Source: Escherichia coli
GTDB lineage: Bacteria > Pseudomonadota > Gammaproteobacteria > Enterobacterales > Enterobacteriaceae
NCBI RefSeq assembly: GCF_003334355.1
Contig: NZ_QOWP01000035.1
Strand: one strand, 5' to 3'
Length of the DNA stretch: 35,354 bases
Shown: piece after piece, positions 1-35,354 of the stretch
How positions within the stretch are numbered: the first letter of the stretch is position 1
Layout of the letters: each line of letters begins with the position of its first letter
Program-made: the position numbers and the translations under genes
The notes under the pieces: generated by a model
Databases searched by the model: none
Seen by the model: the letters and a program-made list of their open reading frames with translations, nothing else
What the model was told of the DNA's origin: nothing

Positions 1-75
1 GGAAAAACGAGTATTTTTAGTCATCCTGTTTACCTCTTTCTCAGGGAGTTTAGTCTCCAGGATTTCCGGGGCGGT

Positions 76-624
76 TCAATAATAGCTCGCGTGAAGTTCT
101 TCCCCATCGAATACCACTGTATTACACAAGAAAGTGACATCGGCATCTTCAATACCAAGATAACTGCACATATTTTTTAAATAATCGCTTATATTTTTTT
201 CCCAGCCCATCTGGACAAATGATTCTTTGTCTCCTCCAACCAGCGCCACCCAACGAACTTTATTGAATGGTAATTTGTGCCCATCTCCATAAGCCAGCCC
301 ATTATTCCATACTCTGTCAATATATCCTTTTAGCATTGCCGGGAAGCTGTACCACCAGAGAGGAAAAACCACCACTAACGTGTCATGTTCAAGCAGCTCT
401 GAATAAAGCTGATGAACCTCTGGAGAATAACGTTTATCCATATTCTTCCAGTCTGGTTCATCTTCCGGCGTCATCACTGGGTTGAAATTACGCCGATATA
501 AATCGAGTTCCGTCACCTGTATTTTCCGCTCCATTGCCCGCTGATGGATCGCATCAGCAATATGTGCGGTCAATGAATCATGACGAGGATGGGCCCATAC
601 CAAATAAATACGTTCAGACTGCAT
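76..624 (-). CDS. ycaK: NAD(P)H oxidoreductase-like flavodoxin-fold protein (KefF/MdaB family), 182 aa
   Basis: ORF track 76..624; ATG at 624 preceded by GGAGG 7 nt upstream; in-frame stop 6 codons upstream rules out N-extension; N-terminus MQSERIYLVWAHP recognised as YcaK. TGA at 76-78; C-terminal length versus reference not verifiable. Confidence 0.85.
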   Translation of the reverse strand: MQSERIYLVWAHPRHDSLTAHIADAIHQRAMERKIQVTELDLYRRNFNPVMTPEDEPDWKNMDKRYSPEVHQLYSELLEHDTLVVVFPLWWYSFPAMLKGYIDRVWNNGLAYGDGHKLPFNKVRWVALVGGDKESFVQMGWEKNISDYLKNMCSYLGIEDADVTFLCNTVVFDGEELHASYY

Positions 625-723
625 AATTTTACCTCCACGTTAAGTTCTGGAGCGCACTTTACGCAGGCGGCATAATCCTGTAAACGTGATGATTCAGGAT
701 GAGTTAATGAAGGATTTTCACTA

Positions 724-1632
724 ATGCGGATGAATATGTCTGACTTTGCCACTTTCTTTGCCGTGGCCCGTAATCAAAGCTTTCGTGCAGCGGGCGATGA
801 GTTAGGCTTATCCTCGTCCGCCATTAGCCATAGTATTAAAACACTGGAACAACGTCTTAAAATTCGCTTATTCAATCGGACAACCCGAAGCGTATCGTTA
901 ACGGAAGCGGGTTCTAATCTCTATGAACGATTGCGCCCAGCTTTCGACGAAATTCAGATCATGTTAGATGAGATGAATGATTTTCGTCTGACACCGACAG
1001 GAACGCTCAAAATCAATGCCGCCCGGGTAGCTGCACGTATATTTTTAATGTCTTTACTGGTTGGTTTCACACGTGAATATCCTGATATTAAAGTCGAGCT
1101 CACAACTGACGACTCTCTTGTCGATATCGTCCAACAGGGCTTTGACGCTGGCGTTCGACTTAGTTGCATCGTCGAAAAAGATATGATCAGCGTGGCGATC
1201 GGCCCGCCAGTGAAATTATGTGTAGCAGCAACGCCAGAGTACTTTGCAAGATATGGCAAACCCCGCCATCCTCATGATCTGCTTAATCATCAATGTGTTG
1301 TTTTTCGTTATCCCAGCGGCAAACCTTTCCACTGGCAATTTGCAAAGGAGCTGGAAATTGCTGTCGCAGGAAATATCATTCTGGATGATGTTGATGCTGA
1401 ACTGGAGGCCGTTTTGATGGGTGCTGGTATCGGGTATCTGCTCTATGAACAGATCAAGGAGTACCTTGATACTGGTCGTTTAGAATGTGTACTGGAAGAC
1501 TGGAGCACAGAGCGTCCAGGCTTCCAGATCTATTATCCAAACCGCCAGTATATGTCCTGCGGCTTGCGCGCATTTCTCGATTATGTAAAAACGGGTCAGA
1601 TCTGCCAGAGTCAGCGTCACCGACCACAATAA
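724..1632 (+). CDS. ycaN: LysR-family transcriptional regulator, 302 aa
   Basis: ORF track; N-terminal HTH (SSSAISHSIKTLEQRL) and LysR substrate-binding domain; divergent from ycaK; ATG at 724. Confidence 0.9.
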   Translation: MRMNMSDFATFFAVARNQSFRAAGDELGLSSSAISHSIKTLEQRLKIRLFNRTTRSVSLTEAGSNLYERLRPAFDEIQIMLDEMNDFRLTPTGTLKINAARVAARIFLMSLLVGFTREYPDIKVELTTDDSLVDIVQQGFDAGVRLSCIVEKDMISVAIGPPVKLCVAATPEYFARYGKPRHPHDLLNHQCVVFRYPSGKPFHWQFAKELEIAVAGNIILDDVDAELEAVLMGAGIGYLLYEQIKEYLDTGRLECVLEDWSTERPGFQIYYPNRQYMSCGLRAFLDYVKTGQICQSQRHRPQ

Positions 1633-3063
1633 TTATTTACTATTCGCTTTACGCGCCAGCAGCGGGAATATCAGTCCTAATCCTACCAGCACAAACGGCG
1701 TTGCAACATTCAGCGCCAACTGGAAGGTCCACTCTGCAGTGAAGGCTTCCATTTTCGGGAAGATCCCCGTCAAACAGGCAAAGGCGGTAAAGGCAAAACA
1801 CCAAATCCCGACGGTCATTGCCAGAGGCTTATTACGAATAAAGACATATTCTGGTTTATATTTCTGCGCCAAGCGAACGACTGCAATAAATGCAACAAAT
1901 ACCCATAAATAACGCAGCGGCATCACTACCGAATTAAGGTTCAACAGCCATTTATAGAGATTGTTCATATCACCAATGCCGAGAGTCGGCAGCATAATCA
2001 GAATCGCCACCAGTACCAGGGTCAGAAAATAGCCATTAACGGGCGTACCAGAAGCGTTGGTACGACATAAACTGGCTGGAATATATTTGCTGTCAGCATC
2101 ACCTAATAGCACTTTAAGCGGGGCATCAATCGAGAATACCAGCGCCGCTACTTGTCCCAGGGTATTCGCAATGGCGTAAATCACCATTAAAGTATTACCC
2201 ATGTTGTAATACTCGCCCAGCTTCTGAAAGGCGTAATACTGACCGTTGGTCATTAAGTCATCCGGGATATTACGCGAATCAAACATCATCCCCATCGCCA
2301 GCGAGCCCAGAATGGCACAAACCGCAACCATCACCGCCAGGCATAACATCCCTTTTGGAAATTCTTTTCCTGGGTTGCGCGTTTGATTAACGTAAGGAGA
2401 AATCTTCTCTGCTCCGCCAACCGCGAAAACCAGCATTGAAATAGTGGTAATGTAGGTAAAGTCGATATGAGGAATGAACGTTTCCCAGGTAATGTTTGTG
2501 GTCGCAATATGCACTTCAGTAATTGCAGGCGCGGTTACCGCCATCGCCACATACAGGAGCGACATAACAAACATAGCAATCCCTGCCACAGAACCGACGA
2601 TTTTCAGCGATTTCATACCGCGTGAAGCAACCCACATAAAGAAGATAAACAGCACCAGCGTTAACCCCTGTAACGCTACGACTGAATATTCTTTGATTAG
2701 CGAACCGTCGCCTTTCATCGCCCAACCGAGCGCAATCAGAATTGCCTGGGGTTTTTGTGCCAGATAGGGAATATGCACCACCCAGTAGGTCCACGCGGCG
2801 AGATAAGCCAGTCCGGGTCCCATCGTGTGTTTAATCCAGGTACTGACCCCGCCCTTCCCATCTTTGAAGGTCGAGCCTAACTGACCAACAATTAGCGCAT
2901 AAGGTGTGAAATAGAGTGCAAAGATAAACACCCATGAAAAAACAACCACCAGCCCCTGGTTGGCATAGTTATTAACAACGTTGCCAAAACCCCAGACAGT
3001 GATAAAAGACATCAGCGCAATGTTGTACCATCGCAACTGTTTTTCCTGAACATTCCCAGCCAT
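1633..3063 (-). CDS. ycaM: APC-family amino acid/polyamine transporter, 476 aa
   Basis: ORF track 1633..3255 trimmed to ATG at 3063 (MAGNVQEKQLRWYN), which has an AAGGA SD; multi-pass membrane protein; stop abuts the ycaN stop. Confidence 0.85.
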   Translation of the reverse strand: MAGNVQEKQLRWYNIALMSFITVWGFGNVVNNYANQGLVVVFSWVFIFALYFTPYALIVGQLGSTFKDGKGGVSTWIKHTMGPGLAYLAAWTYWVVHIPYLAQKPQAILIALGWAMKGDGSLIKEYSVVALQGLTLVLFIFFMWVASRGMKSLKIVGSVAGIAMFVMSLLYVAMAVTAPAITEVHIATTNITWETFIPHIDFTYITTISMLVFAVGGAEKISPYVNQTRNPGKEFPKGMLCLAVMVAVCAILGSLAMGMMFDSRNIPDDLMTNGQYYAFQKLGEYYNMGNTLMVIYAIANTLGQVAALVFSIDAPLKVLLGDADSKYIPASLCRTNASGTPVNGYFLTLVLVAILIMLPTLGIGDMNNLYKWLLNLNSVVMPLRYLWVFVAFIAVVRLAQKYKPEYVFIRNKPLAMTVGIWCFAFTAFACLTGIFPKMEAFTAEWTFQLALNVATPFVLVGLGLIFPLLARKANSK

Positions 3064-3224
3064 AGACAAATCCTTCGCCAAAATTAAAGGGGCATCTGTA
3101 AAACGAGGGATTATGCGCGGCAAATAAGAAGTGCGGAAATAGCGAAATGCAAAATTATAACCTGCTGCACATTTTATTTTTAAACGAATAAAATTTGGAA
3201 TAAAGCAAGTCAGATAGAAGAAAC

Positions 3225-3262
3225 AAAAAAGCAGAGTGTGAAACAGTAAGTTCACACTCTGC
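3225..3262 (-). terminator. Rho-independent terminator downstream of ycaD
   Basis: 12-bp inverted repeat gcagagtgtgaa (3231-3242) / ttcacactctgc (3251-3262); A6 at 3225-3230 gives a U-tract on the minus strand immediately 3' of the ycaD stop. Confidence 0.75.
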
Positions 3263-3272
3263 TTGAATTCAT

Positions 3273-4421
3273 TTACACGTGAGCAACGGGTTTCGGCGTA
3301 TGACCGGCGTTGCGCAGCAGCATCAGCAAATAGATAAACGATACGCTGGCGATCATGATAAACAATAAATTATCGGAGAAATTCTGCATTAGCATAGCGG
3401 TAAATGACGGGCCAAGCAGACTTCCCACAGTATAGCTCAACAGTAAGGCCTGGTTCATCGCCACCAGTTGATGATGTTCAACTTTCTCGCAAGCCCATGC
3501 CATCGCCACCGGATATAGCGTAAAGCCAGCGGCACCGAGGATGAATAACGCTGGGGCCATCGCCGCCTGGCTAAGCATCGCGATACTGCCGAGAATGACG
3601 ACAAAGACCTGAACACGCAACACCAGCAGTCGACCAAACTTATCCGCCAGACGTCCAATCGGCCATTGTCCAAGGATACCCGCACTGACCAGTACCGCCA
3701 TCCAGAAACCAATGCTGGCATTGCTCACCCCTTTGTGATTGAGGTACAGCGGCATCAGGCCATATAGAGATCCCAGAACGATTCCTGAGATAATGCAGCC
3801 ATTCACGCCAAGCCGCGCCTGACGGAGTTTTAGCATTGACGTAATTGACGTCGAATCATGGTTTTCAGCCTGCTGATTCAGCACACGCGTAAACAACAGC
3901 GGTAAGATCCCTGCCAACGTCAAACCTGTAACCCACGGCAATACGGACATCAGCTCGGTTGAAACTTTGCTGACCAGTAACTGGCCTAAAAACGTTCCCA
4001 CGTAATAAACCATCATATACGCAGCAAGCAAACGCCCACGGTTACGTGACGTCCCACTGCACATCAGCGCGCTCTCAACAACCACCCAAATCATGGCACA
4101 GCCGACGCCCGCGACAAAACGCCAAGCCAACCAGCTCCAGAATCCAATCATCAGGCCAAGGCCGGCACAGCCAGCGGCAAAAATGAAGGAGGCCAGATAA
4201 TAGCTGCGGTTAAAGCCAATGCGCTTAATGACATACCCTGTCAGCAATGTACCGACAAGGTTGCCGGTAAAATAGGATGAGCTGACAACGCCTACCTGCC
4301 ATGTGGACATGTGTTCCTGGGCGAGCCAAAGCGGCACGAGTGTATTTAACACCGCAATCGCCAGAGTCAACAAAAGCAGGCCAGACAGCAAAAGCATGAC
4401 AGGCCGGGTATACGTGGACAT
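3273..4421 (-). CDS. ycaD: MFS transporter, 382 aa
   Basis: ORF track; 12-TM-like hydrophobic profile; ATG at 4421; sequence recognised as YcaD. Confidence 0.9.
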
Positions 4422-4734
4422 GAATTAAAACCGTGAGGAAGTTCAAATTTCATGCGCATCATGCCACCGCCAAAAACATTGTCAATGGGTGAAAATACGC
4501 GATATCCCAGCGGCGGTATTATCGATTTATATTACTCATTCATAACGCTAATGCTGAAGAGATGATTAGTCTCATCTGATTGTTTTTATTGAACTAACAC
4601 AAATTTCATACGCTTCGTTCAGTCGAAAAATTTCATGGTCACAGCAAACTCATATTTCCCGTCTATGCTTTCAGAGCAATGCATCGCGTCTGATCGATTT
4701 CAGACGTACCACTGACTCTCGAAAGGAGAAGAGG

Positions 4735-5361
4735 ATGACCAAACCGTATGTTCGTCTTGATAAAAATGATGCTGCCGTTTTGCTTGTTGATCACCAGGCT
4801 GGTTTACTTTCCCTTGTACGGGATATCGAACCCGATAAGTTTAAAAATAACGTGCTGGCGCTGGGTGACCTGGCTAAGTATTTCAACTTACCAACTATTC
4901 TTACCACCAGTTTTGAAACCGGTCCTAACGGCCCATTAGTTCCAGAACTGAAAGCACAATTCCCCGATACACCTTACATTGCTCGCCCGGGAAATATTAA
5001 CGCCTGGGATAACGAAGATTTTGTAAAAGCAGTCAAAGCGACAGGTAAAAAACAGTTAATTATTGCCGGTGTGGTAACCGAAGTTTGCGTGGCATTCCCG
5101 GCGCTTTCAGCCATTGAAGAAGGGTTTGACGTCTTTGTCGTGACTGACGCGTCAGGGACCTTTAATGAAATTACCCGGCATTCGGCATGGGATCGCTTGT
5201 CGCAAGCTGGTGCGCAATTGATGACATGGTTCGGCGTGGCGTGCGAGCTGCATCGCGACTGGCGTAATGATATTGAAGGACTGGCGACGTTGTTCTCTAA
5301 CCACATTCCTGATTATCGTAATTTGATGACCAGTTATGACACGTTAACGAAGCAGAAATAA
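4735..5361 (+). CDS. ycaC: Isochorismatase-family hydrolase, 208 aa
   Basis: ORF track; ATG at 4735 with GGAGAAGAGG SD; isochorismatase-like sequence with conserved Cys (VTEVCVAFP). Confidence 0.9.
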   Translation: MTKPYVRLDKNDAAVLLVDHQAGLLSLVRDIEPDKFKNNVLALGDLAKYFNLPTILTTSFETGPNGPLVPELKAQFPDTPYIARPGNINAWDNEDFVKAVKATGKKQLIIAGVVTEVCVAFPALSAIEEGFDVFVVTDASGTFNEITRHSAWDRLSQAGAQLMTWFGVACELHRDWRNDIEGLATLFSNHIPDYRNLMTSYDTLTKQK

Positions 5362-5366
5362 AAGAG

Positions 5367-5388
5367 AACCGGGGCCGAAACCCCGGTT
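5367..5388. terminator. Bidirectional hairpin between convergent ycaC and dmsC
   Basis: aaccgggg-ccgaaa-ccccggtt perfect 8-bp stem, A/T-rich flanks on both sides; lies between the ycaC stop (5361) and dmsC stop (5396). Confidence 0.7.
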
Positions 5389-5395
5389 GTTATGA

Positions 5396-6259
5396 TTAGC
5401 TTGCGACGGCCATCCCCACGGTCATATGCAAACCATAGAATACGCCGCGACCGATTAATTCCCCTGCCAGAAGCAGAATGAATGATACAGAAAGTAGCGG
5501 AACCGCAGGCTGATAACCTTTTAGCTGTGGTGCAATCCACAAGCACAGGGCAACGGCCAAAAGCACGATCCGCCAGGACATCAGCGCACCATAGTCCGGC
5601 ACCAGCGCTGCGGCCTGCTGCACAGAACTATGAATAGTCGCCAGCTCTGCGCCCTGCATCACTGACACCACGCCACTCACTACCAGTGCCAGTACAGAAA
5701 TTGCTGGCAGCAGACGCATCGCCCAGCCATCGACGCCAGCCAGACTCAACAACAGGTAACCCAGTAACGGGCCGCCCATAAACATCGTCAGGAAGAAGCC
5801 CATCGGCGTCCAGATGCTGTACCAGGTCGGAACGGTATCAATGCTGTTATACACACGCACCATCATCCAGACAAAGATGACGCCAAGAACCATCGTCACT
5901 ATCAGCCACAGCGTACGCAATGCCGGTGACAGCTTTTTCAGCATTGCCAGCAACCAGCCGATGCCGCCTACGGCAAAAAAGATCGAACCGCTGGCGATTT
6001 CGTTACTGAGTGCTGAAGCCCCTACCCGGTTGAGCGAGTTAAAAGCGCGCATTGGTGAACCAAGATGGAGCATAGAGGCGATAAAGCCAATGCCCATCAG
6101 CACCCATAAACCAAACATGCAGGCGATAACACGCTGCTGGGCTTCTGCTCGCAGGTCGCCTTTGAGCAGCGCCAAAGCCAGAACGATAAAACCACCTGCT
6201 ACACATTGCCCGAAGACCGTGAAGATCATCAGCGGCCATTCATGCCATCCACTTCCCAT
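5396..6259 (-). CDS. dmsC: DMSO reductase membrane anchor subunit, 287 aa
   Basis: ORF track 5396..6322 trimmed to ATG at 6259 (MGSGWHEWPLMIFT), 1 nt after the dmsB stop; polytopic membrane protein. Confidence 0.9.
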   Translation of the reverse strand: MGSGWHEWPLMIFTVFGQCVAGGFIVLALALLKGDLRAEAQQRVIACMFGLWVLMGIGFIASMLHLGSPMRAFNSLNRVGASALSNEIASGSIFFAVGGIGWLLAMLKKLSPALRTLWLIVTMVLGVIFVWMMVRVYNSIDTVPTWYSIWTPMGFFLTMFMGGPLLGYLLLSLAGVDGWAMRLLPAISVLALVVSGVVSVMQGAELATIHSSVQQAAALVPDYGALMSWRIVLLAVALCLWIAPQLKGYQPAVPLLSVSFILLLAGELIGRGVFYGLHMTVGMAVAS

Positions 6260-6260
6260 C

Positions 6261-6878
6261 TCACACCTCCTTCGGGTTTGCCAGATAGCCAGTGGTATCC
6301 CCGGTCGGGCGGCTATTGGCATTGGGTTTGATCACAATATTCGGTTTGGTAAAGTGAGCTCGCGGCAACGGCGCAACGGCCGCCAGATCGCCATGTTTTT
6401 TACGCAGCTCGTCGATAGGGCCGAAATCCAGCGCCCGCAGCGGACAAGATTCAACACAGATCGGCTTTTTACCCTCCGCAACACGGTCATAACAACCATC
6501 GCATTTGGTCATATGGCCTTTCGTTTCGTTATATTGCGGTGCGCCATACGGGCAAGCCATATGGCAGTAGCGGCAGCCAATGCACACATCTTCATCGACC
6601 ACAACAAAACCATCTTCACGTTTATGCATCGCACCGCTCGGGCAGACTTTAGTACAAGCCGGATCTTCGCAGTGGTTGCACGAAATCGACAGATAGTAGG
6701 CAAACACGTTCTGGTGCCAGACACCGTTATCTTCCTGCCAGTCGCCGCCAGCATATTCATAAATGCGGCGGAAGCTGACTTCTGGCGTCAAATCTTTGTA
6801 GTCTTTACAAGCCAGCTCGCAGGTTTTGCAACCGGTGCAACGGCTGGAATCAATAAAAAATCCATACTGGGTTGTCAT
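6261..6878 (-). CDS. dmsB: DMSO reductase iron-sulfur subunit, 205 aa
   Basis: ORF track; four Cys clusters typical of 4x[4Fe-4S] ferredoxin (CxxCxxCxxxCP); ATG at 6878. Confidence 0.95.
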   Translation of the reverse strand: MTTQYGFFIDSSRCTGCKTCELACKDYKDLTPEVSFRRIYEYAGGDWQEDNGVWHQNVFAYYLSISCNHCEDPACTKVCPSGAMHKREDGFVVVDEDVCIGCRYCHMACPYGAPQYNETKGHMTKCDGCYDRVAEGKKPICVESCPLRALDFGPIDELRKKHGDLAAVAPLPRAHFTKPNIVIKPNANSRPTGDTTGYLANPKEV

Positions 6879-6888
6879 CGGTTACTCC

Positions 6889-9333
6889 TTACACCTTTTC
6901 AACCTGAACAAGGTTTGTATGTGACGGATTCCCCTTAGCGAGAGGAGACGGACGTTGAGTGGTCAGTACGTTAATACAACCACCCTTATCGACACGTTTT
7001 GCATCCGGGTCATACCAGGCACCTTCACCCAGTGCGACTACACCCGGCATCATTCGTGGCGTCACTTTCGCCTCAATATGAACCTCACCACGATCGTTAA
7101 AGATCCTGACTTTATCGCCGTTGTGGATACCGCGTTTTTGGGCATCAAGCGGGTTGATCCACATTTCCTGACGGCAAGCCGCTTTCAGCACATCAACGTT
7201 GCCGTAAGTTGAGTGAACGCGAGATTTATAGTGGAAACCTGTAAGCTGCAGCGGATACTGTTTGTTCAGCGGATCCTGATAACTTTCAAAGCCCGGCGTG
7301 TAGATCGGCAGTGGATCGATCACATCGCCTTCAGGCAATTCCCAGGTAGCGGCAATGTCAGCCAGCGCCTGCGAATAAATCTCAATTTTGCCCGATGGCG
7401 TAGTCAGTGGGTTTGCCTGCGGATCTTCACGGAAGGCTTTATAAGCAACGTGATGCCCTTGTGGGTCGCGCTTTTTAAAGATCCCCTGCTTGCGGAACTC
7501 TTCAAACGTTGGCAGTTCAGGAATCGCTTCCCGCGACTGGGCATACAGATGCCGCATCCACTCTTCCTGGGTACGGCCTTCAGTAAACTGTTGCTCAACG
7601 CCAAGACGTTTTGCCAGTTCGCTGGTCATTTCATAGATGGTCTTACATTCAAAGCGCGGTTTAATCACCTGATCGTTGAAAATCACGTAAGACATATTCC
7701 CGCAGGATGCATCCAGCGCAAAGTCCATCTGTTCGGAAGCGGTGCAGTCAGGCAGCAGGATGTCAGCATATTTCGCCGATGAGGTCATGTGGCAGTCGAT
7801 AACCACAATCAGCTCGCACTTCTTATCATCCTGAAGGATTTCATGGGTACGGTTGATTTCAGAATGCTGGTTAATCAGGCAGTTACCGGCATAGTTCCAG
7901 ATCATTTTGATCGGCACATCCAGCTTATCTTTCCCGCGTACACCATCACGCAGCGCCGTCATTTCCGGGCCACGTTCAATGGCATCGGTCCACATAAACA
8001 TCGAAATGCTGGTCTGGATCGGGTTTTCCAAGGTCGGCATACGGACAAACGGTAAGCTGTATGAACCTTCACGCGCGCCGCTGTTGCCTCCGTTAATACC
8101 AACGTTACCGGTCAGAATCGCCAGCATCGAGATAGCACGGGTTGCGATTTCACCGTTAGCGTGACGCTGCGGGCCCCATCCCTGGCTGATAAACGCCGGT
8201 TTGGTACTACCGATTTCACGAGCCAATTTGATGATTTTGTCTGCCGGAACACCAGTGATTTGCGAGGCCCATTCCGGCGTTTTAGCCACGCCATCTGGCC
8301 CTTCACCCAGAATATAAGCTTTATAGTGGCCATTTTTCGGCGCACTGGCTGGCAGGGTTTTCTCATCGTAGCCAACGCAATATTTATCGAGGAATGCCTG
8401 ATCCACCAGGTTTTCAGTGATCATGACGTACGCCAGACCGTTAACCAGTGCGGCATCTGTTCCCGGACGAATAGGGATCCACTCATCTTCGCGCCCGGCA
8501 CCGGTGTCGGTATAGCGCGGATCGATGATGATCATGCGGGCATTAGATTTCTGGCGTGCCTGTTCAAGATAGTAAGTCACCCCACCGCCACTCATTCGCG
8601 TTTCGCCAGGGTTATTACCAAACAGCACTACCAGCTTACTGTTTTCGATATCCGACGGGCTGTTGCCATCTGCCCAGCCGCCGTAGGTATAGTTCAAACC
8701 TTCCGCAATTTGCGCGGAGGAGTAGTCGCCGTAATGGTTCAGATAGCCGCCGCAGCAGTTCATCAGCCGCGCGACCAGGGTATTTCCCGGCGGCCAGGAG
8801 CGGGTCATGGTGCCGCCCAGCGTACCGGTGCCATAGTTCAGATAGATAGACTCGTTGCCGTACTCTTTGATCAGGCGCTGCATATTGGTCGCGATGATGT
8901 CGTAGGCTTCTTCCCAGCTAATGCGCTCGAATTTGCCTTCACCGCGCGCCCCGACTCGTTTCATCGGATATTTCAGGCGGTCCGGATTGTAGACACGGCG
9001 ACGCATGGAACGCCCACGCAGGCAGGCGCGAACCTGGTGCAGGCCGTCGTAATTGTCATCGCCGGTATTGTCCGTTTCGACATATTTGATTTCACCGTCC
9101 ACGACGTGCATACGTAGCGGGCAACGACTACCACAGTTAACTGTACAGGCGCTCCAGATAACCTTTTCGTCTGATTTTGTTGGAATGGCGCTATCGACAG
9201 CGTGCGCAATCCGACTAAAAGGTAATGTTAATGCGCTGCTGGCCATTGCCAGGCCGCCGATCGCTGTCGTTTTTACCAAACCACGGCGACTCACCTCAGC
9301 AGCCAATACCGCATCAGGGATTTTCGTTTTCAT
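6889..9333 (-). CDS. dmsA: DMSO reductase catalytic molybdopterin subunit, 814 aa
   Basis: ORF track; twin-arginine signal (SRRGLVK) at N-terminus; molybdopterin oxidoreductase sequence; ATG at 9333. Confidence 0.95.
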   Translation of the reverse strand: MKTKIPDAVLAAEVSRRGLVKTTAIGGLAMASSALTLPFSRIAHAVDSAIPTKSDEKVIWSACTVNCGSRCPLRMHVVDGEIKYVETDNTGDDNYDGLHQVRACLRGRSMRRRVYNPDRLKYPMKRVGARGEGKFERISWEEAYDIIATNMQRLIKEYGNESIYLNYGTGTLGGTMTRSWPPGNTLVARLMNCCGGYLNHYGDYSSAQIAEGLNYTYGGWADGNSPSDIENSKLVVLFGNNPGETRMSGGGVTYYLEQARQKSNARMIIIDPRYTDTGAGREDEWIPIRPGTDAALVNGLAYVMITENLVDQAFLDKYCVGYDEKTLPASAPKNGHYKAYILGEGPDGVAKTPEWASQITGVPADKIIKLAREIGSTKPAFISQGWGPQRHANGEIATRAISMLAILTGNVGINGGNSGAREGSYSLPFVRMPTLENPIQTSISMFMWTDAIERGPEMTALRDGVRGKDKLDVPIKMIWNYAGNCLINQHSEINRTHEILQDDKKCELIVVIDCHMTSSAKYADILLPDCTASEQMDFALDASCGNMSYVIFNDQVIKPRFECKTIYEMTSELAKRLGVEQQFTEGRTQEEWMRHLYAQSREAIPELPTFEEFRKQGIFKKRDPQGHHVAYKAFREDPQANPLTTPSGKIEIYSQALADIAATWELPEGDVIDPLPIYTPGFESYQDPLNKQYPLQLTGFHYKSRVHSTYGNVDVLKAACRQEMWINPLDAQKRGIHNGDKVRIFNDRGEVHIEAKVTPRMMPGVVALGEGAWYDPDAKRVDKGGCINVLTTQRPSPLAKGNPSHTNLVQVEKV

Positions 9334-9503
9334 AATGGCTCACTCAAGCTTGCTCACGATTGATTCCAGTAACAAACCGTATTGTGTAATTATTTCTATA
9401 GCAGCTCGCTATATAGGCTTGTATACATCGAATAATTTGAAAATCAAAGAGATAGGTAGATTTTCACTCGAAAGTAGTATTACGTGTAAGTGAGGAGTAA
9501 TTA

Positions 9504-9517
9504 TTGTTCGGTATCAA
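9504..9517 (-). promoter_or_regulatory. FNR box of the dmsA promoter (TTGAT-N4-AACAA on minus strand)
   Basis: Plus strand ttgttcggtatcaa = minus TTGATaccgAACAA, close to the FNR consensus TTGAT-N4-ATCAA; about 170 bp upstream of dmsA ATG; dmsABC is a known FNR-activated anaerobic operon. Confidence 0.6.
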
Positions 9518-9525
9518 AGGGAGAC

Positions 9526-9551
9526 AAAAAAAGCGCCCGCAGGCGCTTTTT
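9526..9551 (-). terminator. Rho-independent terminator downstream of serS
   Basis: aagcgcc-cgca-ggcgctt hairpin flanked by A6 and T5; on the minus strand the hairpin is followed by a U-run, 21 bp after the serS stop. Confidence 0.75.
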
Positions 9552-9571
9552 AGATTCAGAAAAATTGGGTA

Positions 9572-10885
<1,314 letters not shown>

Positions 10886-10954
10886 TTAAATGGGAGATGT
10901 GGCCACAGCCTGCGACCACAGGGATACAGTAACAACATTACCGCAACGATAACA

Positions 10955-12298
10955 TTAACGGTAGCGTTTTATGGGGCTATTTTGATCCTGTTCAGCCAGC
11001 CAGGCGAGCTTTTCGCCAATCTTGCCTTCAAGGCCCCTGTTTGTCGGGAAATAATAGCGTGTTTGTGCTATTTCCGGCGGGAAGTAAACCTCACCGGCAG
11101 CATAAGCGTTTGCTTCATCATGAGCGTAACGATATTCCTGCCCATAGCCCATTTCCTTCATTAATTTCGTCGGCGCATCACGCAAATGAACCGGTACGTC
11201 ATAATCCGGGCGTTCGCGAGCATCGGCCAGCGCGGCTTTAAACGCAGTGTAGACAGCATTGCTTTTTGGCGCGCAGGCCAGGTAAACAATCGCCTGAGCA
11301 ATGGCGCGTTCACCTTCCGCCGGGCCAACGCGAGTAAAGCAATCCCAGGCCGCAATTGCCACCTGCATCGCCCGTGGATCGGCATTACCGACGTCTTCAG
11401 ACGCAATCGCCAGACAGCGACGCGCGACATATAACGGATCGCCACCAGCGGTAATAATTCGCGCATACCAGTACAGCGCCGCATCGGGTGCGCTACCACG
11501 TACCGACTTATGCAGTGCGGAAATCAGATCGTAAAAGCGATCGCCTTTGTTATCAAAGCGGGCGCTACGTTCACCGGCGATTTCGGTCAGTAATTCAGGC
11601 TTCAGGACCCGCTTACCGCTATCATCGACTTCGGCCATATCCGCCATCATTTCCAGCGTATTTAACGCCCGGCGCGCGTCGCCATTCACCAGTTCAGCAA
11701 TGGCGCGTCGTGTTTCATCTGGCAGAACAATATCCTGACCACCATAGCCACGGGTTTTGTCTTCCATCGCCTGAGTTAGTACTTGCTCAATATCCTCTGT
11801 ACTCAGGGATTTCAACAGATAGACACGGGCACGGGAAAGCAGTGCCGAATTAAGCTCAAACGACGGGTTTTCAGTGGTTGCGCCAATAAAAGTGATGGTG
11901 CCGTCTTCAATATGTGGCAGAAATGCATCCTGCTGGCTTTTGTTGAAACGGTGAACTTCGTCAACAAAAAGAATAGTGCGGCGACCTGCATTGCGGTTTT
12001 GCCGGGCGCGCTCGATCGCCTCGCGAATCTCTTTCACGCCAGAGGTGACGGCAGAAATACGTTCCACATCAGCGTTCGCATAGCGGGCAATCACTTCAGC
12101 GAGGGTTGTTTTGCCGGTACCCGGTGGCCCCCAGAGGATCATCGAATGCAAATGCCCGGCTTCGATAGCGCGCGGCAGCGGCTTCCCCGCAGCCAGCAAA
12201 TGTTGCTGGCCGATATACTGTGCTAAATTTTCTGGCCGCATACGCGCGGCCAGAGGTTGAAAAGTATTATCCGAAAAATCGAGCGACAGATTGCTCAC
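10955..12298 (-). CDS. rarA: Replication-associated recombination protein A (AAA+ ATPase), 447 aa
   Basis: ORF track; Walker [12 protein letters not shown]; start codon is GTG (plus-strand cac at 12296-12298); 10 bp downstream of the lolA stop. Confidence 0.9.
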
Positions 12299-12308
12299 TC
12301 AGGTGCCT

Positions 12309-12920
12309 CTACTTACGTTGATCATCTACCGTGACGCCTTGCGGCGGGGTGAAGGTAAATTTCGCTGCATCCACAGCCCCATTTTGCTGGGATTTCAGTT
12401 GATAACTGCTGCGCTGATCGTCCTGCTCCACCGCGCTAAACTGATGGATTGTGCCATCACGTCCCACGTTAATGGTGAACTGCTTCAGATTGCCATTGCT
12501 GGCTTTCGGCGTCAGGACAAAGTCATCGCCATTCTGTTTGATATTGTACTGCTGCCAGTCGCTGGACTGGTTGCGGGCAATCAGCATAAACGGCGTATTA
12601 CCGGTGGCATCTTTCAGCCAGGTTGCCGTAGCTTGCTCAACGAACGGGTTATAGAACCACAGTGTTTTACCGTCAGAAACCAGAATGCTTTCATCAGGTT
12701 GTGTCATATGCCAGTTGAATAAGTTTGGACGTTTCACCCACAGATCGCCCTGACCTTCCTGCACCGCCGCGCCGCTACCATCAGTCACTTTTTGTGTGAA
12801 GCTGGCGTGGAAGCTGCTGACTTTATCCAGGCGGCTTTTCAGATCGCTTGCGGCATCAGCCCAAACGCTGCTTGCTACTAAGCTTGAGAGTAATGCACAG
12901 GTGATGGCAATTTTTTTCAT
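12309..12920 (-). CDS. lolA: Outer-membrane lipoprotein carrier protein, 203 aa
   Basis: ORF track 12309..12923 trimmed to the second ATG (12920), which has better SD spacing; signal peptide [21 protein letters not shown]. Confidence 0.9.
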
Positions 12921-12941
12921 CATTATTCCTCAAATTACGTC

Positions 12942-12957
12942 ACTCCCGATCGGGAGT
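12942..12957. promoter_or_regulatory. Perfect 16-bp palindrome ACTCCCGATCGGGAGT upstream of lolA
   Basis: Perfectly self-complementary 16-mer with a central GATC, 22 bp upstream of the lolA start, immediately 5' of the SD; candidate operator or 5'-UTR hairpin. Confidence 0.35.
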
Positions 12958-13031
12958 TCCCTCTACTCTCTATTCCAGGCTAATAATCAGCTTGAGGAAA
13001 GAAGAAAATACTGAATTTTCAGTTGATAGAG

Positions 13032-13066
13032 TGCCGGATGCGACGCTACCGCGCCTTATCCGGCAA
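13032..13066. repeat. REP (repetitive extragenic palindromic) element
   Basis: tgccggatgcgacgctaccgcgccttatccggcaat matches the E. coli REP consensus (GCCGGATGCG...CGCCTTATCCGGC); between the ftsK stop and lolA promoter. Confidence 0.7.
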
Positions 13067-13074
13067 TGCATTAA

Positions 13075-16000
13075 TTAGTCAAACGGCGGTGGGGCCAGCA
13101 CTTCACGATTACCGTTGTGCCCCTGTTCGCTGACAATCCCCTGCGCTTCCATCTGTTCGATAATACGCGCTGCACGGTTATAACCAATGCGGAACTGACG
13201 CTGTACGCCAGAAATTGACGCTTTGCGTTTTTCAGTGACAAACTGCACCGCCTGATCGAACAACGGATCCAGTTCTTCAGCGCCATCGAAACCACCCGCA
13301 CCACCTTCGCTTTCGCTGTCGGAGGTGATGCCATCAACATACTGTGGGCGACCACGCGCTTTCCAGTCCTGCACCACGGCATGAACTTCCTGATCGCGAA
13401 CAAAAGCACCATGGACACGTACCGGCAACGTGGAGTTCGGCCCAGAGTAGAGCATATCCCCCATACCCAGCAGTGATTCCGCGCCAGCCTGATCAAGAAT
13501 GGTACGTGAGTCAATCTTACTGGATACGGTAAAGGCGATACGGGTCGGAATATTCGCTTTAATCAGACCAGTAATAACATCAACCGATGGACGCTGAGTT
13601 GCCAGTACGAGGTGGATACCCGCGGCACGGGCTTTTTGCGCCAGACGTGCTATCAGCTCTTCCACTTTTTTACCTACCGTCATCATCAGGTCGGCAAATT
13701 CGTCAACCAACACCACAATGTATGGTTCTTTTTTCAGCACCGGATGCTGGGCATCCATACTGTCACCCGGCTTCCAGTACGGGTCTGGAATCGGACGCAT
13801 CATGCGATCGGCTTCAGCAATTTTTTCGTTATAACCCGCCAGATTACGCACACCCAGCGCAGACATCAGTTTATACCGACGCTCCATCTCGTTAACACAC
13901 CAGCGCAGCGCGTTGGCGGCATCTTTCATATCAGTAACGACTTCCGTTAACAGGTGCGGAATGCCTTCATACACCGAAAGCTCCAGCATTTTCGGGTCGA
14001 TCATGATGAAACGCACATCTTCTGGCTGTGCTTTATAAAGCATGCTCAGGATCATCGCGTTCACACCGACAGATTTACCGGAACCGGTAGTCCCCGCAAC
14101 CAACAAGTGCGGCATTTTCGCCAGATCGGCAACCACCGGCTCACCGGCGATATCTTTACCCAGCACCACGGTTAATGGCGACGGATTATCGCGGAATTTG
14201 GCGTTATCCAAAACTTCGCGCAGATAAACGGTTTGTCGTTTTTTATTTGGTAACTCCAGACCTACATAGGGTTTGCCAGGAATAACTTCAACGACACGCA
14301 CCGCCACCGTCGAAAGTGAACGGGCAAGGTCCCGTGACAAGTTAGAAATGCGCGCCGCTTTTACGCCAGGAGCCAGGTTAAGTTCAAAGCGAGTGATAAC
14401 CGGCCCCGGAGAGTAATTGACGACATCGGCTTTAATACGGAAATCAGCCAGACGCGCTTCCACCAGACGAGCCATTTGTTCAAGCGCAAAGGTATCTACC
14501 GGCTCCACTTCGCTCGGCGGCGGTGTCAGCAAATCCAGAGAAGGCAGCGGCGTCGTCGGTTTATGCAACGGACGGCTGTCGCCATTACGCATCAACAGCG
14601 GATGAAGCAGGGTATCCTGCGGTTGTGGCGCAACTGGCTGTTGTGGCTGCTGATACTGCTGCTGCGGCGCAACCGGTTGTTGCGGCTGCTGATATTGCTG
14701 CTGTGGCGCAACCGGTTGTTGCGGCTGCTGATATTGTGGCTGCGGCGCAACCGGCTGTTGTGGCTGCTGATACTGCGGCTGCGGCGGAACTGGTTGTTGC
14801 GGCTGCTGATATTGCTGCTGCGGTGCAACCGGTTGTTGCGGCTGCTGTACAGGTTCAACAATTGGCGTAAACAACGGTTCGTGTGGACCATCATCCAGCA
14901 ACGCTTTCATTGGCGAAAATTCAAAATCATCCAGCGAGAACGGATTCGCCCCAGCCGGTTGTTCGCCGGAATAACGTTGTTGTTGAGTTTGCGCAAACTG
15001 ACGAGCCAGTTCAGCCTCTGCCGCAGCATCTGCATCTTCTGCGTTTACGGGCACATCATGTTGATACTGTTCGCCATAGCGTTGCTGCTGTGTCTGGGCG
15101 AACTGACGTGCCAGTTCATCCTGCTGCATCGCATCGATTTCATCATCGTTGTACTGATCGCCAGAATCGTACTGATTGCGCTGGGCTTCACGGGCTTTTT
15201 CTTCCGCCGCACGCTGTGAGGGCAGCTTAATACCGTAAGACGCCAGTTCACGACGAGTTGGCACGCGGATACGTTTCGGTCGTGGCAACTGCGGACCAAT
15301 CCCCTCTTTGACCTGAGGACGCGGTCCACCGCTATTTGCCAGACTGAAGACTGGCGCGGCAACGGTTGCGGCAGCCCCCGTCGCCAGTGTCGCTTTTTTC
15401 ACGCCAGATGCCAGCGGGGAAACAGCGGCAGCGGCTTCTACTGGAGGTACTGCTGCAACAGAAGGTGCTTTCAGCGAAGATTTGATCGGTTCTGGTTCTT
15501 TAACCGGTTCTGGAATCGGTTGATACCAGGCCGCAAGTTGTTCACGTTCACGGGCTCGCTTCTCTTCAACTTCTTCAAAGTAGTAAAGCGGCGGACGCGC
15601 GGGTTTTGTCTCTTCTACAACGGGTTCAGGCTCCACAACAGGCTGCTGTTCAACGGGTTGCGGCTGTTGGTACAACGGCTCCTGAGCGGCTGGCTGCTGA
15701 TAAGTTTGCTCAGTCTGGTATGTAGACTGTGGAGCAAAAGTGGATTGCTGCTCTTCGGCTTGCCAGGCGTTACCTGCCACCGGTTGTTCTGGCGCAGGGG
15801 CATAATACGGCTGTTGCGCAGGTTGTTCAGCTGCAGGTGCATAATACGGCTGCTGCGGCTGTACTGGTTGTTGCAGCGGCTCATTATATTGCACTGCAGG
15901 CTGCGCATATTGTGACTGCTGTGGGTAACCTTCCGGTGCAGGAGCAATAACCGGCTCTCCCGTTTGTGGACCCGGTACAGGCTGCCAGGCTACTGTAGGT

Positions 16001-17064
16001 TGCGCAGGTGGAACATCAACAGAGGCAACAGGCGGCGTCTGAGTCACAGGTTCAACCGGCGCAGCCCAGCTTTGTGTCGCCGTGGTAGCAGCAGCTGCTA
16101 CAGCGACAGGTTCGGTAATTGGCGCACCGTTTAATAATGGATCGTATTCGTCATATTCTGGCTGCGTTGCACGATTGCCCGAAAATAGGACGTCGTCCGG
16201 GTCGGCAGCCACACCGCGTGCAGTGTAGGTAATCTCTTCGTCATCATCCATCCGCTTACCGGAGAACAACGCAGCGTCTGTTTGCCGCCCCATCGGATTA
16301 ATGAATTTTTCCGCCAACCGTTTACGACGCGCTAGCGCGCCGCGAAGAATACGGGCACGGCGTGATTCATGCTGTTTGCCGTGATTTTCATCTTCATACT
16401 CTTCGTCGTCTTCATACTCATCTTCATCGACCCAGGTATCATCGCGACGGGTACGATTACTGGCGAAGGTGAGAATGTTTAAAATCCAGCCGCCGAGTTT
16501 TTCAGCAATGGTCACCCATGACCAACCGGTGAACAACGTCAGGCCCGCTGCCCAAACGCAGAGCAGCGCAATAGTTCCCCCGCTACTGTGTAGCAGTGGT
16601 TGTAGCGTAGTGCTTAGTAAGCTGCCAATGACGCCACCGGAGGCAAAATACCAGATATCGTCAGCGTTGATTGCCGCCAGACCACAGGAGGTAAGGATGA
16701 GCGCCAAAACGCCAATGATGCGTAGCGAAACGGCAAAATAATCAATGTATTCGTCGCTGGACTGATGACGCCAGGCAAACCAACAACCGCCGACAATAAT
16801 GACGGGAATGGTGTAAGCCATCACGCCAAAAATAAAGAACAGCGTATCTGCCAACCACGCACCGGGCATCCCACCTAAATTATGGATAGGTTCATGCCAG
16901 GCCGTTTGCGACCAGCTGGGGTCCGAAGGGTTAAAGCTTAGTAAGGCAGCCATCAACCAGACGGCAAACAGGACAATAAGGATCAGCAACGCCTCCAGAA
17001 GGCGGCGGCCGCTACTTAACTTTGTCAATGTGACTTCTTTGTCTTCAGTGTATTCCTGGCTCAA
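13075..17064 (-). CDS. ftsK: DNA translocase FtsK, 1329 aa
   Basis: ORF track; N-terminal membrane domain, long Pro/Gln-rich linker, C-terminal motor with Walker A GTTGSGKS; start codon TTG (plus caa at 17062-17064) with GGAGA SD. Confidence 0.95.
14617..14847 (-). repeat. In-frame 39-bp tandem repeat (about 5.5 copies) in the ftsK linker
   Basis: Plus-strand unit ggcgcaaccggttgttgcggctgctgatattgctgctgt repeats with few substitutions (copies starting 14627, 14666, 14705, 14744, 14783); encodes [10 protein letters not shown](P/Q)QY on the minus strand. Confidence 0.9.
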
Positions 17065-17140
17065 GAAAGGCTCTCCAGGTTACAGGCTTTTCCTGCCCGA
17101 TGCTAAAACGGACAACAGTACCAGGTTACCCCAGTACTGT

Positions 17141-17160
17141 TGCTGTATGGATTAACAGGA
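17141..17160 (-). promoter_or_regulatory. LexA (SOS) box of the ftsK dinH promoter
   Basis: Plus strand tgCTGTatggattaACAGga = CTGT-N8-ACAG; minus strand reads TCCTGTTAATCCATACAGCA; about 80 bp upstream of the ftsK start in the lrp-ftsK intergenic region. Confidence 0.75.
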
Positions 17161-17198
17161 GTGTAATCAAAATACGCCGATTTTGCACCTGTTCCGTG

Positions 17199-17693
17199 TT
17201 AGCGCGTCTTAATAACCAGACGATTACTCTGCTTGACTTCTTCCATAACAACGTATGTCCGTGTGTCATTGACGCCAGGCAGACGCAGCAGGGTTTCCCC
17301 CAGCAACTTACGGTAGGCTGACATATCCGGCACGCGTGTTTTCAACAGGTAGTCGAAATCACCGGATACTAAATGACACTCCTGAATTTCTTCAAGTTTT
17401 TGTACAGCGGTATTGAATTGTTCAAACACATCCGGTGCGCCACGATTCAGAGTAATCTCAACGAATACCAGAAGTGATGCATCCAGATAATGGGGGTTAA
17501 GCAGCGCCGTATAGCCCTGAATAAACCCTTGTCTTTCCAGCCGACGCACACGCTCAAGGCACGGCGTTGGGGAAAGTCCCACACGTTTAGAAAGCTCGAC
17601 GTTAGAAATACGCCCATCCTTTTGCAACTCATTAAGAATGTTACGATCGATACGGTCGAGATCTTTGCCAGGGCGCTTCTTGCTATCTACCAT
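17199..17693 (-). CDS. lrp: Leucine-responsive regulatory protein, 164 aa
   Basis: ORF track 17199..17747 trimmed to ATG at 17693 (MVDSKKRPGKDLDRIDRNIL); AsnC/Lrp HTH and RAM domain. Confidence 0.95.
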   Translation of the reverse strand: MVDSKKRPGKDLDRIDRNILNELQKDGRISNVELSKRVGLSPTPCLERVRRLERQGFIQGYTALLNPHYLDASLLVFVEITLNRGAPDVFEQFNTAVQKLEEIQECHLVSGDFDYLLKTRVPDMSAYRKLLGETLLRLPGVNDTRTYVVMEEVKQSNRLVIKTR

Positions 17694-18120
17694 TATTATT
17701 GTCTCTCTGTATTCCTTCCCTACTCCTGTCTGACCCTGAAACATCACTGTTCAGAGTCGCTACCCGTCACGATAGACCGAAATCATGAAGATTCACGGCG
17801 CGCAATGCCTGGGTCTACGGTGAGAAGACCGTTGCCTTGTGGCAGCTATCGACATCACGAATGGCGTCTGTCCACGCCATACGTAGATTTCACTAGCACG
17901 GTAAACATGGTATTTACATGCATGGTTATGCGCATATAAGAATACTGTTTTTTTTCTTCCTCGAATGTTTTCGCAAAACACCAGGGGATTGTCAAAGCAA
18001 AACATCGATTTTTAGTACAACATGCCAGATATTCATTAACAGGGGCGTTTATTCATCATTTAATCGGCTTATAAAGCGGGAAATTTAAGTAGCAGAGGTG
18101 ATAATGACGGGAGAATTTGA

Positions 18121-19203
<1,083 letters not shown>

Positions 19204-19230
19204 TTTTACAAATCAGTAACAAAAGTAAAG

Positions 19231-19269
19231 AAGGCGACACCATGCGACTATGGGTCGCCTTTATTTTTT
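19231..19269 (+). terminator. Rho-independent terminator downstream of trxB
   Basis: aaggcgac ... gtcgcctt 8-bp stem followed by tttatttttt, 28 bp after the trxB stop. Confidence 0.75.
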
Positions 19270-19325
19270 CCCCGTTGTAACATTGCTCTGCAAATAATTC
19301 TGATAACTCACCTGCTAAGCGTGCA

Positions 19326-21092
19326 ATGAATAAATCTCGTCAAAAAGAGTTAACCCGCTGGTTAAAACAGCAAAGCGTCATCTCCCAACGTTGGCTGAAT
19401 ATTTCTCGTCTGCTGGGCTTTGTGAGCGGCATATTGATCATTGCCCAGGCCTGGTTCATGGCGCGAATTCTGCAACATATGATTATGGAGAATATTCCCC
19501 GTGAAGCCCTGCTGCTTCCCTTTACGTTACTGGTTCTGACCTTTGTACTGCGCGCATGGGTGGTCTGGTTACGCGAACGGGTGGGTTATCACGCCGGGCA
19601 GCATATCCGCTTTGCCATCCGCCGTCAGGTTCTCGACCGTCTGCAACAAGCAGGGCCAGCGTGGATTCAGGGTAAACCTGCGGGGAGCTGGGCGACGCTG
19701 GTACTCGAGCAAATTGACGATATGCATGATTACTATGCACGCTATCTGCCGCAAATGGCGCTGGCAGTGTCGGTGCCATTGCTGATTGTGGTGGCGATCT
19801 TCCCCTCTAACTGGGCTGCGGCGCTCATTCTGCTGGGCACAGCACCGCTAATTCCGTTGTTTATGGCGCTGGTTGGAATGGGGGCTGCCGATGCTAACCG
19901 ACGTAACTTTCTCGCTCTTGCTCGCTTAAGTGGGCATTTCCTCGATCGCCTGCGCGGCATGGAAACATTGCGTATTTTTGGTCGTGGTGAAGCTGAAATT
20001 GAAAGTATTCGTTCTGCTTCGGAAGATTTCCGCCAACGGACAATGGAAGTGCTACGACTGGCGTTTTTATCCTCCGGCATTCTCGAATTTTTTACCTCGC
20101 TGTCAATTGCTCTGGTGGCGGTCTACTTTGGTTTTTCCTATCTCGGCGAGCTGGATTTTGGTCACTACGATACTGGCGTGACGCTGGCTGCGGGTTTTCT
20201 GGCCCTGATCCTTGCGCCAGAGTTTTTCCAGCCATTACGCGATCTCGGTACGTTTTATCATGCTAAAGCCCAGGCTGTTGGTGCAGCTGACAGTCTGAAA
20301 ACGTTTATGGAAACCCCGCTCGCCCATCCGCAGCGCGGTGAGGCGGAATTAGCATTGACCGATCCGCTGACCATTGAGGCCGAGGATCTGTTTATCACGT
20401 CGCCGGAAGGTAAAACGCTGGCCGGACCGCTGAACTTTACTTTGCCAGCAGGCCAACGTGCAGTGTTGGTTGGTCGCAGCGGTTCAGGTAAAAGCTCACT
20501 GCTGAACGCGCTTTCTGGTTTTCTCTCATATCAGGGATCATTACGAATCAACGGGATAGAATTACGCGATTTATCACCAGAATCATGGCGTAAACATCTC
20601 TCCTGGGTTGGGCAAAACCCACAATTACCGGCAGCAACATTACGGGATAACGTACTACTGGCGCGACCTGATGCCAGCGAACAAGAATTACAAGCAGCGC
20701 TGGATAACGCCTGGGTCAGCGAGTTTCTACCGCTCCTGCCACAAGGCGTTGATACGCCTGTTGGCGACCAGGCTGCCCGCCTTTCCGTGGGGCAGGCGCA
20801 GCGCGTGGCGGTGGCCCGTGCGTTACTAAATCCCTGTTCGCTATTACTGTTGGATGAACCCGCTGCCAGCCTTGATGTTCACAGTGAACAGCGCGTAATG
20901 GAGGCGCTGAATGCCGCCTCTCTGCGCCAGACAACGTTAATGGTCACCCACCAGTTAGAAGATCTTGCTGACTGGGATGTCATTTGGGTTATGCAGGATG
21001 GCCGGATTATTGAGCAAGGACGTTACGCGGAATTAAGTGTGGCTGGTGGCCCATTCGCCACATTACTGGCCCATCGTCAGGAGGAGATTTAA
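19326..21092 (+). CDS. cydD: ABC exporter subunit (cysteine/glutathione export, cytochrome bd assembly), 588 aa
   Basis: ORF track; N-terminal TMD plus C-terminal ABC ATPase (Walker A GRSGSGKSSL, signature LSVGQAQR); stop abuts the cydC ATG. Confidence 0.95.
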   Translation: MNKSRQKELTRWLKQQSVISQRWLNISRLLGFVSGILIIAQAWFMARILQHMIMENIPREALLLPFTLLVLTFVLRAWVVWLRERVGYHAGQHIRFAIRRQVLDRLQQAGPAWIQGKPAGSWATLVLEQIDDMHDYYARYLPQMALAVSVPLLIVVAIFPSNWAAALILLGTAPLIPLFMALVGMGAADANRRNFLALARLSGHFLDRLRGMETLRIFGRGEAEIESIRSASEDFRQRTMEVLRLAFLSSGILEFFTSLSIALVAVYFGFSYLGELDFGHYDTGVTLAAGFLALILAPEFFQPLRDLGTFYHAKAQAVGAADSLKTFMETPLAHPQRGEAELALTDPLTIEAEDLFITSPEGKTLAGPLNFTLPAGQRAVLVGRSGSGKSSLLNALSGFLSYQGSLRINGIELRDLSPESWRKHLSWVGQNPQLPAATLRDNVLLARPDASEQELQAALDNAWVSEFLPLLPQGVDTPVGDQAARLSVGQAQRVAVARALLNPCSLLLLDEPAASLDVHSEQRVMEALNAASLRQTTLMVTHQLEDLADWDVIWVMQDGRIIEQGRYAELSVAGGPFATLLAHRQEEI

Positions 21093-22814
21093 ATGCGCGC
21101 TTTGCTACCCTATCTGGCACTGTATAAACGTCATAAATGGATGTTAAGTCTTGGTATTGTGCTGGCAATTGTGACGCTGCTCGCCAGTATCGGTCTGTTG
21201 ACACTTTCCGGCTGGTTCCTCTCGGCCTCAGCGGTTGCGGGGATTGCCGGACTGTACAGCTTCAACTATATGCTACCCGCTGCGGGCGTGCGTGGCGCAG
21301 CAATCACCCGTACTGCCGGGCGCTATTTTGAACGTCTGGTAAGTCACGACGCGACTTTCCGCGTGTTGCAGCATCTGCGCATTTACACCTTCAGCAAATT
21401 GCTGCCCCTCTCCCCTGCCGGACTGGCGCGCTATCGTCAGGGCGAATTGCTCAATCGCGTGGTGGCGGATGTTGATACGCTCGATCATCTTTACCTGCGC
21501 GTTATCTCGCCGCTGGTGGGCGCTTTTGTGGTGATTATGGTGGTGACAATCGGGTTAAGTTTCCTTGATTTCACCCTCGCCTTTACGCTGGGCGGCATTA
21601 TGTTACTGACGCTTTTCCTGATGCCACCGCTGTTTTATCGTGCGGGAAAAAGCACCGGGCAAAATCTGACTCATCTTCGCGGACAGTATCGCCAACAACT
21701 GACGGCCTGGCTGCAAGGGCAAGCTGAGCTGACCATTTTTGGTGCCAGCGATCGTTATCGCACGCAACTAGAGAATACAGAAATTCAATGGCTGGAAGCG
21801 CAACGCCGTCAATCTGAACTGACCGCATTGTCGCAAGCGATAATGCTGCTCATTGGCGCGTTAGCGGTGATCCTGATGCTGTGGATGGCGTCTGGCGGCG
21901 TTGGCGGCAATGCTCAACCCGGCGCGTTAATTGCCCTGTTTGTCTTCTGCGCGTTAGCCGCGTTTGAAGCACTGGCACCAGTAACGGGTGCATTTCAGCA
22001 TCTGGGGCAAGTCATTGCCTCTGCCGTTCGGATCACTGATTTAACGGATCAAAAACCGGAAGTCACCTTCCCTGATACCCAAACTCGTGTTGCCGATCGC
22101 GTTTCGCTGACATTACGGGATGTTCAGTTCACTTATCCGGAGCAATCCCAACAGGCACTTAAAGGGATTTCTCTTCAGGTAAACGCCGGGGAACATATTG
22201 CGATTCTCGGGCGAACCGGATGCGGCAAATCAACACTGTTACAACTGCTGACCCGCGCTTGGGACCCGCAACAGGGCGAGATTTTGCTTAACGATAGCCC
22301 CATAGCCAGCCTGAATGAAGCGGCTCTACGACAGACCATCAGCGTTGTTCCTCAGCGAGTGCATCTGTTTAGCGCCACGCTGCGTGATAATCTGTTACTC
22401 GCCTCGCCTGGCAGTAGTGATGAGGCTCTGTCGGAGATCTTGCGTCGCGTTGGTCTGGAGAAGCTGCTCGAGGATGCAGGTCTCAACAGTTGGTTAGGTG
22501 AAGGCGGACGCCAGCTCTCCGGTGGTGAACTGCGCCGTCTGGCTATCGCCCGTGCGCTGTTACATGATGCGCCACTGGTGTTGCTGGATGAACCTACCGA
22601 AGGCTTAGATGCCACAACCGAAAGCCAGATCCTTGAATTGCTTGCAGAAATGATGCGTGAGAAAACGGTGTTAATGGTCACCCATCGACTTCGCGGACTC
22701 TCTCGTTTCCAACAAATAATAGTGATGGACAACGGGCAAATTATTGAGCAAGGTACTCACGCAGAACTGCTTGCCAGACAGGGGCGTTATTACCAGTTCA
22801 AGCAGGGTTTGTAA
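21093..22814 (+). CDS. cydC: ABC exporter subunit, partner of CydD, 573 aa
   Basis: ORF track; TMD plus ABC ATPase (Walker A GRTGCGKSTL, signature LSGGELRR); ATG immediately follows the cydD TAA. Confidence 0.95.
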   Translation: MRALLPYLALYKRHKWMLSLGIVLAIVTLLASIGLLTLSGWFLSASAVAGIAGLYSFNYMLPAAGVRGAAITRTAGRYFERLVSHDATFRVLQHLRIYTFSKLLPLSPAGLARYRQGELLNRVVADVDTLDHLYLRVISPLVGAFVVIMVVTIGLSFLDFTLAFTLGGIMLLTLFLMPPLFYRAGKSTGQNLTHLRGQYRQQLTAWLQGQAELTIFGASDRYRTQLENTEIQWLEAQRRQSELTALSQAIMLLIGALAVILMLWMASGGVGGNAQPGALIALFVFCALAAFEALAPVTGAFQHLGQVIASAVRITDLTDQKPEVTFPDTQTRVADRVSLTLRDVQFTYPEQSQQALKGISLQVNAGEHIAILGRTGCGKSTLLQLLTRAWDPQQGEILLNDSPIASLNEAALRQTISVVPQRVHLFSATLRDNLLLASPGSSDEALSEILRRVGLEKLLEDAGLNSWLGEGGRQLSGGELRRLAIARALLHDAPLVLLDEPTEGLDATTESQILELLAEMMREKTVLMVTHRLRGLSRFQQIIVMDNGQIIEQGTHAELLARQGRYYQFKQGL

Positions 22815-22855
22815 GCTATTATTGAACGATCCGACTTGCGTGGAGTTTTGCGGTC

Positions 22856-23560
22856 ATGCGCCTGGTTCAGCTTTCTCGCCATTCAATAGCCTTCCCTTCC
22901 CCGGAAGGCGCATTACGTGAGCCTAACGGCCTGCTGGCACTTGGGGGCGATCTTAGCCCTGCGCGCCTGTTAATGGCTTATCAGCGTGGTATTTTTCCGT
23001 GGTTTTCTCCAGGCGACCCCATCCTCTGGTGGTCGCCCGATCCCCGCGCGGTGCTATGGCCAGAATCACTGCATATCAGCCGTAGTATGAAGCGATTTCA
23101 TAAACGCTCGCCCTATCGTGTCACGATGAATTACGCTTTTGGTCAGGTCATTGAAGGCTGTGCCAGCGATCGCGAAGAAGGAACCTGGATCACGCGTGGC
23201 GTGGTCGAAGCCTACCATCGCCTTCACGAACTCGGTCATGCCCACTCCATTGAAGTCTGGCGTGAAGATGAGCTTGTCGGCGGTATGTACGGCGTGGCCC
23301 AGGGAACGCTATTTTGTGGCGAGTCCATGTTCAGCCGGATGGAAAATGCGTCTAAAACGGCGCTTCTGGTATTCTGTGAGGAATTTATCGGTCATGGCGG
23401 TAAGCTTATCGACTGCCAGGTCCTTAACGATCACACAGCATCGCTTGGTGCCTGCGAAATTCCCCGCCGGGATTACCTTAATTATCTCAATCAAATGCGC
23501 CTCGGACGATTGCCGAATAATTTCTGGGTACCACGGTGCTTGTTTTCACCACAAGAATGA
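22856..23560 (+). CDS. aat: Leucyl/phenylalanyl-tRNA--protein transferase, 234 aa
   Basis: ORF track; ATG at 22856, 41 bp after cydC; sequence recognised as Aat. Confidence 0.9.
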
Positions 23561-23841
23561 ATGTTTTCGGCACATTTCTCCCCAGAGTGTTATAATTGCG
23601 GTCGCAGAGTTGGTTACGCTCATTACCCCGCTGCCGATAAGGAATTTTTCGCGTCAGGTAACGCCCATCGTTTATCTCACCGCTCCCTTATACGTTGCGC
23701 TTTTGGTGCGGCTTAGCCGTGTGTTTTCGGAGTAATGTGCCGAACCTGTTTGTTGCGATTTAGCGCGCAAATCTTTACTTATTTACAGAACTTCGGCATT
23801 ATCTTGCCGGTTCAAATTACGGTAGTGATACCCCAGAGGAT

Positions 23842-24063
<222 letters not shown>

Positions 24064-24101
24064 TTGTTTTACCGCCTGATGGGCGAAGAGAAAGAACGAG
24101 T

Positions 24102-24132
24102 AAAAGGTCGGTTTAACCGGCCTTTTTATTTT
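24102..24132 (+). terminator. Rho-independent terminator downstream of infA
   Basis: ggtcgg-tttaa-ccggcc hairpin (24106-24122, one G-U pair) followed by tttttatttt. Confidence 0.75.
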
Positions 24133-24244
24133 GTGATATGTATGAAGTACTTTGGAAGTATAAGTCCATAACTTGTCTCGATGTAGATATACTGCACAAG
24201 TTGTTTACAGTATGAGCAAACAATAATTATCATTAAAATTCTTC

Positions 24245-24273
24245 TTGACCGTTTTACTCCAACTCCCTATAGT
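24245..24273 (+). promoter_or_regulatory. Sigma70 promoter of serW (TTGACC-17 bp-TATAGT)
   Basis: -35 TTGACC (24245-24250), 17-bp spacer, -10 TATAGT (24268-24273), GC-rich discriminator agcgccccg, AT-rich upstream region; typical stable-RNA promoter about 40 bp upstream of the tRNA. Confidence 0.7.
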
Positions 24274-24316
24274 AGCGCCCCGTTGCCACCCATGAGGTTT
24301 GGCAGCAAAACAATTT

Positions 24317-24404
24317 GGTGAGGTGTCCGAGTGGCTGAAGGAGCACGCCTGGAAAGTGTGTATACGGCAACGTATCGGGGGTTCGAATCCCCCCCTCACC
24401 GCCA
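24317..24404 (+). tRNA. serW: tRNA-Ser (anticodon GGA), 88 nt, class II with long variable arm
   Basis: GGTGAGGTGTCCGAGTGGCTGAAGGAGCACGCCTGGAAAGTGTGTATACGGCAACGTATCGGGGGTTCGAATCCCCCCCTCACCGCCA: 7-bp acceptor stem, anticodon loop CTGGAAA, T-loop GGTTCGAATCC, encoded CCA. Confidence 0.95.
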
Positions 24405-24417
24405 TATTTAAAGAAGA

Positions 24418-24445
24418 GCTCGTACGAAAGTGCGAGCTTTTTTTT
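24418..24445 (+). terminator. Rho-independent terminator downstream of serW
   Basis: gctcgtac-gaaa-gtgcgagc hairpin (8-bp stem, GNRA tetraloop) followed by T8 (24438-24445). Confidence 0.8.
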
Positions 24446-24447
24446 CG

Positions 24448-24652
24448 CATTTTATCTGTCTGTACGGCAGTGAACATGGTGGGTGGAGTATGTTACCTGT
24501 GAATTTCTAAGCTGCCTGTACGGCAGTGAACGCCAACTTTCACAGCCTTTGCAAGATTGTTCCTTTCTAAGCTGCCTGTACGGCAGTGAACGTTCGCTGC
24601 AACCGCTAGCCAAGACGGTAGGTTTTTCTAAGCTGCCTGTACGGCAGTGAAC
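24448..24652 (-). CRISPR. Orphan type I-F CRISPR array: 4 repeats (one degenerate), 3 spacers, no adjacent cas genes
   Basis: Perfect 28-bp repeats at 24504-24531, 24564-24591, 24625-24652 (plus strand TTTCTAAGCTGCCTGTACGGCAGTGAAC; minus strand GTTCACTGCCGTACAGGCAGCTTAGAAA, the I-F repeat with CTGCC/GGCAG hairpin); degenerate terminal repeat 24448-24475 keeps the 3' 16 nt; spacers 28, 32 and 33 bp; repeat orientation puts the leader on the clpA side. Confidence 0.9.
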
Positions 24653-24800
24653 TCAAATACTACACGTTTAGCCCGTTGTTAATAAAGCAAAACCATCCCA
24701 TTCTCCTGCAGCACCCTTTTTTATCCTTACCTTCCAGCAGCACTAATTATCAACAACTTACCTTCACCTCCAAAAATAGGGTTTTCACCGTTCCACCCCA

Positions 24801-24840
24801 TAAATAAAAAGTCCGTAACCTCTTTCGAGATTACGGACTT
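24801..24840 (-). terminator. Rho-independent terminator downstream of clpA
   Basis: aagtccgtaa (24809-24818) / ttacggactt (24831-24840) 10-bp inverted repeat; A/T-rich run 24801-24810 gives a U-tract on the minus strand; 24 bp after the clpA stop. Confidence 0.7.
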
Positions 24841-24863
24841 GACCAACCTACCTGACAATCAGA

Positions 24864-27140
24864 TTAATGCGCTGCTTCCGCCTTGTGCTTTTGTGCACTC
24901 TGGAATCCGTAAGTCAGCTCATTTTTCGCTTTATCCAGTGCGACGGTGACCTGACCGCCGTCCACCAGCGAACCAAACAGCAGTTCGTTGGCGAGCGGTT
25001 TTTTCAGGTTGTCCTGGATGACACGCGCCATCGGACGAGCGCCCATTGCCCGGTCGTAACCTTTCTCGGCCAGCCAGTTACGCGCTTCCTGGCTCACTTC
25101 CAGAGAAACACCTTTCTGATCCAGCTGAACCTGCAACTCGACGATGAATTTATCCACCACCTGATGGATCACGTCGGTTGACAGATGATCAAACCAGATA
25201 ATGTTGTCGAGACGGTTACGGAATTCCGGTGTAAAGATCTTCTTGATCTCTTCCATCGCATCGGTGCTGTTATCCTGGTGGATAAGACCAATGGATTTGC
25301 GCTCAGTTTCCCGTACCCCGGCGTTGGTGGTCATCACCAGCACCACGTTACGGAAGTCTGCTTTGCGTCCGTTGTTATCGGTCAGCGTACCGTTATCCAT
25401 CACCTGCAACAGAATATTGAACACGTCCGGGTGCGCTTTCTCGATTTCGTCCAGCAGCAGCACCGCATGTGGATGCTTGATGACCGCATCAGTCAGCAAA
25501 CCGCCCTGATCAAAACCAACGTATCCCGGAGGCGCACCAATAAGACGGCTGACGGTATGGCGTTCCATATACTCGGACATATCAAAGCGCAGAAGCTCAA
25601 TGCCCAAAGCTTTCGAAAGCTGTACCGTCACCTCTGTTTTCCCGACCCCGGTAGGGCCGGCAAACAGGAACGAACCAACCGGTTTATGTTCGTGACCTAA
25701 ACCTGCACGCGCCATCTTAATGGCTTCAGTCAGCGCCTCAATGGCTTTATCCTGACCGAAGACCAGCATTTTCAAGCGATCGCCGAGGTTTTTCAGGGTA
25801 TCACGATCACTCTGAGAAACACTCTTCTCTGGAATGCGTGCAATACGGGCCACCACGGACTCAATATCCGCCACATTAACGGTTTTCTTGCGTTTGCTTA
25901 CCGGCATCAGGCGTGCGCGAGCGCCCGCTTCGTCGATAACATCAATGGCTTTATCCGGCAGATGACGATCGTTAATGTATTTCACCGCCAGCTCTACCGC
26001 CGCACGCACCGCTTTTGCGGTATAACGCACGTCGTGGTGCGCTTCATACTTCGGTTTCAGGCCATTGATGATTTGAACAGTTTCTTCGATCGACGGTTCA
26101 GTAATATCAATTTTCTGGAAGCGACGCGCCAGAGCACGGTCTTTCTCGAAAATGTTGCTGAACTCCTGATAGGTTGTCGAACCAATTACACGAATTTTAC
26201 CGCTGGAGAGCAACGGTTTGATTAGGTTAGCCGCATCGACCTGACCACCAGACGCTGCACCCGCACCGATAATGGTGTGGATCTCATCAATAAACAGGAT
26301 GCTGTTAGTGTCCTGCTCCAGCTGCTTGAGCAACGCTTTAAAACGTTTTTCAAAGTCGCCGCGATATTTTGTGCCCGCTAACAGAGAACCGATATCGAGA
26401 GAGTAAATCGTACAGTCAGCCATCACTTCCGGCACATCGCCCTGAACAATTCGCCAGGCAAGACCTTCCGCAATCGCGGTTTTACCGACACCAGATTCCC
26501 CCACCAGCAGCGGGTTGTTTTTACGGCGACGGCAGAGAACCTGAATAGCACGCTCCAGCTCCTTCTCACGACCAATCAGTGGGTCGATTCCGCCCACGCG
26601 CGCAAGCTGATTCAGGTTCGTCGTGAAATTCTCCATACGTTCCTCCCCACCAGCTTGTTCTTCGCTGTTTGGCTGGCTGCCAGGATCAGAAGACTGTGTC
26701 GGCTCGTCTTTACGCGTGCCATGAGAGATAAAGTTCACCACATCGAGACGGCTGACTTCATGTTTACGCAACAGATATGCCGCCTGCGACTCCTGTTCGC
26801 TAAAGATAGCGACCAGAACGTTTGCACCGGTAACCTCATTGCGACCGGAGGACTGGACATGGAAGACCGCACGTTGCAGTACACGCTGAAAACTCAGCGT
26901 CGGCTGTGTGTCGCGCTCCTCTTCACTGGCAGGCAGAACGGGTGTGGTTTGTTCAATAAAGGCTTCCAGTTCCTGACGGAGCGCAACCAAATCCACAGAA
27001 CACGCTTCCAGCGCCTCCCGGGCAGATGGGTTACTGAGCAGCGCCAGTAACAAGTGCTCGACGGTCATAAACTCATGACGGTGCTCGCGCGCTCTGGCGA
27101 AAGCCATATTTAAACTGAGTTCCAGTTCTTGATTGAGCAT
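24864..27140 (-). CDS. clpA: ATP-dependent Clp protease ATP-binding subunit ClpA, 758 aa
   Basis: ORF track 24864..27155 (TTG-initiated) trimmed to ATG at 27140 ([19 protein letters not shown]); two AAA+ modules (GESGVGKT and GPTGVGKT). Confidence 0.95.
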
Positions 27141-27170
27141 AGGCACCTCCCCCAATTTTTATGCCTGCAT

Positions 27171-27491
27171 TCAGGCTTTTTCTAGCGTACACAGCAATGG
27201 ATGCTCATTCTCCCTCGCGTACTTGTTCACCATCGCCACTTTGGTTTCTGCAACCTCGGCGGTAAAGACTCCGCAAATGGCCTTCCCCTGGTAGTGAACA
27301 GCGAGCATCAATTGCGTTGCACGTTCTACATCATAAGAAAAGAATTTTTGTAACACGTCAATAACAAACTCCATCGGAGTGTAATCATCATTGACTAATA
27401 TCACTTTATACATAGATGGCGGTTTTAGCGCGTCGCGAACTTTTTCTTCCGCCAGTTGATCAAAGTCCAGCCAGTCGTTCGTTTTACCCAT
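27171..27491 (-). CDS. clpS: Clp protease adaptor ClpS (N-end rule), 106 aa
   Basis: ORF track; [16 protein letters not shown] recognised as ClpS; 30 bp upstream of clpA, same strand. Confidence 0.95.
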
Positions 27492-27813
27492 TGTCAGTTA
27501 TCATCTTCGGTTACGGTTATCGGCAGAACGCCCTGCCGCTGACAAGAGCTTATTTGCCTGACCAATCTACTCCACATGATAGATAACTATCATCTATCGT
27601 TGGCATCAGCGACATCTGTCACATTCCTGTCAATAGCGTTAACTGCTTCAAATTTTTGATTCATACCTGCCCCTTGTCCCCTGTCAAATGCTTGACGGCT
27701 CGCCCTAATTCTCTAAATTGTATTTCTAGAGTTGGCGAGGTTTTGAACAGCCCCCTCTCTGACCCCGGTTTATTCCATCTTACTTGTATAAGATTTGCGA
27801 AGGATGTCGAAGC

Positions 27814-28038
27814 ATGGAAAAGGGTACTGTTAAGTGGTTCAACAATGCCAAAGGGTTTGGTTTCATCTGCCCTGAAGGCGGCGGCGAAGATATTTTCGCT
27901 CATTATTCCACCATTCAGATGGATGGTTACAGAACGCTAAAAGCTGGACAATCCGTTCAGTTTGATGTCCACCAGGGGCCAAAAGGCAATCACGCCAGTG
28001 TTATTGTGCCCGTCGAAGTAGAAGCGGCAGTCGCATAG
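27814..28038 (+). CDS. cspD: Cold-shock-domain protein CspD (stationary-phase replication inhibitor), 74 aa
   Basis: ORF track 27784..28038 trimmed to ATG at 27814 (MEKGTVKWFNNAKGFGFI); RNP1 motif KGFGFI; AAGGA SD. Confidence 0.95.
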   Translation: MEKGTVKWFNNAKGFGFICPEGGGEDIFAHYSTIQMDGYRTLKAGQSVQFDVHQGPKGNHASVIVPVEVEAAVA

Positions 28039-28070
28039 CTCTTCTGTCTCATTGTGTACATCCTAAAGGC

Positions 28071-28100
28071 AAAATGCCAGCCCGATCGGCTGGCATTTTT
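28071..28100. terminator. Bidirectional terminator between convergent cspD and macB
   Basis: aaaa-tgccagcc-cgatc-ggctggca-ttttt: 8-bp GC-rich stem with A-tract 5' and T-tract 3', so it can terminate both strands. Confidence 0.8.
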
Positions 28101-28110
28101 ATCTCAAAAA

Positions 28111-30057
28111 TTACTCTCGTGCCAGAGCATCTACTGGATCCAGTCGTGCCGCATTTCGTGCGGGTAACCAGCCAAATAAAATCCCGGTGACCGTCGAGCA
28201 GAGAAACGCCAGCAGCAGCGCCAACGGTGAAAAACCAATCTCCCAGCCGGGTAAGAAAAGCTGCAAGGTGAAAGCAATTAACAGTGACAGTGTTATTCCC
28301 AACGCGCCACCGACCAGGCAAACCAGTACGGCTTCGATCAGGAACTGTTGCAAAACATCGCTTGCTCGCGCACCTACAGCCATGCGAATGCCAATTTCCC
28401 GCGTCCGCTCGGTCACTGACACCAGCATAATATTCATTACACCAATACCGCCCACCACCAGCGAAATCACCGCCACCAGCGTCAGAAACAGTTGTAAAGT
28501 ACGTGTGGTCTTTTCAACAGTTTTCAAGACGCCGTCCATGTTCCAGGTAAAGAAATCCTTCTTTCCGTGGCGCAGTGAAAGTAAACGCGTGAGTTGCTGT
28601 TCCGCCTCGGCGCTGTCAAATCCTTCTTTCACCCTGACAGTAATGGAGTTAAGCCACGACTGGCCCATAACTCGCCCGGACATCGTGCTGTAAGGTAGCC
28701 AGACACGCAGCACTTTACTGCTACCAAACATCGACTGTTTTTCTTCCGCCACACCAATGACTCTGGCGGGCATATTGCCGACCAGAATCACCTCGCCAAC
28801 CACATCTGCTTTATGGGGGAAAAGCTGGCGGCGAGTATTACTGTCGAGAACCACGACCTGCGCACGACCGTTAAGCTGCTCCTGATTAAAGGTGTTTCCT
28901 TCACTGAAGGTCATGCCATAGACATTAAAATAATCGCCGCTCACGCCATTGGCACTGGCAGCAACATCAACATTGTTATAACGCAGGCGCAGGTTTTGCG
29001 AGACGGCAGGTGTGGCTGAGGCGACCCACGGTTGTTTTTGGATGGCGATTAAGTCGTCGTACTTCAGCGCCTGCTGATATTGCGGATCGTCATCGCCAAA
29101 ATCTTTCCCGGGATAGACATCAATAGTATTCGTACCAATAGAACGAATATCCGCCAGCACCATTTGTTTGGCGGCGTCACCCACCACGACAATGGAAACC
29201 ACCGACGCAATACCGATAATAATCCCCAGCATGGTCAGTAAAGTACGCATTTTATTCGCTGCCAGCGCCCGCCATGCCATCGTCAGCGCCTCGTTAAAAC
29301 CGCTGACAAACTGCCGCCAGCCAGACACCGTGTTGACAACAGGCTCCGTCCCGCCAGCAACATTCACTTTTTCAATGGCGGGAGGATTGCGCACAATTTC
29401 GCCGTCGCGAATTTCGATCACCCGCTCGGCCTGAGCAGCGACCTGCGGATCGTGGGTGACGATAATCACCGTATGCCCACGATCGCGCAGCTGATGCAGG
29501 ATCGCCATCACCTCTTCGCCAGAATGGCTGTCCAGTGCGCCGGTTGGTTCATCGGCAAGAATTACCTGACCACCGTTCATCAATGCCCGCGCGATGCTGA
29601 CGCGCTGTTGCTGACCACCCGAAAGCTGTGCCGGATAATACTCTGTACGGTCTTCCAGCCCCAGCCGTTGCAGCAACTCCTGGGCACGAAGCAGTCGCTG
29701 TTTCCGCTCAAGACCAGCATAGACGGCGGGTACTTCAACGTTCTGCTCGGCGGTTAAATGCGAAAGCAAATGGTAACGCTGGAAAATAAAGCCGAAATGC
29801 TCGCGGCGCAGTTGCGCCAGCGCATCGGCGTCCAGCGTGGCAACATCCTGACCGGCGACGCGATAGGTGCCGCTGGTGGCCTTATCCAGACAGCCGAGAA
29901 TATTCATCAGGGTCGATTTACCGGAACCCGAAGCGCCAACAATCGCGACCATCTCACCCGCATAAATATCGAGGCTGATGCCCTTCAGCACCTCAACCTG
30001 CTCATCACCGGCAGGATAGCTGCGACGAATATCCTTTAATTCGAGCAAAGGCGTCAT
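28111..30057 (-). CDS. macB: Macrolide export ABC transporter, fused ATPase/permease, 648 aa
   Basis: ORF track; N-terminal ABC ATPase (Walker [11 protein letters not shown], signature LSGGQQQR) plus C-terminal FtsX-like permease; ATG overlaps macA stop by 4 nt. Confidence 0.95.
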
Positions 30058-31169
30058 TGTGCAGCTCCTGGTTTGGCCTCACCAATCACCACTTCATCGC
30101 CCGCTTCAAGCCCTTTGACAATCTCAACATCGGTATCGTTACGTGCGCCAATCGTCACTTCACGCTCGCGTGTTTCACCATTACGCAACAATTTGACTTT
30201 ATAACGATTATCGCCAACCGGATCGCCTAACGCCGACAGAGGGATCGTCAGCACATTTTTCACATCGGTGAGCTGAATATGCACTTGCGCAGTCATATCC
30301 AGCCGCAGCAAACCATTGGGGTTGGGGACTTCAAAACGGGCGTAATAGAAAATAGCGTCGTTAACCTTTTCCGGCGTCGGTAGTACATCCTTGATTTGCC
30401 CCTCGTAGCGCGTCAGTGGATCGCCAAGCACCGTAAACCAGGCTTTTTGCCCCGGCTTCAGGTGGATTACATCCGCTTCAGAAACCTGCGCTTTTACCAG
30501 CATGGTGCTCATATCTGCCAGCGTCAGAATGTTCGGTGCTTGTTGTGCGGCAATCACCGTCTGGCCTTGCAGAGTGGTGATTTGCGTGACTTCCCCGGCC
30601 ATCGGGGCAACGATGCGAGTGTAATCGAGATTGGTTTTAGCCGTATCGAGAGAAGCCTGATTGCGCTTGATTTGCGCGTCAATGGTGCCAATTTGCGCCT
30701 GTTTCACAGCCATCTCCGTCGCGGCGGTGTCGAGATCCTGCTGTGAAACCGCCTGCGTTTGTGCCAGACGTTGCTGACGGGAATACGTCACCCGCGCCAG
30801 TTTCAGCTCCGCTTCCGCCTGCTGCCGCTGCGCGCGTAGCTCCATCAGCGTTGCTTCGACCTCCTTGATCTGGTTTTCAGCCTGTTCAGGATCAATGACC
30901 CCTAAAAGCTGGTCTTTTTTTACTTTATCGCCAATCGCCACCGACAGCGTTTTCAACTGACCGCTGACCTGCGCGCCCACGTCAACCTTACGCAGCGCGT
31001 CCAGCTTTCCGGTCGCCAGCACGCTTTGCTGTAAATCACCGGGGCGCACAATCAGTGTCTGATAAGTCGGCACGGGTGCGTTAAGAATTCTCCATAACGT
31101 AATCAGTCCGGCGATGACTATCACCAGCGCAATAACGTAACGCTTCTTCACGGTTTTCCGCTTTTTCAT
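30054..31169 (-). CDS. macA: Macrolide export periplasmic adaptor (membrane fusion protein), 371 aa
   Basis: ORF track 30054..31196 (TTG-initiated) trimmed to ATG at 31169 ([15 protein letters not shown]); HlyD-family coiled-coil and lipoyl domains. Confidence 0.9.
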
Positions 31170-31283
31170 AAATATTCTGAATACTCCATATGCCAATCCG
31201 GGTCATTAACTTCAACGAAATATCAACAAACCCCTAAAATTTACGTTAGTAATCACACTATTGATGTTTGGTTAAGATACGCA

Positions 31284-32276
31284 ATGGTGAAATCGACGTC
31301 ATGTATAACCATTGATTTCATGAATATGTCGCAGCTAACTGAACGGACCTTTACGCCATCTGAATCTCTCAGCAGCCTGTCACTTTTTCTTAGTCTGGCA
31401 CGTGGACAGTGTCGGCCGGGTAAATTCTGGCATCGCCGTAGTTTTCGCCAGAAATTTTTGCTGCGCTCGTTGATTATGCCGCGTTTAAGCGTTGAGTGGA
31501 TGAACGAACTTTCCCACTGGCCTAATCTCAATGTATTGTTAACGCGCCAGCCGCGACTGCCTGTGCGTCTGCATCGCCCTTACCTTGCGGCGAATCTTAG
31601 CCGTAAGCAATTGCTGGAGGCGTTACGTTACCATTATGCGTTACTCCGCGAATGTATGTCGGCGGAAGAATTCAGCTTATATTTGAATACCCCCGGGCTG
31701 CAACTGGCGAAGCTGGAAGGCAAAAACGGCGAGCAGTTCACGCTTGAGCTGACCATGATGATCTCAATGGATAAAGAAGGTGACAGCACAATCCTGTTCC
31801 GCAACAGCGAAGGTATTCCTCTGGCAGAGATCACGTTTACCCTGTGTGAATATCAGGGGAAAAGAACGATGTTTATTGGCGGACTGCAAGGCGCAAAATG
31901 GGAAATTCCACATCAGGAAATCCAGAATGCGACGAAAGCCTGCCACGGGCTATTTCCCAAACGCCTCGTGATGGAAGCGGCCTGTCTGTTTGCCCAACGT
32001 TTGCAGGTAGAGCAGATTATTGCCGTCAGCAATGAAACGCATATTTACCGCAGCCTGCGTTATCGCGATAAAGAAGGCAAGATCCACGCTGATTACAACG
32101 CTTTCTGGGAATCGGTTGGCGGCGTATGTGATGCTGAACGCCATTACCGCCTTCCAGCACAGATAGCACGAAAAGAGATTGCCGAAATCGCCAGTAAAAA
32201 ACGGGCTGAATACCGTCGGCGCTATGAGATGCTCGACGCTATTCAGCCACAAATGGCCACGATGTTTCGCGGTTAA
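31284..32276 (+). CDS. ybjX: VirK-like DUF535-family protein, 330 aa
   Basis: ORF track; ATG at 31284; recognised as YbjX (VirK/SomA homolog); divergent from macAB. Confidence 0.85.
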   Translation: MVKSTSCITIDFMNMSQLTERTFTPSESLSSLSLFLSLARGQCRPGKFWHRRSFRQKFLLRSLIMPRLSVEWMNELSHWPNLNVLLTRQPRLPVRLHRPYLAANLSRKQLLEALRYHYALLRECMSAEEFSLYLNTPGLQLAKLEGKNGEQFTLELTMMISMDKEGDSTILFRNSEGIPLAEITFTLCEYQGKRTMFIGGLQGAKWEIPHQEIQNATKACHGLFPKRLVMEAACLFAQRLQVEQIIAVSNETHIYRSLRYRDKEGKIHADYNAFWESVGGVCDAERHYRLPAQIARKEIAEIASKKRAEYRRRYEMLDAIQPQMATMFRG

Positions 32277-33931
32277 TCCGCGCGACCGCGCGCCAGCCAC
32301 AGCACGCGTGAGAACATTTTTTTCAGCAGCGTCGGTACGGAGTCCACACCACGACGTCCTGCCTCCATTGCCACTTCAATGGCAAGATCGGGTTTGGAAG
32401 AGCGATGGATCGCTTTCGAGATAATTTTGCGTAGATTCATCGGTACATTTTCCGGGATTTGCGCCATGCGGTGGAACACATCGGAAAATCCCTGGCGATA
32501 CATAAAATGTTCCATATCCAGCGCCGGTAACGCCGTTAAATGTTCTCGTTCGGCTTCCCGATCGTTATTCAACAGGCTGCGTACCGTAGCGGCATATTTC
32601 TTCCCTGCTTCATCGCCATCGACCAGTACATGCCATTCAATCCCCATTCGGCGGGCAAATTTAACCAGTGGCTTTAGCCCGGACTGGGCAAACTCAATGA
32701 CCTTGATCCCTTCGGCATCAAAATGATGTCCGCACTGACGCGCCAGTTCATTGATAACCCAGGTTTCCGTTTCCCCTTCCACCAGCAACCAGCAGCGTGC
32801 AAACAGCGATGACGGACGGTTAAAACGAATGTGAAAGGATATGCGTCGGCTATCTTCGGTACTCAAGCCACTCGGCCCCAGACGCCAGGCGGCAACGCGC
32901 GAGGACTCACGTACCAGTCGGCAAACATGCTCTACCGGCGTTAACGAAAGCAACTCACCCGAGTTGGTGGTGGCAATGCGCTGCAATGGCAGAAGATTCA
33001 ACAGATGCCAGGCAACTGAAAGCATAATGGGGTGTAAACGGGTTTCTGGATCTTCGATCAGCAACAATGGACGGGCGTCTTTATCCAGTCGCAATGTGCC
33101 TTTTGCCTGCAACAAAGTAGCAAACAGGCCGAGCAAAATAACCCGATACGAGCGCCCACCAGGTCGGTCAATCATCCGGTTGATGATATCCAGATAGCGC
33201 CAGCTTCGTTGCTCATTGCTGGCTCGCCGCCGCATTAAACGATATCGCGCCTGTCCGGCCCCCTGCTCAGAGAAATAATGCTCAAGCAGCTGTACCATTG
33301 CGGAAAGTCCCTGACGAATCTGCCCATCAGAGAGATTTTGCGGATGTGAGGATAACTCACGGGCGAGGAAATCGAGCTGGCGCGCGGTGACTTCCACATT
33401 AGGGACATTTGGCACCGTGCCGTTACGAATACGGCGCATAAAACGGGCATCACGCAAGCGCAGCACCGGCATTAAACGCACCAGATGGCGTGCCTGATCG
33501 TTAATATCCTCGACATCAATCGGATGTCCGTCTTTATCGAGAAAACTGCGCAGTGTCATCACGCTGCCGTCTTCCGCACTCTCCCCTTCCAGACGATAAA
33601 AAATACGGTGATAGCCATCGGTGCATGGCGTCCAGCACGCTTCCAGCGGCCGATAACGGCGAACCCGATGTCGGCCTGGCAGCGATTCGCGGAAGGTCAA
33701 AATAATATGCAGATGATGTTCTCGCCCGTTGATATCTCCCGGCGGGAACCAGAAATCGTCGCGCTCAAAATGGTAGAGATCTGATTCTGGCGATAGCAGC
33801 AGAGTTAAGGCGTCCAGCAAGCTGGATTTACCCCACGCGTTCTCCCCAATCAGGACGTTGTTTTGTTCCAGCATCAACGACAAACGGTTGATACCGCGAA
33901 AACCCACAATTTCAACGCGCTCAAGAATCAT
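32273..33931 (-). CDS. ybjD: Stand-alone OLD-family ATPase/TOPRIM nuclease, 552 aa
   Basis: ORF track; N-terminal Walker A GENAWGKSS, Walker B-like LLLIEDPETRLHP, C-terminal TOPRIM acidic motifs (LLVEGETE, VLVDGDEAGKK); stop codon overlaps the ybjX stop. Confidence 0.9.
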   Translation of the reverse strand: MILERVEIVGFRGINRLSLMLEQNNVLIGENAWGKSSLLDALTLLLSPESDLYHFERDDFWFPPGDINGREHHLHIILTFRESLPGRHRVRRYRPLEACWTPCTDGYHRIFYRLEGESAEDGSVMTLRSFLDKDGHPIDVEDINDQARHLVRLMPVLRLRDARFMRRIRNGTVPNVPNVEVTARQLDFLARELSSHPQNLSDGQIRQGLSAMVQLLEHYFSEQGAGQARYRLMRRRASNEQRSWRYLDIINRMIDRPGGRSYRVILLGLFATLLQAKGTLRLDKDARPLLLIEDPETRLHPIMLSVAWHLLNLLPLQRIATTNSGELLSLTPVEHVCRLVRESSRVAAWRLGPSGLSTEDSRRISFHIRFNRPSSLFARCWLLVEGETETWVINELARQCGHHFDAEGIKVIEFAQSGLKPLVKFARRMGIEWHVLVDGDEAGKKYAATVRSLLNNDREAEREHLTALPALDMEHFMYRQGFSDVFHRMAQIPENVPMNLRKIISKAIHRSSKPDLAIEVAMEAGRRGVDSVPTLLKKMFSRVLWLARGRAD

Positions 33932-34356
33932 ATCCCCTCCAGAAATATGTGACTTATCCTTTACGCTGGCAGTATAACGGGAAAGGCCTTGCTAATACGT
34001 GATGACATCACATTTAAGCATGGCAAATGTCTGAAAAATGAGCGAATAATCGCGTTATACTCCCTCTTGCTGATAAGTCTGCAAAAACAACAAAATCAAA
34101 TAATTAGCATGATAAATTATTTTTTATTACGCCTAAAGGATTAAATCTTTTGCGTGCACTACACTGTCAATCAGACAAATGACTATATGGGGCAACCCGC
34201 TGTTGCCCTAAATCAAATTTACTGGATTTATTTATCTGGTGAATGACTCGCCTTCGTTTTTAAAATAGCCGCGCATTATTTCCGTCGTCACTTTTTTACG
34301 ACGACCCTATAAAACGACCATATTTTTCACAGGGTCAATTTTTAATTGAGGTGGAT

Positions 34357-35052
34357 ATGTTCAGAAAATTAGCAGCTGAATGTTTTGGTACTTTCTGGCT
34401 TGTTTTTGGTGGCTGTGGTAGTGCTGTACTGGCCGCAGGCTTCCCGGAATTAGGCATTGGTTTTGCCGGCGTGGCGTTGGCGTTCGGTCTGACCGTTCTG
34501 ACGATGGCCTTTGCTGTTGGTCATATTTCTGGTGGTCATTTTAACCCGGCGGTCACTATTGGTTTATGGGCTGGCGGACGTTTTCCGGCAAAAGAAGTCG
34601 TTGGCTACGTAATTGCCCAGGTTGTCGGCGGTATTGTTGCAGCGGCGCTGCTGTATTTAATTGCCAGTGGTAAAACGGGTTTTGACGCGGCAGCCAGCGG
34701 TTTTGCTTCTAACGGTTATGGCGAGCATTCACCAGGCGGTTATTCCATGCTTTCCGCGCTGGTAGTTGAACTGGTATTGAGTGCAGGTTTCCTGTTGGTG
34801 ATCCACGGCGCAACCGACAAATTCGCGCCGGCAGGTTTTGCGCCGATCGCTATTGGTCTGGCCTTAACCCTGATTCACTTAATTAGTATTCCGGTGACTA
34901 ACACTTCTGTTAACCCGGCGCGCAGCACCGCGGTTGCTATCTTCCAGGGCGGCTGGGCATTAGAACAACTGTGGTTCTTCTGGGTGGTGCCAATTGTCGG
35001 CGGCATTATCGGTGGTCTGATTTACCGGACCCTGCTGGAAAAGCGTGATTAA
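34357..35052 (+). CDS. aqpZ: Aquaporin Z, 231 aa
   Basis: ORF track 34351..35052 (GTG-initiated) trimmed to ATG at 34357 ([19 protein letters not shown]); two NPA motifs (HFNPAV, VNPAR). Confidence 0.95.
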
Positions 35053-35061
35053 TTAACGCAG

Positions 35062-35091
35062 AAGGCCTGGCGTAATGTCAGGCCTTTTTTT
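35062..35091 (+). terminator. Rho-independent terminator downstream of aqpZ
   Basis: aaggcctg-gcgtaatgt-caggcctt hairpin followed by T7. Confidence 0.8.
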
Positions 35092-35175
35092 AAGATGTTG
35101 TTATATGTTGATTCATCATCTTGTTGCGCTCCTTTCATGAGCTAAGCAACATATTGCCACTGGCGCAAGGAGCGC

Positions 35176-35207
35176 GCAGGGGGCGGCCAATCGCCGCCGC
35201 CCCCTGC
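35176..35207. repeat. GC-rich perfect 12-bp inverted repeat (gcagggggcggc / gccgccccctgc), 8-nt loop, inside a roughly 130-bp high-GC block
   Basis: Perfect inverted repeat seen directly; flanked by a second inverted repeat gcgctcctt (35126-35134) / aaggagcgc (35167-35175); base composition far above the window average; resembles E. coli GC-rich intergenic palindromic repeats (boxC-like), family not verified. Confidence 0.5.
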
Positions 35208-35354
35208 ACCCCCGGGCTCTGGCGAACAAAATCGCCGCTGCGCGGTGCCCTCGACTTATCCCTTACGGCTACCGGGTCGGGCGCGAGGTAACATATATGG
35301 ACGCTCCCGGAATGCAATGCTTTCTTCAGTTATGTAATAAAACGGGTAGGTGCA

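Follow-up and report, generated by a model that had tools for sequence, protein, structure and literature searches.

Truncation of ycaK by a probable IS1203/IS629 insertion at the end of an Escherichia coli draft contig

Introduction

What brings the ycaK gene to its stop, 78 nt from the end of a draft contig of Escherichia coli, and what is the reading frame that stays open behind that stop? The preliminary description of this DNA left three possibilities side by side: a YcaK protein complete at 182 residues, a gene cut short by a nonsense change, or a gene followed by a short downstream open reading frame. In the literature, ycaK appears in candidate panels of nitroreductases and within a conserved ycaN-ycaK-ycaM cluster, and YcaK itself is uncharacterised; the literature search for ycaK returned nothing on the C-terminus of the protein. 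The stretch analysed here, referred to as the window, is the whole of draft contig QOWP01000035.1 (35354 bp, assembly GCA_003334355.1; base-for-base match over the first 6624), and therefore no extension beyond its edges is possible.

Results

The ycaK reading frame and its reference

The ycaK open reading frame lies on the minus strand from 624 to 76 and, according to the open reading frame list and its translation, encodes 182 amino acids before a TGA at 78 to 76. The same frame then continues through 25 stop-free codons down to base 1, with the translation TAPEILETKLPEKEVNRMTKNTRFS. Both the position of this stop and the frame open for at least 25 codons to the window start had been given in the preliminary description, and translation confirms them. 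A stretch of this length is not unusual by itself: 783 of the 2681 stop-to-stop intervals in all six frames of the window (29%) reach 25 codons or more. What goes beyond chance, and is absent from the preliminary description, is the match of bases 1-78 to the end of an IS element, at 78 of 78 positions.

In the K-12 derivative NZ_CP062244.1, ycaK is annotated with 591 nt and encodes a protein of 196 residues (WP_001190363.1) ending ...EELHASYYQSLLSQVRDMVDAL. The residues 1-182 encoded in the window (...HASYY) are identical to residues 1-182 of K-12 YcaK, and the idea of a protein complete at 182 residues is contradicted by a reference of 196 residues that ends ...SYYQSLLSQVRDMVDAL. Among complete genomes PSS-12 is the nearest to the window; it shares 100% identity with positions 79-24000 and encodes a YcaK under the same 196-residue accession, WP_001190363.1, with pflA convergent 81 nt beyond ycaK. 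Since this nearest relative carries the 196-residue protein, the ancestral state of the lineage is the full-length gene. The features at this edge of the window are the following.

1 to 78, minus strand: IS1203/IS629 (IS3 family), left end of the element, truncated where the contig ends (78/78 to an annotated IS1203)
1 to 24, minus strand: first eight codons of orfA, MTKNTRFS, in the same frame as ycaK (the annotated IS1203 CDS start at 1824 of the reference locus corresponds to window 24)
33 to 38, minus strand: AAGAGG, a Shine-Dalgarno-like motif putatively serving orfA of the IS, with 8 nt between it and the ATG (24 to 22) at which the transposase is annotated to begin
54 to 78, minus strand: IRL, the 25-nt left terminal inverted repeat of IS1203/IS629, TGAACCGCCCCGGAAATCCTGGAGA, identical to the reference arm 1854-1878
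76 to 78, minus strand: TGA, stop of the truncated ycaK and bases 1-3 of the IS terminal inverted repeat (chromosomal homology ends at 79; terminus of the IS reference)
79 to 81, no strand: putative target-site duplication of 3 bp, plus-strand ATA and codon 182 (TAT), predicted from the ATA of the reference copy
79 to 624, minus strand: ycaK codons 1-182, the chromosomal part of a truncated NAD(P)H oxidoreductase gene (open reading frame list, translation, chromosome identity)

Homology to the chromosome breaks at base 79

Window positions 1-1000 were compared by megablast with 5,426 complete E. coli genomes. Among 13 sampled diverse chromosomes, the matches begin at base 79 (base 78 in one of them) and run at 98.8-100% identity to base 1000; in none of these 13 does a match extend leftward past 79/78. 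Positions 79-1000 are 100% identical to chromosomes of the K-12 type and to others in which ycaK and ycaN are annotated, and a pairwise alignment with K-12 is perfect rightward from base 79 and unrelated leftward. On the other side of the break, bases 1 to 78-83 match loci that carry the annotation IS3 family transposase or IS3-like element IS1203 family transposase. Identity to these loci reaches 100% (E about 1e-32), and they are present on many chromosomes and plasmids in thousands of E. coli copies. The joint between ycaK and the IS is absent from the complete genomes: in the megablast search, 0 of the 5,426 complete genomes cover at least 80% of positions 1-160. With an 80-nt probe spanning the insertion site, the region was detected in 3,333 complete genomes, 3,331 of which are continuous through it. 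The window itself contains no 20-mer from the tail region of K-12 ycaK. The ycaK/ycaN region (79-1000) has a megablast match in about 3,315-3,333 of the 5,426 complete genomes; either the ycaK-ycaN pair is not universal in E. coli, or it is too divergent in the remaining genomes.

The foreign sequence matches the left end of IS1203/IS629

As IS reference we used a copy annotated as IS1203 in O157:H7 strain BB24-1 (NZ_CP038402.1, locus L002). This copy measures 1310 bp and has an inverted repeat of 25 nt at each boundary (569-593 and 1854-1878 of the locus); its termini read TGAACCGCCC, and ATA stands on both flanks as a 3-bp target duplication. Window positions 1-78 are identical at 78 of 78 positions to 1801-1878 of the locus, the end of the reference copy (1878) corresponding to window 78; a few bases past the terminus the two sequences diverge. 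The arm present in the window, the left one, starts with TGAACC and has the 5'-TG...CA-3' ends of the family. The identity to a named IS1203 copy is high, over a length of 78 nt that leaves the isoform unfixed (IS1203, IS629 or IS3411). The IS terminus does not recur elsewhere in the window.

IS3-family elements carry overlapping orfA and orfB genes which are joined by a programmed -1 frameshift and encode a DDE transposase. The IS1203 transposase CDS of the reference locus is annotated with such a programmed frameshift (orfA, then the orfAB product), and its translation starts MTKNTRFSPEVRQRAIRMV; the eight orfA codons on the contig match the start of this CDS. The preliminary description had pointed to an AAGAGG followed by an ATG on the minus strand, and both are found, at 38 to 33 and 24 to 22. 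On this alignment, the TGA that ends ycaK reads as the first three bases of the left inverted repeat of the IS, the 17 codons after it as the leader of the IS, and the Shine-Dalgarno-like AAGAGG with its ATG as the translation start of orfA. The idea of a short downstream open reading frame therefore stands in so far as the motif and the ATG are a genuine start, and falls in so far as they belong to the orfA of an IS transposase and to no chromosomal gene. That orfA and ycaK share a frame is a coincidence.

Predicted consequence for the YcaK protein

The 182-residue product has two recorded Pfam domains, PF02525 (Flavodoxin_2) and PF03358, and retains its identity as YcaK and as a Flavodoxin_2 protein; the full length of 196 residues with its C-terminal helix is not encoded in the window, the tail QSLLSQVRDMVDAL being missing. 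In the PDB, the sequence matches are to NAD(P)H quinone reductases and to KefF; they cover mostly residues 2-120, KefF alone reaches about residue 183, and the missing tail therefore has no direct counterpart in a solved relative. The 196-residue YcaK was modelled by AlphaFold2 from the single sequence only, with moderate confidence (mean pLDDT 68, pTM 0.69). The model alternates strands and helices and closes with a terminal helix at 179-195, with a pLDDT of about 74-78 in the last two blocks; a single-sequence model suffices to place this helix, not to judge stability. As modelled, the truncation would remove 13 of the 17 residues of the predicted helix, and we suppose from this loss that the 182-residue YcaK is probably destabilised or inactive. 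Loss of ycaK may be tolerated in E. coli, because only 3,333 of the 5,426 complete genomes match this part of the gene by megablast and because a second truncating allele, Q183*, circulates in several genomic contexts.

An independent allele ends YcaK at the same residue

A large assembly collection lists the exact 182-residue protein in 110 blocks. In all nine of the other loci examined (L003-L011), it arises from a CAG to TAG change at codon 183; the 3' end of ycaK is otherwise normal there and is followed by pflA. Among the 3,333 complete genomes that hold the region, the Q183* allele occurs in one, E. coli GDSC2239PM (CP136018.1), the match of which starts at base 78 because the T of its TAG equals, by chance, the T of the IS TGA. 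A codon-183 nonsense truncation thus exists in nature, but it is not the cause in the window. The preliminary description had also considered that reference orthologues might end at the same position: the rare Q183* allele does, whereas the reference and 3,331 of the 3,333 complete genomes do not. In four of the Q183* loci (L005, L006, L009 and L010), a P2-like prophage with genes for an integrase, Cox, RepB and a GpA-type replication protein lies directly past pflA and replaces pflB, and pflA is called there at 265 residues versus 246.

Contig boundaries and other features of the window

The contig breaks 78 nt into the IS, presumably because a short-read assembler could not pass a multicopy element. 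At the opposite end, positions 34601-35294 are 100% identical to PSS-12, downstream of aqpZ, and the final 60 nt (35295-35354) diverge from PSS-12; they carry on in strain SMS-3-5, about 210 nt ahead of a transposase gene of the IS110 family. Both ends of the contig thus seem to lie at mobile elements.

Within the window, three CRISPR-DR4 repeats of 28 nt each, about 60 nt apart, form a short CRISPR array at 24504-24652 on the minus strand, adjoining a tRNA gene at 24317-24401 on the plus strand. The enterobacterial sRNA family STnc130 has a full-length match at 9424-9558 on the plus strand, with 140 bits versus a gathering score of 55. The ycaM open reading frame (1633-3255, minus strand) gives 540 residues from a GTG versus the 476 of the annotated APC-family permease, an upstream in-frame extension of the same gene.

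Discussion

We propose, with a probability of about 93%, that ycaK was truncated in this strain by insertion of an IS1203/IS629 element after codon 182, and that the open reading frame behind the stop is the transposase gene of that element. An IS3-family IS1203/IS629 element would have inserted directly after codon 182 (TAT), with its left end and its transposase gene co-oriented with ycaK. The terminal repeat, TGA-ACCGCC..., lies in frame and stops translation 14 codons early, giving a 182-residue YcaK without its final 14 residues (QSLLSQVRDMVDAL), whereas the uninterrupted gene would run on into ...CAGTCGTTATTATCTCAGG without the IS. A simple insertion would leave the 3'-terminal 45 nt of ycaK, followed by pflA, past the far end of the IS, and would have duplicated the 3-bp TAT, the second copy of which would lie past that far end, off the contig. 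IS629, with its isoforms IS1203 and IS3411, is reported to produce target duplications of 3-4 bp and to have no strict target sequence (PMC3271280). It can therefore be predicted that, beyond the contig end, the right end of the IS (...CCGGGGCGGTTCA) is followed by TAT or TTAT and by CAGTCGTTATTATC..., then pflA; in the sense of ycaK, this far junction would read ...CCGGGGCGGTTCA, TAT (or TTAT), CAGTCGTTATTATCTCAGGTACGGGATATGGTAGATGCACTATAA and then the 3' end of pflA. Simple insertion is the most economical reading, in which the right end of the IS, the duplication and the final 45 nt of ycaK are placed off the contig.

The strongest competitor, which we nevertheless regard as unlikely, is that the IS marks the edge of a larger IS-mediated deletion or inversion, by which the 3' end of ycaK, and perhaps pflA-pflB, would have been lost or moved. 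The far side of the IS lies off the contig, as such a rearrangement would allow, and rearranged copies are common, given that matching duplications on both sides accompany only 21 of 47 IS629 copies in O157:H7 genomes (PMC3271280). Against this, the rearrangement has no positive evidence behind it; the clean IS terminus stands next to ATA, the triplet duplicated at the reference copy, which fits a fresh transposition; and pflA and pflB are core genes of anaerobic metabolism.

It is tempting to ask whether a cut after residue 182, reached by two independent routes, has some meaning: loss of the C-terminal helix may be selected, leaving an altered or regulatory-free enzyme, or transcription of ycaK into the co-oriented, in-frame orfA may drive the transposase. 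We consider this highly improbable.

An assembly artefact is slightly less credible still. The joint would then be chimeric and ycaK intact in the organism; only 78 nt do separate the joint from the contig end, a position more prone to assembly errors, and the contig breaks off at its opposite end, too, after about 60 nt of variable sequence near an IS110-family element. However, graph assemblers normally produce contigs with short runs into repeats, for which reads across the junction are required, QOWP01000035.1 is on record in 2 samples, and a join exactly at an IS terminus is not expected of a random chimera.

A point nonsense mutation in ycaK, with ordinary ycaK-pflA intergenic DNA behind it, has next to no likelihood left. 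The nine Q183* loci do show a CAG to TAG change at codon 183 with the identical protein, and the complete genome CP136018.1 carries the same allele; but the stop in the window is TGA and not TAG, the 75 bases past it are unlike the ycaK 3' end and 100% IS1203, and the window is devoid of the K-12 tail 20-mers, so that such an origin is rejected on the alignments with K-12 and with the Q183* loci. The earlier suggestion of a nonsense truncation was right about the truncation and not about its cause, which would be the terminal TGA of IS1203/IS629, with no base substitution. Equally negligible is the view that 182 residues are the natural length in this lineage and the reference merely longer: although the KefF match (PDB 3eyw) extends no further than about residue 183 of YcaK and the conserved core is largely kept, it is rejected on the 196-residue protein of PSS-12, identical at 100% over 24 kb, and on the 3,331 of 3,333 complete genomes continuous through codon 183, the end of the protein being formed by foreign IS sequence.

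Insertion of IS1203/IS629 after codon 182 has practical consequences for annotation, and little significance beyond it. The kind of event and the element are both already known, and the disruption of ycaK at this draft-contig end is nothing out of the ordinary. In annotation, ycaK should here be described as a gene interrupted by IS1203/IS629, neither as a complete 182-residue protein nor as a nonsense allele, and the proper label for the open reading frame at the edge of the contig is a partial transposase of the IS3 family. The identical truncated protein has different causes in different genomes, and clustering at the protein level hides the mechanism. The insertion in ycaK is also a strain-specific marker, which could be used for typing in the same way as IS629 sites in O157:H7.

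Comparison with known systems

Compared with the reference IS1203 of 1310 bp, only the left 6% of the element is present in the window, and the flanking triplet ATA is common to both. IS1203/IS629 is found in E. coli O157:H7 and O111 and in Shigella, and the insertion site in ycaK is absent from the 5,426 complete E. coli genomes. The chromosomal backbone of the window resembles ATCC 8739 and K-12 commensal strains, unlike O157:H7. At the ycaK locus, the neighbours are shared with K-12, with ycaN divergent, followed by ycaM, ycaD, ycaC and dmsCBA, and the downstream pflA of K-12 falls off the contig. Relative to K-12 YcaK (b0901, WP_001190363.1), the product in the window is without residues 183-196. 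The Q183* allele of CP136018.1 yields the same 182-residue product through a single base change, with no IS and independently of the event in the window. Within the Flavodoxin_2 family, the relatives of YcaK are KefF and the quinone reductases of the NQO1/NQO2 type.

Follow-up and report, generated by a model that had tools for sequence, protein, structure and literature searches.

The window analysed here, a stretch of 35,354 nucleotides, is part of the chromosome of Escherichia coli and matches K-12, in reverse complement, at 99.65% identity. The gene identities were confirmed by megablast, with matches in 5425 of the 5426 complete E. coli genomes. Two convergent gene pairs in the window meet tail to tail. 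The first consists of ycaN (positions 724-1632, plus strand), which encodes a LysR-family regulator of 302 amino acids and ends with TAA at 1630-1632, and ycaM (1633-3063, minus strand), which encodes an APC-family permease (476 amino acids in the K-12 annotation) with its stop codon at 1633-1635, read as TTA on the plus strand. The sequence and the open reading frame lists leave 0 nt between the two genes, whose abutting ...AA-TAA ends form a 10-nt perfect palindrome, AATAATTATT, read off at 1628-1637. The second pair consists of ybjX (31284-32276, plus strand), a member of the VirK/YbjX family of 330 amino acids as annotated, with the stop TAA at 32274-32276, and ybjD (32273-33931, minus strand), which encodes a class 1 OLD-family ATPase/Toprim protein of 552 amino acids with its stop codon at 32273-32275. 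These coding sequences overlap by 4 nt and their stop codons have 2 nt in common; the shared tetramer, TTAA at 32273-32276, reads [T/C]TA[A/G] in all 12 genomes compared. The ends are identical in RefSeq K-12 (ycaM 947229..948659 and ycaN c948660..949568; ybjD 916473..918131 and ybjX c918128..919120).

A preliminary description of this DNA had placed the ycaN TAA directly beside the ycaM stop and had reported overlapping ybjX and ybjD stops; both statements are borne out by the sequence, the reading frames and RefSeq K-12. Its further claim, that the missing intergenic room obliges the transcripts to overlap as 3' antisense RNAs, agrees with the geometry and with published strand-specific RNA-seq. 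Mutual interference was put forward there as something that the arrangement could allow. Because neither junction contains intergenic DNA, whatever ends each transcript sits within the partner gene, and the 3' ends of both mRNAs are therefore complementary whenever both genes are transcribed. The stop-codon geometry is established, as is the overlapping RNA-seq coverage of both pairs in a published map. The two loci are very probably ordinary tail-to-tail junctions of this kind, and regulatory cross-talk at both is most likely small and incidental.

Frequency and conservation of the junctions

[quoted passage not shown] The ybjX/ybjD pair belongs to this commonest single class of convergent overlap, with TTAA providing both stops through the central TA and CTAG in one relative, whereas ycaN and ycaM differ from it in abutting at TAA|TTA with a spacing of 0 nt. 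Two published tallies put the number of convergent overlaps in E. coli at 58 and 75. At the transcript level, 276 of 370 convergent E. coli operons (75%) overlap at their 3' ends, by 286 nt on average (Conway et al. 2014, PMC4161252). The dnaQ-rnh and ilvA-ilvY pairs and the overlaps of Conway et al. likewise have complementary 3' ends, with terminators that are absent, weak or located inside the neighbour; in the present pairs, by contrast, the coding regions themselves touch, which makes the overlap obligatory and not a result of leaky termination. The window holds six convergent pairs. If about 1 in 10 convergent pairs overlaps, the chance of finding two junctions with a spacing of 0 nt or less among six is roughly estimated at 0.1, and the two touching junctions are no excess over chance or genomic background.

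The two junctions differ in conservation. All 12 genomes keep the 4-nt ybjX/ybjD stop overlap, even where YbjX identity falls to 48%, and one of them has CTAG. YbjD identity is 85-99% along the entire protein, C-terminus included. This set comprises Escherichia, Citrobacter and two unclassified Enterobacteriaceae; the scan of genome contigs with YbjX gave 13 loci, none of them from Salmonella or Klebsiella, the peptide patterns being too strict. The overlap is old and frozen, because neither stop survives a change in the shared TA. A small hairpin spanning the stops, CGCGG-TTAAT-CCGCG (dG -10.5 kcal/mol, z -2.6), is disrupted in the majority of the remaining Escherichia and Citrobacter sequences and is taken as chance. 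At the gathering score, Rfam gave no match at either junction; its matches in the window lie elsewhere (STnc130, tRNA-Ser and three CRISPR-DR4).

None of the four other genera examined has the ycaN/ycaM junction. They share the ycaK-ycaN module, but the gene 3' of ycaN varies, being a neighbour with a 28-nt overlap, one with an 11-nt overlap, one across a 39-nt gap, and a co-directional gene. Among orthologues, conservation does not extend to the final ~13 residues of E. coli YcaN. Within E. coli the junction is deleted wholly or in part in ~2100 of 5426 genomes (~40%), and ycaM is intact in ~1000 of the genomes with ycaN deleted. A change in gene order beside an unconstrained YcaN C-terminal tail seems to have produced the abutment as a lineage-restricted by-product.

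Transcript ends within the partner genes

On the ybjX side, a transcribed 3' extension (32277-33158, plus strand) runs antisense to the 3' half of ybjD and ends in a Rho-dependent termination region. Bicyclomycin (BCM) mapping places the peak of this region, antisense to ybjD, at K-12 917246(-), with a Rho score of 15.9 and a p value of 7e-53 in the available data of Adams et al. (eLife 2021, PMC7815308). The same data give upstream/downstream reads of 299/18 without BCM and 568/545 with it. The peak maps exactly to window position 33158 on the plus strand, 882 nt past the ybjX stop. The published data establish that transcription continues past the ybjX stop, antisense to ybjD over ~0.9 kb, until Rho stops it. 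No consensus sigma-70 promoter was found on the plus strand from 32276 to 33158, which fits read-through from ybjX; the antisense RNA could instead start at an unmapped internal promoter. Between +274 and +508 after the ybjX stop there are stretches rich in C and poor in G, with C/G ratios of 1.6-2.15 in 78-nt windows, a criterion of low specificity (95th and 99th percentiles of the background in the 35-kb window, 1.77 and 2.33). Windows of 78 nt with C/G of at least 1.5 occur downstream of all four stops, but antisense strands often carry such C>G-rich windows, and as evidence for rut sites they are weak.

As in most entries of the Rho-dependent antisense and 3'-extended transcripts tabulated in the available part of Adams et al. 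(PMC7815308), the ybjX read-through has a bicyclomycin-sensitive end antisense to its neighbour; for the transcripts of ycaN, ycaM and ybjD, in contrast, a Rho-dependent end would be deduced from the sequence, and the available tables call a Rho termination region for none of these three directions. The Term-seq tables of the same source, searched by gene name and coordinate prefixes, list no curated 3' end for ycaN, ycaM, ybjX or ybjD, which low expression in LB and M63 could explain.

On the ybjD side, a candidate intrinsic terminator (32197-32248, minus strand) lies 76 nt beyond the ybjD stop, within the final ~26 codons of ybjX. Its hairpin has 15-nt arms (32204-32218 and 32234-32248; dG -26.9 kcal/mol, z -5.8) and is followed by CG and U6 (32202-32197), the combination of a stable GC-containing hairpin and a nearby U-tract that is typical of intrinsic terminators. 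Hairpins with a stem of at least 13 bp and a T-rich tail number three on the minus strand of the 35-kb window, that of ybjD included, and none in shuffled sequences; the remaining two lie at the expected ycaD and clpA terminators, and the one at ycaD has a Term-seq 3' end. For the U-tract of ybjD, the available Term-seq tables of Adams et al. (2021, PMC7815308) hold no 3' end at K-12 ~918207(+). Paired cells make up 90% of the hairpin alignment, with 0 double changes in 12 genomes, no improvement on shuffles; the arms also encode part of YbjX and are constrained by its codons. In E. albertii a C-G pair is changed to U-G, which is not compensatory. The ybjD transcripts are predicted to end at the hairpin and U6, 76 nt into ybjX. 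The consensus terminator scan caught just the inner 5 bp of this hairpin, owing to its loop limit. The lack of an intergenic terminator at this junction is not equivalent to the lack of a terminator.

In the ycaN/ycaM region, a weak hairpin followed by U5 (1587-1625, minus strand) lies within ycaN, 42-46 nt past the ycaM stop. This nominal terminator candidate for ycaM was rejected, being no better than shuffled sequence (z -0.7). An inverted repeat with 13-bp arms (1492-1527; dG -20.9 kcal/mol, z -4.6 on the plus strand) also lies within ycaN, 106-141 nt past the ycaM stop. It has no U-tract on the minus strand, and the conserved LE(D/E)W...PGFQ codons account for part of it. The endpoint of the O157-type deletion (about 1520), a natural deletion that leaves such strains without the ycaN promoter, falls inside it. 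The consensus terminator scan found no plausible plus-strand terminator after ycaN or ybjX. The ycaN and ycaM transcripts thus appear to possess no convincing intrinsic terminator and Rho probably ends them after the ribosomes have come off at the stop codon, a view suggested by C>G-rich stretches 0-270 nt downstream.

Overlap and possible interference between the transcripts

The transcript overlap of both pairs is already known and catalogued. In the accessible part of the ExcludonFinder study (Sanmartin et al., NAR 2025, PMC12288877), ybjD-ybjX and ycaM-ycaN are both among the 165 convergent "excludons" of E. coli MG1655 (Table 1), a listing that requires detection in at least 50% of 58 RNA-seq samples. 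The same source reports 141 excludons as confirmed by Nanopore; the listing of these two pairs is based on RNA-seq coverage. For any expressed pair with a spacing of 0 nt or less, the ExcludonFinder criterion is nearly automatic. The present pairs share the idea of that class, namely overlapping 3' transcripts with possible interference and RNase III cleavage, but in the part of the study available they differ from a full convergent excludon in that overlap of RNA-seq coverage is what is reported for them, the published single-cell statistics on expression being class-level (PMC12288877).

It is unlikely that the overlaps are functional convergent excludons, maintained by selection for the repression of each gene by transcription of the other, whether by RNA polymerase collision, by RNase III cutting the mRNA duplex or by both, with mutually exclusive expression as the outcome; PhoPQ-induced ybjX silencing ybjD, and ycaN acting against ycaM, would be the examples. 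Besides the membership of both pairs in the published excludome, this reading can draw on the higher synteny and lower single-cell co-expression of such pairs as a class, although the published expression statistics are not specific to these pairs and classification follows almost automatically from their spacing. Convergent excludons in E. coli could not be validated by p19 dsRNA capture, and an overlap is present in 75% of convergent operons regardless. The ybjX/ybjD arrangement is conserved across genera, but the double constraint on TA accounts for the conservation of the shared stop. For the ycaN pair, the deletion of ycaN in ~40% of E. coli genomes, with ycaM left intact in ~1000 of these, also argues against selection for the overlap. 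Other observations in its favour concern ybjD: an antisense transcript covers ~880 nt of it, ybjX is described as PhoPQ-activated in Shigella, and chromosomal ybjD is reported to be without a phage phenotype while induced ybjD has one and is mildly toxic.

A more specific form of this idea is a long shot. Transcription of ybjX driven by PhoPQ, running ~0.9 kb antisense through ybjD (oldB), would then act as a cis brake on a mildly toxic class 1 OLD anti-phage gene, and the conserved 4-nt stop overlap and the ybjX-embedded terminator would be parts of a defence-gene excludon tied to envelope stress and Mg2+ signalling. If true, it would explain why chromosomal ybjD has no phage phenotype and induced ybjD does.

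Overlapping bidirectional terminators and termination by RNA polymerase collision were reportedly described by Ju and colleagues in 2019. It is very unlikely that such collisions set the 3' ends here, with head-on RNA polymerases stopping at a shared hairpin in place of Rho or a classical intrinsic terminator. The strong palindromic hairpin at 32204-32248 would form in both transcripts near the ybjX/ybjD junction, the repeat at 1492-1527 would provide a second one 106-141 nt past the ycaM stop, and convergent pairs in E. coli are the setting in which the model has been described (Wang et al. 2022, bioRxiv 10.1101/2022.10.23.513370). The present loci resemble those bidirectional terminators in having convergent genes and a shared hairpin near the junction; they depart from their defining features in that the hairpin lies inside ybjX, 5' of its stop, and transcripts on the ybjX side end through Rho. 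Stopping upstream of ybjX's own stop codon would yield non-stop mRNAs. Termination on the ybjX side is sensitive to bicyclomycin and occurs ~0.9 kb further on, whereas the described bidirectional terminators are Rho-independent. Collision also needs frequent transcription from both sides, and three of the four directions are without a called Rho region or a curated Term-seq 3' end in the tables available.

That one gene end of each pair is wrongly annotated, so that the genes do not truly touch, is extremely improbable: the unconserved last ~13 residues of YcaN and the probably mis-annotated start of ybjX (in Shigella a transcription start maps 18 bp past the ATG) could suggest it, but a 3' end is unambiguous as the first in-frame stop, the ybjX and ybjD stops hold the same position in 12 of 12 genomes, YbjD is highly identical through to its C-terminus, and errors in start codons leave the 3' junction unaffected.

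Implications

Read as ordinary tail-to-tail junctions, the two loci carry little weight as a discovery, touching or overlapping convergent ends being well described in bacterial genomes. They illustrate that the terminators of such genes are located within the neighbour: that of ybjX is Rho-dependent, and that of ybjD is a candidate intrinsic one. Where a deletion or insertion disrupts one gene, as in the Keio alleles of ybjX or ybjD, the partner mRNA may therefore change in its 3' end and in its stability. The practical question raised is whether read-through from ybjX modulates the OLD-family defence gene ybjD.

Stop-codon geometry and surroundings

Positions 79-35294 of the window align with the reverse complement of K-12 MG1655 (~915.1-950.2 kb) at 99.65% identity and span aqpZ and ybjD through ycaK. 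The LysR-family regulator gene ycaN (724..1632, +) ends with the TAA at 1630-1632 and the APC-family permease gene ycaM with the opposite-strand stop at 1633-1635 (-), a spacing of 0 nt; the junction lies inside a 10-nt perfect palindrome, AATAATTATT (1628-1637). The VirK/YbjX family gene ybjX (31284..32276, +) and the class 1 OLD-family gene ybjD (32273..33931, -) share the TTAA at 32273-32276, whose central TA belongs to both stop codons. The ORF list and the sequence thus confirm the adjoining and the overlapping stops noted in the preliminary description. The K-12 RefSeq annotation gives identical ends for both pairs, and nearly every one of 5426 complete E. coli genomes matches both junction regions, with the same gene names. 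An Rfam search found no known RNA at either junction.

Such touching or overlapping convergent ends are ordinary. [quoted passage not shown] A later tally for E. coli reached 75 in 4131 adjacent pairs. Six convergent pairs lie in the K-12 stretch matching the window, spaced by -4, 72, 343, 34, 0 and 81 nt; if about 1 in 10 convergent pairs overlaps, the probability that two of the six have a spacing ≤0 is roughly estimated at about 0.1. A third convergent pair, dmsC/ycaC (~5361-5396), is only 34 nt apart in the K-12 annotation, which also leaves little space for separate terminators.

Many E. coli plasmids and chromosomes carry IS3-family (IS1203-like) elements whose ends match the first ~78 bases, and the chromosomal matches to the ycaK region all begin at base 79. 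The ycaK ORF (76..624, -) encodes 182 aa, compared with 196 aa in K-12; given the IS-end match and the shortened ORF, the 3' end of ycaK appears to have been interrupted by an IS, and the window accordingly does not come from K-12 MG1655. The last 60 bases (35295-35354) have no K-12 alignment; the equivalent site in K-12 falls between aqpZ and lysO. Together with the IS end at the left edge, this suggests strain-specific sequence at both window ends. Three 28-nt CRISPR-DR4 repeats, GTTCACTGCCGTACAGGCAGCTTAGAAA, which we take to be the type I-F repeat, were found by Rfam at 24504-24652 (-), with spacers of 32-33 nt, between clpA and tRNA-Ser/infA; there are no cas genes in the window. K-12 is unaligned across 24531-24625 and, on this alignment, appears to be short of about one repeat-spacer unit. 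STnc130, an enterobacterial sRNA family, matches at full length (140 bits, Rfam) at 9424-9558 (+), a short distance upstream of the oppositely oriented dmsA. The transcription start of ybjX was placed 18 bp downstream of the annotated ATG (31284) in a 2025 Shigella study, so the annotated 330-aa YbjX is probably ~20 residues too long at its N-terminus.

Transcript ends and antisense overlap

The transcripts of both pairs had been proposed to overlap as 3' antisense RNAs. For ybjX/ybjD this is forced, since each mRNA includes its own stop codon and the codons overlap. Both ybjD-ybjX and ycaM-ycaN are among the 165 convergent excludons (neighbouring genes with overlapping transcripts) of MG1655 reported by ExcludonFinder, each detected in 50% or more of 58 strand-specific RNA-seq samples (NAR 2025, PMC12288877). 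The criterion there is coverage beyond the CDS above 50% of the gene mean, which expressed pairs lacking a spacer satisfy almost automatically, and a p19 dsRNA check failed to validate convergent excludons (PMC12288877).

As independent evidence, the Rho-region data of Adams et al. (eLife 2021, PMC7815308) include a termination region at K-12 917246 (minus strand), classed as antisense to ybjD (Rho score 15.9, p 7e-53). Without bicyclomycin the 800-nt windows upstream/downstream held 299/18 reads, and with it 568/545. By alignment this position, on the ybjX strand, is exactly 33158 (+) of the window, 882 nt beyond the ybjX stop; ybjX-strand transcription therefore runs antisense to over half of ybjD before Rho ends it. 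A simple promoter scan found no sigma-70 consensus on the + strand at 32276-33158, which fits, without proving, read-through from ybjX. C-rich, G-poor windows (C/G 1.6-2.15) lie 274-508 nt past the ybjX stop. The curated Term-seq 3' ends of Adams et al. (PMC7815308) include none for ycaN, ycaM, ybjX or ybjD. The overlap reading is supported by geometry at ybjX/ybjD, by the RNA-seq listing for both pairs and by the Rho region, and is already in the literature.

An inverted repeat with 15-nt arms (32204-32218 and 32234-32248) lies within ybjX. On the ybjD strand its hairpin has a dG of -26.9 kcal/mol (z = -5.8) and runs into CG and then U6 (32202-32197, -). Only three minus-strand hairpins in the whole 35-kb window combine a stem of at least 13 bp with a T-rich tail; the other two lie directly 3' of ycaD, where a Term-seq 3' end maps to 3223, and of clpA. 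Shuffled sequence yielded none. This rank makes the hairpin and U6 a good candidate for the intrinsic terminator of ybjD, predicted to sit within the final ~26 codons of ybjX.

For ycaM, the nearest hairpin with U5 (1625..1587, -) is no better than shuffles, and a more stable palindrome (1492-1527) lacks a U-tract on the ycaM strand; ycaN has no terminator-like element before 2949. The first 78 nt downstream of ycaN have a C/G ratio of 1.57, and downstream of ycaM the ratio reaches 2.45 (+157 to +273). For both we infer, as the default expectation, Rho termination after ribosome release. The 1492-1527 palindrome, inside ycaN, is a strong hairpin (13-bp arms, dG -20.9 kcal/mol, z -4.6), partly dictated by conserved LE(D/E)W...PGFQ codons and only partially retained in orthologues. 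The right-hand endpoint of an O157-type deletion (homology resumes at ~1520) falls within it.

Conservation of the two junctions

A YbjX scan with one genome per species gave 11 loci with both genes and, with the window, 12 genomes (E. coli, E. albertii, E. whittamii, cryptic Escherichia clades, three Citrobacter and two unclassified Enterobacteriaceae, the latter with YbjX identity of only 48%). The same 4-nt overlap is present in all 12; in one, CTAG replaces TTAA, both stops changing together from TAA to TAG. Judged from these sequences the overlap is old and stable, as expected, since any change in the shared TA destroys two stop codons. The pairing potential of the ybjD hairpin is kept in 90% of cells across the 12 genomes, with no compensatory changes; its sequence is also under YbjX codon constraint, and Citrobacter has a weaker U-tract. 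YbjD is far more conserved than YbjX (85-99% vs 48-98% identity), and such cross-genus conservation is unusual for a presumed defence gene of the OLD family.

The conserved unit around ycaN is the divergent ycaK-ycaN pair. Downstream of ycaN lie ycaD in Pseudocitrobacter (28-nt overlap) and Shimwellia (39-nt gap), a sensor kinase gene in a Budviciaceae genome (11-nt overlap) and a co-directional EamA gene in Hafnia; ycaM is beside ycaN in none of these four. YcaN homology stops near residue 289, and the final ~13 residues of the E. coli protein lack conservation and vary in length, so that the ORF just continues to the first stop. E. coli genomes are polymorphic for the presence of the ycaK-ycaN-ycaM block. 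The full junction with the whole block (~79-3223) occurs in only ~3320 of the 5426 genomes; in ~1000 (O157:H7 and others) ycaK and the greater part of ycaN are gone but ycaM is intact, abutted by a 111-nt ycaN remnant, and in ~1060 the block is wholly absent and pflA converges directly on ycaD. The pflA-ycaK-ycaN-ycaD synteny of Shimwellia and Pseudocitrobacter points to an insertion of ycaM in the Escherichia lineage, and to deletions as the origin of the genomes without the block. These losses and the variable neighbours speak against a strongly selected ycaN-ycaM interplay.

Function of the overlaps

A putative functional excludon, with mutually exclusive expression, would be most interesting for ybjD. 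Recent work showed the product of ybjD to be a class 1 OLD protein, which on induction restricts some phages and has mild toxicity, with no phenotype at chromosomal level; direct PhoPQ activation of ybjX was reported in the same 2025 Shigella study. However, three in four convergent operons of E. coli overlap anyway (Conway et al. 2014, PMC4161252), and such a function is improbable. Bidirectional termination by head-on polymerases at a shared hairpin (Ju et al. 2019; Wang et al. 2022) does not fit, since, unlike in that model, the ybjX/ybjD hairpin lies inside ybjX, 5' of its stop, and the ybjX side is Rho-dependent. Wrongly annotated gene ends are excluded by the unambiguous, conserved stop positions. 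We hold with good confidence that the 3' overlap is obligatory but probably incidental. It would arise from Rho-dependent termination, demonstrated for the ybjX transcript and presumed for those of ycaN and ycaM, together with the predicted embedded intrinsic terminator of ybjD; if that terminator acts, the obligatory overlap of ybjX and ybjD would be ~76 nt.

Follow-up and report, generated by a model that had tools for sequence, protein, structure and literature searches.

Results

The whole stretch of DNA that was analysed, referred to here as the window, comprises 35,354 nucleotides of the Escherichia coli contig NZ_QOWP01000035.1. The locus under study shows the gene order ftsK–lolA–rarA–serS–dmsABC–ycaC. 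The serS gene (9572..10864, minus strand, stop codon at 9574..9572) encodes a serine–tRNA ligase of 430 amino acids, as is evident from the list of open reading frames and from the RefSeq annotation of identical DNA. The dmsA gene, identified from the list of open reading frames and from the annotation, is located on the same strand (6889..9333) and encodes a protein of 814 amino acids with the Tat signal MKTKIPDAVLAAEVSRRGL... The two genes are separated by a spacer of 238 bp, which was found in every one of the 5426 complete E. coli genomes searched, with the neighboring genes annotated as serS and dmsA. The junction, the promoter and the leader in the window are identical to those of K-12 MG1655 with the exception of a single SNP at position 9405. 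The strain from which the window originates is apparently not a K-12 strain, and the records showing 100% identity include bovine and human isolates.

The serS gene is followed by a predicted intrinsic terminator (9526..9551, minus strand), which was recognized from the RNA folds of both strands and occupies the positions −82 to −57 relative to the dmsA start. In the fold of the minus strand, the terminator consists of a 10-bp stem (9551..9528, AAAAAGCGCC / GGCGCUUUUU) with five A-U pairs plus the GCGCC/GGCGC pairing, a UGCG loop and a run of seven U at 9532..9526. Its first base is located 20 nt past the stop codon of serS. A sequence-only reading of the window had placed a terminator hairpin at 9526–9551, and the fold reproduces it, with the stem at 9551..9528 and the end of the U-run at 9526. 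The hairpin is symmetric: the plus strand reads AAAAAAAGCGCCCGCAGGCGCUUUUU with five U, and on the basis of the folding model the structure could terminate transcription bidirectionally. The consensus terminator scan did not return the serS hairpin, which is regarded as a false negative given the RNA fold. The scan probably missed it due to the extension of the stem through the A/T runs, which consumes the T tract.

The end of the U-run is separated by 8 nt (9525..9518) from the sequence TTGATACCGAACAA (9517..9504, minus strand), which is the reverse complement of TTGTTCGGTATCAA at 9504–9517 of the plus strand. It agrees with the FNR consensus TTGAT-N4-ATCAA at nine of the ten defined positions. 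The left half-site matches the consensus completely (5/5), and the right half-site, AACAA instead of ATCAA, matches it at four of the five positions. From its sequence, its conservation and published ChIP data, this 14-mer is assigned as the FNR box of the dmsA promoter. It spans the positions −48 to −35 with the centre at −41.5, which is the class II position. The box lies 171–184 nt upstream of the dmsA ATG (9333), and its centre (9510.5) lies 177.5 nt upstream. The earlier reading had proposed an FNR box for the dmsABC promoter at 9504–9517, about 10 bp from the serS terminator and about 170 bp upstream of the dmsA start codon. All three statements agree with the measured distances, and the assignment of the box is supported by its 9/10 match, by cross-species conservation and by the published ChIP and −41.5 data. 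The N4 spacer of the box differs among Escherichia lineages (ACCG, ACCA or ATCA), while the half-sites are constant.

Downstream of the box, the −10 element TAATACT (9476..9482, minus strand) is near-invariant in an alignment of 22 genera. If its hexamer AATACT occupies the positions −12 to −7, the centre of the box, which is 34.5 nt away from the last base of the hexamer, comes to lie at −41.5. The box centre at −41.5 in turn places the +1 of the P1 transcript at about 9469 on the minus strand and gives dmsA a 5′ untranslated leader of 136 nt. This predicted start is consistent with the geometry of the −10 element, with the published −41.5 position and with the anaerobic sigma70 peak.

To what extent this arrangement is shared by other species was examined with a single scan of species-representative genomes, in which DmsA served as a query. 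The scan yielded 80 orthologous loci, ranging from Escherichia to Hafnia. In 75 of them serS is located immediately upstream on the same strand, and the 76 spacers compared are those of the window and of these 75 loci. Each of the 76 spacers contains a hairpin of the form GCGCC-N4/5-GGCGC-T6-9 followed by TTGAY-N4-NNCAA. The stem of the serS terminator is invariant across the 76 species and its loop is variable. The left half-site of the box reads TTGAT in 48 species and TTGAC in 28. At the right half-site, AACAA, GACAA, GGCAA, AGCAA or CGCAA is found, and none of the 76 has the consensus ATCAA. In 63 of the 76 species, the final T of ATACT follows the end of the box at a distance of exactly 28 nt. 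In the 22-genus alignment the interval between the box and TAATACT is free of gaps, and the conservation is confined to islands: the terminator stem without its loop, TTGA....CAA(T)AA, TAATACT (9482..9476), TATATA-N6-TATATA and the ribosome-binding region.

The T-run and the box are 7–11 nt apart in 66 of the 76 species, which, together with the 8 nt measured in the window, bears out the compact serS–dmsA junction proposed earlier. The gap is 39–41 nt in eight species (Cedecea, Dryocola and Buttiauxella), 58 nt in one species and 177 nt in another (Hafnia). In Mixta and in Pluralibacter gergoviae unrelated genes are located upstream of dmsA; the hairpin and serS are missing, and the box and the ATACT −10 element are retained. 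Since the promoter elements persist without the hairpin in Mixta and P. gergoviae, and since the gap extends to 39–177 nt in Cedecea, Buttiauxella and Hafnia, the hairpin is apparently dispensable for the promoter. Judged from these sequences, the abutment of the hairpin and the box is a conserved synteny, which is very widespread yet not obligatory.

The FNR motif by itself has no significance on the scale of the window. Allowing up to one mismatch, it occurs twice in the 35 kb, compared with 1.42 occurrences expected from shuffled sequence; the second match is located at 3468 within ycaD. These counts are what one would expect if the 14-mer were a chance sequence without a regulatory role. 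However, scaled to the 238-bp serS–dmsA spacer, the expectation falls to about 0.01 matches. Moreover, 76 species retain the box at a constant distance of 28 nt from the −10 element, and the FNR ChIP peaks of three studies lie over it. It is the position, the conservation and the published ChIP data that set the dmsA box well beyond chance, and a chance origin deserves practically no credence.

The published data were projected onto the window by means of the K-12 coordinates. In version 3 of the K-12 genome serS is located at 939,428–940,720 and dmsA starts at 940,959; the corresponding positions in version 2 are 938,651–939,943 and 940,182. The mapping from K-12 to the window was verified against the data of Kim 2012. 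The dmsABC operon is among those directly activated by FNR and has one motif, at −41.5 (Myers 2013). In the same study, all four peak callers reported the FNR ChIP-seq peak at 939,992, which had also been seen in earlier ChIP-chip, and the dmsA site obtained a PatSer ln p of −10.34, which ranks it roughly in the best quarter of some 200 FNR ChIP peaks. An Fnr peak at 939,760–940,277 is marked as "Activation, Known" by Federowicz 2014. In the window, the two estimates of the FNR peak (939,992 and 940,035) correspond to 9523 and 9480 and thus flank the centre of the box at 9510.5. The class II arrangement, with an FNR site at −41.5 ± 4, is found in 19 of the 23 promoters that FNR activates directly and whose transcription start is known. 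According to the sentence of Bearson 2002 that is quoted in PMC11363960, the −41.5 target is preferred by the dmsA promoter, as in other class II Fnr promoters.

The sigma70 ChIP-seq peak at 940,050 (version 2) rises from a signal of 30.8 under aerobic to 447.5 under anaerobic conditions (Myers 2013). It maps to position 9465 of the window, 4 bp off the predicted +1. The conserved −10 element and this anaerobic peak place the start 41–42 bp downstream of the box centre, as the sequence-only reading had anticipated with its figure of about 41 bp. The long dmsA leader that it had predicted also follows from the box at −41.5, which would set +1 at about 9469 and the leader at 136 nt. The ratio of aerobic to anaerobic dmsA mRNA is 0.018, and three transcriptome comparisons of the wild type with delta-fnr list dmsABC as "Activated" by FNR (Myers 2013, Table S8). 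The FNR dependence of dmsA, on which the earlier claim had been staked, is thus documented in published data, and the claim stands. In the comparison with the published architecture of the dmsA promoter, agreement was found on the −41.5 position, on FNR ChIP and on anaerobic activation. The aerobic transcription start profiling of Kim 2012 called no start in the dmsA promoter region on either strand. This is expected since the promoter is anaerobic, and it gives no positive support to the assignment. The starts which that study assigned to dmsA have two to three reads each and are located inside serS, and they were set aside as noise of the aerobic culture.

A different role of the box would follow if it served or repressed another sigma70-like promoter, TTGTCT-16 nt-AATAAT (9527..9500), which overlaps it. 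FNR would then work there by repression or competition. This promoter-like sequence is indeed the sole match of the promoter scan in the region 9200–9700. However, one match is found where 1.0 is expected in shuffled sequences, the −35 sequence TTGTCT is unconserved, other genera having TTTATGCC at this place, and the conservation of CAATAA is accounted for by an extended FNR site. Expression of dmsA and sigma70 occupancy rise, and do not fall, when FNR is active. We therefore consider such a role of the box exceedingly improbable and retain its assignment as the activating FNR site of dmsA P1.

Two heptamers resembling NarL sites (TACYYMT) were found near the box by pattern search. The first one, TACTCCT (9493..9499, minus strand), is located at −30 to −24, between the box and the −10 element, and the second one, TACCTAT (9452..9458, minus strand), at +12 to +18. 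Such heptamers are not enriched in the window as a whole, with 14 matches compared with 16.7 expected. In a sentence quoted in PMC11363960, NarL is stated to protect a large region of dmsA that spans the sites of FNR and RNA polymerase. As sequence matches, the two heptamers are consistent with this published footprint and constitute no independent evidence for it.

The leader (9334..9468, minus strand; 136 nt counting +1) was delimited from the predicted start and characterized by its fold and by the alignment. The RNA fold of the leader shows no unusual stability (z = −1.14). No riboswitch or other family, and no Moco riboswitch, was found when its sense strand was compared with Rfam. A ribosome-binding region, GTGAGCAA...AAGTGAG, is conserved at its 3′ end. 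Escherichia, Citrobacter, Salmonella and Intestinirhabdus carry approximately 36 extra nucleotides between the palindrome described below and the ribosome-binding site (about 9355–9400; alignment columns 185–223). Because of this insert, the leader measures 136 nt in Escherichia, Citrobacter and Salmonella and about 100 nt elsewhere. The insert contains TATA-rich repeats, which look like another half-site. Single-nucleotide variants among E. coli strains were observed in the dmsA regulatory region at 9484 (C/A, upstream of the −10 element), at 9447 (T/C, in the leader) and at 9405 (G/A/T, flanking the palindrome). An inverted repeat of about 10 bp (9427–9437 and 9500–9512) was also noticed, in which the flank of the right FNR half-site, CGAACAATAATT, pairs with AATTATTCG at +33 to +43.

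The leader contains a palindrome at 9406..9431, which reads TCGATGTATAC-AAGCC-TATATAGCGA on the dmsA strand and TCGCTATATA-GGCTTG-TATACATCGA on the plus strand. It spans the positions +39 to +64 with the centre at +51.5, and each of the 22 aligned genera retains it. ModE recognizes a palindrome of the type CG-TATATA-N6-TATATA-CG. On the strength of this consensus, we take the sequence at 9406–9431 to be a putative ModE operator. The source cited for the control of dmsA by ModE is reportedly the work of McNicholas from 1998. Control of the dmsA operon by ModE and molybdate, and by FNR as well, is described in PMC12096835. The dmsA leader would be long because it holds this conserved ModE-type operator. 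A location around +51, downstream of the start, is unusual for a regulator that is reported to be necessary for expression.

The same region carries a conflicting database annotation. The plus strand at 9424..9558 matches the Rfam family RF02084, "STnc130", which is described as "Enterobacteria sRNA". The match is antisense to dmsA, and it runs from +46 of the leader across +1, the −10 element and the FNR box into the serS hairpin. Taken at face value, it would mean that the conserved block is an antisense sRNA gene (plus strand, 9424–9558) that starts in the TATATA palindrome and ends at the reversed hairpin, and that the FNR-like box is incidental or subordinate to the RNA. The match is full-length and, at 140.1 bits, far above the gathering score of 55. 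The hairpin is symmetric and, with five U on the plus strand, could serve as a terminator of STnc130. The fold of the plus strand is also somewhat more stable than that of shuffled sequences (z = −2.83).

The origin of the family and its conservation pattern speak against an RNA gene. STnc130 was a class V candidate in the serS/dmsA spacer, antisense and predicted by Pfeiffer 2007 (Sittka 2008). In Salmonella, neither of the two cDNA libraries yielded a single read of it, and the Northern blot showed "no detectable transcript", under aerobic and SPI-inducing conditions only (Sittka 2008). It is listed merely as a "Putative sRNA" by Barquist 2013, and Kim 2012 detected no E. coli transcription start on either strand in the STnc130 region. 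The structure of the Rfam model comprises a 2-bp helix and the terminator and nothing more. RNAalifold, applied to the 76 antisense sequences, returned the terminator hairpin only, whose eight pairs are all invariant and show no covariation. The inverted repeat mentioned above dominates the fold of the plus strand, and the 10-bp long-range helix was discarded, as it is unsupported by the consensus fold of the 76 species. No plus-strand promoter for STnc130 was found in the consensus scan. The conservation takes the form of discrete islands corresponding to DNA sites, namely the box, the −10 element and the palindrome, and does not extend over the RNA as a whole. The conserved columns of the STnc130 model coincide with the elements of the dmsA promoter and with the serS terminator, and the FNR, sigma70 and expression data suffice to account for their conservation. 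An antisense sRNA gene in this place is therefore very unlikely. STnc130 is probably the dmsA promoter and the serS terminator read on the wrong strand, and we regard the match as a database label that does not argue for an RNA gene.

It is conceivable, if unlikely, that the ModE-type palindrome, with one of its TATATA halves, doubles as the −10 element of a weak antisense promoter, which would be the one behind the prediction of STnc130. The transcript would cross +1, the −10 element and the FNR box of dmsA and stop at the hairpin, and molybdate-bound ModE would "activate" dmsA by silencing it. Were this antisense interference to take place, it would explain the absence of STnc130 from molybdate-replete cultures.

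The terminator hairpin has one more role in the species. It coincides with a 22-bp phage attachment core, AAAGCGCCTGCGGGCGCTTTTT (9528..9549), which was defined by the comparison of attL and attR and is unoccupied in the window. The alignment of the serS–dmsA region breaks at 9549/9528 in 353 of the 5426 complete E. coli genomes. The core is common to both prophage junctions and to the empty site (attL, attR and the window; 5990–6022 in L002 and 6097–6124 in L003). A contiguous junction of integrase, core and box was found in 335 of the 5426 genomes (about 6%) and additionally in the type strain of E. albertii. In the strain Ecol_542, genes for a phage integrase, a repressor-like HTH protein and a Cox-family protein are located directly upstream of dmsA, next to attR. 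In the strain JNEC-KY203, the hok/gef, ogr, gpD, tail sheath, tube and tape-measure genes are located directly downstream of serS, on the attL side. One end with integrase and Cox and another with ogr, gpD and tail genes imply that the integrated element is a P2-like prophage. The integrase gene of the prophage is oriented toward the FNR box of dmsA. After integration, serS is still followed by a hairpin with five T, and upstream of dmsA there remain a hairpin and the FNR box with the 8 nt between them.

Like the attachment sites of other P2-like temperate phages (Peduoviridae), the serS–dmsA site has a tyrosine integrase with a Cox-type control region at one junction, ogr, gpD and tail genes at the other and a short core that is duplicated. 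It differs from them in its core, which is neither a tRNA gene nor coding sequence but an intrinsic terminator hairpin located 8 nt from a regulator site. No description of this prophage site was found in the searchable literature, in which the search terms are swamped by SERS spectroscopy and the DMSA chelator. The "phage" records that match the integrase were considered as independent attP sequences and were rejected, as they represent prophages excised by computation, with the dmsA promoter of the host still attached. The partial genome vB_EcoM-569R5 (ON470599.1, GenBank/INPHARED) reaches into host DNA at 1650–1823, where the FNR box, −10 element and leader of E. coli dmsA are found, and this record is therefore a prophage cut out together with a host flank.

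Elsewhere in the window, a small orphan CRISPR array (24448–24657, minus strand) was observed between the tRNA-Ser gene serW (24317–24404) and clpA. It consists of three perfect 28-nt repeats of type I-F (Rfam CRISPR-DR4, 50 bits each) and one degenerate repeat with a spacing of 56–61 nt. The open reading frames flanking the array include no apparent I-F cas genes.

Discussion

The 14-mer at 9504–9517 is almost certainly the FNR operator, and the only one, of dmsA P1, a class II promoter that depends on sigma70. The sequence, the geometry, the conservation in 76 species and the identity with K-12 come from this analysis. The FNR occupancy, the −41.5 position, the sigma70 binding, the expression data and the control by NarL and ModE are taken from published papers. 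We infer where exactly +1 is located, that the terminator insulates the promoter and that the palindrome belongs to ModE. The FNR site of K-12 dmsA P1 is reportedly the subject of the papers of Eiglmeier from 1989, Lamberg & Kiley from 2000 and Bearson, Albrecht & Gunsalus from 2002. The operator in the window shares with this K-12 site, TTGATaccgAACAA, the locus, the sequence, the −41.5 position and the ChIP peak, and the sole SNP, at 9405, is located outside the box. The dmsA site, through which the oxygen sensor FNR turns on the DMSO reductase operon under anaerobiosis, is thus an already known textbook site that has long served as a model of class II activation, and its confirmation adds nothing new in itself.

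We propose the following course of events at the promoter. Without oxygen, dimers of [4Fe-4S]-FNR would bind TTGATaccgAACAA, centred at −41.5 and overlapping the −35 region. The activating regions of FNR would then recruit RNA polymerase to the weak −10 element (T)AATACT. Transcription would start at about 9469 and give rise to an mRNA with a leader of 136 nt. In the DNA of this leader, the ModE-type operator, at about +51, precedes the ribosome-binding site and the start codon of dmsA. The serS terminator, ending at −57, would halt the constitutive serS transcript just ahead of the promoter, so that the expression of dmsABC would be set by FNR and not by read-through. The position of the terminator would also be the simplest reason for the approximately 55-fold lower level of dmsA in air. 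In the presence of nitrate, phosphorylated NarL would repress the promoter by covering the sites of FNR and the polymerase.

The dmsA promoter resembles other class II FNR promoters, such as those of narG, nirB, ydfZ and ynfE, in which a site for the FNR dimer is likewise centred at −41.5 ± 4. Co-regulation by NarL is shared with narG and nirB; however, NarL represses dmsA but activates narG. Unlike the other class II promoters, that of dmsA has an imperfect right half-site, a terminator directly upstream and a regulator site inside the leader. It is also conceivable, if unlikely, that the T-run of the terminator, at −63 to −57, is the docking DNA for the C-terminal domain of the polymerase alpha subunit upstream of FNR. 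If so, it could explain why the gap of 7–11 nt between the T-run and the box is so widely retained.

What goes beyond the textbook description of this promoter is the conflict with the Rfam annotation and the phage attachment core, and these alone. The case of STnc130 calls for caution among users who take Rfam matches as proof of sRNA genes. The attachment core shows that a P2-like phage uses a hairpin located 8 nt from the FNR box, and that, after integration, each side has a hairpin again and the dmsA promoter is undamaged. The geometry of hairpin, box and −10 element is herewith documented as constant throughout the Enterobacteriaceae, and the right half-site deviates from the consensus in all species examined.

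Follow-up and report, generated by a model that had tools for sequence, protein, structure and literature searches.

The perfect 16-bp palindrome ACTCCCGATCGGGAGT upstream of lolA is tentatively read here as the DNA image of a short conserved stem-loop that lies close to the 5' end of lolA mRNA and influences in cis what becomes of the transcript, a reading that is held at somewhat less than even confidence. The palindrome lies at positions 12942-12957 of the window, the whole stretch of 35,354 nucleotides that was analysed, on the minus strand like lolA, and is the sole copy there. It cannot be extended, the flanking bases c12941 and t12958 being unpaired. Its end is 18 nt from the first lolA ATG (12923) and 21 nt from the second (12920), within the 151-bp spacer that separates lolA (ORF list, 12309-12923, minus strand) from ftsK (13075-17064, minus strand, stop codon at 13077-13075). 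The genes ftsK, lolA, rarA, and serS form an E. coli-type run on the minus strand. At the lolA start (12918-12923, minus strand), two in-frame ATG codons follow each other directly, as seen in the sequence and the MG1655 annotation. In older annotation lolA begins at the first (615 nt) and in the current MG1655 annotation at the second (612 nt), which alone is present in most other genera. The sequence-only reading had reported a perfect 16-bp palindrome with a central GATC upstream of lolA, and both its sequence and its position were verified.

The perfection of the palindrome is of limited weight. In 200 dinucleotide-preserving shuffles of the whole 35-kb window, perfect palindromes of at least 16 bp occurred at a mean of 0.7 per shuffled window and at least once in 50% of the shuffles, compared with one in the real window. 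Since perfect 16-mers are common at this scale, perfection alone is no evidence of function. The earlier judgement that such a 16-mer is unlikely by chance is therefore correct for a 150-bp region chosen beforehand but does not hold for 35 kb that were scanned. More informative is the composition of the element. By comparison with relatives, 12 of the 16 bases belong to a conserved 6-bp stem, while the central four form a free loop, and the pattern CTCCC-N3-7-GGGAG occurs once in the window. The self-complementary GATC loop is, as judged from this comparison, an Escherichia-specific accident, a 1-in-16 coincidence in one genus.

Placement of the element on the transcript follows from a published transcription start. 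Cappable-seq of E. coli K-12 (Ettwiller 2016, PMC4782308) reports a start at U00096.2 936551 on the + strand, with a score of 4.17, which equals NC_000913.3 937328. Conversion through lolA (U00096.2 936592-937206 = window 12923-12309) places it at an A at 12964, minus strand. The leader of lolA accordingly measures 41 nt up to the first ATG or 44 nt up to the annotated one, and the palindrome spans +8 to +23 of the mRNA. The question raised earlier of whether the palindrome is transcribed is thus answered positively, the start lying 7 nt upstream of it. Support for this start rests on the one data set together with a conserved -10 element. The TSS table of Kim 2012 for E. coli has none in the ftsK-lolA spacer, and no Klebsiella entry was found; the Term-seq supplements of Adams 2021 have no entry near the palindrome. 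Two further Cappable-seq starts, U00096.2 936182, which Kim 2012 lists as well, and 936358, fall in the 3' part of ftsK at window positions 13333 and 13157, minus strand. Since these starts are inside ftsK, lolA may also be read from ftsK-internal promoters, and longer read-through RNAs that bear the hairpin may exist.

The promoter has a conserved layout in the alignment, which consists of the block GAAAATTCAGTATTTTCTTCT, about 23 nt, the -10 hexamer, 11-15 nt and the hairpin. The -10 hexamer TGGAAT (12972-12977, minus strand) lies 7 nt upstream of the start in a positionally conserved column. TGGAAT is the form in Escherichia, Citrobacter, and Salmonella, with TGAAAT in some Citrobacter, and the same column reads TAGAGT, TACAGT, TACATT, CAGAAT, or TGAAAT in other genera. 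A simple sigma-70 scan did not call the TGGAAT hexamer because it has no A at position 2. Better hexamers occur elsewhere, which suggests that the E. coli lolA promoter may be weak and activator-dependent. The block GAAAATTCAGTATTTTCTTCT itself (13000-13020, minus strand) is nearly invariant, being conserved in about 25 genera, and GAAAAT-N5-ATTTTC forms an inverted repeat within it. Tao in 2012 reportedly described a direct control of lolA by Rcs. A candidate RcsB box, TCAGTATTTTCTTC (13001-13014, minus strand), lies within the block with its centre at about -43.5 from the start, and matches 9 of 14 positions of the RcsAB-box consensus TaAGaatatTCctA. RcsB boxes sit just upstream of -35 (review PMC5651002). 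The nearly invariant block at 13000-13020 is probably the site of Rcs induction of lolA. Other regulatory signals were considered by eye against consensus sequences, and no fit was seen for CRP half-sites, for CpxR or sigma-54 sites, or for a promoter of sigma-E (GGAACT-N16-...); GGAAC is not conserved.

At the RNA level, the segment +1 to +27 folds as ACUCCC-GAUC-GGGAGU with -11.7 kcal/mol, a structure that accounts for 91% of the ensemble. The hairpin at +8 to +23 (12942-12957, minus strand) comprises a 5' arm ACUCCC (12957-12952), a loop GAUC (12951-12948) and a 3' arm GGGAGU (12947-12942). Its 6-bp stem is also predicted when the full leader or a read-through RNA of 140 nt is folded. It is preceded by the 5' tail AGAGGGA, 7 unpaired purine-rich nucleotides in E. 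coli and by homology 4-9 in other genera. For +1 to +33 of E. coli, the fold z-score against shuffles is -2.55; it is -2.06 in Pantoea and weak, from 0 to -1.8, in other genera.

The Shine-Dalgarno sequence GAGGAA (12926-12931, minus strand) lies 10 nt 3' of the hairpin and is unpaired with it. In the MFE and centroid folds, neither this sequence nor the AUG falls within the hairpin, and the consensus fold consists of the hairpin alone. When the arms were mutated in silico, the unpaired probability of the Shine-Dalgarno sequence was 0.41-0.46 in three of four mutants versus 0.46 in the wild type, the exception being a G-rich 5'-arm mutant with 0.92. A hairpin that occludes the ribosome-binding site, or an RNA thermometer, was therefore rejected, the Shine-Dalgarno sequence and AUG being unpaired with the stem and the accessibility nearly unchanged in three of the four arm mutants. 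An insulator, in which the stem would shield the ribosome-binding site from CUCCC or GGGAG, was likewise rejected, since the arm mutants leave accessibility unaltered in silico. The suggestion of a 5'-UTR hairpin that modulates translation can thus be divided. Its identity as a leader hairpin is borne out by the transcription start, the 6-bp fold and the conserved stem, whereas the modulation of translation is not, the Shine-Dalgarno sequence and AUG being unpaired with the hairpin. As a separate observation, UUCCUCAA (12992-12999, minus strand, in the -35 region) is an exact 8-nt complement of the Shine-Dalgarno region UUGAGGAA (12926-12933). It lies upstream of the start and is therefore present only on ftsK read-through RNAs. 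Silencing by UUCCUCAA as an anti-Shine-Dalgarno element on such RNAs was considered and rejected, because the pairing is unused in the MFE and centroid folds of the 140-nt RNA and the complement is limited to the Escherichia/Citrobacter/Salmonella clade.

Conservation was followed in 86 loci, comprising 80 Enterobacteriaceae loci from species-representative genomes with LolA and 6 farther relatives obtained through protein matches. About 60 of these 86 Enterobacterales species retain the arms CUCCC(G)/(C)GGGAG, among them Escherichia, Salmonella, Citrobacter, Klebsiella, Raoultella, Kosakonia, and Phytobacter as well as Pluralibacter, Yokenella, Kluyvera, Pseudocitrobacter, Franconibacter, and Siccibacter. 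In Pantoea, the corresponding position holds a related hairpin, UCCCUG-CCGU-CAGGGA, whose stem includes an additional U-A pair. Free variation is seen between the arms, with forms that include GATC, GGTC, GTTC, CATC, CGTC, CGTT, GCGTC, GTGTC, GTATC, and ACATC, and mean column identity in the spacer is 54% with both arms near-invariant. The gap between CTCCC and GGGAG is 3 nt in two loci (L012 and L073), 4 nt in Escherichia, Citrobacter, and Salmonella, and 5 nt in Klebsiella, Kosakonia, and Pluralibacter. Conservation in Enterobacteriaceae, which had been named as a check, is therefore found for the hairpin arms and not for the perfect palindrome or its GATC.

These data bear directly on the proposal that the inverted repeat is a DNA operator, at which a dimeric transcription factor bound over +8 to +23 would block or modulate the lolA promoter. 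The half-sites CTCCC and GGGAG are both conserved and their position could serve as a roadblock. However, the half-site spacing is 3, 4, or 5 bp according to genus around a hypervariable centre, and a dimer site of fixed geometry would not tolerate such variation, which leaves the operator suggested by the sequence-only reading unsupported. Moreover, the changes seen in the arms are wobble-compatible on one strand only, which is relevant to RNA and not to DNA, and RcsB, the only regulator of lolA in the literature found, has its likely box upstream of -35. An operator is thus highly improbable.

The distribution of GATC argues in the same manner on the second DNA-level proposal, namely that the central GATC renders lolA expression sensitive to Dam methylation. 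Alleles were surveyed in 5,426 complete E. coli genomes, in all 5,426 of which the palindrome segment lies between ftsK and lolA. Four 40-nt alleles account for 5,408 genomes (99.7%): GATC in 3,889, GATT in 469, GGTC in 259, and G-CUCCC-GGTC in 791, the last being GGTC together with an A-to-G change at the first palindrome base. In favour of the proposal, a GATC lies at +14 to +17 in the window strain and in 72% of the complete genomes. Against this, it is missing in 1,537 of the 5,426 genomes (28%), where it is replaced by GGTC, GATT, GTTC, and others, so those genomes have neither a GATC nor a perfect palindrome. Among the carriers of GATT are ATCC 11775, which is the type strain, and a derivative of EPEC E2348/69. 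Among the genera examined, GATC between the arms is confined to Escherichia; in the spacer of 151 bp there is one GATC, with no partner protein site. A Dam-sensitive switch, as had been suggested, is scarcely credible. Variable arm spacing and the lost GATC, taken together, exclude the readings at the level of DNA. The common E. coli alleles alter only the loop or change the outer A-U to G.U, and the stem is intact in all of them.

The mode of change in the arms was considered with 48 distinct sequences in a gapless alignment that was hand-anchored on the stem structure. The five core pairs are 98% paired in these sequences. Over all stem cells, pairing is 87.8% versus 36-60% with slid partners, and pairing as high as that observed arises in 71 of 500 column shuffles. 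Covariation is thus not significant, since the arms hardly vary. Double changes are present in two pairs only, the outer pair (AU/GU/GC) and a C-G pair that becomes U-A in L036. Where only one partner of a core pair has changed, in Kluyvera and Salmonella, a C of the 5' arm has become U, which yields U.G in the sense RNA and would yield A.C in the antisense. In addition, the sense strand folds better than the antisense in 54 of the 80 loci. These features provide mild evidence that the selected form may be the lolA-sense RNA and not the DNA. RNAalifold on a MAFFT alignment recovered 3 pairs, few in number because differences in loop length shift the 5' arm.

The hairpin is not kept everywhere. 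In the Enterobacter/Leclercia clade, the stem is down to about 3 bp, approximately CCC/GGG; in Enterobacter the 3' half CGGGA..GACG is retained and the 5' arm has decayed. In the two Trabulsiella loci (L033 and L037), exactly the hairpin has been deleted about 30-45 nt upstream of lolA, as the comparison of Trabulsiella GCAGAAG|CAUGACGUA with Kluyvera ACAGAAG-CUCUCCUGGCGGGAG-CAUGAGGCUA demonstrates, and this clean deletion implies that the hairpin is dispensable in that genus. Comparison of upstream sequences found the hairpin absent from Mixta, Buttiauxella, and L067. Hairpins of unrelated sequence that might replace it at the corresponding position in Buttiauxella, Cedecea, and L067 were rejected as no better than shuffles (p = 0.09, 0.21, and 0.65, respectively). 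Other structures were observed in the spacers of relatives. The Enterobacter clade, whose +8 hairpin has decayed, has a different G+C-rich hairpin, CCTGCCTTCGGGCAGG, some 55-70 nt before lolA (L041, L047, L053, and others); it lies between the -10 hexamer and the conserved block upstream. In the Erwiniaceae (L091 Erwinia, L092 Mixta, and L093 Pantoea), a clear intrinsic terminator, GGGCCGG...CCGGCCC followed by a T-rich run, lies after ftsK, about 130-190 nt upstream of lolA; the Enterobacteriaceae spacer is without it.

Such losses have to be weighed in favour of a neutral explanation, according to which the hairpin is conserved without a function of its own, because a short and functionally crowded promoter-leader region has diverged little and is locally constrained in mutation, and is slowly eroding. 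It is degenerate in Enterobacter, deleted in Trabulsiella and absent in Mixta and Buttiauxella; covariation is not significant; fold z-scores are weak outside E. coli and Pantoea; no effect on accessibility of the ribosome-binding site is predicted; and palindromes of this kind are expected by chance at the scale of the window. This explanation is nevertheless rather unlikely, because with spacer identity at 54% the arms are near-invariant around 3-5 nt that change freely, the four common E. coli alleles spare the stem, and the Pantoea hairpin carries an added U-A pair.

The reading that we prefer, a leader stem-loop acting in cis, would proceed as follows. Transcription from the spacer promoter would start at 12964 and present the hairpin at +8 to +23 of the 44-nt leader; selection would act on the pairing of the arms and leave the loop free; and the hairpin, clear of the ribosome-binding site, would serve as a modest protective or structuring element that slightly raises the lifetime or yield of lolA mRNA. 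An effect on mRNA stability is our best guess. Several features argue against it, namely the 7 unpaired 5' nucleotides, the rules of RNase E action, and the loss or erosion of the hairpin in several genera. With respect to RNase E, scanning enzyme bypasses bare or orthogonal stem-loops, and bound protein is the effective obstacle (PMC9943677). A model in which the stem-loop by itself obstructs scanning RNase E was consequently rejected, orthogonal stem-loops being bypassed (PMC9943677).

The sequence beside the stem introduces a further element. The stretch GACGUA (12936-12941, minus strand) lies directly 3' of the hairpin and is conserved. With the last two stem bases it forms GUGACGYA (12936-12943, minus strand), which is conserved to the same degree as the stem and survives in the Enterobacter clade despite the decay of the 5' arm. 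Retention of the 3' half in Enterobacter hints that there may be a sequence-specific role beyond the hairpin. For GUGACGYA, no consistent alternative fold, uORF, or recognisable protein site was found. Two specific candidates were rejected. The alternative hairpin GCGUC[GGGAGU]GACGC is perfect in Klebsiella, Pluralibacter, and Yokenella and mismatched in E. coli, Citrobacter, and Phytobacter. The mini-ORF GUG-ACG-UAA has no usable Shine-Dalgarno spacing, and its frame and length are unconserved.

The stem-loop and GUGACGYA might together form an mRNA site for a trans-acting RNA-binding protein or sRNA that tunes LolA synthesis or blocks RNase E, a possibility that we regard as quite unlikely. 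The conservation of GUGACGYA alongside the stem, which is unexplained by the fold, and the persistence of CGGGA..GACG beyond the 5' arm speak for such a site, as does the presence of GGA motifs in the leader, the 3' arm, and the Shine-Dalgarno sequence; a bound protein, unlike a bare stem-loop, would also block RNase E effectively (PMC9943677). However, the literature searched shows no link of lolA to an sRNA, CsrA, or RIL-seq. CsrA prefers a GGA in a loop, whereas that of the 3' arm is part of the stem, and the fold that would expose GGA, GCGUC[GGGAGU]GACGC, is the one mismatched in E. coli, Citrobacter, and Phytobacter. It is distinctly unlikely that a factor bound to the stem-loop and GUGACGYA sets LolA synthesis post-transcriptionally, as a second layer over Rcs-driven transcription.

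A role during transcription was also considered, whereby the nascent hairpin would stabilise a promoter-proximal pause of RNA polymerase around +33/+34, immediately ahead of the synthesis of the Shine-Dalgarno sequence. Set against the elemental pause consensus G-10 Y-1 G+1 and his-pause geometry, the stem ends at +23, 11 nt before G+34, in E. coli, Citrobacter, and Salmonella, and G+24, U+33, and G+34 fit the consensus. A three-position consensus arises by chance about once per 32 positions, however; Klebsiella has A at +34, Kosakonia is 1 nt shorter, and a pause would bring no obvious benefit. This role is very unlikely, and the cis-acting leader stem-loop is retained as the preferred reading.

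LolA is essential and its supply is coupled through Rcs to envelope stress, so any cis element in the 44-nt leader is a candidate knob on outer-membrane lipoprotein traffic. Should the hairpin affect the fate of lolA mRNA, it would simply join the ordinary leader hairpins; binding of a factor would reveal that the Lol pathway is controlled post-transcriptionally. The analysis removes the Dam-switch and operator readings and places the element on the transcript, with the conserved GUGACGYA as the small puzzle that remains. The earlier statement that no assigned function is known holds in that no Rfam family and no paper were found: Rfam gave no match on 12942-12957 even at E <= 10, and the literature search found no paper on a lolA leader hairpin. 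The nearest Rfam match is naRNA4, below its gathering score, on the neighbouring REP (13029-13064). The element is best filed as an ordinary conserved leader hairpin, absent from Rfam and from the literature found.

Comparison with known systems clarifies this classification. Like palindromic dimer operators, the element has two conserved inverted half-sites of 5-6 bp, near-invariant in the 48 sequences; unlike them, its half-site spacing varies by 2 bp and its centre is free. It shares with the Dam switches pap and agn43 a GATC near a promoter within an inverted repeat, and differs in that this GATC is a lone one in transcribed DNA, unconserved in E. coli and with no competing protein known. 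Intrinsic terminators and attenuators also possess a G+C-rich leader stem-loop, whereas the lolA stem is followed by GACGUAAUUU, with no U-tract and no alternative antiterminator fold. A terminator scan over 12700-13300 returned 0 sites on either strand, and an intrinsic terminator was rejected on the lack of a U-tract after the stem together with this negative scan. REP/BIME elements are likewise palindromic and intergenic, whereas the lolA hairpin is single-copy and without a REP consensus; a 40-nt palindrome-centred query had a median of one location across the E. coli genomes, and a REP/BIME repeat was rejected on the single copy per genome and the lack of consensus. A REP-type palindrome is present in the same spacer, GCCGGATAAGGCGCGGTAGCGTCGCATCCGGC (13033-13064, minus strand), 76 nt upstream of the hairpin and 10 nt after the ftsK stop. 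In most other genera it is replaced by TTGCAAAG-N-TGGGTAAATAAG, and in Salmonella by a different REP-like palindrome. Finally, of the known kinds, the element comes closest in its working to the 5'-terminal stabilising stem-loops of the ompA type, small 5'-UTR structures of enterobacterial mRNAs that, as reported by Emory, Bouvet and Belasco in 1992, need about 4 or fewer unpaired 5' nucleotides. The lolA stem differs from them in beginning at +8 after 7 unpaired nucleotides, against that limit of about 4, and resembles them in being a small hairpin, rich in G+C, that lies close to the 5' terminus of an envelope-protein mRNA, clear of the ribosome-binding site and conserved in enterobacteria.

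Follow-up and report, generated by a model that had tools for sequence, protein, structure and literature searches.

The window analysed here, a stretch of 35,354 nucleotides of Escherichia coli DNA, carries the gene ftsK, which encodes the DNA translocase FtsK. The coding sequence starts with TTG, matching the RefSeq annotation, and its product is covered over residues 1–1329 by the NCBIfam family NF007615 ("DNA translocase FtsK") with 3049 bits, the cut-off being 1566. The Pfam domains follow one another as FtsK_4TM (to aa 191), FtsK_alpha (aa 840–940), FtsK_SpoIIIE (aa 948–1161) and FtsK_gamma (aa 1264–1324). In the linker of about 650 residues between the first two (aa 192–839), searches of Pfam and NCBIfam found no domain or motif family. 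The four-domain architecture, the domain-free linker and the full-length match above the cut-off are those of the DNA translocase FtsK. In addition, positions 14300–15150 match E. coli ATCC 8739 with 100% and K-12 with 99.4% identity, both of which are annotated as ftsK in this region, and the RefSeq annotation of this identical or near-identical DNA agrees with the identification. The gene is flanked by lrp upstream and by lolA and rarA downstream, an arrangement as in E. coli. The gene and the parts of the linker treated in this work are the following:

13075–17064, minus strand: ftsK coding sequence, an open reading frame of 3,990 nt for the DNA translocase FtsK of 1329 aa.
14545–14613, minus strand: joining segment of 22 residues plus one (aa 818–840), from the end of array A at aa 817 to the start of FtsK_alpha as placed by Pfam.
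14614–14847, minus strand: array A (VNTR CVN001 = ms07), six in-frame units of 39 nt, aa 740–817, established by TRF, a unit table, a chance control, the census of genomes and primer mapping.
15778–15855, minus strand: array B (VNTR ms06), two in-frame units of 39 nt, aa 404–429, reading QQPYYAPA(A/P)EQP(A/V), established by TRF, allele alignment, the census and primers.

The linker contains 13.9% proline and 15.4% glutamine. A review describes the FtsK linker as unstructured, P/Q-rich and different in length between species (PMC5357621). The same review reports that its deletion or artificial truncation leads to filamentation and to impaired division and dimer resolution, and that portions of it contact FtsQ, FtsL, FtsI and FtsZ, so that the linker is not a purely passive spacer (PMC5357621).

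Array A was detected by TRF at positions 14627–14847, with a period of 39, 5.7 copies, 88% matches, a score of 344 and no indels. When read in the ftsK frame, it resolves into exactly six units of 13 codons with the consensus tail (Q/P)QY, the sixth of which terminates in D, not Y. The units differ pairwise at 2–9 of 39 nt (77–95% identity), and of the 11 columns that vary, eight fall on third codon positions; in the protein, residue 8 of the unit is A or P, residue 11 is Q or P, and the terminal Y is replaced by D in the sixth unit. The original prediction had placed about 5.5 in-frame copies at 14617–14847, in the Pro/Gln-rich linker that connects membrane domain and motor. The frame, the unit table and the Pfam domains agree with this placement, which proved accurate to 3 nt and half a unit. 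As 22 residues separate the array from FtsK_alpha, it occupies the extreme C-terminal, motor-proximal end of the linker.

The periodicity of array A was compared with two kinds of control. At a lag of 39 nt, 170 of 195 comparisons match in the array, while codon-shuffled linkers gave a mean of 82 and a maximum of 91, and random codons drawn from the P/Q-rich composition of the array itself gave a mean of 128 (sd 4) and a maximum of 142. The periodicity is therefore not a by-product of P/Q-rich composition. TRF also offers an alternative reading with a period of 117, 1.9 copies and 94% matches. An ancestral duplication of a three-unit block, with this 117-nt period, is a weak candidate: the pairs of units i and i+3 are 2, 3 and 6 nt apart, yet a distance of just 2 nt also separates units 1 and 5, and units 4 and 5. 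The presence of a hidden RNA or of a gene in another frame across array A was rejected, since a search of ftsK against Rfam returned no match and the ftsK frame is intact and conserved; the long open reading frames that cover the array in other frames are by-products of the repeat inside that frame.

In the protein, array B precedes array A by about 310 residues. TRF reported it at 15782–15857 with a score of 117, and its two units differ from each other at 7 nt. The looser second repeat that had been noticed around 15660–15960 is thus real, and it corresponds to a known VNTR.

To describe the variation of both arrays, 14 E. coli ftsK alleles were fetched across the similarity ranking and compared together with that of the window. 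Among these 15 alleles, FtsK ranges from 1303 to 1381 aa, and in the protein alignment all length differences are confined to arrays A and B, the remainder being collinear. Array A has 2, 5, 6, 7, 8 or 9 units in these alleles, some of which also present a partial unit of 5 or 8 residues or a one-residue deletion, and array B has 2, 3 or 4 units.

A wider census was carried out with a query consisting only of the 200 nt on each side of the array, the array length being obtained by subtracting 400 from the matched span. This flank-only query was preferred because the BLAST spans of a query with the array plus its flanks were ambiguous, with about 1,500 genomes aligning only from the array onward. 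The search set comprised 5,426 complete E. coli genomes, which yielded 5,427 matching records, and 60 records evenly spaced down the ranking were examined. Array A presented 7 copies in 27 records, 6 copies in 21, 8 copies in four, 6 copies plus 15 nt in three, 9 copies in two, and 2 copies, 5 copies and a length of 270 nt in one record each; these frequencies are not population estimates, as a small number of clones predominate in the sample. The eight lengths seen in the 60 records (78, 195, 234, 249, 270, 273, 312 and 351 nt) are each divisible by three. For array B, alleles of 2, 3 and 4 copies account for about one third of the census each.

The linker length is therefore a strain-variable character, as the original prediction had proposed: with 2–9 copies of array A among 60 records, and with the corresponding range of FtsK lengths, the copy number is clearly not invariant. 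On the other hand, it is stable within clones, since all sampled genomes of the K-12 derivatives have 6 copies, and all those of O157:H7 and of ST131 have 7. A contingency or phase-variable locus does not fit this behaviour, because the 39-nt unit keeps the frame and no change in copy number was seen within K-12, within O157:H7 or among the sampled ST131 genomes.

Both arrays are already known, being published MLVA typing loci: array A is CVN001, also named ms07, and array B is ms06. They have been routine markers for typing E. coli and Shigella since 2007–2008, and the Salmonella counterpart is older. CVN001 is said to belong to the generic E. coli MLVA of Lindstedt et al. 2007, and ms07 and ms06 reportedly come from Gorge et al. 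2008. The identification was made by mapping the published primers, which fall at the following sites, all of them exact matches:

14516–14546, plus strand: reverse-primer sites of CVN001 (14516–14535 and 14525–14546) and of ms07 (14521–14540), on the motor side of array A.
14942–14962, minus strand: forward-primer site of CVN001 (14942–14960/62), on the membrane-domain side of array A.
15088–15107: forward-primer site of ms07, farther out than that of CVN001.
15665–15684 and 15946–15965: primer sites of ms06, which bracket array B.

The primer sequences were taken from PMC8143711, PMC11773471 and PMC8215070. Each of the CVN001 and ms07 primers has a single, exact match in the window, and scans with the CVN001 primer patterns gave 0 matches in 100 shuffles. 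CVN001 has been placed in ftsK (PMC11773471), and ms07 has been equated with CVN001 (PMC4553163). The primer flanks, the head-to-tail units of 39 bp and the strain-variable copy number of array A are all those of this VNTR. The ms06 amplicon predicted from the window has 301 bp, equal to the smallest published size.

The published alleles agree with the lengths found in genomes. Reported ranges are 1–12 for ms07 and 2, 3 and 4 for ms06 (PMC8215070). In Swedish ESBL-producing isolates, CVN001 alleles 4, 5, 6, 7 and 8 occurred at 1, 40, 40, 13 and 5%, respectively, and all ST131 isolates carried allele 6 (PMC5217547). A further list of ST131 profiles shows allele 6 in nearly all of them, with single profiles having 2 or 5 (PMC3407997). 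The CVN001 formula, (size − 250)/39, assigns 5 to the 445-bp amplicon of the window, one below the six units of the protein; since it counts one unit fewer, the published allele 6 of ST131 is equivalent to the 7 units counted here.

These typing data bear directly on whether the copy variation could be an artefact of assembly, produced by the collapse or expansion of the arrays in short-read data. The arrays do disturb assemblies, as the original prediction had cautioned: among 80 loci from related species, the contig or stored sequence stops at or inside the linker arrays in five drafts, in array A in L023, L024 and L073 and in the array-B region in L031 and L040, and the complete genome L052 has a premature stop, a probable frameshift, directly after a linker array. 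The census, however, was limited to assemblies at the level of complete genome, the lengths are constant within clones and all in frame, and the alleles differ in the sequence of their units besides their number. In addition, PCR sizing in independent MLVA studies recovered the same allele range and clone-specific values, as for ST131. As these PCR-based alleles agree with the counts derived from genomes, an artefact is effectively refuted.

The age of the units was examined by assigning one letter to each distinct 39-nt unit of array A and by comparing synonymous differences, the clock being the fraction of codons for the same amino acid that differ, calibrated on the motor domain (the last 500 codons). 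Many unit types recur in distant lineages of E. coli, not always at the same position, and the window and K-12 have the identical unit string, ABCDEF. The fractions obtained were the following:

Units within one E. coli array: 0.21–0.31.
Motor domain between E. coli strains: 0.014–0.062.
Motor domain between E. coli and the cryptic Escherichia lineages: 0.12–0.31.
Motor domain between E. coli and E. albertii: 0.37.
Motor domain between E. coli and Citrobacter, Klebsiella, Enterobacter and Lelliottia: 0.41–0.49.

The differences between units are thus 4- to 15-fold above the divergence among strains. Together with the unit types common to distant lineages, this indicates that most units of array A predate the divergence of E. 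coli strains. One fresh event was seen, an exact tandem duplication of two units (78 nt) that distinguishes the allele of PEC165 (GSGSTIUJV, L001) from that of A8 (GSTIUJV, L003).

The comparison was extended to the 80 Enterobacteriaceae ftsK loci of a scan with one genome per species, a set in which Salmonella is absent. Outside E. coli, the units were taken as Tyr/Phe-delimited windows of 13 residues, since the TLLHPLL anchor is not conserved there. An array at the equivalent position is found in Escherichia, Citrobacter and Lelliottia, with units of 39 nt, and in Kosakonia, with units of 42 nt. No equivalent of array A was found among these loci in E. albertii, Klebsiella and several Enterobacter, lineages in which it was lost or never acquired, and some lineages bear other repeat units elsewhere in the linker. 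The length of FtsK across the Enterobacteriaceae varies from 1181 to 1393 aa.

From one genus to another, the unit sequences are not conserved, and they differ by 6–15 nt per 39. Within an array, the mean distance is 1.3–5.2 nt per 39, with the exception of the two-unit array of E. whittamii (7.0). Each species has a variant of its own fixed in all units; for example, Escherichia sp. MOD1 presents its own signature, C. werkmanii and C. youngae present QQPAQPVAPQQHY, and Lelliottia presents AQPQQPVA(V/A)PPQY. The nearest neighbour of a unit belongs solely to the same species in 59 of 77 cases. These three patterns, namely distances within arrays below those between genera, fixed species signatures and nearest neighbours from the same species, show concerted evolution. 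The units are younger than the array itself, and have been homogenised on the timescale of genera. The description of the repeats as near-perfect and recently expanded was therefore overstated, as the units are 2–9 nt apart and mostly older than the strains, although a recent duplication does occur in one allele; the suggested homogenisation holds between species and genera.

Then, we propose that array A is a coding minisatellite within a disordered spacer, in which slippage or unequal exchange lets the length of the spacer drift in a nearly neutral manner, and we give this reading a probability of roughly 85%. The array would form a presumably disordered Pro/Gln-rich stretch of the linker that tethers the hexameric DNA pump to its membrane anchor at the septum. 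Because the unit has 39 nt, the gain or loss of whole units preserves the reading frame. Such changes probably arise by replication slippage or by unequal sister-strand exchange between units that are 77–95% identical, sometimes in blocks of two units, and the two processes are indistinguishable from sequence alone. The spacer appears to be tolerant of many lengths, so that alleles could drift and become fixed in clones. Drift and fixation together would generate both the polymorphism across the species and the stability within clones that make CVN001/ms07 usable as a typing marker, and turnover in the longer term would homogenise the units within each species.

The near-neutrality of copy number within the natural range is an assumption in this proposal, since no functional measurement of E. 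coli ftsK copy-number variants was found in the accessible literature. Against it, the counts cluster at 6–7 and the extremes are rare, with 2 copies in one and 9 copies in two of the 60 records. This clustering could reflect stabilising selection, rather than drift and shared ancestry.

The same clustering is one of the observations that suit a functionally tuned copy number, in which the pump's reach or timing relative to the closing septum depends on how long the motor-proximal linker is, with optima specific to lineages and possible compensation between arrays A and B. In favour of tuning, several genera retain an array at this site although its sequence has turned over completely, which suggests that something about the segment is maintained, and artificial truncations of the linker affect division and dimer resolution (PMC5357621). 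The copies of A and B are also weakly negatively correlated in the 15 alleles (r = −0.33), but this value falls short of significance, in alleles that are phylogenetically non-independent, and is therefore no basis for compensation between the arrays. Moreover, the natural range is wide, with 2–9 copies here and 1–12 published for ms07 (PMC8215070), the total length of FtsK varies by some 200 residues in the Enterobacteriaceae, and E. albertii, Klebsiella and several Enterobacter do without an equivalent of array A. In addition, when a 28-aa indel of the ftsK repeat was swapped between two S. Enteritidis strains, survival in egg white, the one phenotype tested, was unchanged (PMC6137255). Tuning is thus regarded as unlikely.

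Another possibility is that the units of array A act as interaction modules, with regularly spaced tyrosines in a P/Q background serving as multivalent "stickers" for divisome partners or for the clustering of FtsK, and with copy number as valency. A tyrosine ends every full unit, 37 of 43 linker arrays of other Enterobacteriaceae contain roughly one aromatic residue per unit or more, irrespective of how long the unit is, and regions of the linker are reported to contact FtsQ, FtsL, FtsI and FtsZ (PMC5357621). However, the unit sequences differ between genera and the region matches no domain or motif family. Furthermore, aromatic residues make up 7.1% of the linker overall, which predicts about 0.9 per 13 residues; one tyrosine per unit is thus the background of the linker, and an enrichment of aromatic "stickers" was rejected. 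We consider such modules very unlikely. Quite unlikely, too, is a broader conception in which the two arrays would be a "length dial" with lineage-specific settings (FtsK of 1303–1381 aa) that alters the coupling of septum closure to chromosome clearance or dimer resolution, or in which the evenly spaced tyrosines would make array A an interaction module of tunable valency for divisome partners.

The two arrays have some modest practical consequences. Their value as a discovery is small, as both are long-known MLVA markers, and nothing suggests a large phenotypic effect of the natural variation in linker length. On the other hand, differences in the annotated length of ftsK, in steps of 13 residues at two sites, are genuine, and short reads from enterobacteria tend to give assemblies that break at the linker arrays. 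The locus also provides a clean natural case of a coding minisatellite, in a housekeeping protein of cell division, whose units evolve in concert.

Regarding known systems, the repeat of tolA (CVN004) resembles array A in that it is in-frame, variable in copy number, located in an extended, linker-like domain of a cell-envelope/division protein and part of the same MLVA scheme. For tolA, copy-number variants have been constructed and shown to alter stress tolerance (PMC3477136). In the literature examined, no counterpart of this experiment was found for ftsK. The corresponding marker in Salmonella enterica is known under two names, STTR7, which is said to be due to Lindstedt, and SENTR2, reportedly introduced by Malorny et al. 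2008. Both names denote one 39-bp repeat of ftsK, with 9.3 copies in S. Enteritidis (PMC2430564). STTR7/SENTR2 and array A are thus both in-frame 39-bp ftsK repeats employed in MLVA, the orthology of their position and units resting on those papers. Within the linker of E. coli, array B differs from array A in its unit and in its narrower copy range, and it is the same locus as ms06, the published alleles 2, 3 and 4 being those of the census. Finally, CVN001/ms07 and array A are the same locus, with the same 39-bp repeat in the same gene bracketed by the same primers, and biologically there is no difference between them.

The FtsK linker of E. coli carries a second variable array besides the six-unit array A (MLVA locus CVN001/ms07), located in the window as follows.

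15778–15855, minus strand: array B, the second 39-nt array, with a 13-residue unit

This array is the MLVA locus ms06, already published. Among the 60 sampled E. coli genomes it was present in 2, 3 or 4 copies, each number in about one third of them, and its polymorphism equals that of array A. Together, arrays A and B account for all the FtsK length differences seen, which range from 1303 to 1381 aa.

An alternative TRF reading of array A (window 14627–14847) gives a 117-nt, three-unit period with 1.9 copies and 94% matches, and the unit pairs 1/4 and 2/5 differ by only 2–3 nt. This pattern hints at an old duplication of a three-unit block, for which the evidence is weak, since other unit pairs of the array are equally close.

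The linker also contains a duplicated motif, immediately upstream of array A.

About 14960–15110, minus strand: two occurrences of a 14-residue motif (FtsK aa about 653–701)

The two copies are spaced by 35 residues, and their number was constant in the 15 E. coli alleles compared. A Citrobacter genome (L023) and an unclassified, metagenome-assembled genome of the Proteobacteria (L049) likewise carry the motif in duplicate within their ftsK fragments. Judged from these sequences, it looks like a conserved functional motif, unlike the drifting arrays.

Array A is absent from the ftsK of Escherichia albertii (L017), and is therefore missing in a close relative of E. coli. The E. albertii gene presents an array B of 3.3 copies and, at aa 766–778, a run of 11 alanines detected by TRF as a 6-nt-period repeat. 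Seven loci of Klebsiella, Raoultella and Enterobacter (L027–L029, L033, L035, L048 and L055) lack the 13-residue array A and have a different repeat in the array-B region of the linker, with 4–7 copies of a 24-residue unit, e.g. YQPEQAPVQQPVYQPEPSYPQHQA. In Kluyvera sichuanensis (L093), this same region holds a 39-nt unit repeated 9.2 times.

Linker arrays also coincide with sequence ends: 5 of the 80 ftsK loci (L023, L024, L073, L031 and L040) are cut off exactly at or inside them, where either the contig or the stored sequence stops. All five come from Citrobacter and Raoultella draft assemblies. The ftsK frame of Leclercia adecarboxylata NCTC13032 (L052), a chromosome-level assembly, stops at residue 497 (region aa 393–497), shortly after a 15-nt-period linker array of 17 copies. 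The probable cause of this early end is a frameshift introduced within the repeat by sequencing or assembly; a true truncation of the gene is less likely.

Other elements were located elsewhere in the window.

9424–9558, plus strand: STnc130, an enterobacterial sRNA family (RF02084)
24317–24401, plus strand: tRNA gene
24504–24652, minus strand: three CRISPR-DR4 repeats of 28 nt (Rfam RF01317, 50 bits each)

The three CRISPR-DR4 repeats, at a spacing of 60–61 nt, make up a very short CRISPR array that adjoins the tRNA gene. The STnc130 match is full-length, with 140 bits against a gathering score of 55.

Follow-up and report, generated by a model that had tools for sequence, protein, structure and literature searches.

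A weak start codon that limits translation is classically exemplified by rpsT, the gene of ribosomal protein S20, where experiments have linked it to translational autoregulation. In infC, the gene of initiation factor IF3, the weak start acts as a throttle through the discrimination exerted by IF3, and a feedback loop has been demonstrated. The near-cognate codons GUG and UUG are read by fMet-tRNA with one mismatch, and IF3 discriminates against both. For ftsK we know of nothing equivalent to the autoregulation of rpsT, and no feedback acting on the start codons of ftsK or rarA is known to us.

The ftsK gene shares with rpsT an annotated UUG start, which in the case of rpsT is confirmed by Ribo-RET, by INRI-seq and by N-terminal peptides (TRAINSPOTTER Table S1, PMC13245402). 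The confirmed start of infC is a non-canonical AUU, a much weaker codon (1–2% of AUG), whereas ftsK and rarA use the common near-cognates UUG and GUG, which reached 10–100% of AUG in reporters (Hecht et al.). In its layout ftsK is similar to cdsA, which has an annotated TTG and a downstream Met37; the first in-frame ATG of ftsK likewise lies about 37 codons on, and such a layout poses the question as to which start is used. cdsA differs in that it was reported with multiple initiation codons, according to the abstract of that study (PMC11448367), whereas no alternative start was found for ftsK in the INRI-seq tables searched.

Here we describe the start codons of ftsK and rarA in a stretch of 35,354 nucleotides (referred to as the window) originating from the Escherichia coli chromosome between ycaK and aqpZ (RefSeq assembly GCF_003334355.1, contig NZ_QOWP01000035.1).

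Start codons of ftsK and rarA

The annotation of the minus strand around ftsK comprises serS, rarA, lolA, ftsK and lrp. The identity with E. coli ATCC 8739 was 100% over positions 10900–17300, and every one of the 5,426 complete E. coli genomes gave a match to this segment. The features concerned are listed below, with coordinates in the window and with relative positions counted from the respective start codon.

13075–17064, minus strand: ftsK CDS, 1329 aa, DNA translocase FtsK (ORF and RefSeq annotation)
17062–17064, minus strand: ftsK start codon TTG (UUG) (sequence, RefSeq CDS start, Ribo-RET peak at the K-12 equivalent 933224)
17071–17076, minus strand: ftsK Shine-Dalgarno (SD) sequence GGAGAG, within the invariant CCTGGAGAG (0 parsimony steps at -14 to -9, 70 taxa)
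17080–17082, minus strand: in-frame TAA, six codons 5' of the ftsK TTG (sequence)
17031–17080, minus strand: conserved ftsK translation-initiation region, -16 to +33 relative to the TTG (parsimony steps)
10955–12298, minus strand: rarA CDS, 447 aa, replication-associated recombination protein A
12296–12298, minus strand: rarA start codon GTG (GUG) (RefSeq CDS start, Ribo-RET and INRI-seq peaks, N-terminal peptide)
12306–12310, minus strand: rarA SD sequence AGAGG, overlapping the lolA stop TAG at 12309–12311 (1–2 parsimony steps at -10 to -8)
12299–12301, minus strand: in-frame TGA abutting the rarA GTG (sequence)
12309–12920, minus strand: lolA CDS, its stop 10 nt 5' of the rarA GTG

An earlier note, made from the sequence of the window, had assigned a TTG start to the 1329 aa FtsK frame and a GTG start to the 447 aa RarA frame, and had placed a GGAGA SD sequence 7 nt upstream of the former. 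Both codons were read on the minus strand as described, TTG at 17064–17062 and GTG at 12298–12296, both coincided with the RefSeq CDS starts, and the SD sequence was found as GGAGAG at 17076–17071. The minus strand reads ...ctg TAA cct GGA GAG cct ttc TTG agc cag gaa tac act... at the start of ftsK and ...cgt aag TAG AGG cac c TGA GTG agc aat ctg... at that of rarA. The spacer before the TTG amounts to 7 nt (gcctttc) if counted after GGAGA and to 6–8 nt for GGAG(AG), and the (A)GAGG of rarA is separated from the GTG by 7 nt.

Between the in-frame stop and the NTG neither gene has another codon capable of initiation, and in ftsK no NTG occurs between the upstream TAA and the TTG. As the in-frame stops 5' of the two codons make upstream starts impossible in E. 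coli, an upstream extension of either reading frame was ruled out for this species. In Salmonella 29 in-frame codons are open 5' of the ftsK TTG, without conservation of the coding type. RefSeq places the CDS starts at the same codons in ATCC 8739 and in K-12 MG1655. The K-12 genes, ftsK (b0890, 933224..937213) and rarA (b0892, 937994..939337), have the same start codons, SD sequences and lengths (1329 and 447 aa), and their initiation regions are identical to those in the window save for one coding difference, T6I in FtsK.

The earlier note had named ribosome profiling with initiation inhibitors and N-terminal proteomics as ways to check these starts, and published data already bear out the first for both genes and the second for RarA. 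INRI-seq is an in vitro ribosome profiling method that employs retapamulin, and Table S2 of the INRI-seq paper gives the INRI-seq and Ribo-RET peaks per annotated start. In this table the in vivo retapamulin (Ribo-RET) data of Meydan et al. 2019 have a peak marked as identified both at the ftsK TTG (933224, value 94.5) and at the rarA GTG (937994, value 57.3) (PMC9825163). By the criteria of the same table only ~18% of the annotated starts have a Ribo-RET peak, so that ftsK and rarA are among the better-supported starts. TRAINSPOTTER N-terminomics Table S1 contains a RarA peptide of residues 2–19, which is assigned to the GTG as database start, with Ribo-RET and INRI support (PMC13245402). The table is ordered by locus tag; among the rows listed b0889 is followed by b0892, and none holds an N-terminal peptide of FtsK, which is a membrane protein. 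Chain A of the RarA crystal structure (PDB 3PVS) aligns with RarA residues 1–447.

If the starts were mis-annotated, translation would begin at the first in-frame ATG codons (FtsK Met38, RarA Met20), with the NTG codons as mere ends of the longest ORFs. An ORF listing indeed gives the longest ORF only, and for ycaM, lrp, trxB and macA the longest ORFs in the window open with GTG or TTG, while the annotated starts are downstream ATGs. Gene callers also picked downstream ATGs for ftsK in Plesiomonas and for rarA in Vibrio parahaemolyticus. However, the published Ribo-RET peaks sit at the annotated NTG codons of ftsK and rarA, and SD sequences precede both at the correct spacing. Further, the protein sequence is conserved over FtsK residues 2–37 and RarA residues 2–19, the codons there varying mostly at the third position, and Met38 falls within the first transmembrane helix of the FtsK_4TM domain. 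For rarA the detected peptide has already refuted mis-annotation. We therefore ruled out the two downstream ATGs on the basis of Ribo-RET, N-terminomics and conservation, and consider mis-annotation extremely improbable. We are confident that the ftsK TTG and the rarA GTG are genuine, already annotated starts, used in ordinary SD-led initiation with fMet-tRNA. As such they are not new; they stand in the reference annotation and are covered by published start-site mapping.

Nor is their number in the window unusual. The annotated starts of the 25 CDS checked were 23 ATG, 1 GTG and 1 TTG. Genome-wide, E. coli uses 83% ATG, 14% GTG and 3% TTG (Hecht et al.), from which about 3.5 GTG and 0.75 TTG would be expected among 25 CDS. 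One TTG and one GTG fit this base rate, and an enrichment of non-ATG starts was ruled out. ftsK and rarA belong to the ordinary class of GUG and UUG starts, which comprises about 17% of E. coli genes.

Some observations concern the strain itself and the recovery of this segment in other genomes. In the window clpA (24864–27155) is an uninterrupted ORF and in ATCC 8739 it is split by an IS1 insertion (locus L001, 32062–35115); the window thus derives from a different, closely related strain. Residue 374 of RarA is Asp (hlrDaptk) as compared to Asn (hlrNaptk) in K-12 and PDB 3PVS. In only 2,296 of the 5,426 E. coli genomes did a single aligned place cover 80% or more of the 6.4-kb query, and the median was 3 places per genome. 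This suggests that the alignments break in ftsK, possibly as a result of length variation in its repetitive linker rich in proline and glutamine. The start regions of ftsK and rarA gave eight matches each on E. coli records labelled as plasmids. These records are probably replicons with a wrong label, or else plasmids that carry large pieces of the chromosome.

Conservation of the two initiation regions

We compared the start regions in a scan with one genome per species, comprising the 80 closest Enterobacteriaceae loci, whose FtsK N-terminal domains were 87–99% identical at the protein level. The comparison extended over Enterobacterales and Vibrionaceae. The ftsK start was TTG in 81/81 loci and also in 8 further Enterobacterales loci. 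The order CCTGGAGAG, 6–7 nt, and then TTG AGC CAG was found in Salmonella, Pantoea, Tatumella, Serratia, Yersinia, Proteus, the L091 locus (GCA_051710585.1) and Plesiomonas, and both the UUG and the SD sequence CCUGGAGAG were invariant across the Enterobacterales sampled. Within E. coli the exact 46-nt context of the TTG was present in 5,402 records, and no variant of it with ATG or GTG was found in the E. coli records (~5,400 genomes with the exact sequence). Outside the order, Photobacterium damselae ftsK has a TTG start after GGAG, and in V. parahaemolyticus ftsK is called at an ATG.

In two genomes the called start and the homologous codon were at different positions. In a Plesiomonas metagenome-assembled genome (L090) ftsK is called at 2886, a downstream ATG, and the homologous TTG lies 78 nt upstream, after CCTGGAGAG. 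In V. parahaemolyticus (L088) rarA is called at 10755, also an ATG, and the homologous GTG lies 60 nt (20 codons) upstream and encodes VSNYTLDFS. In both cases the non-ATG codon seems to have led the gene caller to a wrong start.

Changes were counted by parsimony on a neighbour-joining tree of 70 taxa, with a total third-position length of about 14.7 substitutions per site. The ftsK TTG had 0 steps at all three bases. The degenerate third positions of ftsK averaged 13.6 steps over codons 2–200, with only 2.7% of them invariant. Close to the start this number dropped to a mean of 2.6 third-position steps in codons 2–11, and from -16 to +13 the sequence was almost invariant, synonymous sites included. 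No indel was present in the first 200 codons of ftsK and rarA in any of the compared loci.

The same loci and tree gave 0 steps for all seven neighbouring ATG start codons as well. Over positions -20 to -1 the initiation region of lrp had 0 steps, followed by serS with 6, ftsK with 51, lolA with 145 and rarA with 153. As lrp and serS were more conserved among the 70 taxa, an exceptional conservation of the ftsK initiation region was ruled out. With starts just as invariant in the ATG neighbours and with tighter regions in lrp and serS, the invariance of the ftsK TTG is not exceptional in this data set. AUG is generally favoured by selection, and switches from UUG or GUG to AUG outnumber the reverse (Belinky et al.). 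What is notable in ftsK is the direction only, as the UUG was left unreplaced in all Enterobacterales sampled despite the tendency towards AUG.

The invariant neighbouring start codons and the tighter regions of lrp and serS are also what would be expected if weak starts are simply tolerated. The two codons would then be neutral leftovers in genes of low expression, and the conservation around them a general constraint on initiation regions. On the other hand, the first base of the ftsK TTG is free to become A or G and yet had not changed once, as compared to the average of 13.6 steps at degenerate third positions. Moreover, the TTG was kept across several Enterobacterales families, including the deep-branching Plesiomonas, contrary to the UUG to AUG tendency. 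We consider neutral tolerance of both codons possible, if somewhat doubtful.

The start of rarA was less constant, with GTG in 66/74 loci and ATG in 8/74, the latter in the Kosakonia clade. On the 70-taxon tree the first base of the GTG had 2 steps, and the degenerate third positions of rarA averaged 14.9. GTG was found in Salmonella, Serratia and Tatumella, and TTG in P. damselae. The exact rarA start context occurred in 5,271 E. coli records, and an ATG variant of this context was not found in E. coli records. In the Kosakonia-clade genes starting with ATG (e.g. L037, L052, L055, L063) codon 4 is ATG instead of CTG (MSNMS...); in Serratia codon 4 is ATG as well and the start is still GTG. 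The starts of both ftsK and rarA are of long standing, the rarA GUG being retained by most lineages. For rarA the choice between GUG and AUG looks nearly neutral.

The position of rarA directly behind lolA is also kept in related species, with a gap of 10 nt and with AGAGG lying over the lolA TAG. From this arrangement, in which the SD sequence of rarA covers the lolA stop, rarA is probably translated by coupling to, or re-initiation from, lolA. Such coupling would not be obligatory, as the isolated rarA initiation region initiates in vitro.

Sequence elements around the ftsK start

A further explanation is that the conservation of the ftsK TTG stems not from its strength in initiation but from a different element at the nucleotide level in which it is embedded, for instance a hairpin in the RNA or a site bound by a protein or an sRNA. 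The near-invariant stretch from -16 to +13 would be consistent with this. Within it CCUGG (-15 to -11) can pair with CCAGG (+5 to +9), enclosing a 15-nt loop with the remainder of the SD sequence and the UUG, and this pairing is present in the predicted centroid fold. Among 18 initiation regions in the window, the ftsK segment from -30 to +15 ranked fourth in degree of structure, with -8.4 kcal/mol. The published profiling, in which ftsK has a peak in vivo and none in vitro, would also fit an element of this kind. However, the fold of the 100-nt segment from -60 to +40 was no better than that of shuffled sequences (z = 0.38), and 133/200 shuffles folded at least as well. The hairpin arms are invariant, hence no covariation is possible, and the sole arm variant, the CCAAG of L091, disrupts one of the pairs. 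Furthermore, the TTG itself lies in the loop of the hairpin, and the neighbouring genes have comparable conservation. We find it unlikely that such an element accounts for the conserved TTG. An unusually stable RNA structure at the ftsK start was ruled out by the same z value, the segment from -30 to +15 being only moderately structured.

Further upstream, between lrp and ftsK and about 80–95 nt upstream of the TTG, we noticed a LexA-box palindrome, TCCTGTTAATCCATACAGCA (CTG-N10-CAG), at 17141–17160 on the minus strand. It was the sole match to CTGT-N8-ACAG in the window, and we take this site to be the known dinH SOS promoter. The CTG-N10-CAG palindrome was present in 79/79 related loci. The published SOS motif of ftsK, ACTCCTGTTAATCCATACAGCAACA, matches this palindrome (PMC3009722).

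Start codon strength and the synthesis of FtsK and RarA

The earlier note had further suggested that the weak start codons may act as translational throttles. Near-cognate UUG and GUG codons initiate less efficiently than AUG and so would help to hold the synthesis of FtsK and RarA low. In ftsK the persistence of the UUG despite the general tendency towards AUG could mean that a low set-point is under purifying selection, FtsK being a translocase whose excess is toxic. Overexpression of the active FtsK translocase stops growth (Crozat et al. 2010). A weak-start throttle is plausible at ftsK, because the TTG persists and an excess of the translocase is toxic. At rarA the case for it is weak. 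There an ATG is tolerated by the Kosakonia clade, and the in vitro peaks are strong; both argue against a throttle at this gene.

The published initiation peaks in the INRI-seq tables (PMC9825163) were considered in this respect. The rarA INRI-seq peaks of 97–141 are among the strongest of its neighbours there, and rarA, lolA, lrp and serS are detected both in vivo and in vitro. For ftsK the in vitro initiation peak is zero in all five INRI-seq replicates, in which about 70% of the genes have an INRI-seq peak; this would be consistent with a low set-point at ftsK. The mismatch between the in vivo and in vitro data for ftsK could be due to a stricter discrimination against UUG in the PURE system, to the shortening of the leader to 30 nt in the construct, or to a factor that is present in vivo and absent in vitro. 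In the same table the in vivo Ribo-RET value of 94.5 for ftsK exceeds those of its ATG-started neighbours lrp (51), lolA (47) and serS (33). Such a high peak counts against a strong throttle at ftsK, with the reservation that peak height also reflects the mRNA level.

We also asked whether the UUG is actively maintained within the region of about 50 nt from -16 to +33, perhaps together with a hairpin of CCUGG and CCAGG that occludes the SD sequence, so as to set a low, IF3-sensitive ceiling on FtsK. We put this forward tentatively and regard it as rather unlikely. If it were true, a change of the ftsK TTG to ATG would overproduce FtsK and cost fitness. Our literature search retrieved no dedicated study of the TTG/UUG start of ftsK, and for ftsK or rarA no expression test of a codon change to AUG or of a response to IF3 or to the gene product.

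The importance of the two starts is small, as they were known before and as their frequency in the window equals the genome average. For annotation they matter in that automatic callers appear to shift them to a downstream ATG in certain genomes. The ftsK TTG is a modest, clear-cut case of a weak start codon not giving way to ATG, and its conservation could motivate work on the dosage control of a toxic DNA translocase.

Follow-up and report, generated by a model that had tools for sequence, protein, structure and literature searches.

The LexA operator of the dinH promoter of ftsK in Escherichia coli: score, promoter geometry, conservation and a hairpin downstream

The SOS operators of sulA, recA, umuDC and recN share with the box of ftsK the pattern CTGT-N8-ACAG, the overlap with core promoter and transcription start site and the occlusion by LexA. 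The ftsK box at the promoter dinH is itself a known system, described by Lewis et al. 1992/1994, Fernandez de Henestrosa et al. 2000 and Dorazi & Dewar 2000 and covered by RegulonDB/EcoCyc. The 20-mer appears in a list of SOS boxes that precede UV-induced genes (PMC3009722), and ftsK appears in a table of LexA-regulated genes with known SOS box (PMC6590174). The pair LexA-ftsK has served as a gold-standard repressor site and was recovered in two Reg-Seq studies (PMC7567609, PMC12133099). Mutations in the LexA site raise expression, as is typical of a repressor (PMC7567609), and the LexA footprint at ftsK is lost with H2O2 (PMC12133099). FtsK expression is reported to rise in the SOS response (PMC4080785), while in Salmonella treated with the mutagen MX, ftsK goes up only 1.2–1.4-fold (p = 0.18; PMC2225428). 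A review (PMC4080785), citing Dorazi & Dewar 2000, names two promoters for ftsK, of which the SOS promoter dinH is essential and P1 is dispensable.

Here, we analyse a stretch of 35,354 nucleotides of E. coli DNA (NCBI RefSeq assembly GCF_003334355.1, contig NZ_QOWP01000035.1; in the following, the window), in which a LexA operator upstream of ftsK had been predicted at 17141–17160. The site is the same object as the E. coli ftsK/dinH SOS box: 20-mer, genes and spacer are identical, and nothing is different. We conclude, with little room for doubt, that 17141–17160 is the LexA operator of the damage-inducible dinH promoter of ftsK. This operator is already known as the reference LexA site of ftsK, and its confirmation adds no new biology. 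For this conclusion, LexA dependence, start site and promoter essentiality are taken from the literature, with direct LexA binding and the start site resting on secondary citations, while sequence, score, position and conservation come from the present analysis.

Compared to the operators of sulA, recA, umuDC and recN, the ftsK box is weaker, with 16.4 bits versus 20–28 bits. It differs from strong consensus operators by TC instead of TA at positions 1–2 and by CC in the spacer centre. Unlike the genes behind such strong operators, ftsK is essential and needs basal expression, and its induction is modest.

Score and gene context of the ftsK box

The LexA (SOS) box at 17141–17160 reads TCCTGTTAATCCATACAGCA on the minus strand and TGCTGTATGGATTAACAGGA on the plus strand. 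Its core is CTGT-N8-ACAG with both CTGT/ACAG half-sites intact, exactly the sequence and strand that the original prediction had given. The assignment is based on sequence, position weight matrix (PWM), conservation, the published 20-mer and Reg-Seq. Relative to TACTGTATATATATACAGTA, the box carries 6 mismatches in 20 positions; the spacer between its half-sites, TAATCCAT, is A or T at 6 of 8 positions.

The box lies between lrp, the upstream gene (17199–17693, minus strand), and the regulated gene ftsK (13075–17064, minus strand; TTG start, 1329 aa), both placed by the ORF list and by the way RefSeq annotates identical DNA. The lrp stop codon TAA is found at 17201–17199 on the minus strand and the ftsK start codon TTG at 17064–17062 on the same strand, with a spacer of 134 bp; the predicted location within a short lrp–ftsK intergenic region is thus correct. 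The distance to the TTG codon, put at about 80 bp in the prediction, amounts to 76 nt from the proximal edge of the box and 86 nt from its centre, which makes the estimate a fair one. A Shine–Dalgarno region TGGAGAG (GGAG) is located at 17071–17077 (minus strand), identified from the sequence and from the conservation of CCTGGAGAG in the alignment. Over 200 nt around the site, the window is identical to K-12 MG1655. A 501-bp query finds matches in all 5426 of 5426 complete E. coli genomes, with annotated lrp and ftsK there, and 5386 of 5427 E. coli records carry the very same 80-mer around the LexA box. The most divergent variant inspected, E. coli CUVET19-1426 (L083), lacks 2 nt (AC) from the 3' arm of the hairpin discussed below; its LexA box is unchanged.

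The bare pattern is weak evidence and is not significant on its own. CTGT-N8-ACAG occurs once in the window versus 0.31 expected instances, and at least one instance is found in 26 of 100 shuffles of the window. Since such a count cannot establish significance, we used a PWM, symmetrised and derived from the remaining 17 SOS boxes of E. coli in Table 4 of PMC3009722, with the ftsK box left out. Scoring with a LexA matrix had been proposed together with the original prediction. The score of TCCTGTTAATCCATACAGCA is not low: at 16.39 bits it ranks first in the window, with a margin of 4.4 bits over the second-best match (11.94 bits). By leave-one-out scoring, the ftsK box is 14th of the 18 known boxes and is found inside the validated range, above the boxes of uvrD, dinG, dinB and polB. 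With an iid background, the probability of such a score is 1.1e-6 per position, which corresponds to 0.037 expected sites for the window and 1.2e-4 for the spacer; among first-order Markov simulated windows, 10 of 300 reach the score. Unlike the core pattern, the full 20-mer match is significant.

We could not detect a second LexA site in the lrp–ftsK region by PWM, where the next best match scores −0.8 bits; one preprint speaks of “several LexA sites” at lrp–ftsK. Elsewhere in the window, the next-best matches are at 3426–3445 (11.9 bits), without the CAG half-site, and at 7865–7884 (11.4 bits). Both are probably chance matches.

Promoter geometry and conservation in Enterobacterales

In supplementary files 1 and 11 of PMC7567609, the LexA-regulated start site of ftsK is given as MG1655 933138 and attributed to Lewis et al. 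1992. Using the MG1655 ftsK coordinate 933224 and the identity of the window to MG1655, this reported start site is placed at 17150 (minus strand). The LexA box then spans −10 to +10. Reg-Seq places the LexA repressor footprint at −8 to +4 of the same start site (PMC7567609), with repressor-like information at −8, at −6 and from 0 to +5, all within the box. RNAP-like information is strongest at −38 to −35 (GTGC, 17188–17185), and further RNAP-like information is found at −16 and at −13 to −11.

From these data we infer a weak promoter with the hexamers GTGCAA and TACACT at a spacing of 17 nt. The putative −10 hexamer TACACT (17160–17165, minus strand) is supported by Reg-Seq and by TACAC, which is invariant in 43 aligned Enterobacterales sequences and is found directly 5' of the LexA box. 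TACACT precedes the reported start site by 9 nt, and the box begins with the last T of this hexamer. The putative −35 hexamer GTGCAA (17183–17188, minus strand) is likewise supported by Reg-Seq and lies within the block GGTGCAAAA (17181–17189, minus strand), which is conserved from Escherichia to Photorhabdus. The position of the box over −10 hexamer and start site is consistent with promoter occlusion by LexA. A sigma-70 consensus scan returned no promoter on the minus strand because both hexamers are weak. An alternative pairing of a −35 element TTGATT (17170–17165) with a −10 element TACAGC (17147–17142), also at 17 nt, was rejected. TTGATT is not conserved and is replaced by TTGGTT, TTCAGC and TTAGGT in other genera; TACAGC is positioned downstream of the published start site, and the Reg-Seq information there is repressor-like, not RNAP-like.

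We compared 80 lrp loci, taken from different species of Enterobacterales and anchored on the Lrp protein. They include Escherichia, Salmonella, Citrobacter, Klebsiella, Enterobacter, Serratia, Pectobacterium and Dickeya, as well as Hafnia, Edwardsiella, Proteus, Morganella, Photorhabdus, Xenorhabdus and Sodalis, among others. A LexA box of 12–21 bits is found in 76 of the 80 loci, 35–52 nt past the lrp stop codon, and in those 76 it is without exception the top PWM match of the 3.5-kb locus. Invariant positions are T1 C2 C3 T4 G5, A9 T10 and T14 A15 C16 A17 G18. The spacer varies among lineages, with TTAATCCATA, TGTATGTATA, TGAATTTATA and TTTATGCATA as examples. Fixed half-sites combined with a free spacer are, at the level of the alignment, the pattern expected for a LexA-recognition site. 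The Salmonella box is identical to that of E. coli, and box scores in other lineages are often above the E. coli score, reaching 20.8 bits in Serratia and Hafnia. The predicted match to the known dinH promoter of ftsK is thus borne out by the PWM score, by 76 of 80 loci and by identity to the 20-mer published in PMC3009722.

The LexA box is not universal in Enterobacterales. No box above 10 bits is found in 4 of the 80 loci, three from Providencia (L055, L057, L059) and one from Moellerella (L056), and the GTGCAAAA/TACAC promoter blocks are missing from the same four, at about 1993–2500 of these loci. In the three Providencia loci, the lrp–ftsK spacer is about 400 nt long and ftsK, with an ATG start, begins about 320 nt beyond the hairpin; for the Moellerella locus, the ftsK start was not found. 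Judged from these sequences, ftsK may no longer belong to the SOS regulon in the Providencia/Moellerella lineage.

Two side observations concern the ftsK leader. The unusual TTG start and its Shine–Dalgarno context CCTGGAGAGCCTTTCTTGAGCCAGGAATA (17062–17077, minus strand) are nearly invariant in the 80 loci; the start codon is ATG in Morganella and Providencia. At about 17083–17098 (minus strand), a lineage-specific insertion of 14–15 nt forms the small hairpin GGGCAGGAAAAGCCTG, which in Enterobacter takes the form CAGGC-N7-GCCTG. Escherichia, Citrobacter, Salmonella, Klebsiella, the E. cloacae complex and Pluralibacter carry the insertion; the other genera do not.

The conserved hairpin between box and ftsK

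Directly downstream of the box, a conserved RNA hairpin GCAACAGUACUGGG-GUAA-CCUGGUACUGUUGU, followed by CCGUUUU, occupies 17112–17143 (minus strand). It is supported by folding, covariation and a Term-seq 3' end. The last 3 nt of the LexA box belong to the hairpin as well, which is found at +8 to +39 in the ftsK leader. Its predicted stability is −24.3 kcal/mol (z −4.9). Compensatory changes occur at all 9 consensus pairs in 47 sequences, with 97.4% of cells paired; 0 of 500 shuffles match this covariation, and pairing is about 40% in slid controls.

Under two growth conditions, Term-seq maps an RNA 3' end at 933176, which corresponds to 17112 and falls exactly on the foot of the stem (PMC7815308). 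In the same data set, this 3' end has a Rho score of 1.03, which is not significant and classifies it as not Rho-dependent, and an intrinsic-terminator score of 1.70 versus a threshold of 3.0. Coverage in direct RNA-seq is 475 upstream versus 419 downstream of the hairpin. Trimming by an exonuclease as far as the stem could also have produced this 3' end. CCGUUUU comes after the stem, which has UGUUGU at its foot; in every lineage, the flank on the 3' side is rich in T. On the minus strand, a terminator consensus scan flagged nothing between lrp and ftsK because the U-tract falls short of what the rules of the scan require. In Rfam, the spacer gave a chance hit only (E = 0.53), and no RNA family was assigned to the hairpin.

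Providencia and Moellerella keep the hairpin about 60 nt past the lrp stop codon, without promoter and box. Given this retention, we assign the hairpin to the lrp 3' end, where it is probably a terminator-like or stabilising structure. In most Enterobacterales, the dinH promoter–operator is nested between lrp stop codon and hairpin, and it follows that dinH transcripts must pass through the hairpin. This arrangement resembles that of promoters embedded in the 3' part of a preceding gene, before its terminator hairpin. Tentatively, LexA and terminator read-through might together determine the output of ftsK, with the hairpin acting as a built-in attenuator. The same tentative joint reading would take promoter, operator and hairpin as one module, possibly conserved as such in most Enterobacterales, of which Providencia and Moellerella retain the hairpin only. 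Unlike in leader-hairpin/attenuator systems, attenuation at dinH is putative; the terminator score is low at 1.70, and the coverage hardly falls. Reg-Seq values across the hairpin (+8 to +39) are small, of mixed sign and uninformative on attenuation.

Alternative readings and the regulation of ftsK

A chance match of the palindrome, devoid of LexA function, would agree with the ordinary frequency of the 16-bp core given above and with the roughly 5 sites of this PWM score that are expected by chance per 4.6-Mb genome. For the 134-bp spacer, chance predicts a vanishing number of such sites, and the box recurs at the orthologous position throughout several families with invariant half-sites and variable spacer. 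Together with the functional footprints published in PMC7567609 and PMC12133099, this conservation effectively refutes a chance origin, to which we assign a negligible probability. It is also very improbable that the 20-mer is conserved as promoter, start-site, leader or hairpin sequence, with incidental recognition by LexA. Such constraint would be in line with the single nucleotide that the box shares with the −10 hexamer, the 3 nt shared with the hairpin and the reported start site inside the box, and it could account for the non-consensus C2, whose invariance LexA recognition leaves unexplained. The invariant positions, however, correspond to what LexA recognises, the symmetric CTG/CAG plus the central AT, and the LexA score is kept or even raised in lineages with other spacers. 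Furthermore, site mutations raise expression, the footprint vanishes on SOS induction, and the hairpin without box in Providencia shows that hairpin and box are separable. The preferred reading is hence that of a LexA operator.

The original prediction had further assigned to ftsK both read-through from lrp and SOS-inducible transcription. The SOS promoter stands. The documented second promoter, P1, is located inside the lrp ORF and dispensable (PMC4080785), and it differs from simple read-through from the lrp promoter. In the same review, dinH is no mere SOS add-on: it is essential and the main ftsK promoter. The implied model, in which ftsK would be fed mainly by lrp read-through and the LexA promoter would be a minor supplement upon damage, draws on the lack of a canonical terminator flagged by the scan between lrp and ftsK, on the similar RNA-seq coverage on either side of the spacer and on the existence of P1 upstream of the spacer. 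It is unlikely, given that P1 sits within lrp and is dispensable while dinH is essential (PMC4080785 citing Dorazi & Dewar 2000), that deletion of the lrp ORF is tolerated and that lrp and ftsK are separated by a conserved hairpin, at which a Rho-independent RNA 3' end has been mapped. With this 3' end between box and ftsK, at least part of the lrp-derived transcription probably ends before ftsK.

The window contains neither lexA nor recA; E. coli encodes both. For the preferred reading, we propose that the 20-mer acts as the single LexA operator of dinH, the main promoter of the cell-division/DNA-translocase gene ftsK. A LexA dimer on the two CTGT/ACAG half-sites would cover −10 to +10, touch TACACT and span the start site, and RNA polymerase would thereby be hindered. 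Upon DNA damage, RecA-stimulated self-cleavage of LexA would free dinH, and ftsK transcription would increase. With 6 of 20 positions off consensus and a low rank among validated boxes, repression of dinH by LexA is probably leaky. Leaky repression would agree with dinH supplying the essential basal expression of ftsK and with modest induction.

The original prediction illustrates that a real operator is recognisable from sequence alone. The operator and its putative weak promoter (GTGCAA, 17 nt, TACACT), fixed across Enterobacterales, provide a broad phylogenetic footprint of modest value. Of similarly modest value is the hairpin with a mapped 3' end downstream of dinH, which could matter for the inducibility of ftsK; if it is an attenuator, it could explain the weak SOS induction of this gene. 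Through this site, FtsK, the DNA translocase that sits at the septum and serves to clear and resolve chromosomes during division, is linked to the DNA-damage response.

Follow-up and report, generated by a model that had tools for sequence, protein, structure and literature searches.

The islands closest to the locus studied here are OI-43 and OI-48 (SpLE1) of Escherichia coli O157:H7, the tellurite-resistance and adherence island. In strain EDL933 these are inserted at serW and serX, respectively, and both are flanked by the perfect 14-bp direct repeat TGGCGGTGAGGGGG, the same repeat that borders the Shigella SRL island (Bielaszewska et al., PMC3064760). Excision of OI-43/48 by recombination between the repeats was shown experimentally in O157 strains to be complete and precise, restoring intact serW or serX (PMC3064760), and a review lists serW, or serX/serW, as a site for both SRL-PAI and the PAI I-CL3/LAA variants (PMC7545054). 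The experiments on integrase-dependent integration and excision at this site concern O157 and Shigella strains (PMC3064760, PMC7545054). The same chromosomal interval is also known from the CRISPR literature. Almendros et al. 2014 (PMC3903273) described a CRISPR-III locus of type I-F arrays between clpA and infA, in a paper where neither the word serW nor the word tRNA occurs, and Almendros et al. 2016 (Nat Microbiol 1:16081) described orphan CRISPR4.1-2 arrays with anti-cas spacers, for which, according to the summary in PMC8616872, both expression and interference against incoming I-F cas genes were reported.

Here we compare these systems with an infA-clpA interval from a non-O157, commensal-type E. 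coli background, using the whole 35,354-nucleotide stretch of contig in which it lies (hereafter the window). By the annotation of near-identical genomes the window is core chromosome from ycaK to aqpZ, with housekeeping genes throughout, and serW is the sole tRNA gene that ARAGORN finds in it. We conclude that the interval is very probably the unoccupied attB of islands carrying P4-type tyrosine integrases, namely OI-43/48, SRL-PAI and related mosaics. The O157:H7 and Shigella flexneri SRL attachment sites use the same gene, the same 14-bp core and the same infA/serW and clpA flanks, and differ in that the window holds no insert; its empty form equals the intact serW that amplification yielded from O157 strains lacking the island or cured of it (PMC3064760).

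The interval is bounded on the left by infA, encoding translation initiation factor IF-1 (23845..24063, plus strand, a 72-aa ORF annotated as infA in near-identical genomes), and on the right by clpA (24864..27140, minus strand), whose stop codon begins at 24864 and to which the annotated clpA of strain TA8571 maps. From the ORF list the spacer between them (24064–24863) is exactly 800 bp, in agreement with the 0.8 kb of the preliminary description, and it contains no ORF longer than 90 aa, cas ORFs included. A terminator scan finds three terminator-like hairpins in it, which are the intrinsic terminators of infA (24102..24126, plus strand, an 11-pair stem and T-run), serW (24410..24445, plus strand, a 16-pair hairpin and T8 run) and clpA (24809..24840, minus strand, a 14-pair stem). 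Upstream of serW a consensus scan detects a putative sigma-70 promoter (24245..24273, plus strand; TTGACC, 17-nt spacer, TATAGT; 10/12 matches) that may drive the tRNA gene, and from 24236 onward the sequence is conserved in strains with a type I-F cas module as well. serW itself (24317..24404, plus strand; ARAGORN, Rfam tRNA 53.8 bits) is an intact, CCA-ending tRNA-Ser(GGA), and is identical at 88/88 nt to serX of K-12, where the serX terminator is also nearly the same 46-bp sequence as that of serW.

The position of the crossover follows from occupied genomes. The attL junction of CP131_Sichuan aligns identically to the window up to 24404, and the attR junctions of NCTC 86 and CRE1540 are identical to it from 24391 onward; as these overlap only over 24391–24404, the shared core is 14 bp and comprises the last 14 nt of serW (CCCCCTCACCGCCA, plus strand). 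This core is the reverse complement of the published repeat at 14/14 positions and is present as a single copy in the window, as expected of an unoccupied site; with this one attB copy, the spacer stays at 800 bp. The 3' end of serW is intact and is followed by its terminator, the CRISPR array and the clpA terminator, just as the preliminary description had stated, and its claims that neither an integrase nor a duplicated tRNA 3' fragment is present also held. Searches of both strands of the 35-kb window with 28 nt and 19 nt of the serW 3' end (allowing up to 3 mismatches) and with the 14-nt core (allowing up to 2) recovered no copy besides serW itself, where 0 to 0.2 hits were expected by chance. 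Three integrases, two from serW islands and one from a satellite, were compared with the window by tblastn and revealed no integrase remnant, the best match (E = 0.03) lying within clpA. Thus neither of the features named in advance as contradicting an empty site, a direct repeat of the serW 3' end or an integrase remnant nearby, was found in the window. The closest genomes, PSS-12, LR-45 and 2EC1, are human faecal isolates ~100% identical to the window over 15 kb, and their site is likewise empty.

To place this single site in the population we surveyed 5,426 complete E. coli genomes, the sample for all counts given here, and for the final junction counts we used serW-specific flanks, as serX shares the tRNA and nearly the same terminator. 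The empty serW junction occurs in 5,138/5,426 genomes (94.7%) and the serW-specific attL junction, indicating an island between serW and a cryptic 14-bp ser'W copy, in 285/5,426 (5.3%), so that the attL junction explains all but 3 of the 288 genomes without an empty junction. The serW-specific attR junction with an integrase end was found in at least 191 genomes. When the two loci were not separated, an integrase end lay beside a serW- or serX-type core and terminator in 1,264 genomes, and we therefore estimate that ~1,000 further genomes have an island at serX or at an RtT-followed serW; serX is probably the main site and takes most insertions. Many of the occupied genomes are O157:H7, and the independent integration events are therefore fewer than 285. 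serW is thus a genuine and recurrently occupied site, but a minority one, and while its description as an island attachment site stood, the term "hotspot" is overstated at 5.3%. Two other counts were discarded: the 5,318 "intact" genomes obtained with a query of serW, terminator and degenerate repeat are meaningless because serX meets the 80% coverage rule, and the 4,393 compact genomes obtained with the whole interval under-count empty sites because RtT repeats or longer arrays split the match. The further suggestion that prophages use serW found no support, in that the phage collection contains no E. coli phage with a serW 3'-end attP; the only full-length match came from a 2-kb "Salmonella phage" fragment, probably a piece of host DNA.

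In the three island-carrying genomes inspected (NCTC 86, CRE1540 and O157 strain 180-PT54) a 400-aa tyrosine recombinase is encoded ~160 bp from attR at the clpA-proximal end. The island integrase matches an NCBIfam integrase-domain model at E = 3.5e-55, a score below the curated cut-off, and it is on the literature that we assign it to the P4 family. At the opposite, serW-proximal end lies a module usual for such islands, with genes for DUF4942, the CbtA/CbeA toxin-antitoxin pair, antirestriction and Ag43, and the cargo varies by genome, including iro, afa, type I restriction-modification and DarTG in NCTC 86 and Zorya in 180-PT54. Paired junction coordinates give island sizes of ~35, 43, 46, 59 and 90 kb. 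We propose that the integrase would recombine the 14-bp core of the circularised island with the identical serW end at 24391–24404, in a manner that would rebuild an intact serW on the infA side. On the clpA side there would then remain the integrase gene, the native terminator of serW and a second copy of the 14 bp as a cryptic ser'W. This strain could presumably accept an island at serW.

The preliminary description had also offered the window as a clean empty-site reference. Empty it is, but as a reference it adds nothing, since an empty serW is the norm in the species and K-12 already fills this role. In K-12 the genes around serW are ordered as they are here, serW is likewise empty, the terminators are the same and there is again an orphan CRISPR4 array, with 98.5% identity over the 95% of our 1.7-kb query that is covered. 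The K-12 region measures 1,585 bp, 116 bp less than the 1,701 bp of the query, and its alignment falls into two pieces, which fits roughly two fewer repeat-spacer units.

The interval varies between strains for reasons other than islands. RtT-type tandem repeats of 178 bp, the Rfam RtT element also known from tyrT and serX, sit directly after the serW terminator in 972/5,426 genomes (17.9%), as in strain TW11681 (L002:19308-20060), and three RtT units follow serX in K-12 (L008:3900-4580). They are absent from the window, which gave no RtT match at Rfam's gathering threshold and in which the tRNA 3' end occurs only once. Every unit ends with another copy of the final 19 nt of the tRNA and, after it, the terminator, so that the 14-bp att core is multiplied 3–4 times with no island present. 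A duplicated serW 3' end is therefore a non-specific sign of an island and no proof of an att remnant, and a whole-genome search with this end, which had been proposed as a check, would also match the RtT repeats and, given its sequence identity, serX. Comparing the infA-clpA interval with that of island-carrying strains, the other proposed check, proved equally unreliable, since RtT repeats (18%) and I-F cas genes (4.4%) both change the distance.

The remaining part of the spacer is occupied by what had been called a "CRISPR relic". An array is indeed there, but its identity is that of a known orphan CRISPR4 array with anti-cas3f spacers. The type I-F array (24448..24652, minus strand; Rfam CRISPR-DR4, 3 × 50.1 bits; repeat family D1) consists of three perfect 28-bp repeats (24652–24625, 24591–24564 and 24531–24504, each a CRISPR-DR4 match) and, from repeat analysis, a degenerate terminal repeat (24475–24448), which enclose spacer 1 (33 nt, 24624–24592), spacer 2 (32 nt, 24563–24532) and the leader-distal spacer 3 (28 nt, 24503–24476), all on the minus strand. 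The orientation of the repeats and the position of the degenerate one at the far end suggest that the A+T-rich stretch at 24653..24808 (minus strand) is probably the CRISPR4 leader, and the same sequence flanks the clpA-side array of I-F carriers. Spacer 1 matches cas3f of strain TK3889 at 31/33 positions and spacer 2 at 31/32, on opposite strands, and both protospacers are preceded by 5'-CC, the I-F PAM; in UTI89 the matches are weaker, with 3–4 mismatches. Spacer 3 matched nothing in the I-F cas operons and loci examined except the same array in near-identical strains. Compared with the orphan arrays that Almendros and colleagues of the Mojica group described, we see the same 28-bp type-4 repeats, the same position, the same lack of cas-F genes and the same kind of cas3f spacers with CC PAM, and we found no difference beyond the window array being one spacer variant.

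These observations raise the possibility that the main feature of the interval is a decayed type I-F CRISPR-Cas locus enclosing serW, and that the spacing is short because the cas-F operon and the infA-side array were lost or are absent. The two I-F carriers examined, TK3889 and UTI89, are arranged as infA, CRISPR, serW, cas6f through cas1f, CRISPR and clpA, which places serW between two arrays, and their cas operon starts ~110 bp past serW, at the very point where the window's degenerate repeat begins. Moreover, 241/5,426 genomes (4.4%) carry cas1f, the repeats of the window were confirmed as I-F, and the two leader-proximal spacers were confirmed to match cas-F genes, with the CC PAM at their cas3f targets. 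Considering that serW lies between the two arrays, loss of cas-F cannot have been a simple recombination between them, a point that the CRISPR-III paper (PMC3903273) does not raise. On the infA side, the I-F haplotype has a CRISPR array and 260 bp of leader-like sequence in place of the 108 bp (24128-24235) that separate the infA terminator from the serW promoter in the window, and a homology search of this segment of the window against the I-F haplotype gave no match. The reading of the interval as an I-F locus is already published (PMC3903273, and Almendros et al. 2016, cited in PMC8616872). It is also compatible with an unoccupied attB, as both can be true and the core is intact in the window and used in 285 genomes. 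As an account of the main feature we therefore give it only tentative credence. The I-F carriers differ within serW itself. Both have an allele with a compensatory T-stem pair, G>C at 24377 and C>G at 24393 (L005:4740-4827 and L014:3439-3526, compared with the window), of which the latter alters position 3 of the 14-bp core to read CCGCC... instead of CCCCC.... One might speculate that the locus is contested between the I-F module and the serW islands, such that the serW allele records both CRISPR status and island permissiveness. We think this improbable, but if it were true, I-F carriers would be poorer integration targets, and strains that have lost cas-F, such as this one, would have both a perfect attB and an anti-cas array.

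The core variant of the I-F carriers also bears on whether serW of this strain might be unusable as an attachment site, for example because its sequence differs from the preferred target of the islands. That variant shows that non-identical cores exist, but nothing in the window points this way: its core agrees with the island repeat at 14/14 positions and the whole tRNA and 46-bp terminator match those at occupied sites, which makes an unusable site scarcely credible. An island that was once here and precisely excised, restoring attB, would be harder to recognize, because precise excision, as shown for OI-43/48 in O157 strains (PMC3064760), leaves no scar and the resulting sequence would look identical to the window. 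Against a post-excision rather than a never-used site stand the lack of any scar, second core or integrase fragment in the window, the equally empty site of PSS-12, LR-45 and 2EC1, and the 94.7% of genomes that are empty, for which a lineage never occupied is the simplest reading; past occupancy thus appears unlikely to us. We retain the unoccupied attB as our interpretation of the interval.

Several other features of the window were noted in passing. TA8571, the best match to the 1.7-kb region, carries a satellite integrase 3 kb from serW, and we considered whether the window holds a similar mobile element; this was ruled out, as the alignment shows the element to be absent and its site empty. 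In TA8571 the clpS–yljB site is taken by a 10.7-kb PICI-like satellite that encodes a tyrosine integrase, a primase, major capsid and head decoration proteins and a small terminase; the direct repeat on either side of it is imperfect and reads about ATGATA(G/A)ATAACTATCAT. In the window the corresponding position (27576-27597, overlapping the yljB 3' end) is a second empty attachment site, present as a single uninterrupted copy. The last 60 nt of the window (35295-35354) diverge from all of the closest genomes and correspond to one end of an insertion sequence of the IS110 family, which has inserted into the repeat-rich stretch downstream of aqpZ; this end occurs in 175/5,426 genomes, and in strain N3, between copA and ybaP, it adjoins a gene for an IS110 transposase. 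The dmsA–serS spacer contains an Rfam match (9424-9558, 140 bits) to STnc130, a known enterobacterial sRNA. Internal tandem repeats in the linker region of ftsK (14614-14847) produce offset self-matches against TA8571, and the annotated ftsK is 3,990 nt in TA8571, 4,005 nt in TW11681 and 4,107 nt in strain 100416.

Taken as a whole, the finding of an empty serW attB is accurate but is established knowledge; what is mildly new is peripheral to it, namely that serW lies inside the I-F locus and, in I-F carriers, has a T-stem variant that changes the island core by one base, and that RtT repeats multiply the att core. The lesson for method is that the infA–clpA distance and a duplicated tRNA 3' end are both unsafe indicators of an island. 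An empty attB exact to the coordinate, combined with population counts of its occupancy, may help in the typing of islands in E. coli.

Follow-up and report, generated by a model that had tools for sequence, protein, structure and literature searches.

An orphan type I-F CRISPR array with spacers matching cas3f and cas1f between serW and clpA of Escherichia coli

Organization of the infA-clpA locus

The stretch of Escherichia coli DNA analysed here (35,354 nucleotides of contig NZ_QOWP01000035.1, assembly GCF_003334355.1; hereafter the window) contains, in this order, infA (23845-24063), serW, a short CRISPR array and clpA. The serW gene, encoding tRNA-Ser(GGA), lies on the plus strand at 24317-24404, on the leader-distal side of the array; it was called by ARAGORN and by the Rfam tRNA model, and PGAP annotates it as tRNA-Ser in E. 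coli strain CP53, which is 100% identical to the window over 601 bp around the array. Next to serW the terminator scan gave a terminator-like hairpin (24410-24445, plus strand), the terminator of serW; because an A-run borders it on one side and a T-run on the other, it could also end transcription of the array from the minus strand. The array itself spans 24448-24652 (205 nt), and this segment, read on the plus strand, is a type I-F CRISPR array in reverse complement. It is followed by a leader (24653-24808, minus strand) and by the intrinsic terminator hairpin of clpA (24809-24840, minus strand, from the terminator scan), which marks the upstream boundary of the leader. The clpA gene (24864-27140, minus strand, from the PGAP annotation of the identical locus and the list of open reading frames) is co-oriented with the array and lies upstream of it. 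The original prediction had placed the array between the serW and clpA terminators, and the tRNA call together with the two hairpins bears this out. All 5,426 complete E. coli genomes searched have this locus. Elsewhere in the window, between dmsA and serS, an Rfam match (9424-9558, plus strand, 140 bits) corresponds to STnc130, an ordinary known enterobacterial sRNA.

Seven other clpA-side leaders were aligned with that of the window, and the alignment supports a leader on the clpA side. Over the ~60 nt that adjoin the first repeat, five of the seven, including the leaders of both cas-positive strains, show no difference from it, and those of O157 and strain 51489 differ at two or three positions. 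A sigma-70 consensus scan of 24250-24950 returned no promoter, and inspection of the leader by eye gave weak candidates only. The upstream half of the leader exists in two haplotypes, AACGGTGAAAACCCTATTTTTGGAGGTGAAGG in the window, O157 and strain 51489, and GGAGGTTCAGACCCTTTTTTTAATGATGATGG in K-12 and with allele 2 of the cas operon. Among the aligned leaders, the K-12 type is present in both cas-positive and cas-less strains and the window type only in cas-less ones.

Repeats and spacers of the array

An exact search of the window identified three copies of the 28-nt repeat GTTCACTGCCGTACAGGCAGCTTAGAAA, all on the minus strand (24504-24531, 24564-24591 and, leader-proximal, 24625-24652), none being expected from shuffled sequences. 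Each of them scores 50.1 bits against the Rfam family CRISPR-DR4 (RF01317), for which the gathering score is 35. A fourth, degenerate copy, GTTCACTGCCGTACAGACAGATAAAATG, ends the array at 24448-24475 on the same strand; it has six mismatches, with 19 of the first 20 nt matching and the last 8 nt diverging. The starts of the repeats are 56, 60 and 61 nt apart, and the minus-strand spacers, read in crRNA sense, measure 33 nt (spacer 1, leader-proximal, 24592-24624), 32 nt (spacer 2, 24532-24563) and 28 nt (spacer 3, the oldest, 24476-24503). Three perfect repeats and one degenerate repeat of type I-F, with spacers of exactly these lengths, had been predicted on the minus strand, and exact search and spacer extraction reproduced them to the base. 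The three perfect copies are predicted to fold into a hairpin (.....(((((.....)))))........, a 5-bp stem and a 5-nt loop at positions 6-20) of -8.6 kcal/mol, and in the terminal repeat the substitution G17A breaks this Cas6f hairpin, leaving a predicted fold of -1.4 kcal/mol.

The repeats match the I-F consensus GTTCACTGCCGTAYAGGCAGCTTAGAAA and are identical to those that flank the I-F cas operons of cas-positive E. coli (loci L001 and L011). The array therefore belongs to the type I-F repeat family (CRISPR-DR4, also named 'CRISPR4' or Ypest), the class to which it had been assigned by the original prediction. PGAP leaves it without a CRISPR annotation in most genomes and it is short, features that would also suit a chance or REP-like cluster of repeats near a tRNA terminator, with no relation to CRISPR. 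That reading deserves practically no credence, since it is refuted by the exactness of the repeats, by an Rfam score well above threshold and by a repeat and a leader identical to those of bona fide I-F arrays.

Absence of cas genes from the window and comparison with cas-positive strains

That the 35 kb hold no cas gene had been claimed from the sequence, and tblastn searches of the window with the six I-F Cas proteins of a cas-positive E. coli agree, as nothing rose above noise and the best two Cas3f 'hits' were the translated spacers 2 and 1 themselves. At the 100%-identical locus of CP53, PGAP annotates only housekeeping genes, and no cas gene, within 20 kb on either side. Because there are no Cas homologues in the window nor in these flanks, the array is classed as orphan; the element is an I-F array and not an I-F system.

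In cas-positive strains the order of the locus is infA - array - serW - cas6f-csy3-csy2-csy1-cas3f-cas1f - array - clpA. Alignment shows that the window retains the clpA-side array and its leader and lacks both the operon of 8.6 kb and the array on the infA side. The window has no other repeat remnant; none was detected between infA and serW when 3 mismatches were allowed in a 16-mer, and the segment 24128-24235 is not homologous to either the array or the leader on the infA side of L001.

Two alleles of the I-F cas operon (cas-F) occur among the complete E. coli genomes, allele 1 in 201 of them (UTI89, IHE3034, S88 and others) and allele 2 in 40 (B7A and strain 503440); they are 92% identical across the operon and 93.8% identical in cas3f. 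The most divergent gene between the alleles (L001 compared with L011) is csy1 (cas8f), at 83% identity versus 92-96% for the other genes and down to 63% in 200-nt segments, a pattern suggestive of recombination, or of pressure to diversify, in the subunit that recognizes the PAM. Both alleles also carry a lone repeat-like unit, GTAAACTGCCGTACAGGCAGCT, in the cas3f-csy1 intergenic region (L001 7284-7311, plus strand in the locus, and L011). This unit is antisense to the cas operon, contains the full Cas6f hairpin and might serve in regulation or in the binding of Cas6f. In the cas-positive strain 729_021014_1_4, csy2 (L001 4758-5681) has an internal stop and is annotated by PGAP as a pseudogene. 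Not every cas3f-positive genome has an intact I-F system.

Spacers match the cas3f and cas1f genes

Spacer 1 matches cas3f from nt 634, on the template strand. It agrees with allele 2 at 31 of 33 positions (mismatches at 11 and 33, 5'-CC PAM, strain 503440) and with allele 1 at 29 of 33, the mismatches being at 2, within the seed, and at 11, 19 and 20, again with a CC PAM. Spacer 2 matches cas3f from nt 684, on the coding strand, with 31 of 32 identities in allele 2 (mismatch at 19, CC PAM, strain 503440) and 29 of 32 in allele 1, where the PAM is TC. The protospacers of spacers 1 and 2 fall within codons ~200-240 of cas3f, on opposite strands and 49 nt apart. The match of spacer 3 lies around codon 43 of cas1f and has a 5'-CC PAM in both alleles. 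The E. coli I-F PAM, which PMC3506596 gives as GG on the strand that is targeted, reads 5'-CC on the strand identical to the spacer; it is present for all three spacers in allele 2 and for spacers 1 and 3 in allele 1.

The length of 28 nt predicted for spacer 3 stands, with the refinement that it is a 32-nt cas1f spacer which has lost 4 nt (CCCGCCCACC having become CCCACC); K-12 keeps the 32-nt form, TTCACAGGTAACATACTCCACCCGCCCACCAT. This 32-nt form has mismatches at positions 4, 6 and 10 against allele 2 and at 4 and 6 against allele 1. All three spacers thus derive from I-F cas genes and are anti-cas spacers, as the original prediction had said of orphan arrays of this kind and in agreement with PMC2886076, PMC8616872 and PMC5972030.

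No perfect match to spacer 1 or spacer 2 was found among the sampled cas-F alleles. In spacer 1, position 33 (C) agrees with allele 1 of cas3f and positions 2, 19 and 20 agree with allele 2, and this mixed agreement implies that the donor allele is not among the sampled ones. Some genomes match spacer 1 at positions 1-32 only, the spacer of the window being 33 nt long.

Because plasmids are the main targets of the I-F arrays found in cas-positive E. coli (PMC2886076), the array might be taken for an ordinary memory of phage or plasmid immunity that outlived its cas genes, with incidental matches to cas. The database searches speak against it. By BLAST, the three concatenated spacers had no match in INPHARED (50,697 phage records) and, in PLSDB (72,556 plasmids, E<=10), only one chance 24-nt match to Streptomyces (E=9); exact 20-mers of spacers 1 and 2 were absent from IMG/VR. 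Since, in addition, the three spacers all map to cas3f or cas1f with a correct PAM in at least one allele, we consider an immunity memory of this sort very improbable. As regards a present-day vector for the invasion by I-F cas genes, the protospacers were seen in no PLSDB plasmid or INPHARED phage.

Distribution among complete E. coli genomes

In the 5,426 complete genomes surveyed, the array with spacers 1, 2 and 3, scored at a coverage of at least 80%, is present in 346. Spacers 1 and 2, at identities of at least 99%, were detected in 473 and 521 genomes, respectively, and the family of the cas1f spacer in 1,775, of which 327 have the 28-nt variant of the window and about 1,447 the 32-nt form. 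The cas3f gene is found in 241 genomes (about 4%). Matches to spacer 2 were distributed in identity bands, with 521 array copies and 40 plus 201 cas3f-only matches adding up to 762 genomes. Given that the protospacer bands take in all of the 241 genomes with cas3f, none of them carries spacer 2 (0/241), and none of the 521 genomes with spacer 2 carries cas3f (0/521). Spacer 2 and cas3f are, therefore, strictly mutually exclusive across complete E. coli genomes.

The tail of the terminal repeat, ATAAAATG, is common to all orphan arrays examined. The tail ending in CAGATAAAATGCGAAAAAA was observed in the window, K-12, O157, ST131, S1-KEN-07-A (L007), strain 51489 (L008), KMi012 (L009) and L010, and the cas-positive strains have other terminal tails, TATTCACA and TCTTCAAA. 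Beside this same tail, the orphan array of O157 contains a cas1f spacer, that of ST131 a cas3f spacer and that of strain 51489 four spacers from cas3f and cas1f, each of all these spacers having one mismatch and a CC PAM. A scan of GTDB representatives for exact matches to the terminal-repeat junction, in which E. coli is represented by a cas-positive genome, returned one E. coli-like MAG with a K-12-type array.

Several orphan arrays have peculiarities of their own. In KMi012 (L009 712-990) the array of the window has a tandem duplication of spacer 1, and two copies of spacer 1 are found in 21 genomes; strain 51489 has a tandemly duplicated unit of cas3f spacer and repeat (L008 755-900). The leader-proximal spacer of the S1-KEN-07-A orphan array, GCACACGTCGAGCTGGTGGGGATTAATGCTGG (L007 535-566), has no match with up to 10 mismatches in either cas-F allele and is an exception to the anti-cas rule. 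Strain 51489 also harbors an insertion of ~230 nt between serW and the array (L008 405-640), with a second hairpin resembling the serW terminator and tRNA-like/RtT-type repeat sequence, and an annotated hypothetical ORF (531-989) extends from this insertion into the array. An 'RtT sRNA' is annotated at this locus in several other genomes.

Proposed function and origin of the array

A barrier against I-F cas genes was proposed from comparative genomics (Touchon & Rocha 2010, PMC2886076). Furthermore, native orphan arrays are constitutively expressed, interfere with plasmids carrying I-F cas genes and block the uptake of these genes, according to the accounts of Almendros 2016 (Nat Microbiol 1:16081) given in PMC8616872 and PMC5972030. 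Following this literature, the array of the window would be transcribed on its minus strand from the clpA-adjacent leader, and the transcript would be inert as long as Cas6f and the Csy proteins are absent. Upon arrival of an I-F operon, the incoming Cas6f would process the resident transcript by cutting each repeat after G20, the Csy complex would take up the anti-cas crRNAs, and Cas2-3 would then degrade the incoming cas3f and cas1f DNA. Priming could add further anti-cas spacers, and the net outcome would be an I-F system unable to establish itself.

The spacers of the window seem to differ in their fitness for such a role. Spacers 1 and 2 look competent against cas3f of the allele-2 type, since they have a correct PAM and no mismatch within positions 1-8. 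Both may be weakened against allele 1, and the protection conferred by this array may be partial, because the commonest allele (201 of the 241 genomes) presents spacer 2 with a TC PAM and spacer 1 with a seed mismatch at position 2. Spacer 3 is probably defunct, as it has only 28 nt, is mismatched at 4 and 6 and lacks a 3' hairpin; it and the terminal repeat look decayed.

Such decay, with 4 nt lost from spacer 3 and the hairpin of the terminal repeat broken, would also be expected of a passive scar, that is, of a complete I-F ancestor in which self-targeting spacers caused autoimmunity, deletion of the cas operon was selected and the array persisted without function. This idea, which PMC2886076 cites from Díez-Villaseñor et al., would likewise accommodate the imperfect match of the spacers to all sampled cas alleles, as well as the single terminal repeat and junction common to the examined orphan arrays, as if from one old deletion. 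However, three repeats of the window are perfect and spacers 1 and 2 are conserved in hundreds of genomes at the high identity given above, and the lineage-specific anti-cas spacers that stand beside the same terminal repeat in other strains require later acquisitions and thus repeated encounters with cas genes. The phylogenetic counter-arguments of Touchon & Rocha (PMC2886076) and the interference by native orphan arrays, as reported of Almendros 2016 in PMC8616872 and PMC5972030, also weigh against a functionless relic, which we regard as unlikely. An origin as a scar is compatible with a barrier function at present, and the scar may describe how the array originated.

As spacers 1 and 2 have protospacers only 49 nt apart and on opposite strands, and no sampled allele matches them perfectly, they might record a burst of primed adaptation against an unsampled or recombinant cas-F allele, with the B2 allele 1, now dominant, whose PAM for spacer 2 has changed from CC to TC and which has the seed mismatch for spacer 1, as an escape variant that could invade lineages bearing the array. 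We think this scenario quite unlikely. The 200-nt segment containing both protospacers is 90.5% identical between the alleles, compared with 93.8% for the whole of cas3f, and is no outlier beside several other segments; the escape of allele 1 found no specific support.

Taken as a whole, the element is very probably the known E. coli orphan I-F array with spacers copied from I-F cas genes. The array is in itself already known and ordinary, a leftover I-F array carried by most E. coli between serW and clpA. It is a textbook case of a CRISPR turned against the cas genes of its own kind and helps to explain why I-F systems are found in so few of the complete E. coli genomes (241/5,426). The window confirms an annotation that PGAP usually omits, and its spacer variant, spacers 1, 2 and 3 with spacer 3 in the 28-nt form, constitutes a lineage marker for about 330-350 complete genomes.

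Comparison with known systems

The orphan CRISPR4.1-2 array of the E. coli clpA-infA locus was reportedly described by Díez-Villaseñor et al. in 2010. It is named CRISPR4.1-2 of the CRISPR-III locus by the Mojica group (PMC3903273) and 'CRISPR3 anti-CRISPR' by Touchon & Rocha 2010 (PMC2886076). The array of the window resembles it in its location, its 28-nt repeat, its conserved terminal repeat and its leader. The window also lacks cas-F genes, the array has spacers matching cas1 and cas3 of the I-F system with the I-F PAM, and its cas1f spacer is one that is also found in the CRISPR4.1-2 arrays of K-12 and O157. Nothing essential differs, the window having one spacer variant, with a cas1f spacer of 28 nt and a leader-proximal spacer of 33 nt. 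As far as can be read from sequence, it agrees with the orphan CRISPR4.1-2 array in every respect.

The complete I-F CRISPR-Cas systems of E. coli (LF82, UTI89 and B7A, with the order CRISPR4.1 - cas1f-cas3f-csy1-csy2-csy3-cas6f - serW - CRISPR4.2) resemble the window in having the same repeat and clpA-side leader, in being oriented alike and in lying next to clpA, whereas the window has neither the cas operon nor the second array between infA and serW. The cas-positive arrays are also longer, with 7-15 spacers (L001 and L011), and none of the spacers of the window is among them.

Finally, self-targeting spacers drive the loss or degeneration of cas genes in other CRISPR systems. The array of the window is similar to these in that its spacers match cas genes of its own species and do not coexist with intact cas genes. 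Unlike in such systems, the targeted genes are absent from the window, and published experiments assign to the array a protective barrier role and not mere autoimmunity.

Follow-up and report, generated by a model that had tools for sequence, protein, structure and literature searches.

YbjD (OldB) of Escherichia coli, a stand-alone OLD-family ATPase-Toprim protein encoded by a core, syntenic and vertically inherited gene

Members of the OLD family are generally interpreted as effectors of phage defence, and the described systems to which YbjD of Escherichia coli can be compared are Ts OLD of Thermus scotoductus (Class 1, PDB 6P74), the Class 2 proteins Bacillus cereus GajA and Burkholderia pseudomallei (Bp) OLD, the phage-borne P2 Old, and Cran1 of Saccharolobus islandicus. 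Cran1, which belongs to OLD clade U11, is an ATPase-nickase whose phylogeny tracks the species tree; it is apparently not antiviral, and the toxicity caused by its over-expression depends on the ATPase domain (PMC12796447). YbjD itself served as the query from which the OLD classes were defined (Schiltz et al., 2019; PMC6755086), and a 2026 micropublication gave its gene the name oldB (PMC13261556). Because its standing as a stand-alone (Class 1) OLD protein was published in 2019 and phage assays followed in 2026, the identification itself adds nothing new. What is added here is the evolutionary context, in which ybjD, one of the remaining uncharacterised genes of E. coli K-12, proves to belong strictly to the core genome and to keep its chromosomal position. 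The original prediction, made from the DNA alone, held that the role of the protein was not established; with respect to its identity, this has been overtaken.

The plaque assays proposed in that prediction have likewise been published, with a weak effect on induction and none in the knock-out (PMC13261556). The Keio ybjD knock-out plated like its parent, whereas YbjD induced from a plasmid, when assayed against the full BASEL set of 68 phages, diminished plaquing by Bas18 and Bas20 and led to smaller plaques of Bas64-68 (PMC13261556). These effects were obtained at an inducer level without measurable growth defect, and a tenfold higher level made YbjD toxic (PMC13261556). Restriction persisted when the Toprim domain was deleted and in a K35A Walker A mutant, and was lost only upon removal of the ATPase half (PMC13261556). 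The weak restriction and the toxicity of induced YbjD need the ATPase half, and neither the Toprim domain nor K35 (PMC13261556). The gene is expressed in K-12 (PMC13261556), where it is non-essential and dispensable, and a natural +1 frameshift allele within the Walker A motif, present in some E. coli, indicates that the species tolerates losing the gene. Searches of the literature brought up no cellular phenotype for a ybjD deletion, and nothing further was recovered under DUF2813, b0876 or JW0860.

In the window, which is the whole stretch of 35,354 nucleotides of E. coli DNA that was analysed, ybjD (oldB) extends over positions 32273-33931 on the minus strand and encodes, according to the list of open reading frames, 552 amino acids plus stop, from ATG to TAA. 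Its product is identical (100%) to protein cluster P0001, and the RefSeq label of the gene reads "ybjD: ATP-dependent endonuclease". The neighbours are those named in the original prediction. On one side lies the convergent ybjX (VirK/DUF535; 31284-32276, plus strand), whose TAA stop (32274-32276) overlaps that of ybjD (32273-32275) within TTAA, an overlap of convergent transcripts that has been catalogued as an excludon (PMC12288877). On the other side lies the divergent aqpZ (34351-35052, plus strand), separated from ybjD by a spacer of 419 bp with 37% GC. A role for ybjX as functional partner of ybjD was considered and rejected: of 80 related loci in which ybjD is kept, about 15 lack ybjX, which is also far less conserved and evolves several times faster.

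Upstream of ybjD, a -10-like hexamer, TATACT, is found 40 nt before the ATG (33971-33976, minus strand). In an alignment of upstream regions it is kept in 12 of 14 genera of Enterobacteriaceae, with the remainder of the spacer not alignable, and it probably acts as a promoter element; a simple scan upstream of ybjD found no sigma-70 consensus promoter. The same alignment contains a conserved GGAG(G) block before the ATG, which in the window is the Shine-Dalgarno sequence GGAGG (33936-33940, minus strand). A CRP-like palindrome also occurs upstream of ybjD, its conservation being limited to Escherichia. An Rfam search of positions 31000-35354 (E <= 0.1) returned no match, and thus no regulatory RNA was seen in the flanks of ybjD.

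Domain searches assigned residues 1-375 of YbjD to Pfam DUF2813 (E 3.5e-160) and residues 376-440 to OLD-like_TOPRIM (E 7.8e-16), with AAA_15 also matching the N-terminus, and the PADLOC GajA model PDLC00094 matched the protein at E 6.8e-80. The AlphaFold2 model is confident (mean pLDDT 87.5, pTM 0.86) and retrieved GajA in a Foldseek search (E 1.7e-18), such that both the best PADLOC match and the best structural match are GajA. NCBIfam holds no model naming YbjD and gave only N-terminal P-loop matches that fell well short of the curated cut-offs. The scores place the domain assignment far outside anything expected by chance, and YbjD is a genuine stand-alone OLD-family protein composed of an ABC-type ATPase and a Toprim domain. 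This architecture had been claimed in the original prediction, with profile searches and structure prediction offered as checks, and it is now fully supported by Pfam (both AAA_15 and OLD-like_TOPRIM), PADLOC, Foldseek and profile alignments; all four motifs on which the claim was based (GENAWGKSS, LLLIEDPETRLHP, EGETE and DGDEAGKK) are present. Conservation was counted among 55 homologues of 28-54% identity, and residues were mapped on Ts OLD by a family profile alignment.

The N-terminal lobe of the ATPase (residues 1-160; 33452-33931, on the minus strand, as are all segments of ybjD that follow) contains the Walker A motif or P-loop, GENAWGKSS, placed by motif position at residues 29-37 (33821-33847) with K35 as its lysine. 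The motif fits GxxxxGK[ST], and the profile pairs it with GPNGAGKTT of Ts OLD (K34). G29, E30 and G34 are invariant or nearly so among the homologues, and position 35 is occupied by Lys in 48, Arg in 6 and Ser in 1; with the lysine replaced in 7/55, ATP hydrolysis may not be central to the function of the family. The lobe is followed by a helical insert (residues 161-285; 33077-33451) seen in the predicted structure, with helices at 177-195, 202-221, 237-255 and 259-277 and low-confidence loops at 167-176 and 224-240. The four helices (177-277) stand in the expected place, in a part of the monomer model that has lower confidence, and the insert is the least conserved segment of the protein, with 16% mean identity to YbjD. 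By analogy with Ts OLD and GajA (PMC7049728; PMC10568477), it is likely to be a dimerisation domain.

The C-terminal lobe of the ATPase (residues 286-375; 32807-33076) holds the Walker B, D-loop and H-loop positions according to the alignment with Ts OLD. The Walker B/D-loop segment LLLIEDPETRLHP, located by motif position at residues 289-301 (33029-33067), fits the OLD-family motif hhhhE-x-PE-xx-LHP. Its E293 pairs with the Walker B residue E276 of Ts OLD and its H300 with H283 of the D-loop, and conservation is high at E293 (49/55), E296 (51/55) and H300 (54/55). N323 pairs with H310 of the Ts OLD H-loop, a position that is Asn in 35, His in 9 and Gln in 6 of the homologues; the Asn variant has been described for many Class 1 homologues (PMC7049728).

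The Toprim core (residues 376-470; 32522-32806), in which the Pfam OLD-like_TOPRIM match lies, is the most conserved segment of YbjD, with 53% mean identity among the 55 homologues. In EGETE (residues 385-389; 32765-32779), the three glutamates E385, E387 and E389 are invariant (55/55); E385 stands at the metal-A position and pairs with E377 of Ts OLD, and E389 stands at the metal-B position and pairs with D381. In DGDEAGKK (residues 438-445; 32597-32620), D438 (54/55) and D440 (55/55) form the DxD of metal-A ligands and pair with D431 and D433. The C-terminal helical region (residues 471-552; 32276-32521) includes D472-M-E474 (32510-32518), a candidate second pair of metal-B ligands found by pattern, of which D472 and E474 are both invariant (55/55); the x-x-E spacing after DxD, as in S478/E480 of Ts OLD and T506/E508 of Bp OLD, suggests this assignment. 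Judged from sequence, YbjD would thus carry a complete two-metal site made up of E385, D438 and D440 with E389, D472 and E474. After E474 there are a further 78 residues with four confident helices in the AlphaFold2 model, including the invariant K513 (55/55; codon at 32393-32395), 39 residues downstream of E474.

Full-length ybjD (>=95% identity) is present in 5425 of 5426 complete E. coli genomes. Across Enterobacteriaceae and reaching Serratia (80 related loci), the gene order is aqpZ-ybjD-(ybjX)-macAB, and in Pectobacterium and Mangrovibacter ybjD occupies the same hcp...clpA neighbourhood, flanked by hcp/hcr and clpA. Species-level loci gave a full-length match in 78 of 80 and no internal stops. 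Housekeeping genes also flank the homologues in Vibrio and other distant loci, and a search of Vibrio, Anaerobiospirillum and three metagenomic contexts for a helicase or other partner came back empty. The divergence of ybjD is congruent with that of macB (Pearson r 0.89, 1485 pairs, slope 1.14), a value reached by 0 of 999 permutations in a Mantel test. Its dN/dS is 0.015-0.05, with the Toprim domain lowest at 0.005-0.028, compared with 0.02-0.09 for aqpZ, macA and macB. A phage or prophage origin, considered because of strong PHROG matches, was ruled out: among 50,697 phage records the only match was a partial one in a 2-kb unannotated record, no real phage record has a homologue, and the GC content of the gene (53%) is near that of the window (51%). 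The DUF2813 clade is inherited vertically at a fixed position in Enterobacterales, and resides among housekeeping genes in the other Proteobacteria sampled. In sum, ybjD belongs to the core genome, keeps its synteny, is passed on vertically and is subject to strong purifying selection, and its inheritance is unlike the usual signature of a mobile defence gene.

Because constraint on YbjD is strongest at the nuclease site, which is nevertheless irrelevant to the published phage phenotype, it is on balance probable that this OLD enzyme has been selected for a conserved cellular nucleic-acid transaction, with phage defence at most conditional or secondary. The strict core status of ybjD together with this constraint suggests that its true function has so far escaped observation. 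In the proposed mechanism, an SMC/Rad50-like ABC ATPase, interrupted by the helical and probably dimerising insert, would be followed by a Toprim nuclease domain, and a putative oligomer would bind nucleic acid through the module of ATPase and insert. Nucleotide binding may then hold the protein in a restrained state through ATP gating, as in GajA, and the Toprim site would nick or cleave a presumed nucleic-acid substrate by two-metal catalysis. A narrower proposal, which we put forward tentatively, is that the DUF2813/YbjD clade, followed here across Enterobacterales, represents a housekeeping type of OLD nuclease that passes vertically, its strongly constrained Toprim site serving a cellular transaction of the chromosome or of RNA. 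YbjD would then be a bacterial counterpart of Cran1 and not an immune gene, and the phage effect would be a by-product of over-expressing its DNA-binding ATPase module.

The alternative that best survives, although we consider it unlikely, is that YbjD by itself forms a system dedicated to phage defence, a Class 1 OLD that works in the manner of P2 Old or Vibrio cholerae OLD and would sense infection and then nick or degrade phage DNA or host tRNA, or abort infection. YbjD shares homology and fold with the defence proteins GajA, P2 Old, retron Eco8 OLD and AriA, and the induced protein acts on Bas18, Bas20 and Bas64-68 at a non-toxic inducer level; furthermore, location outside defence islands is part of the Class 1 OLD definition (PMC10568477), and the strong conservation of ybjD could be compatible with defence against non-BASEL phages or under particular conditions. 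Against this stand the unaltered plating of the knock-out, an induced phenotype independent of both the nuclease domain and the Walker A lysine, uniform purifying selection on a syntenic, vertically inherited core gene with no sign of turnover, its absence from phage records, and a PADLOC Old model (PDLC02358) score of 84 bits for YbjD versus 712 bits for P2 Old, together with the failure of YbjD to reproduce the recBC(ts) cell killing of P2 Old (PMC13261556). Neither protection at native level, as judged from plaque assays of the knock-out beside its parent, nor a patchy, mobile distribution was found for ybjD, these being the operational marks of a defence gene. The label of candidate single-gene defence protein in the original prediction thus draws weak support from the few BASEL phages restricted on induction, and none from the knock-out.

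Alternatively, the anti-phage effect might be an artefact of over-expression, in which excess of an SMC/Rad50-like DNA-binding ATPase mildly perturbs DNA transactions of host or phage and tells nothing of the native function. Retention of the phenotype in the Toprim deletion and K35A, its appearance only on induction, and the proximity of a toxic inducer level agree with such an artefact; its specificity for two phage groups among 68 phages, at an inducer level that leaves growth measurably unaffected, makes it improbable. That ybjD is a decaying and functionless Gabija remnant, a GajA that lost GajB, deserves hardly any credence. In its favour are the best matches to GajA, a C-terminal region resembling Class 2, the lack of an adjacent helicase gene and the frameshift allele of some E. 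coli, yet this reading is already contradicted by the selection data (low dN/dS, lowest in Toprim), intact loci with invariant catalytic residues, a conserved -10 element and ribosome-binding site, and expression in K-12. A conserved cellular transaction thus remains the preferred reading for YbjD, and the findings suggest that the ybjD clade would be passed over by the usual tools for finding defence genes; "immune gene" may be the wrong label.

Compared with known systems, ybjD agrees with Class 1 OLDs in gene context, having no UvrD/PcrA/Rep-like helicase, reverse transcriptase or AriB adjacent, and differs from them by the structural features of Ts OLD, which lacks a C-terminal helical domain and has its catalytic Arg/Lys in a loop just after the metal-B ligands. 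YbjD is 21% identical to Ts OLD, in which the tail is short with R487 seven residues downstream; in YbjD the tail has about 80 helical residues and its invariant lysine lies much further on. The H-loop residue is His in Ts OLD and Asn in YbjD. The C-terminal region of YbjD looks Class 2 (GajA)-like, and 164 residues of the C-terminal region of Bp OLD align with YbjD at 2.3 A; sequence identity to the Class 2 proteins is 13-17%. While GajA profiles match YbjD, a GajB/UvrD-like helicase adjoins ybjD in no locus examined, so that the lack of a helicase partner noted in the original prediction is borne out in the window and in the 80 related loci; unlike gajA, ybjD is a core gene and not mobile.

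With P2 Old, YbjD shares family and domain order (profile-profile match of 98% probability over residues 3-452), but identity is 19%, and ybjD is chromosomal rather than phage-borne. The evolutionary signature of YbjD is the same as that of Cran1, here in Enterobacterales, a likeness drawn from the published description of Cran1; Cran1 is essential and cell-cycle regulated, whereas ybjD can be dispensed with in K-12. Proof of a cellular role would make YbjD a bacterial case in which an OLD enzyme works outside immunity.

The ybjD gene of the window is an intact ORF of 552 codons (32273..33931, minus strand) whose product shares 100% identity with the main E. coli YbjD protein cluster, and its identity as a stand-alone OLD-family ATPase/Toprim protein is secure. 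The four motifs quoted in the original prediction are all present: the Walker A sequence GENAWGKSS (residues 29-37), LLLIEDPETRLHP (residues 289-301), EGETE (residues 385-389) and DGDEAGKK (residues 438-445). The profile searches and structure prediction that it called for gave Pfam matches to DUF2813 (residues 1-375, E 3.5e-160), OLD-like_TOPRIM (residues 376-440, E 7.8e-16) and, at the N-terminus, AAA_15, together with a confident AlphaFold2 model built from 55 homologues (pLDDT 87.5, pTM 0.86). RefSeq names the protein 'ATP-dependent endonuclease', and NCBIfam holds no family naming YbjD. Among PADLOC models, the GajA model PDLC00094 scored best (E 6.8e-80), followed by other GajA models, while the Old model gave E 1.9e-24 and only 84 bits, compared with 712 bits for P2 Old itself. 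The YbjD family profile aligned with Thermus scotoductus (Ts) OLD at E 6.2e-21, pairing YbjD residues with those that mutagenesis had identified as driving ATP hydrolysis and DNA cleavage (PMC7049728): K35 with K34 (P-loop), E293 with E276 (Walker B), H300 with H283 (D-loop), N323 with H310 (H-loop), E385 with E377, D438 with D431 and D440 with D433 (metal A), and E389 with D381 (metal B).

The window corresponds in content to the macAB-ybjX-ybjD-aqpZ region of E. coli, and the neighbours are as had been claimed. The VirK/DUF535 gene ybjX (31284..32276, plus strand) converges on ybjD, the two stop codons sharing TTAA, and this transcript overlap has been catalogued as an excludon (PMC12288877). 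Inside the ybjX 3' end (32200..32217, minus strand), ~55 nt beyond the ybjD stop, the ybjD strand carries a weak terminator-like hairpin and then a T-run, and the ybjD transcript may end there, within the convergent overlap. On the other flank, aqpZ (34351..35052, plus strand) diverges from ybjD across an AT-rich spacer of 419 bp. Between genera, the sequence upstream of ybjD aligns nowhere except at a TATACT hexamer (33971..33976, minus strand), 40 nt ahead of the ATG, and a GGAGG ribosome-binding site; this pattern is compatible with a separate, probably weak, constitutive promoter. The spacer also contains a perfect 13-bp palindrome, GTGATGACATCAC (33999..34011), ~70 nt ahead of the ybjD start, which is present in E. 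coli, nearly intact in E. albertii and not kept in other genera, and a stem-loop, GGGCAAC-ccgct-GTTGCCC (34190..34208). No Rfam family matched in the ybjD region, this stem-loop included.

Of 5426 complete E. coli genomes, 5425 carry full-length ybjD at >=95% identity, nearly always as a single chromosomal copy. At least 494 loci encoding relatives emerged when one genome was scanned for each GTDB species; the best 80 of these are all from Enterobacterales, and among them identity drops in step with taxonomy, from 97% in E. albertii through ~90% in Citrobacter, ~85% in Enterobacter and Klebsiella and ~80% in Buttiauxella and Cedecea to 64-68% in Pectobacterium, Serratia and Hafnia. Salmonella YbjD clusters are ~90% identical. 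One GTDB representative labelled E. coli (SCPM-O-B-8794; L001:6001-7656) has a ybjD dS of 0.47 relative to the window at 99% protein identity, far above the variation among complete E. coli genomes, which share >=95% DNA identity, and so probably belongs to a divergent Escherichia lineage. The order aqpZ, ybjD, ybjX (where present), macA, macB, with aqpZ and ybjX opposed to the other genes, is kept throughout Enterobacteriaceae, and ybjD-ybjX-macAB is kept in Serratia. Pectobacterium and Mangrovibacter keep ybjD in the same chromosomal surroundings, flanked by clpA on one side and by hcp/hcr, with or without aqpZ, on the other; macAB is missing there. Thus, ybjD is the stable element, whose neighbours come and go. 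A partnership with ybjX was rejected: that gene is missing from between ybjD and macA at ~15 of the 80 Enterobacterales loci, and it evolves far faster than its neighbours (46-66% identity where YbjD shows 80-91%).

The window flanks and the related loci bear out the claim that ybjD has no helicase partner. Distant family members that were examined had housekeeping genes around them and no helicase or defence neighbours: an ushA-type nucleotidase, folE, moeA and PTS genes in Vibrio, ddl and polA in the Anaerobiospirillum-type long form, and, on two taxonomically unassigned metagenomic contigs, cysS with nrdAB and lon with fabA, respectively. Motilimonas and Chitinilyticum are also among the named family representatives. 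The Anaerobiospirillum-type DUF2813 proteins (P0162 / P0284; L087:5001-8573) are ~1190 aa long and have both an insert of ~220 residues following residue 68 and a ~490-residue C-terminal extension without Pfam match; several further family matches are 1000-1900 aa long. A tblastn search of 50,697 phage records with YbjD found only one fragment, in an unannotated 2-kb record. Very strong PHROGs matches of YbjD (32276..33931; phrog_4747, E 4.6e-116) and YbjX (31284..32273; phrog_35383, E 9e-152) probably derive from host DNA swept into prophage calls.

All-against-all protein distances of YbjD and MacB across 55 genomes are correlated (r = 0.89, slope 1.14), a value attained in none of 999 Mantel permutations. 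Among the best 80 of the at least 494 loci, 78 have a full-length YbjD match, and internal stops are absent from all 80. By the Nei-Gojobori method, in comparisons with E. albertii, Citrobacter, Enterobacter and a divergent Escherichia, of which the two distant ones have synonymous sites close to saturation, dN/dS was 0.015-0.05 for ybjD and 0.005-0.028 for its Toprim domain, as against 0.02-0.06 for aqpZ, 0.02-0.09 for macA and macB and 0.05-0.22 for ybjX. Across 55 homologues of 28-54% identity, invariant positions cluster in the Toprim and C-terminal region and include E385, E387, E389, D440, D472, E474 and K513, with D438 kept in 54. The Walker A lysine position (K35) holds K in 48, R in six and S in one. 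In a minority of E. coli, such as CP027672.1 (L089:1419-3078), an A inserted into GAGAAC (codons 30/31), within Walker A (window about 33840), creates a +1 frameshift that breaks ybjD into ORFs of 34 and 525 aa; the cluster of this form (P0002) has 177 member sequences versus 5302 for the intact form.

The original interpretation is already in print, and most of the experiments proposed with it were done in a 2026 micropublication, whose authors put forward the name oldB (PMC13261556). There, ybjD was transcribed in K-12, and in plaque assays the Keio deletion behaved as its parent did. YbjD induced with arabinose and assayed against all 68 BASEL phages lowered plaquing of Bas18 and Bas20 and gave smaller plaques of Bas64-68. 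This effect was unchanged by mutation of Toprim acidic residues or deletion of the Toprim domain, was lost on deletion of the ATPase half, and was retained by K35A with higher toxicity (PMC13261556), which the variable Walker A lysine fits. The claim of a defence protein is weak: these phenotypes, the only ones, arose on induced expression and require neither catalytic centre. That of a stand-alone OLD architecture stands; the observation is confirmed and its interpretation partly supported. Given the Toprim invariance and low dN/dS, the strongest constraint falls on the part dispensable for the published phenotype. Together with the evolutionary pattern of a core gene in conserved synteny, congruent with a chromosomal neighbour, under uniform purifying selection and not phage-borne, the catalysis-independent phenotypes make a conserved cellular function on nucleic acids our preferred reading for the putative Toprim nuclease, with defence at most conditional; the ATPase would gate the nuclease. 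Against a cellular role, the natural Walker A frameshift indicates that ybjD loss is tolerated, and core status is compatible with immunity against phages outside those assayed. The evolutionary and structural context added here goes incrementally beyond the published identity of ybjD.

E. coli YbjD (b0876) was the query that defined the OLD classes, Class 1 for isolated genes, among them that of E. coli, and Class 2 for those with a helicase (Schiltz et al., 2019; PMC6755086). Its gene context makes YbjD a Class 1 protein, while its modelled C-terminal region seems closer to Class 2. Past E474, the AlphaFold2 model has 78 residues with four confident helices, and K513 lies 39 residues downstream, whereas the catalytic R487 of Ts OLD follows E480 by seven residues and Burkholderia pseudomallei (Bp) OLD has its K562 in a helical C-terminal domain of its own. 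Over 164 residues, the C-terminal region of Bp OLD aligns with that of YbjD (376-552; 177 residues), and PDLC00094 aligned up to its own last position (568/569). K513 may be the residue-level equivalent of K562. A Class 2-like C-terminus in a context-defined Class 1 protein agrees with phylogenies in which Class 2 is nested inside Class 1 (PMC12796447). Unlike P2 Old, YbjD did not kill a recBC(ts) strain (PMC13261556). The same evolutionary argument as that made here prompted Yang et al. to search for a role outside defence in Cran1, an OLD protein of Sulfolobales, and they identified one (PMC12796447).

What the first reader, a model, noticed from the sequence alone, without database searches (positions are those of the whole stretch)
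35120..35300. High-GC palindromic block downstream of the aqpZ terminator
After the aqpZ terminator the sequence switches to a strongly GC-rich stretch. It contains a perfect 12-bp inverted repeat (gcagggggcggc / gccgccccctgc, loop caatcgcc), a nested flanking inverted repeat (gcgctcctt / aaggagcgc) and a further small hairpin (ggcga-acaaaa-tcgcc). The composition and stacked palindromes are atypical for E. coli intergenic DNA. Possible explanations are a GC-rich repeat family member (boxC-like), a structured RNA, or a protein-binding site. A 60-aa minus-strand ORF (35135-35317) overlaps it but looks like a by-product of GC richness.
Basis: seen in the sequence. Interest (0 to 1): 0.4.

Follow-up and report, generated by a model that had tools for sequence, protein, structure and literature searches.

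The report
Known RRS/TRIP1a repeat, IS-split
The GC-rich palindromic block after aqpZ is the already described E. coli TRIP1a repeat, also called the RRS-lysO "replication risk sequence", and in this genome an RNA-guided insertion sequence that lands only in this repeat has cut it in two.

Summary
The stretch is 64% G+C, and a 12-bp perfect hairpin appears in only 1 of 2000 shuffles. It is not new. Window 35123-35294 is identical to the first 172 nt of the 266-nt K-12 TRIP1a repeat (Rudd 1999; Li 2024). That repeat is the RRS-lysO element, shown experimentally to stall lagging-strand synthesis and leave post-replication gaps (Pham 2023, 2024). The published G-quadruplex motif lies at 35194-35213 on the minus strand.

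At 35294/35295 the repeat is interrupted by a 1386-bp IS1111-group (IS110-family) insertion sequence. Only its last 60 bp are in the window, and the 60-aa ORF is a chimera across this junction.

Findings that go beyond the papers I read:
- All 7 IS copies sampled sit at the same TRIP1 position.
- 85 of 86 genomes with an aqpZ-dusC junction carry the IS there.
- Homologues in Klebsiella and Citrobacter show compensatory changes in 23 of 70 pairs. These preserve the hairpins and two invariant A-N-GGA-Y loops while the G-runs erode.
- The resemblance to Rfam TwoAYGGAY stays below threshold.

Verdict: already known, ordinary for E. coli, with some useful side observations.

The parts
35062..35091 (+). 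aqpZ intrinsic terminator: AAGGCCTG / CAGGCCTT stem with a 9-nt loop, followed by a run of 7 T
   Evidence: I6. The simple terminator scan missed it because its loop limit is 8 nt. Rfam terminator-like alignments cover it.
35123..35294 (-). TRIP1a = RRS-lysO repeat: the 172 nt that correspond to positions 95-266 of the 266-nt G-rich (G4) strand. The functional, folding strand is the window minus strand.
   Evidence: Identical over 172 nt to NC_000913.3 915016-915281. It starts 31 nt after the terminator T-run and 70 nt after the aqpZ stop codon, as published.
35126..35175 (-). Helix P6: GCGCTCCTT (35126-35134) pairs with AAGGAGCGC (35167-35175), with a variable 32-nt loop
   Evidence: I4. Compensatory changes occur in Klebsiella (GCGCTCCC/GGGAGCGC) and Citrobacter (CGTTCAC/GTGAACG).
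35176..35207 (-). Helix P5: the perfect 12-bp hairpin with the 8-nt loop
   Evidence: I2. Seven of its 12 pairs show compensatory changes across 22 copies.
35194..35213 (-). Published RRS G-quadruplex motif GGGGGTGCAGGGGGCGGCGG. It overlaps one arm of P5.
   Evidence: Exact match. The motif and the polymerase-stop data are in Pham 2024.
35220..35243 (-). 3' strand of the long-range closing helix P1. Its partner strand is absent from the window.
   Evidence: P1 pairs covary (for example G-C to C-G in 5 copies), whereas the local hairpin gains a mismatch in Klebsiella.
35259..35292 (-). 3' strands of helices P2 and P3 and of hairpin H2. All are orphaned because their 5' partners lie beyond the IS.
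   Evidence: Structure mapped using window = 35389 - position on the G4 strand.
35294..35295 (.). Insertion junction. The repeat is cut inside the H2 loop: A-G-G-G|A-T on the G strand, GGTAACAT|CCCTGT on the plus strand.
   Evidence: The window diverges from K-12 here. Seven of 7 sampled IS copies have the identical junction.
35295..35354 (-). Last 60 bp (right end) of a 1386-bp IS1111-group IS110-family insertion sequence, with the subterminal inverted repeat ATGGACGCTCC at 35297-35307. The transposase would lie beyond the window end on the minus strand.
   Evidence: Identical to L002 3196-3255. The transposase matches NF033542 at 358 bits. The IS is in 180 of 5426 genomes.
35135..35317 (-). 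60-aa ORF: spurious, a chimera of IS end and repeat
   Evidence: Its start lies in the IS and its body in TRIP1a, and the junction is absent from K-12.

Best explanation
The block is the aqpZ-proximal 172 nt of TRIP1a, the same element as the replication risk sequence RRS-lysO.

Established by others in K-12: when the replication fork unwinds the element, its G-rich strand (here the window minus strand) folds on the lagging-strand template. DNA polymerases stop there. The lagging-strand polymerase skips ahead and leaves a single-stranded gap of up to about 2 kb, which SSB and RecA then load. The authors propose that this relieves topological stress at the edges of the Ter domain.

Added here: the folding unit is a conserved multi-helix structure (helices P1-P3, two hairpins with A-N-GGA-Y loops, the 12-bp hairpin P5, and helix P6). 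Compensatory substitutions maintain it across Escherichia, Klebsiella and Citrobacter, and wobble pairs fall on the G-rich strand.

In this genome an IS1111-group insertion sequence has inserted into the loop of the second hairpin. The IS appears to recognise the site through guide segments in its downstream non-coding RNA. The G4 motif, P5 and P6 remain next to aqpZ, and the other 94 nt are moved 1.4 kb away.

Shown: identity, truncation, IS site-specificity and covariation. Inferred: that this truncated copy still stalls replication, and that the IS uses seekRNA guidance.
For: Identity:
- 172 of 172 nt are identical to K-12 TRIP1a, at the published distance from aqpZ.
- The published G4 motif is present.
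- TRIP1 and RRS are equated in Pham 2024.

Mechanism in K-12 (from the papers):
- RecA/SSB peaks depend on the RRS.
- Pol I, II and IV stop at the G4 strand, and gaps form wherever the element is placed.
- Single-molecule confirmation is reported in a 2026 preprint.

Conserved fold:
- 97.6% of cells are paired, and 23 of 70 pairs carry compensatory changes, against 9.8 +/- 1.9 in shuffles (0 of 500 reach 23). Slid controls give 2-7.
- G.T wobble cells number 47 on the G strand, against 9 A.C cells.

Insertion sequence:
- The window diverges from K-12 at 35294.
- The complete IS, with its transposase and 11-bp subterminal repeats, is seen in L002.
- Seven of 7 copies sit at the same site and in the same orientation, at three loci.
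- The non-coding region contains GAGGTAACAAGG. This combines a match to the left flank with the reverse complement of the right flank, as described for seekRNAs.
Against: - Nothing tested here shows that the truncated copy still causes gaps. P1-P3, H1 and half of H2 are separated from it.
- The orientation of TRIP1a and TRIP1c relative to flanking genes, and hence to replication, varies among natural strains (Li 2024 counts). This fits poorly with a strict lagging-strand requirement.
- Klebsiella shows up to 13 places in one chromosome-sized record, not just a Ter-flanking pair.
- The G-runs erode in K. aerogenes and Citrobacter, with compensation on the C-rich arm. Only 1 of 22 copies has a canonical (G3+N1-7)x4 motif. 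Selection therefore seems to act on the hairpin rather than on the quadruplex.
- Covariation cannot distinguish folded single-stranded DNA from RNA.
Confidence: 0.8

Rival explanations
1. The element encodes a structured RNA read from the G-rich strand. It would be a TwoAYGGAY-like RNA whose two GGA-containing hairpin loops bind CsrA or another RNA-binding protein. The DNA effects would then be secondary.
For: - Rfam TwoAYGGAY (RF01731) is the best hit for all intact Escherichia copies. It always falls on the G strand with the same architecture, at 26.6-36.9 bits and E 0.003-0.6.
- The H1 loop CAUGGAUG is invariant in 22 copies, and the H2 loop is C-A[G/A/C]GGA[U/C]-G.
- Stems covary while loops stay fixed, and wobble pairs favour this strand.
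- TwoAYGGAY has been predicted to bind CsrA.
- From my own knowledge, the loops resemble the CsrA SELEX consensus RUACARGGAUGU.
Against: - Every copy scores below the gathering score of 43. The Klebsiella copy gives no TwoAYGGAY hit even at E<=10 in a 351-nt search.
- No promoter-like site is found in the window part.
- The orientation relative to neighbouring genes is not fixed.
- The CsrA CLIP tables list dusC and ybjE as unbound. This is weak evidence, because intergenic peaks may not be listed.
- No transcript data were available.
Confidence: 0.15
2. It is a selfish, MITE-like dispersed repeat. Its conserved fold would serve its own spread or persistence, for example recognition as folded single-stranded DNA by a transposase acting in trans. 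Replication stalling would be a side effect.
For: - Copy number is variable (1-7 places per E. coli genome in a query that included 60 bp of IS; zero to five TRIP1 copies in Li 2024).
- Presence or absence varies by locus: TRIP1d is absent from K-12, where boxC-like repeats occupy the site.
- A sixth, divergent copy lies between asmA and yegH.
- One Klebsiella chromosome-sized record has up to 13 places, at unrelated intergenic sites between convergent genes.
- At dusC the element occurs in either orientation, with different immediate flanks.
Against: - No terminal inverted repeats beyond GTTG were seen (by inspection of the sequences), no target-site duplication was seen, and no partner transposase was identified.
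- No phage copies were found.
- The 'plasmid' records that carry it are all predicted non-mobilizable, and several are chromosome-sized.
- K-12 genetics indicates that at least one copy is conditionally essential.
Confidence: 0.2
3. It is an RNA 3'-end element of aqpZ, acting as a stabiliser, second terminator or insulator before lysO in the way REP/BIME elements do.
For: It lies 31 nt after the aqpZ terminator and 158 bp before lysO. Most copies lie just downstream of genes.
Against: - The strand presented to the upstream gene differs between loci: the C strand after aqpZ and the G strand after dusC in K-12. It also differs between strains.
- aqpZ already has a strong terminator.
- No T-run follows the hairpins.
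Confidence: 0.05
4. It is a boxC or REP family member, or a small protein-coding gene (the 60-aa ORF).
For: It is GC-rich, palindromic and intergenic, and an ORF is present.
Against: - The sequence is TRIP1.
- The boxC-like repeats seen in K-12 between alx and sstT are unrelated in sequence.
- The ORF crosses the IS junction and cannot exist in genomes without the IS.
Confidence: 0.01

Closest known systems
TRIP1 repeats of E. coli (Rudd 1999; Li et al. 2024, PMC10888264)
   Same: It has the same sequence (172 of 172 nt of TRIP1a), the same locus, the same distance from aqpZ, and the same G+C content and hairpin potential.
   Different: This copy is truncated: 172 of 266 nt remain next to aqpZ, and the rest is displaced by an IS. 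Li et al. attribute the TRIP1a/TRIP1c rearrangements to the repeats themselves and do not mention the IS.
RRS, replication risk sequence (Pham et al. 2023 and 2024; Kusi-Appauh et al. 2026 preprint)
   Same: It is the same element (RRS-lysO). The published G4 motif is present, on the strand that is the lagging-strand template in K-12.
   Different: The papers describe the element as 222 bp, G4-centred, and a Ter-flanking pair. Here covariation points to a larger conserved fold in which the hairpin is preserved while the G-runs erode. Klebsiella carries many copies, and natural copies occur in both orientations.
TwoAYGGAY RNA motif (Rfam RF01731; Weinberg 2010)
   Same: The architecture is the same: an outer stem encloses two adjacent hairpins whose loops read AUGGAU and A-N-GGA-Y, each closed by C-G. 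The match is on the same strand in all Escherichia copies.
   Different: Scores of 26.6-36.9 bits fall below the gathering score of 43, and Klebsiella gives no hit. No transcript is known. The window copy holds only the 3' part of the fold.
IS1111-group insertion sequences guided by a seekRNA, such as ISEc11 (Siddiquee et al. 2024)
   Same: For 35295-35354 and beyond, the shared features are a DEDD transposase of 341 aa, 11-bp subterminal inverted repeats, a 273-nt non-coding region downstream of the transposase, one fixed target and orientation, and guide-like matches to both target flanks.
   Different: The target differs: GAGGTAACAT|CCCTGTAAAAC in TRIP1, against GTGAAAATACTG for ISEc11. The length is 1386 bp against 1443 bp. 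I could not establish its ISfinder name, and nothing was tested experimentally.
IS621 inserting into REP sequences (Choi et al. 2003, cited)
   Same: An IS110-family element uses a chromosomal intergenic repeat as a safe, specific landing site.
   Different: The repeat family and the IS subgroup are different.

Membership tests
TRIP1 / RRS | Sequence identity to the K-12 TRIP1a (RRS-lysO) repeat | tested here: met
   172 of 172 nt are identical, window 35123-35294.
TRIP1 / RRS | Position 31 bp after the aqpZ terminator and 70 bp after the aqpZ stop codon | tested here: met
   The T-run ends at 35091, the stop codon ends at 35052, and the repeat starts at 35123.
TRIP1 / RRS | G4-forming sequence GGGGGTGCAGGGGGCGGCGG on one strand | tested here: met
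   Exact match at 35194-35213 on the minus strand.
TRIP1 / RRS | Full-length element (266 bp as TRIP1a, 222 bp as RRS) | tested here: not met
   Only 172 nt are contiguous, and the IS begins at 35295. This is an interrupted member, not a different family.
TRIP1 / RRS | Triggers lagging-strand post-replication gaps with RecA/SSB loading | not testable with these tools
   Shown for the intact K-12 copies only.
TwoAYGGAY (RF01731) | Covariance-model score at or above the Rfam gathering score of 43 bits | tested here: not met
   Intact Escherichia copies score 26.6-36.9 bits. The window fragment gives no hit, and neither does Klebsiella.
TwoAYGGAY (RF01731) | Two adjacent hairpins with AYGGAY loops inside an outer stem | tested here: inconclusive
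   The H1 loop AUGGAU is invariant. The H2 loop is A[G/A/C]GGA[U/C], a strict AYGGAY in only 1 of 22 copies. Both stems covary.
TwoAYGGAY (RF01731) | Expressed as an RNA | not testable with these tools
   No transcript data were available. The CsrA CLIP tables are negative for the neighbouring genes.
boxC repeat | Similarity to the boxC consensus | not tested
   No boxC consensus was searched. The block is fully accounted for by TRIP1, and the boxC-like repeats seen in K-12 between alx and sstT do not align with it.
IS1111 group of the IS110 family (for 35295-35354) | DEDD IS110-family transposase | tested here: met
   NF033542 at 358.4 bits against a cutoff of 140. This was tested on the complete copy in L002, not inside the window.
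IS1111 group of the IS110 family (for 35295-35354) | Subterminal inverted repeats of 11-13 bp, with the long non-coding region downstream of the transposase | tested here: met
   ATGGACGCTCC / GGAGCGTCCAT, and a 273-nt downstream non-coding region.
IS1111 group of the IS110 family (for 35295-35354) | One specific target and orientation, with no target duplication | tested here: met
   Seven of 7 copies are at ..GGTAACAT|..|CCCTGTAAAAC... Only an ambiguous AT is shared between the ends.
IS1111 group of the IS110 family (for 35295-35354) | A seekRNA with segments complementary to both target strands directs insertion | tested here: inconclusive
   The non-coding region contains GAGGTAACA (9-mer, left flank) overlapping ACAAGG (reverse complement of the right flank). 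No RNA or transposition data exist.

The most novel reading that the evidence does not exclude
The RRS/TRIP1 element may not be essentially a G-quadruplex. It may instead be a conserved folded single strand, DNA or RNA, with a TwoAYGGAY-like core whose two invariant GGA hairpin loops are read by a protein. It would also be the dedicated RNA-guided landing pad of an IS1111-group insertion sequence. Oppositely oriented IS copies in RRS-lysO and RRS-dusC, rather than the 266-bp repeats, would then drive the recurrent 1.3-Mb inversion of the Ter region seen in natural E. coli.
Probability: 0.3. Interest if true: 0.55.

Novelty: already known. Interest (0 to 1): 0.3.

Why it matters
The finding itself adds nothing new. 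The block is a published repeat with a published, experimentally supported function.

The side results could matter to people working on RRS elements in three ways:
1. Natural strains exist in which an RRS is split by an IS, leaving the G4 and the 12-bp hairpin on one side and the two GGA hairpins on the other. These are ready-made separation-of-function alleles.
2. The comparative data suggest that selection preserves hairpins and loop sequences rather than G-runs. This bears on the proposed mechanism.
3. The Ter-flanking inversions credited to TRIP1 homology are almost always IS-bearing in complete genomes.

Tried and rejected
- **Terminal inverted repeats.** I first read TATATGTT (35102-35109) / AACATATA (35290-35297) as the ends of a MITE (I9). 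I rejected this because the second arm spans the repeat/IS junction and is absent from K-12.
- **Rfam on the window fragment.** It gave only chance-level hits. The sub-threshold TwoAYGGAY hit appears only with the intact K-12 copy.
- **Exact 20-mer scan.** GCGGCGATTTTGTTCGCCAG, scanned across one genome per species, found full copies only in Escherichia assemblies and in two short non-Escherichia-labelled contigs (L011, L029), plus 20-23-nt chance matches elsewhere. Klebsiella and Citrobacter homologues differ in this block and were found only through mislabelled 'plasmid' records.
- **Phage collection.** No match.
- **Empty-site comparison at alx-sstT.** I looked for target-site duplications and found no clean insertion. 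K-12 has unrelated boxC-like repeats there.
- **seekRNA paper supplements.** A search for this IS or its target found nothing. ISEc11 has a different target.
- **CsrA CLIP supplement.** The neighbouring genes are not listed as bound.
- **TRIP1e reference record.** It is not in the collection.
- **Strand choice by wobble counting.** The counts lean to the G strand (13 sites against 7, 47 cells against 9). The evidence is not decisive, because several A.C cells come from the poorly aligned Citrobacter copy.

Full report
**1. Observation**

The sequence downstream of aqpZ (ORF 34351-35052) contains the terminator hairpin at 35062-35086 followed by a T-run. A G+C-rich stretch follows, at 0.67-0.78 in 60-nt windows over 35140-35289.

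- The perfect 12-bp inverted repeat (35176-35187 / 35196-35207, 8-nt loop), the 9-bp repeat (35126-35134 / 35167-35175) and GGCGA-ACAAAA-TCGCC (35221-35236) are all present.
- A perfect stem of 12 bp or more occurs in 1 of 2000 dinucleotide shuffles of 35120-35300.
- The 172-nt core folds better than shuffles as single-stranded DNA on both strands, with z = -2.8 and -3.7.
- The 9-bp repeat is adjacent to the 12-bp hairpin, not nested around it.

**2. Identity**

A megablast of 35100-35354 hits all 5426 complete E. coli genomes, with a median of 3 places per genome. Only 113 genomes hold the whole query.

Alignment with K-12 shows identity up to 35294 and complete divergence afterwards. A literature search led to the TRIP1 repeat family (Rudd 1999; Li et al. 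2024). K-12 TRIP1a is NC_000913.3 915016-915281, and its first 172 nt on the aqpZ-sense strand are identical to window 35123-35294. The published distances are reproduced: 31 bp from the terminator and 70 bp from the stop codon.

A second search showed that TRIP1a and TRIP1c are the RRS-lysO and RRS-dusC "replication risk sequences". The published G4 motif GGGGGTGCAGGGGGCGGCGG lies at 35194-35213 on the minus strand and overlaps one arm of the 12-bp hairpin. The last 2.3 kb of the window up to 35294 is 99.9% identical to MG1655.

**3. What is known about how it works (from the papers)**

- RecA and SSB bound to single-stranded DNA peak on the lagging strand at both RRS, and the peaks disappear when the RRS is deleted.
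- The G4 strand stops Pol I, II and IV in vitro and impairs Pol III in vivo.
- Inverted RRS lose the peak.
- A 2026 preprint reports gaps at nearly every replisome passage in single-molecule assays, and weaker activity of the C strand.

**4. The interruption**

From 35295 the window matches the end of a 1386-bp element seen whole in strain 2016C-3878 (L002 3196-4581).

- It has a 341-aa transposase on the minus strand that matches NF033542, "IS110 family RNA-guided transposase", at 358 bits.
- It has 11-bp subterminal inverted repeats, ATGGACGCTCC, at window 35297-35307.
- It has a 273-nt non-coding region downstream of the transposase.

These are the features of the IS1111 group.

The IS occurs in 180 of 5426 genomes, at 1-4 places each. 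Seven copies sampled from seven genomes sit at three loci: aqpZ/lysO, dusC/yohP and asmA-yegH. All are at the same TRIP1 position and in the same orientation...GAGGTAACAT | IS | CCCTGTAAAAC.... The same junctions are seen in an eighth copy, in strain SC418.

On the G-rich strand the cut falls inside the loop of the second hairpin (A-G-G-G|A-T). The non-coding region contains GAGGTAACAAGG. This joins a 9-mer identical to the left flank and the reverse complement of the right flank. That is the pattern reported for seekRNAs. ISEc11 has a different target, and I found no mention of this IS or target in that paper's supplements.

The 60-aa ORF at 35135-35317 crosses the junction and is therefore an artefact.

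**5. Comparative structure**

I aligned 18 Escherichia copies. I then aligned a set of 22 (alignment A7): 16 of those plus five Klebsiella copies and one Citrobacter copy, recovered from chromosome-like records in the plasmid collection.

- RNAalifold on the G strand predicts a closing helix P1, inner helices P2 and P3, two adjacent hairpins H1 and H2, the 12-bp hairpin P5 and helix P6. Twenty-two of its 73 pairs are compensatory.
- With a hand-specified structure, 97.6% of cells pair. Twenty-three of 70 pairs have changes on both sides, against 9.8 +/- 1.9 in shuffles (0 of 500 reach 23) and 2-7 for slid partners.
- G.T wobble cells number 47 on the G strand against 9 A.C cells, so the G strand is the likelier folding strand.
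- The H1 loop CAUGGAUG is invariant, and the H2 loop is C-A[G/A/C]GGA[U/C]-G.
- In K. aerogenes and Citrobacter the G5 runs degrade (GAGGG, AAGGG) with matching changes on the C-rich arm. Only 1 of 22 copies has a canonical four-run G3 motif.

Selection therefore visibly preserves the hairpin. This does not contradict the polymerase-stop data, but it suggests that the quadruplex is not the whole story.

**6. RNA family comparison**

- The window fragment gives no meaningful Rfam hit.
- Intact Escherichia copies hit TwoAYGGAY (RF01731) on the G strand at 26.6-36.9 bits, below the gathering score of 43.
- Klebsiella and Citrobacter copies do not hit.

The architecture is alike, but membership is not met. 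TwoAYGGAY has been predicted to bind CsrA. The CsrA CLIP tables list dusC and ybjE as unbound.

**7. Rearrangements**

In strains 2016C-3878 and SMS-3-5 the IS sits at hybrid junctions, aqpZ-TRIP1-IS-TRIP1-dusC and yohP-TRIP1-IS-TRIP1-lysO.

I used composite queries to count these junctions.
- 86 of 5426 genomes have aqpZ and dusC within 2 kb of each other, but only 1 has them within 0.9 kb.
- 85 genomes hold the full 4770-bp IS-bearing configuration.
- The native aqpZ-lysO arrangement is joined within 2 kb in 5306 genomes and within 0.9 kb in 5275. At most 31 genomes therefore carry an insertion there. One of these is IS5, and one is this IS, in strain SC418.

The inversions that Li et al. 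ascribe to TRIP1 are thus almost always IS-bearing. Clonal relatedness of the 85 genomes was not assessed, so the number of independent events is unknown.

**8. Verdict**

The finding is a correct observation of a known element. Novelty: already known. The RNA option remains a minority rival.

Noticed in passing
window 35295-35354; L002 3196-4581: A 1386-bp IS1111-group insertion sequence appears to insert only into TRIP1/RRS repeats. It always lands at the same nucleotide in the loop of the second GGA hairpin and always in the same orientation. Its non-coding region carries guide-like matches to both flanks. It is present in 180 of 5426 complete E. coli genomes.
   Followed up: partly
L002 (2016C-3878), L033 (SMS-3-5 908509-912894); genome counts: 85 of 86 complete genomes in which aqpZ is joined to dusC (the 1.3-Mb Ter-region inversion) carry this IS at the junction. 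The rearrangements published as TRIP1-mediated may therefore be IS-mediated. Clonality was not assessed.
   Followed up: partly
L034-L036, L038 (asmA-yegH intergenic region, locus positions ~1387-1500 and 2885-2957): There is a further, more divergent TRIP1 copy, about 79% identical in its left part. It lies next to an HTH/RelE toxin-antitoxin remnant between asmA and yegH. It is not among the five published loci TRIP1a-e, and the IS occupies it in all four genomes sampled.
   Followed up: partly
L039-L044 (Klebsiella pneumoniae, K. aerogenes, Citrobacter freundii): Full-length TRIP1/RRS homologues at 75-87% identity occur at many unrelated intergenic sites, mostly between convergent genes. 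One chromosome-sized K. pneumoniae record shows 13 places. This differs from the picture of a single Ter-flanking pair.
   Followed up: partly
L003 3067-3438 versus L004 2456-2843 (dusC-yohP intergenic region): TRIP1c lies in opposite orientations in K-12/O145 and in 536/O157 Al Ain, and the 40-75 bp immediately flanking it differ. The 536 flanks resemble those of TRIP1a (TTCATCATCTT on one side, TTTGYAAWT on the other). How the element flips in place is unexplained.
   Followed up: partly
L032 3047-3444 versus L008 (alx-sstT intergenic region): Where some strains carry TRIP1d, K-12 carries unrelated boxC-like GC-rich repeats (CCCTCTCCC / GGGAGAGGG / GGGGTGAGGG). This looks like replacement of one repeat type by another rather than simple insertion.
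   Followed up: no
Genome-contig scan: The 20-mer GCGGCGATTTTGTTCGCCAG, invariant in all Escherichia copies, was found in full-length copies only in Escherichia assemblies plus two short non-Escherichia-labelled contigs (L011, a Proteobacteria MAG; L029, labelled Bacillus), among 100,044 species representatives. This sits oddly with the published remark that Kluyvera RRS are nearly 100% identical. Nine unrelated taxa share only the 20-23-mer.
   Followed up: no
L043 3163-3220 (K. pneumoniae): In one Klebsiella copy a 6-bp insertion extends the 12-bp hairpin to a perfect palindrome of about 23 bp per arm (GGAGCCCGGGGGTACAGGGGGCGGC...GCCGCCCCCTGTACCCCCGGGCTCC).
   Followed up: no
H189-H197 (for example O157:H7 strains and SF-166): In these genomes the match stops about 49 nt past the aqpZ stop codon, before the repeat. 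The RRS-lysO copy therefore appears to be absent from those lineages, consistent with Li et al. finding TRIP1a in 70% of genomes.
   Followed up: no
L042 31-154; L007 561-597: Two minor Rfam hits lie outside the element. One is V_AS5-like (54.5 bits, below its gathering score of 96) upstream of alx in K. aerogenes. The other is a partial naRNA4/REP-like hit downstream of TRIP1b in K-12.
   Followed up: no
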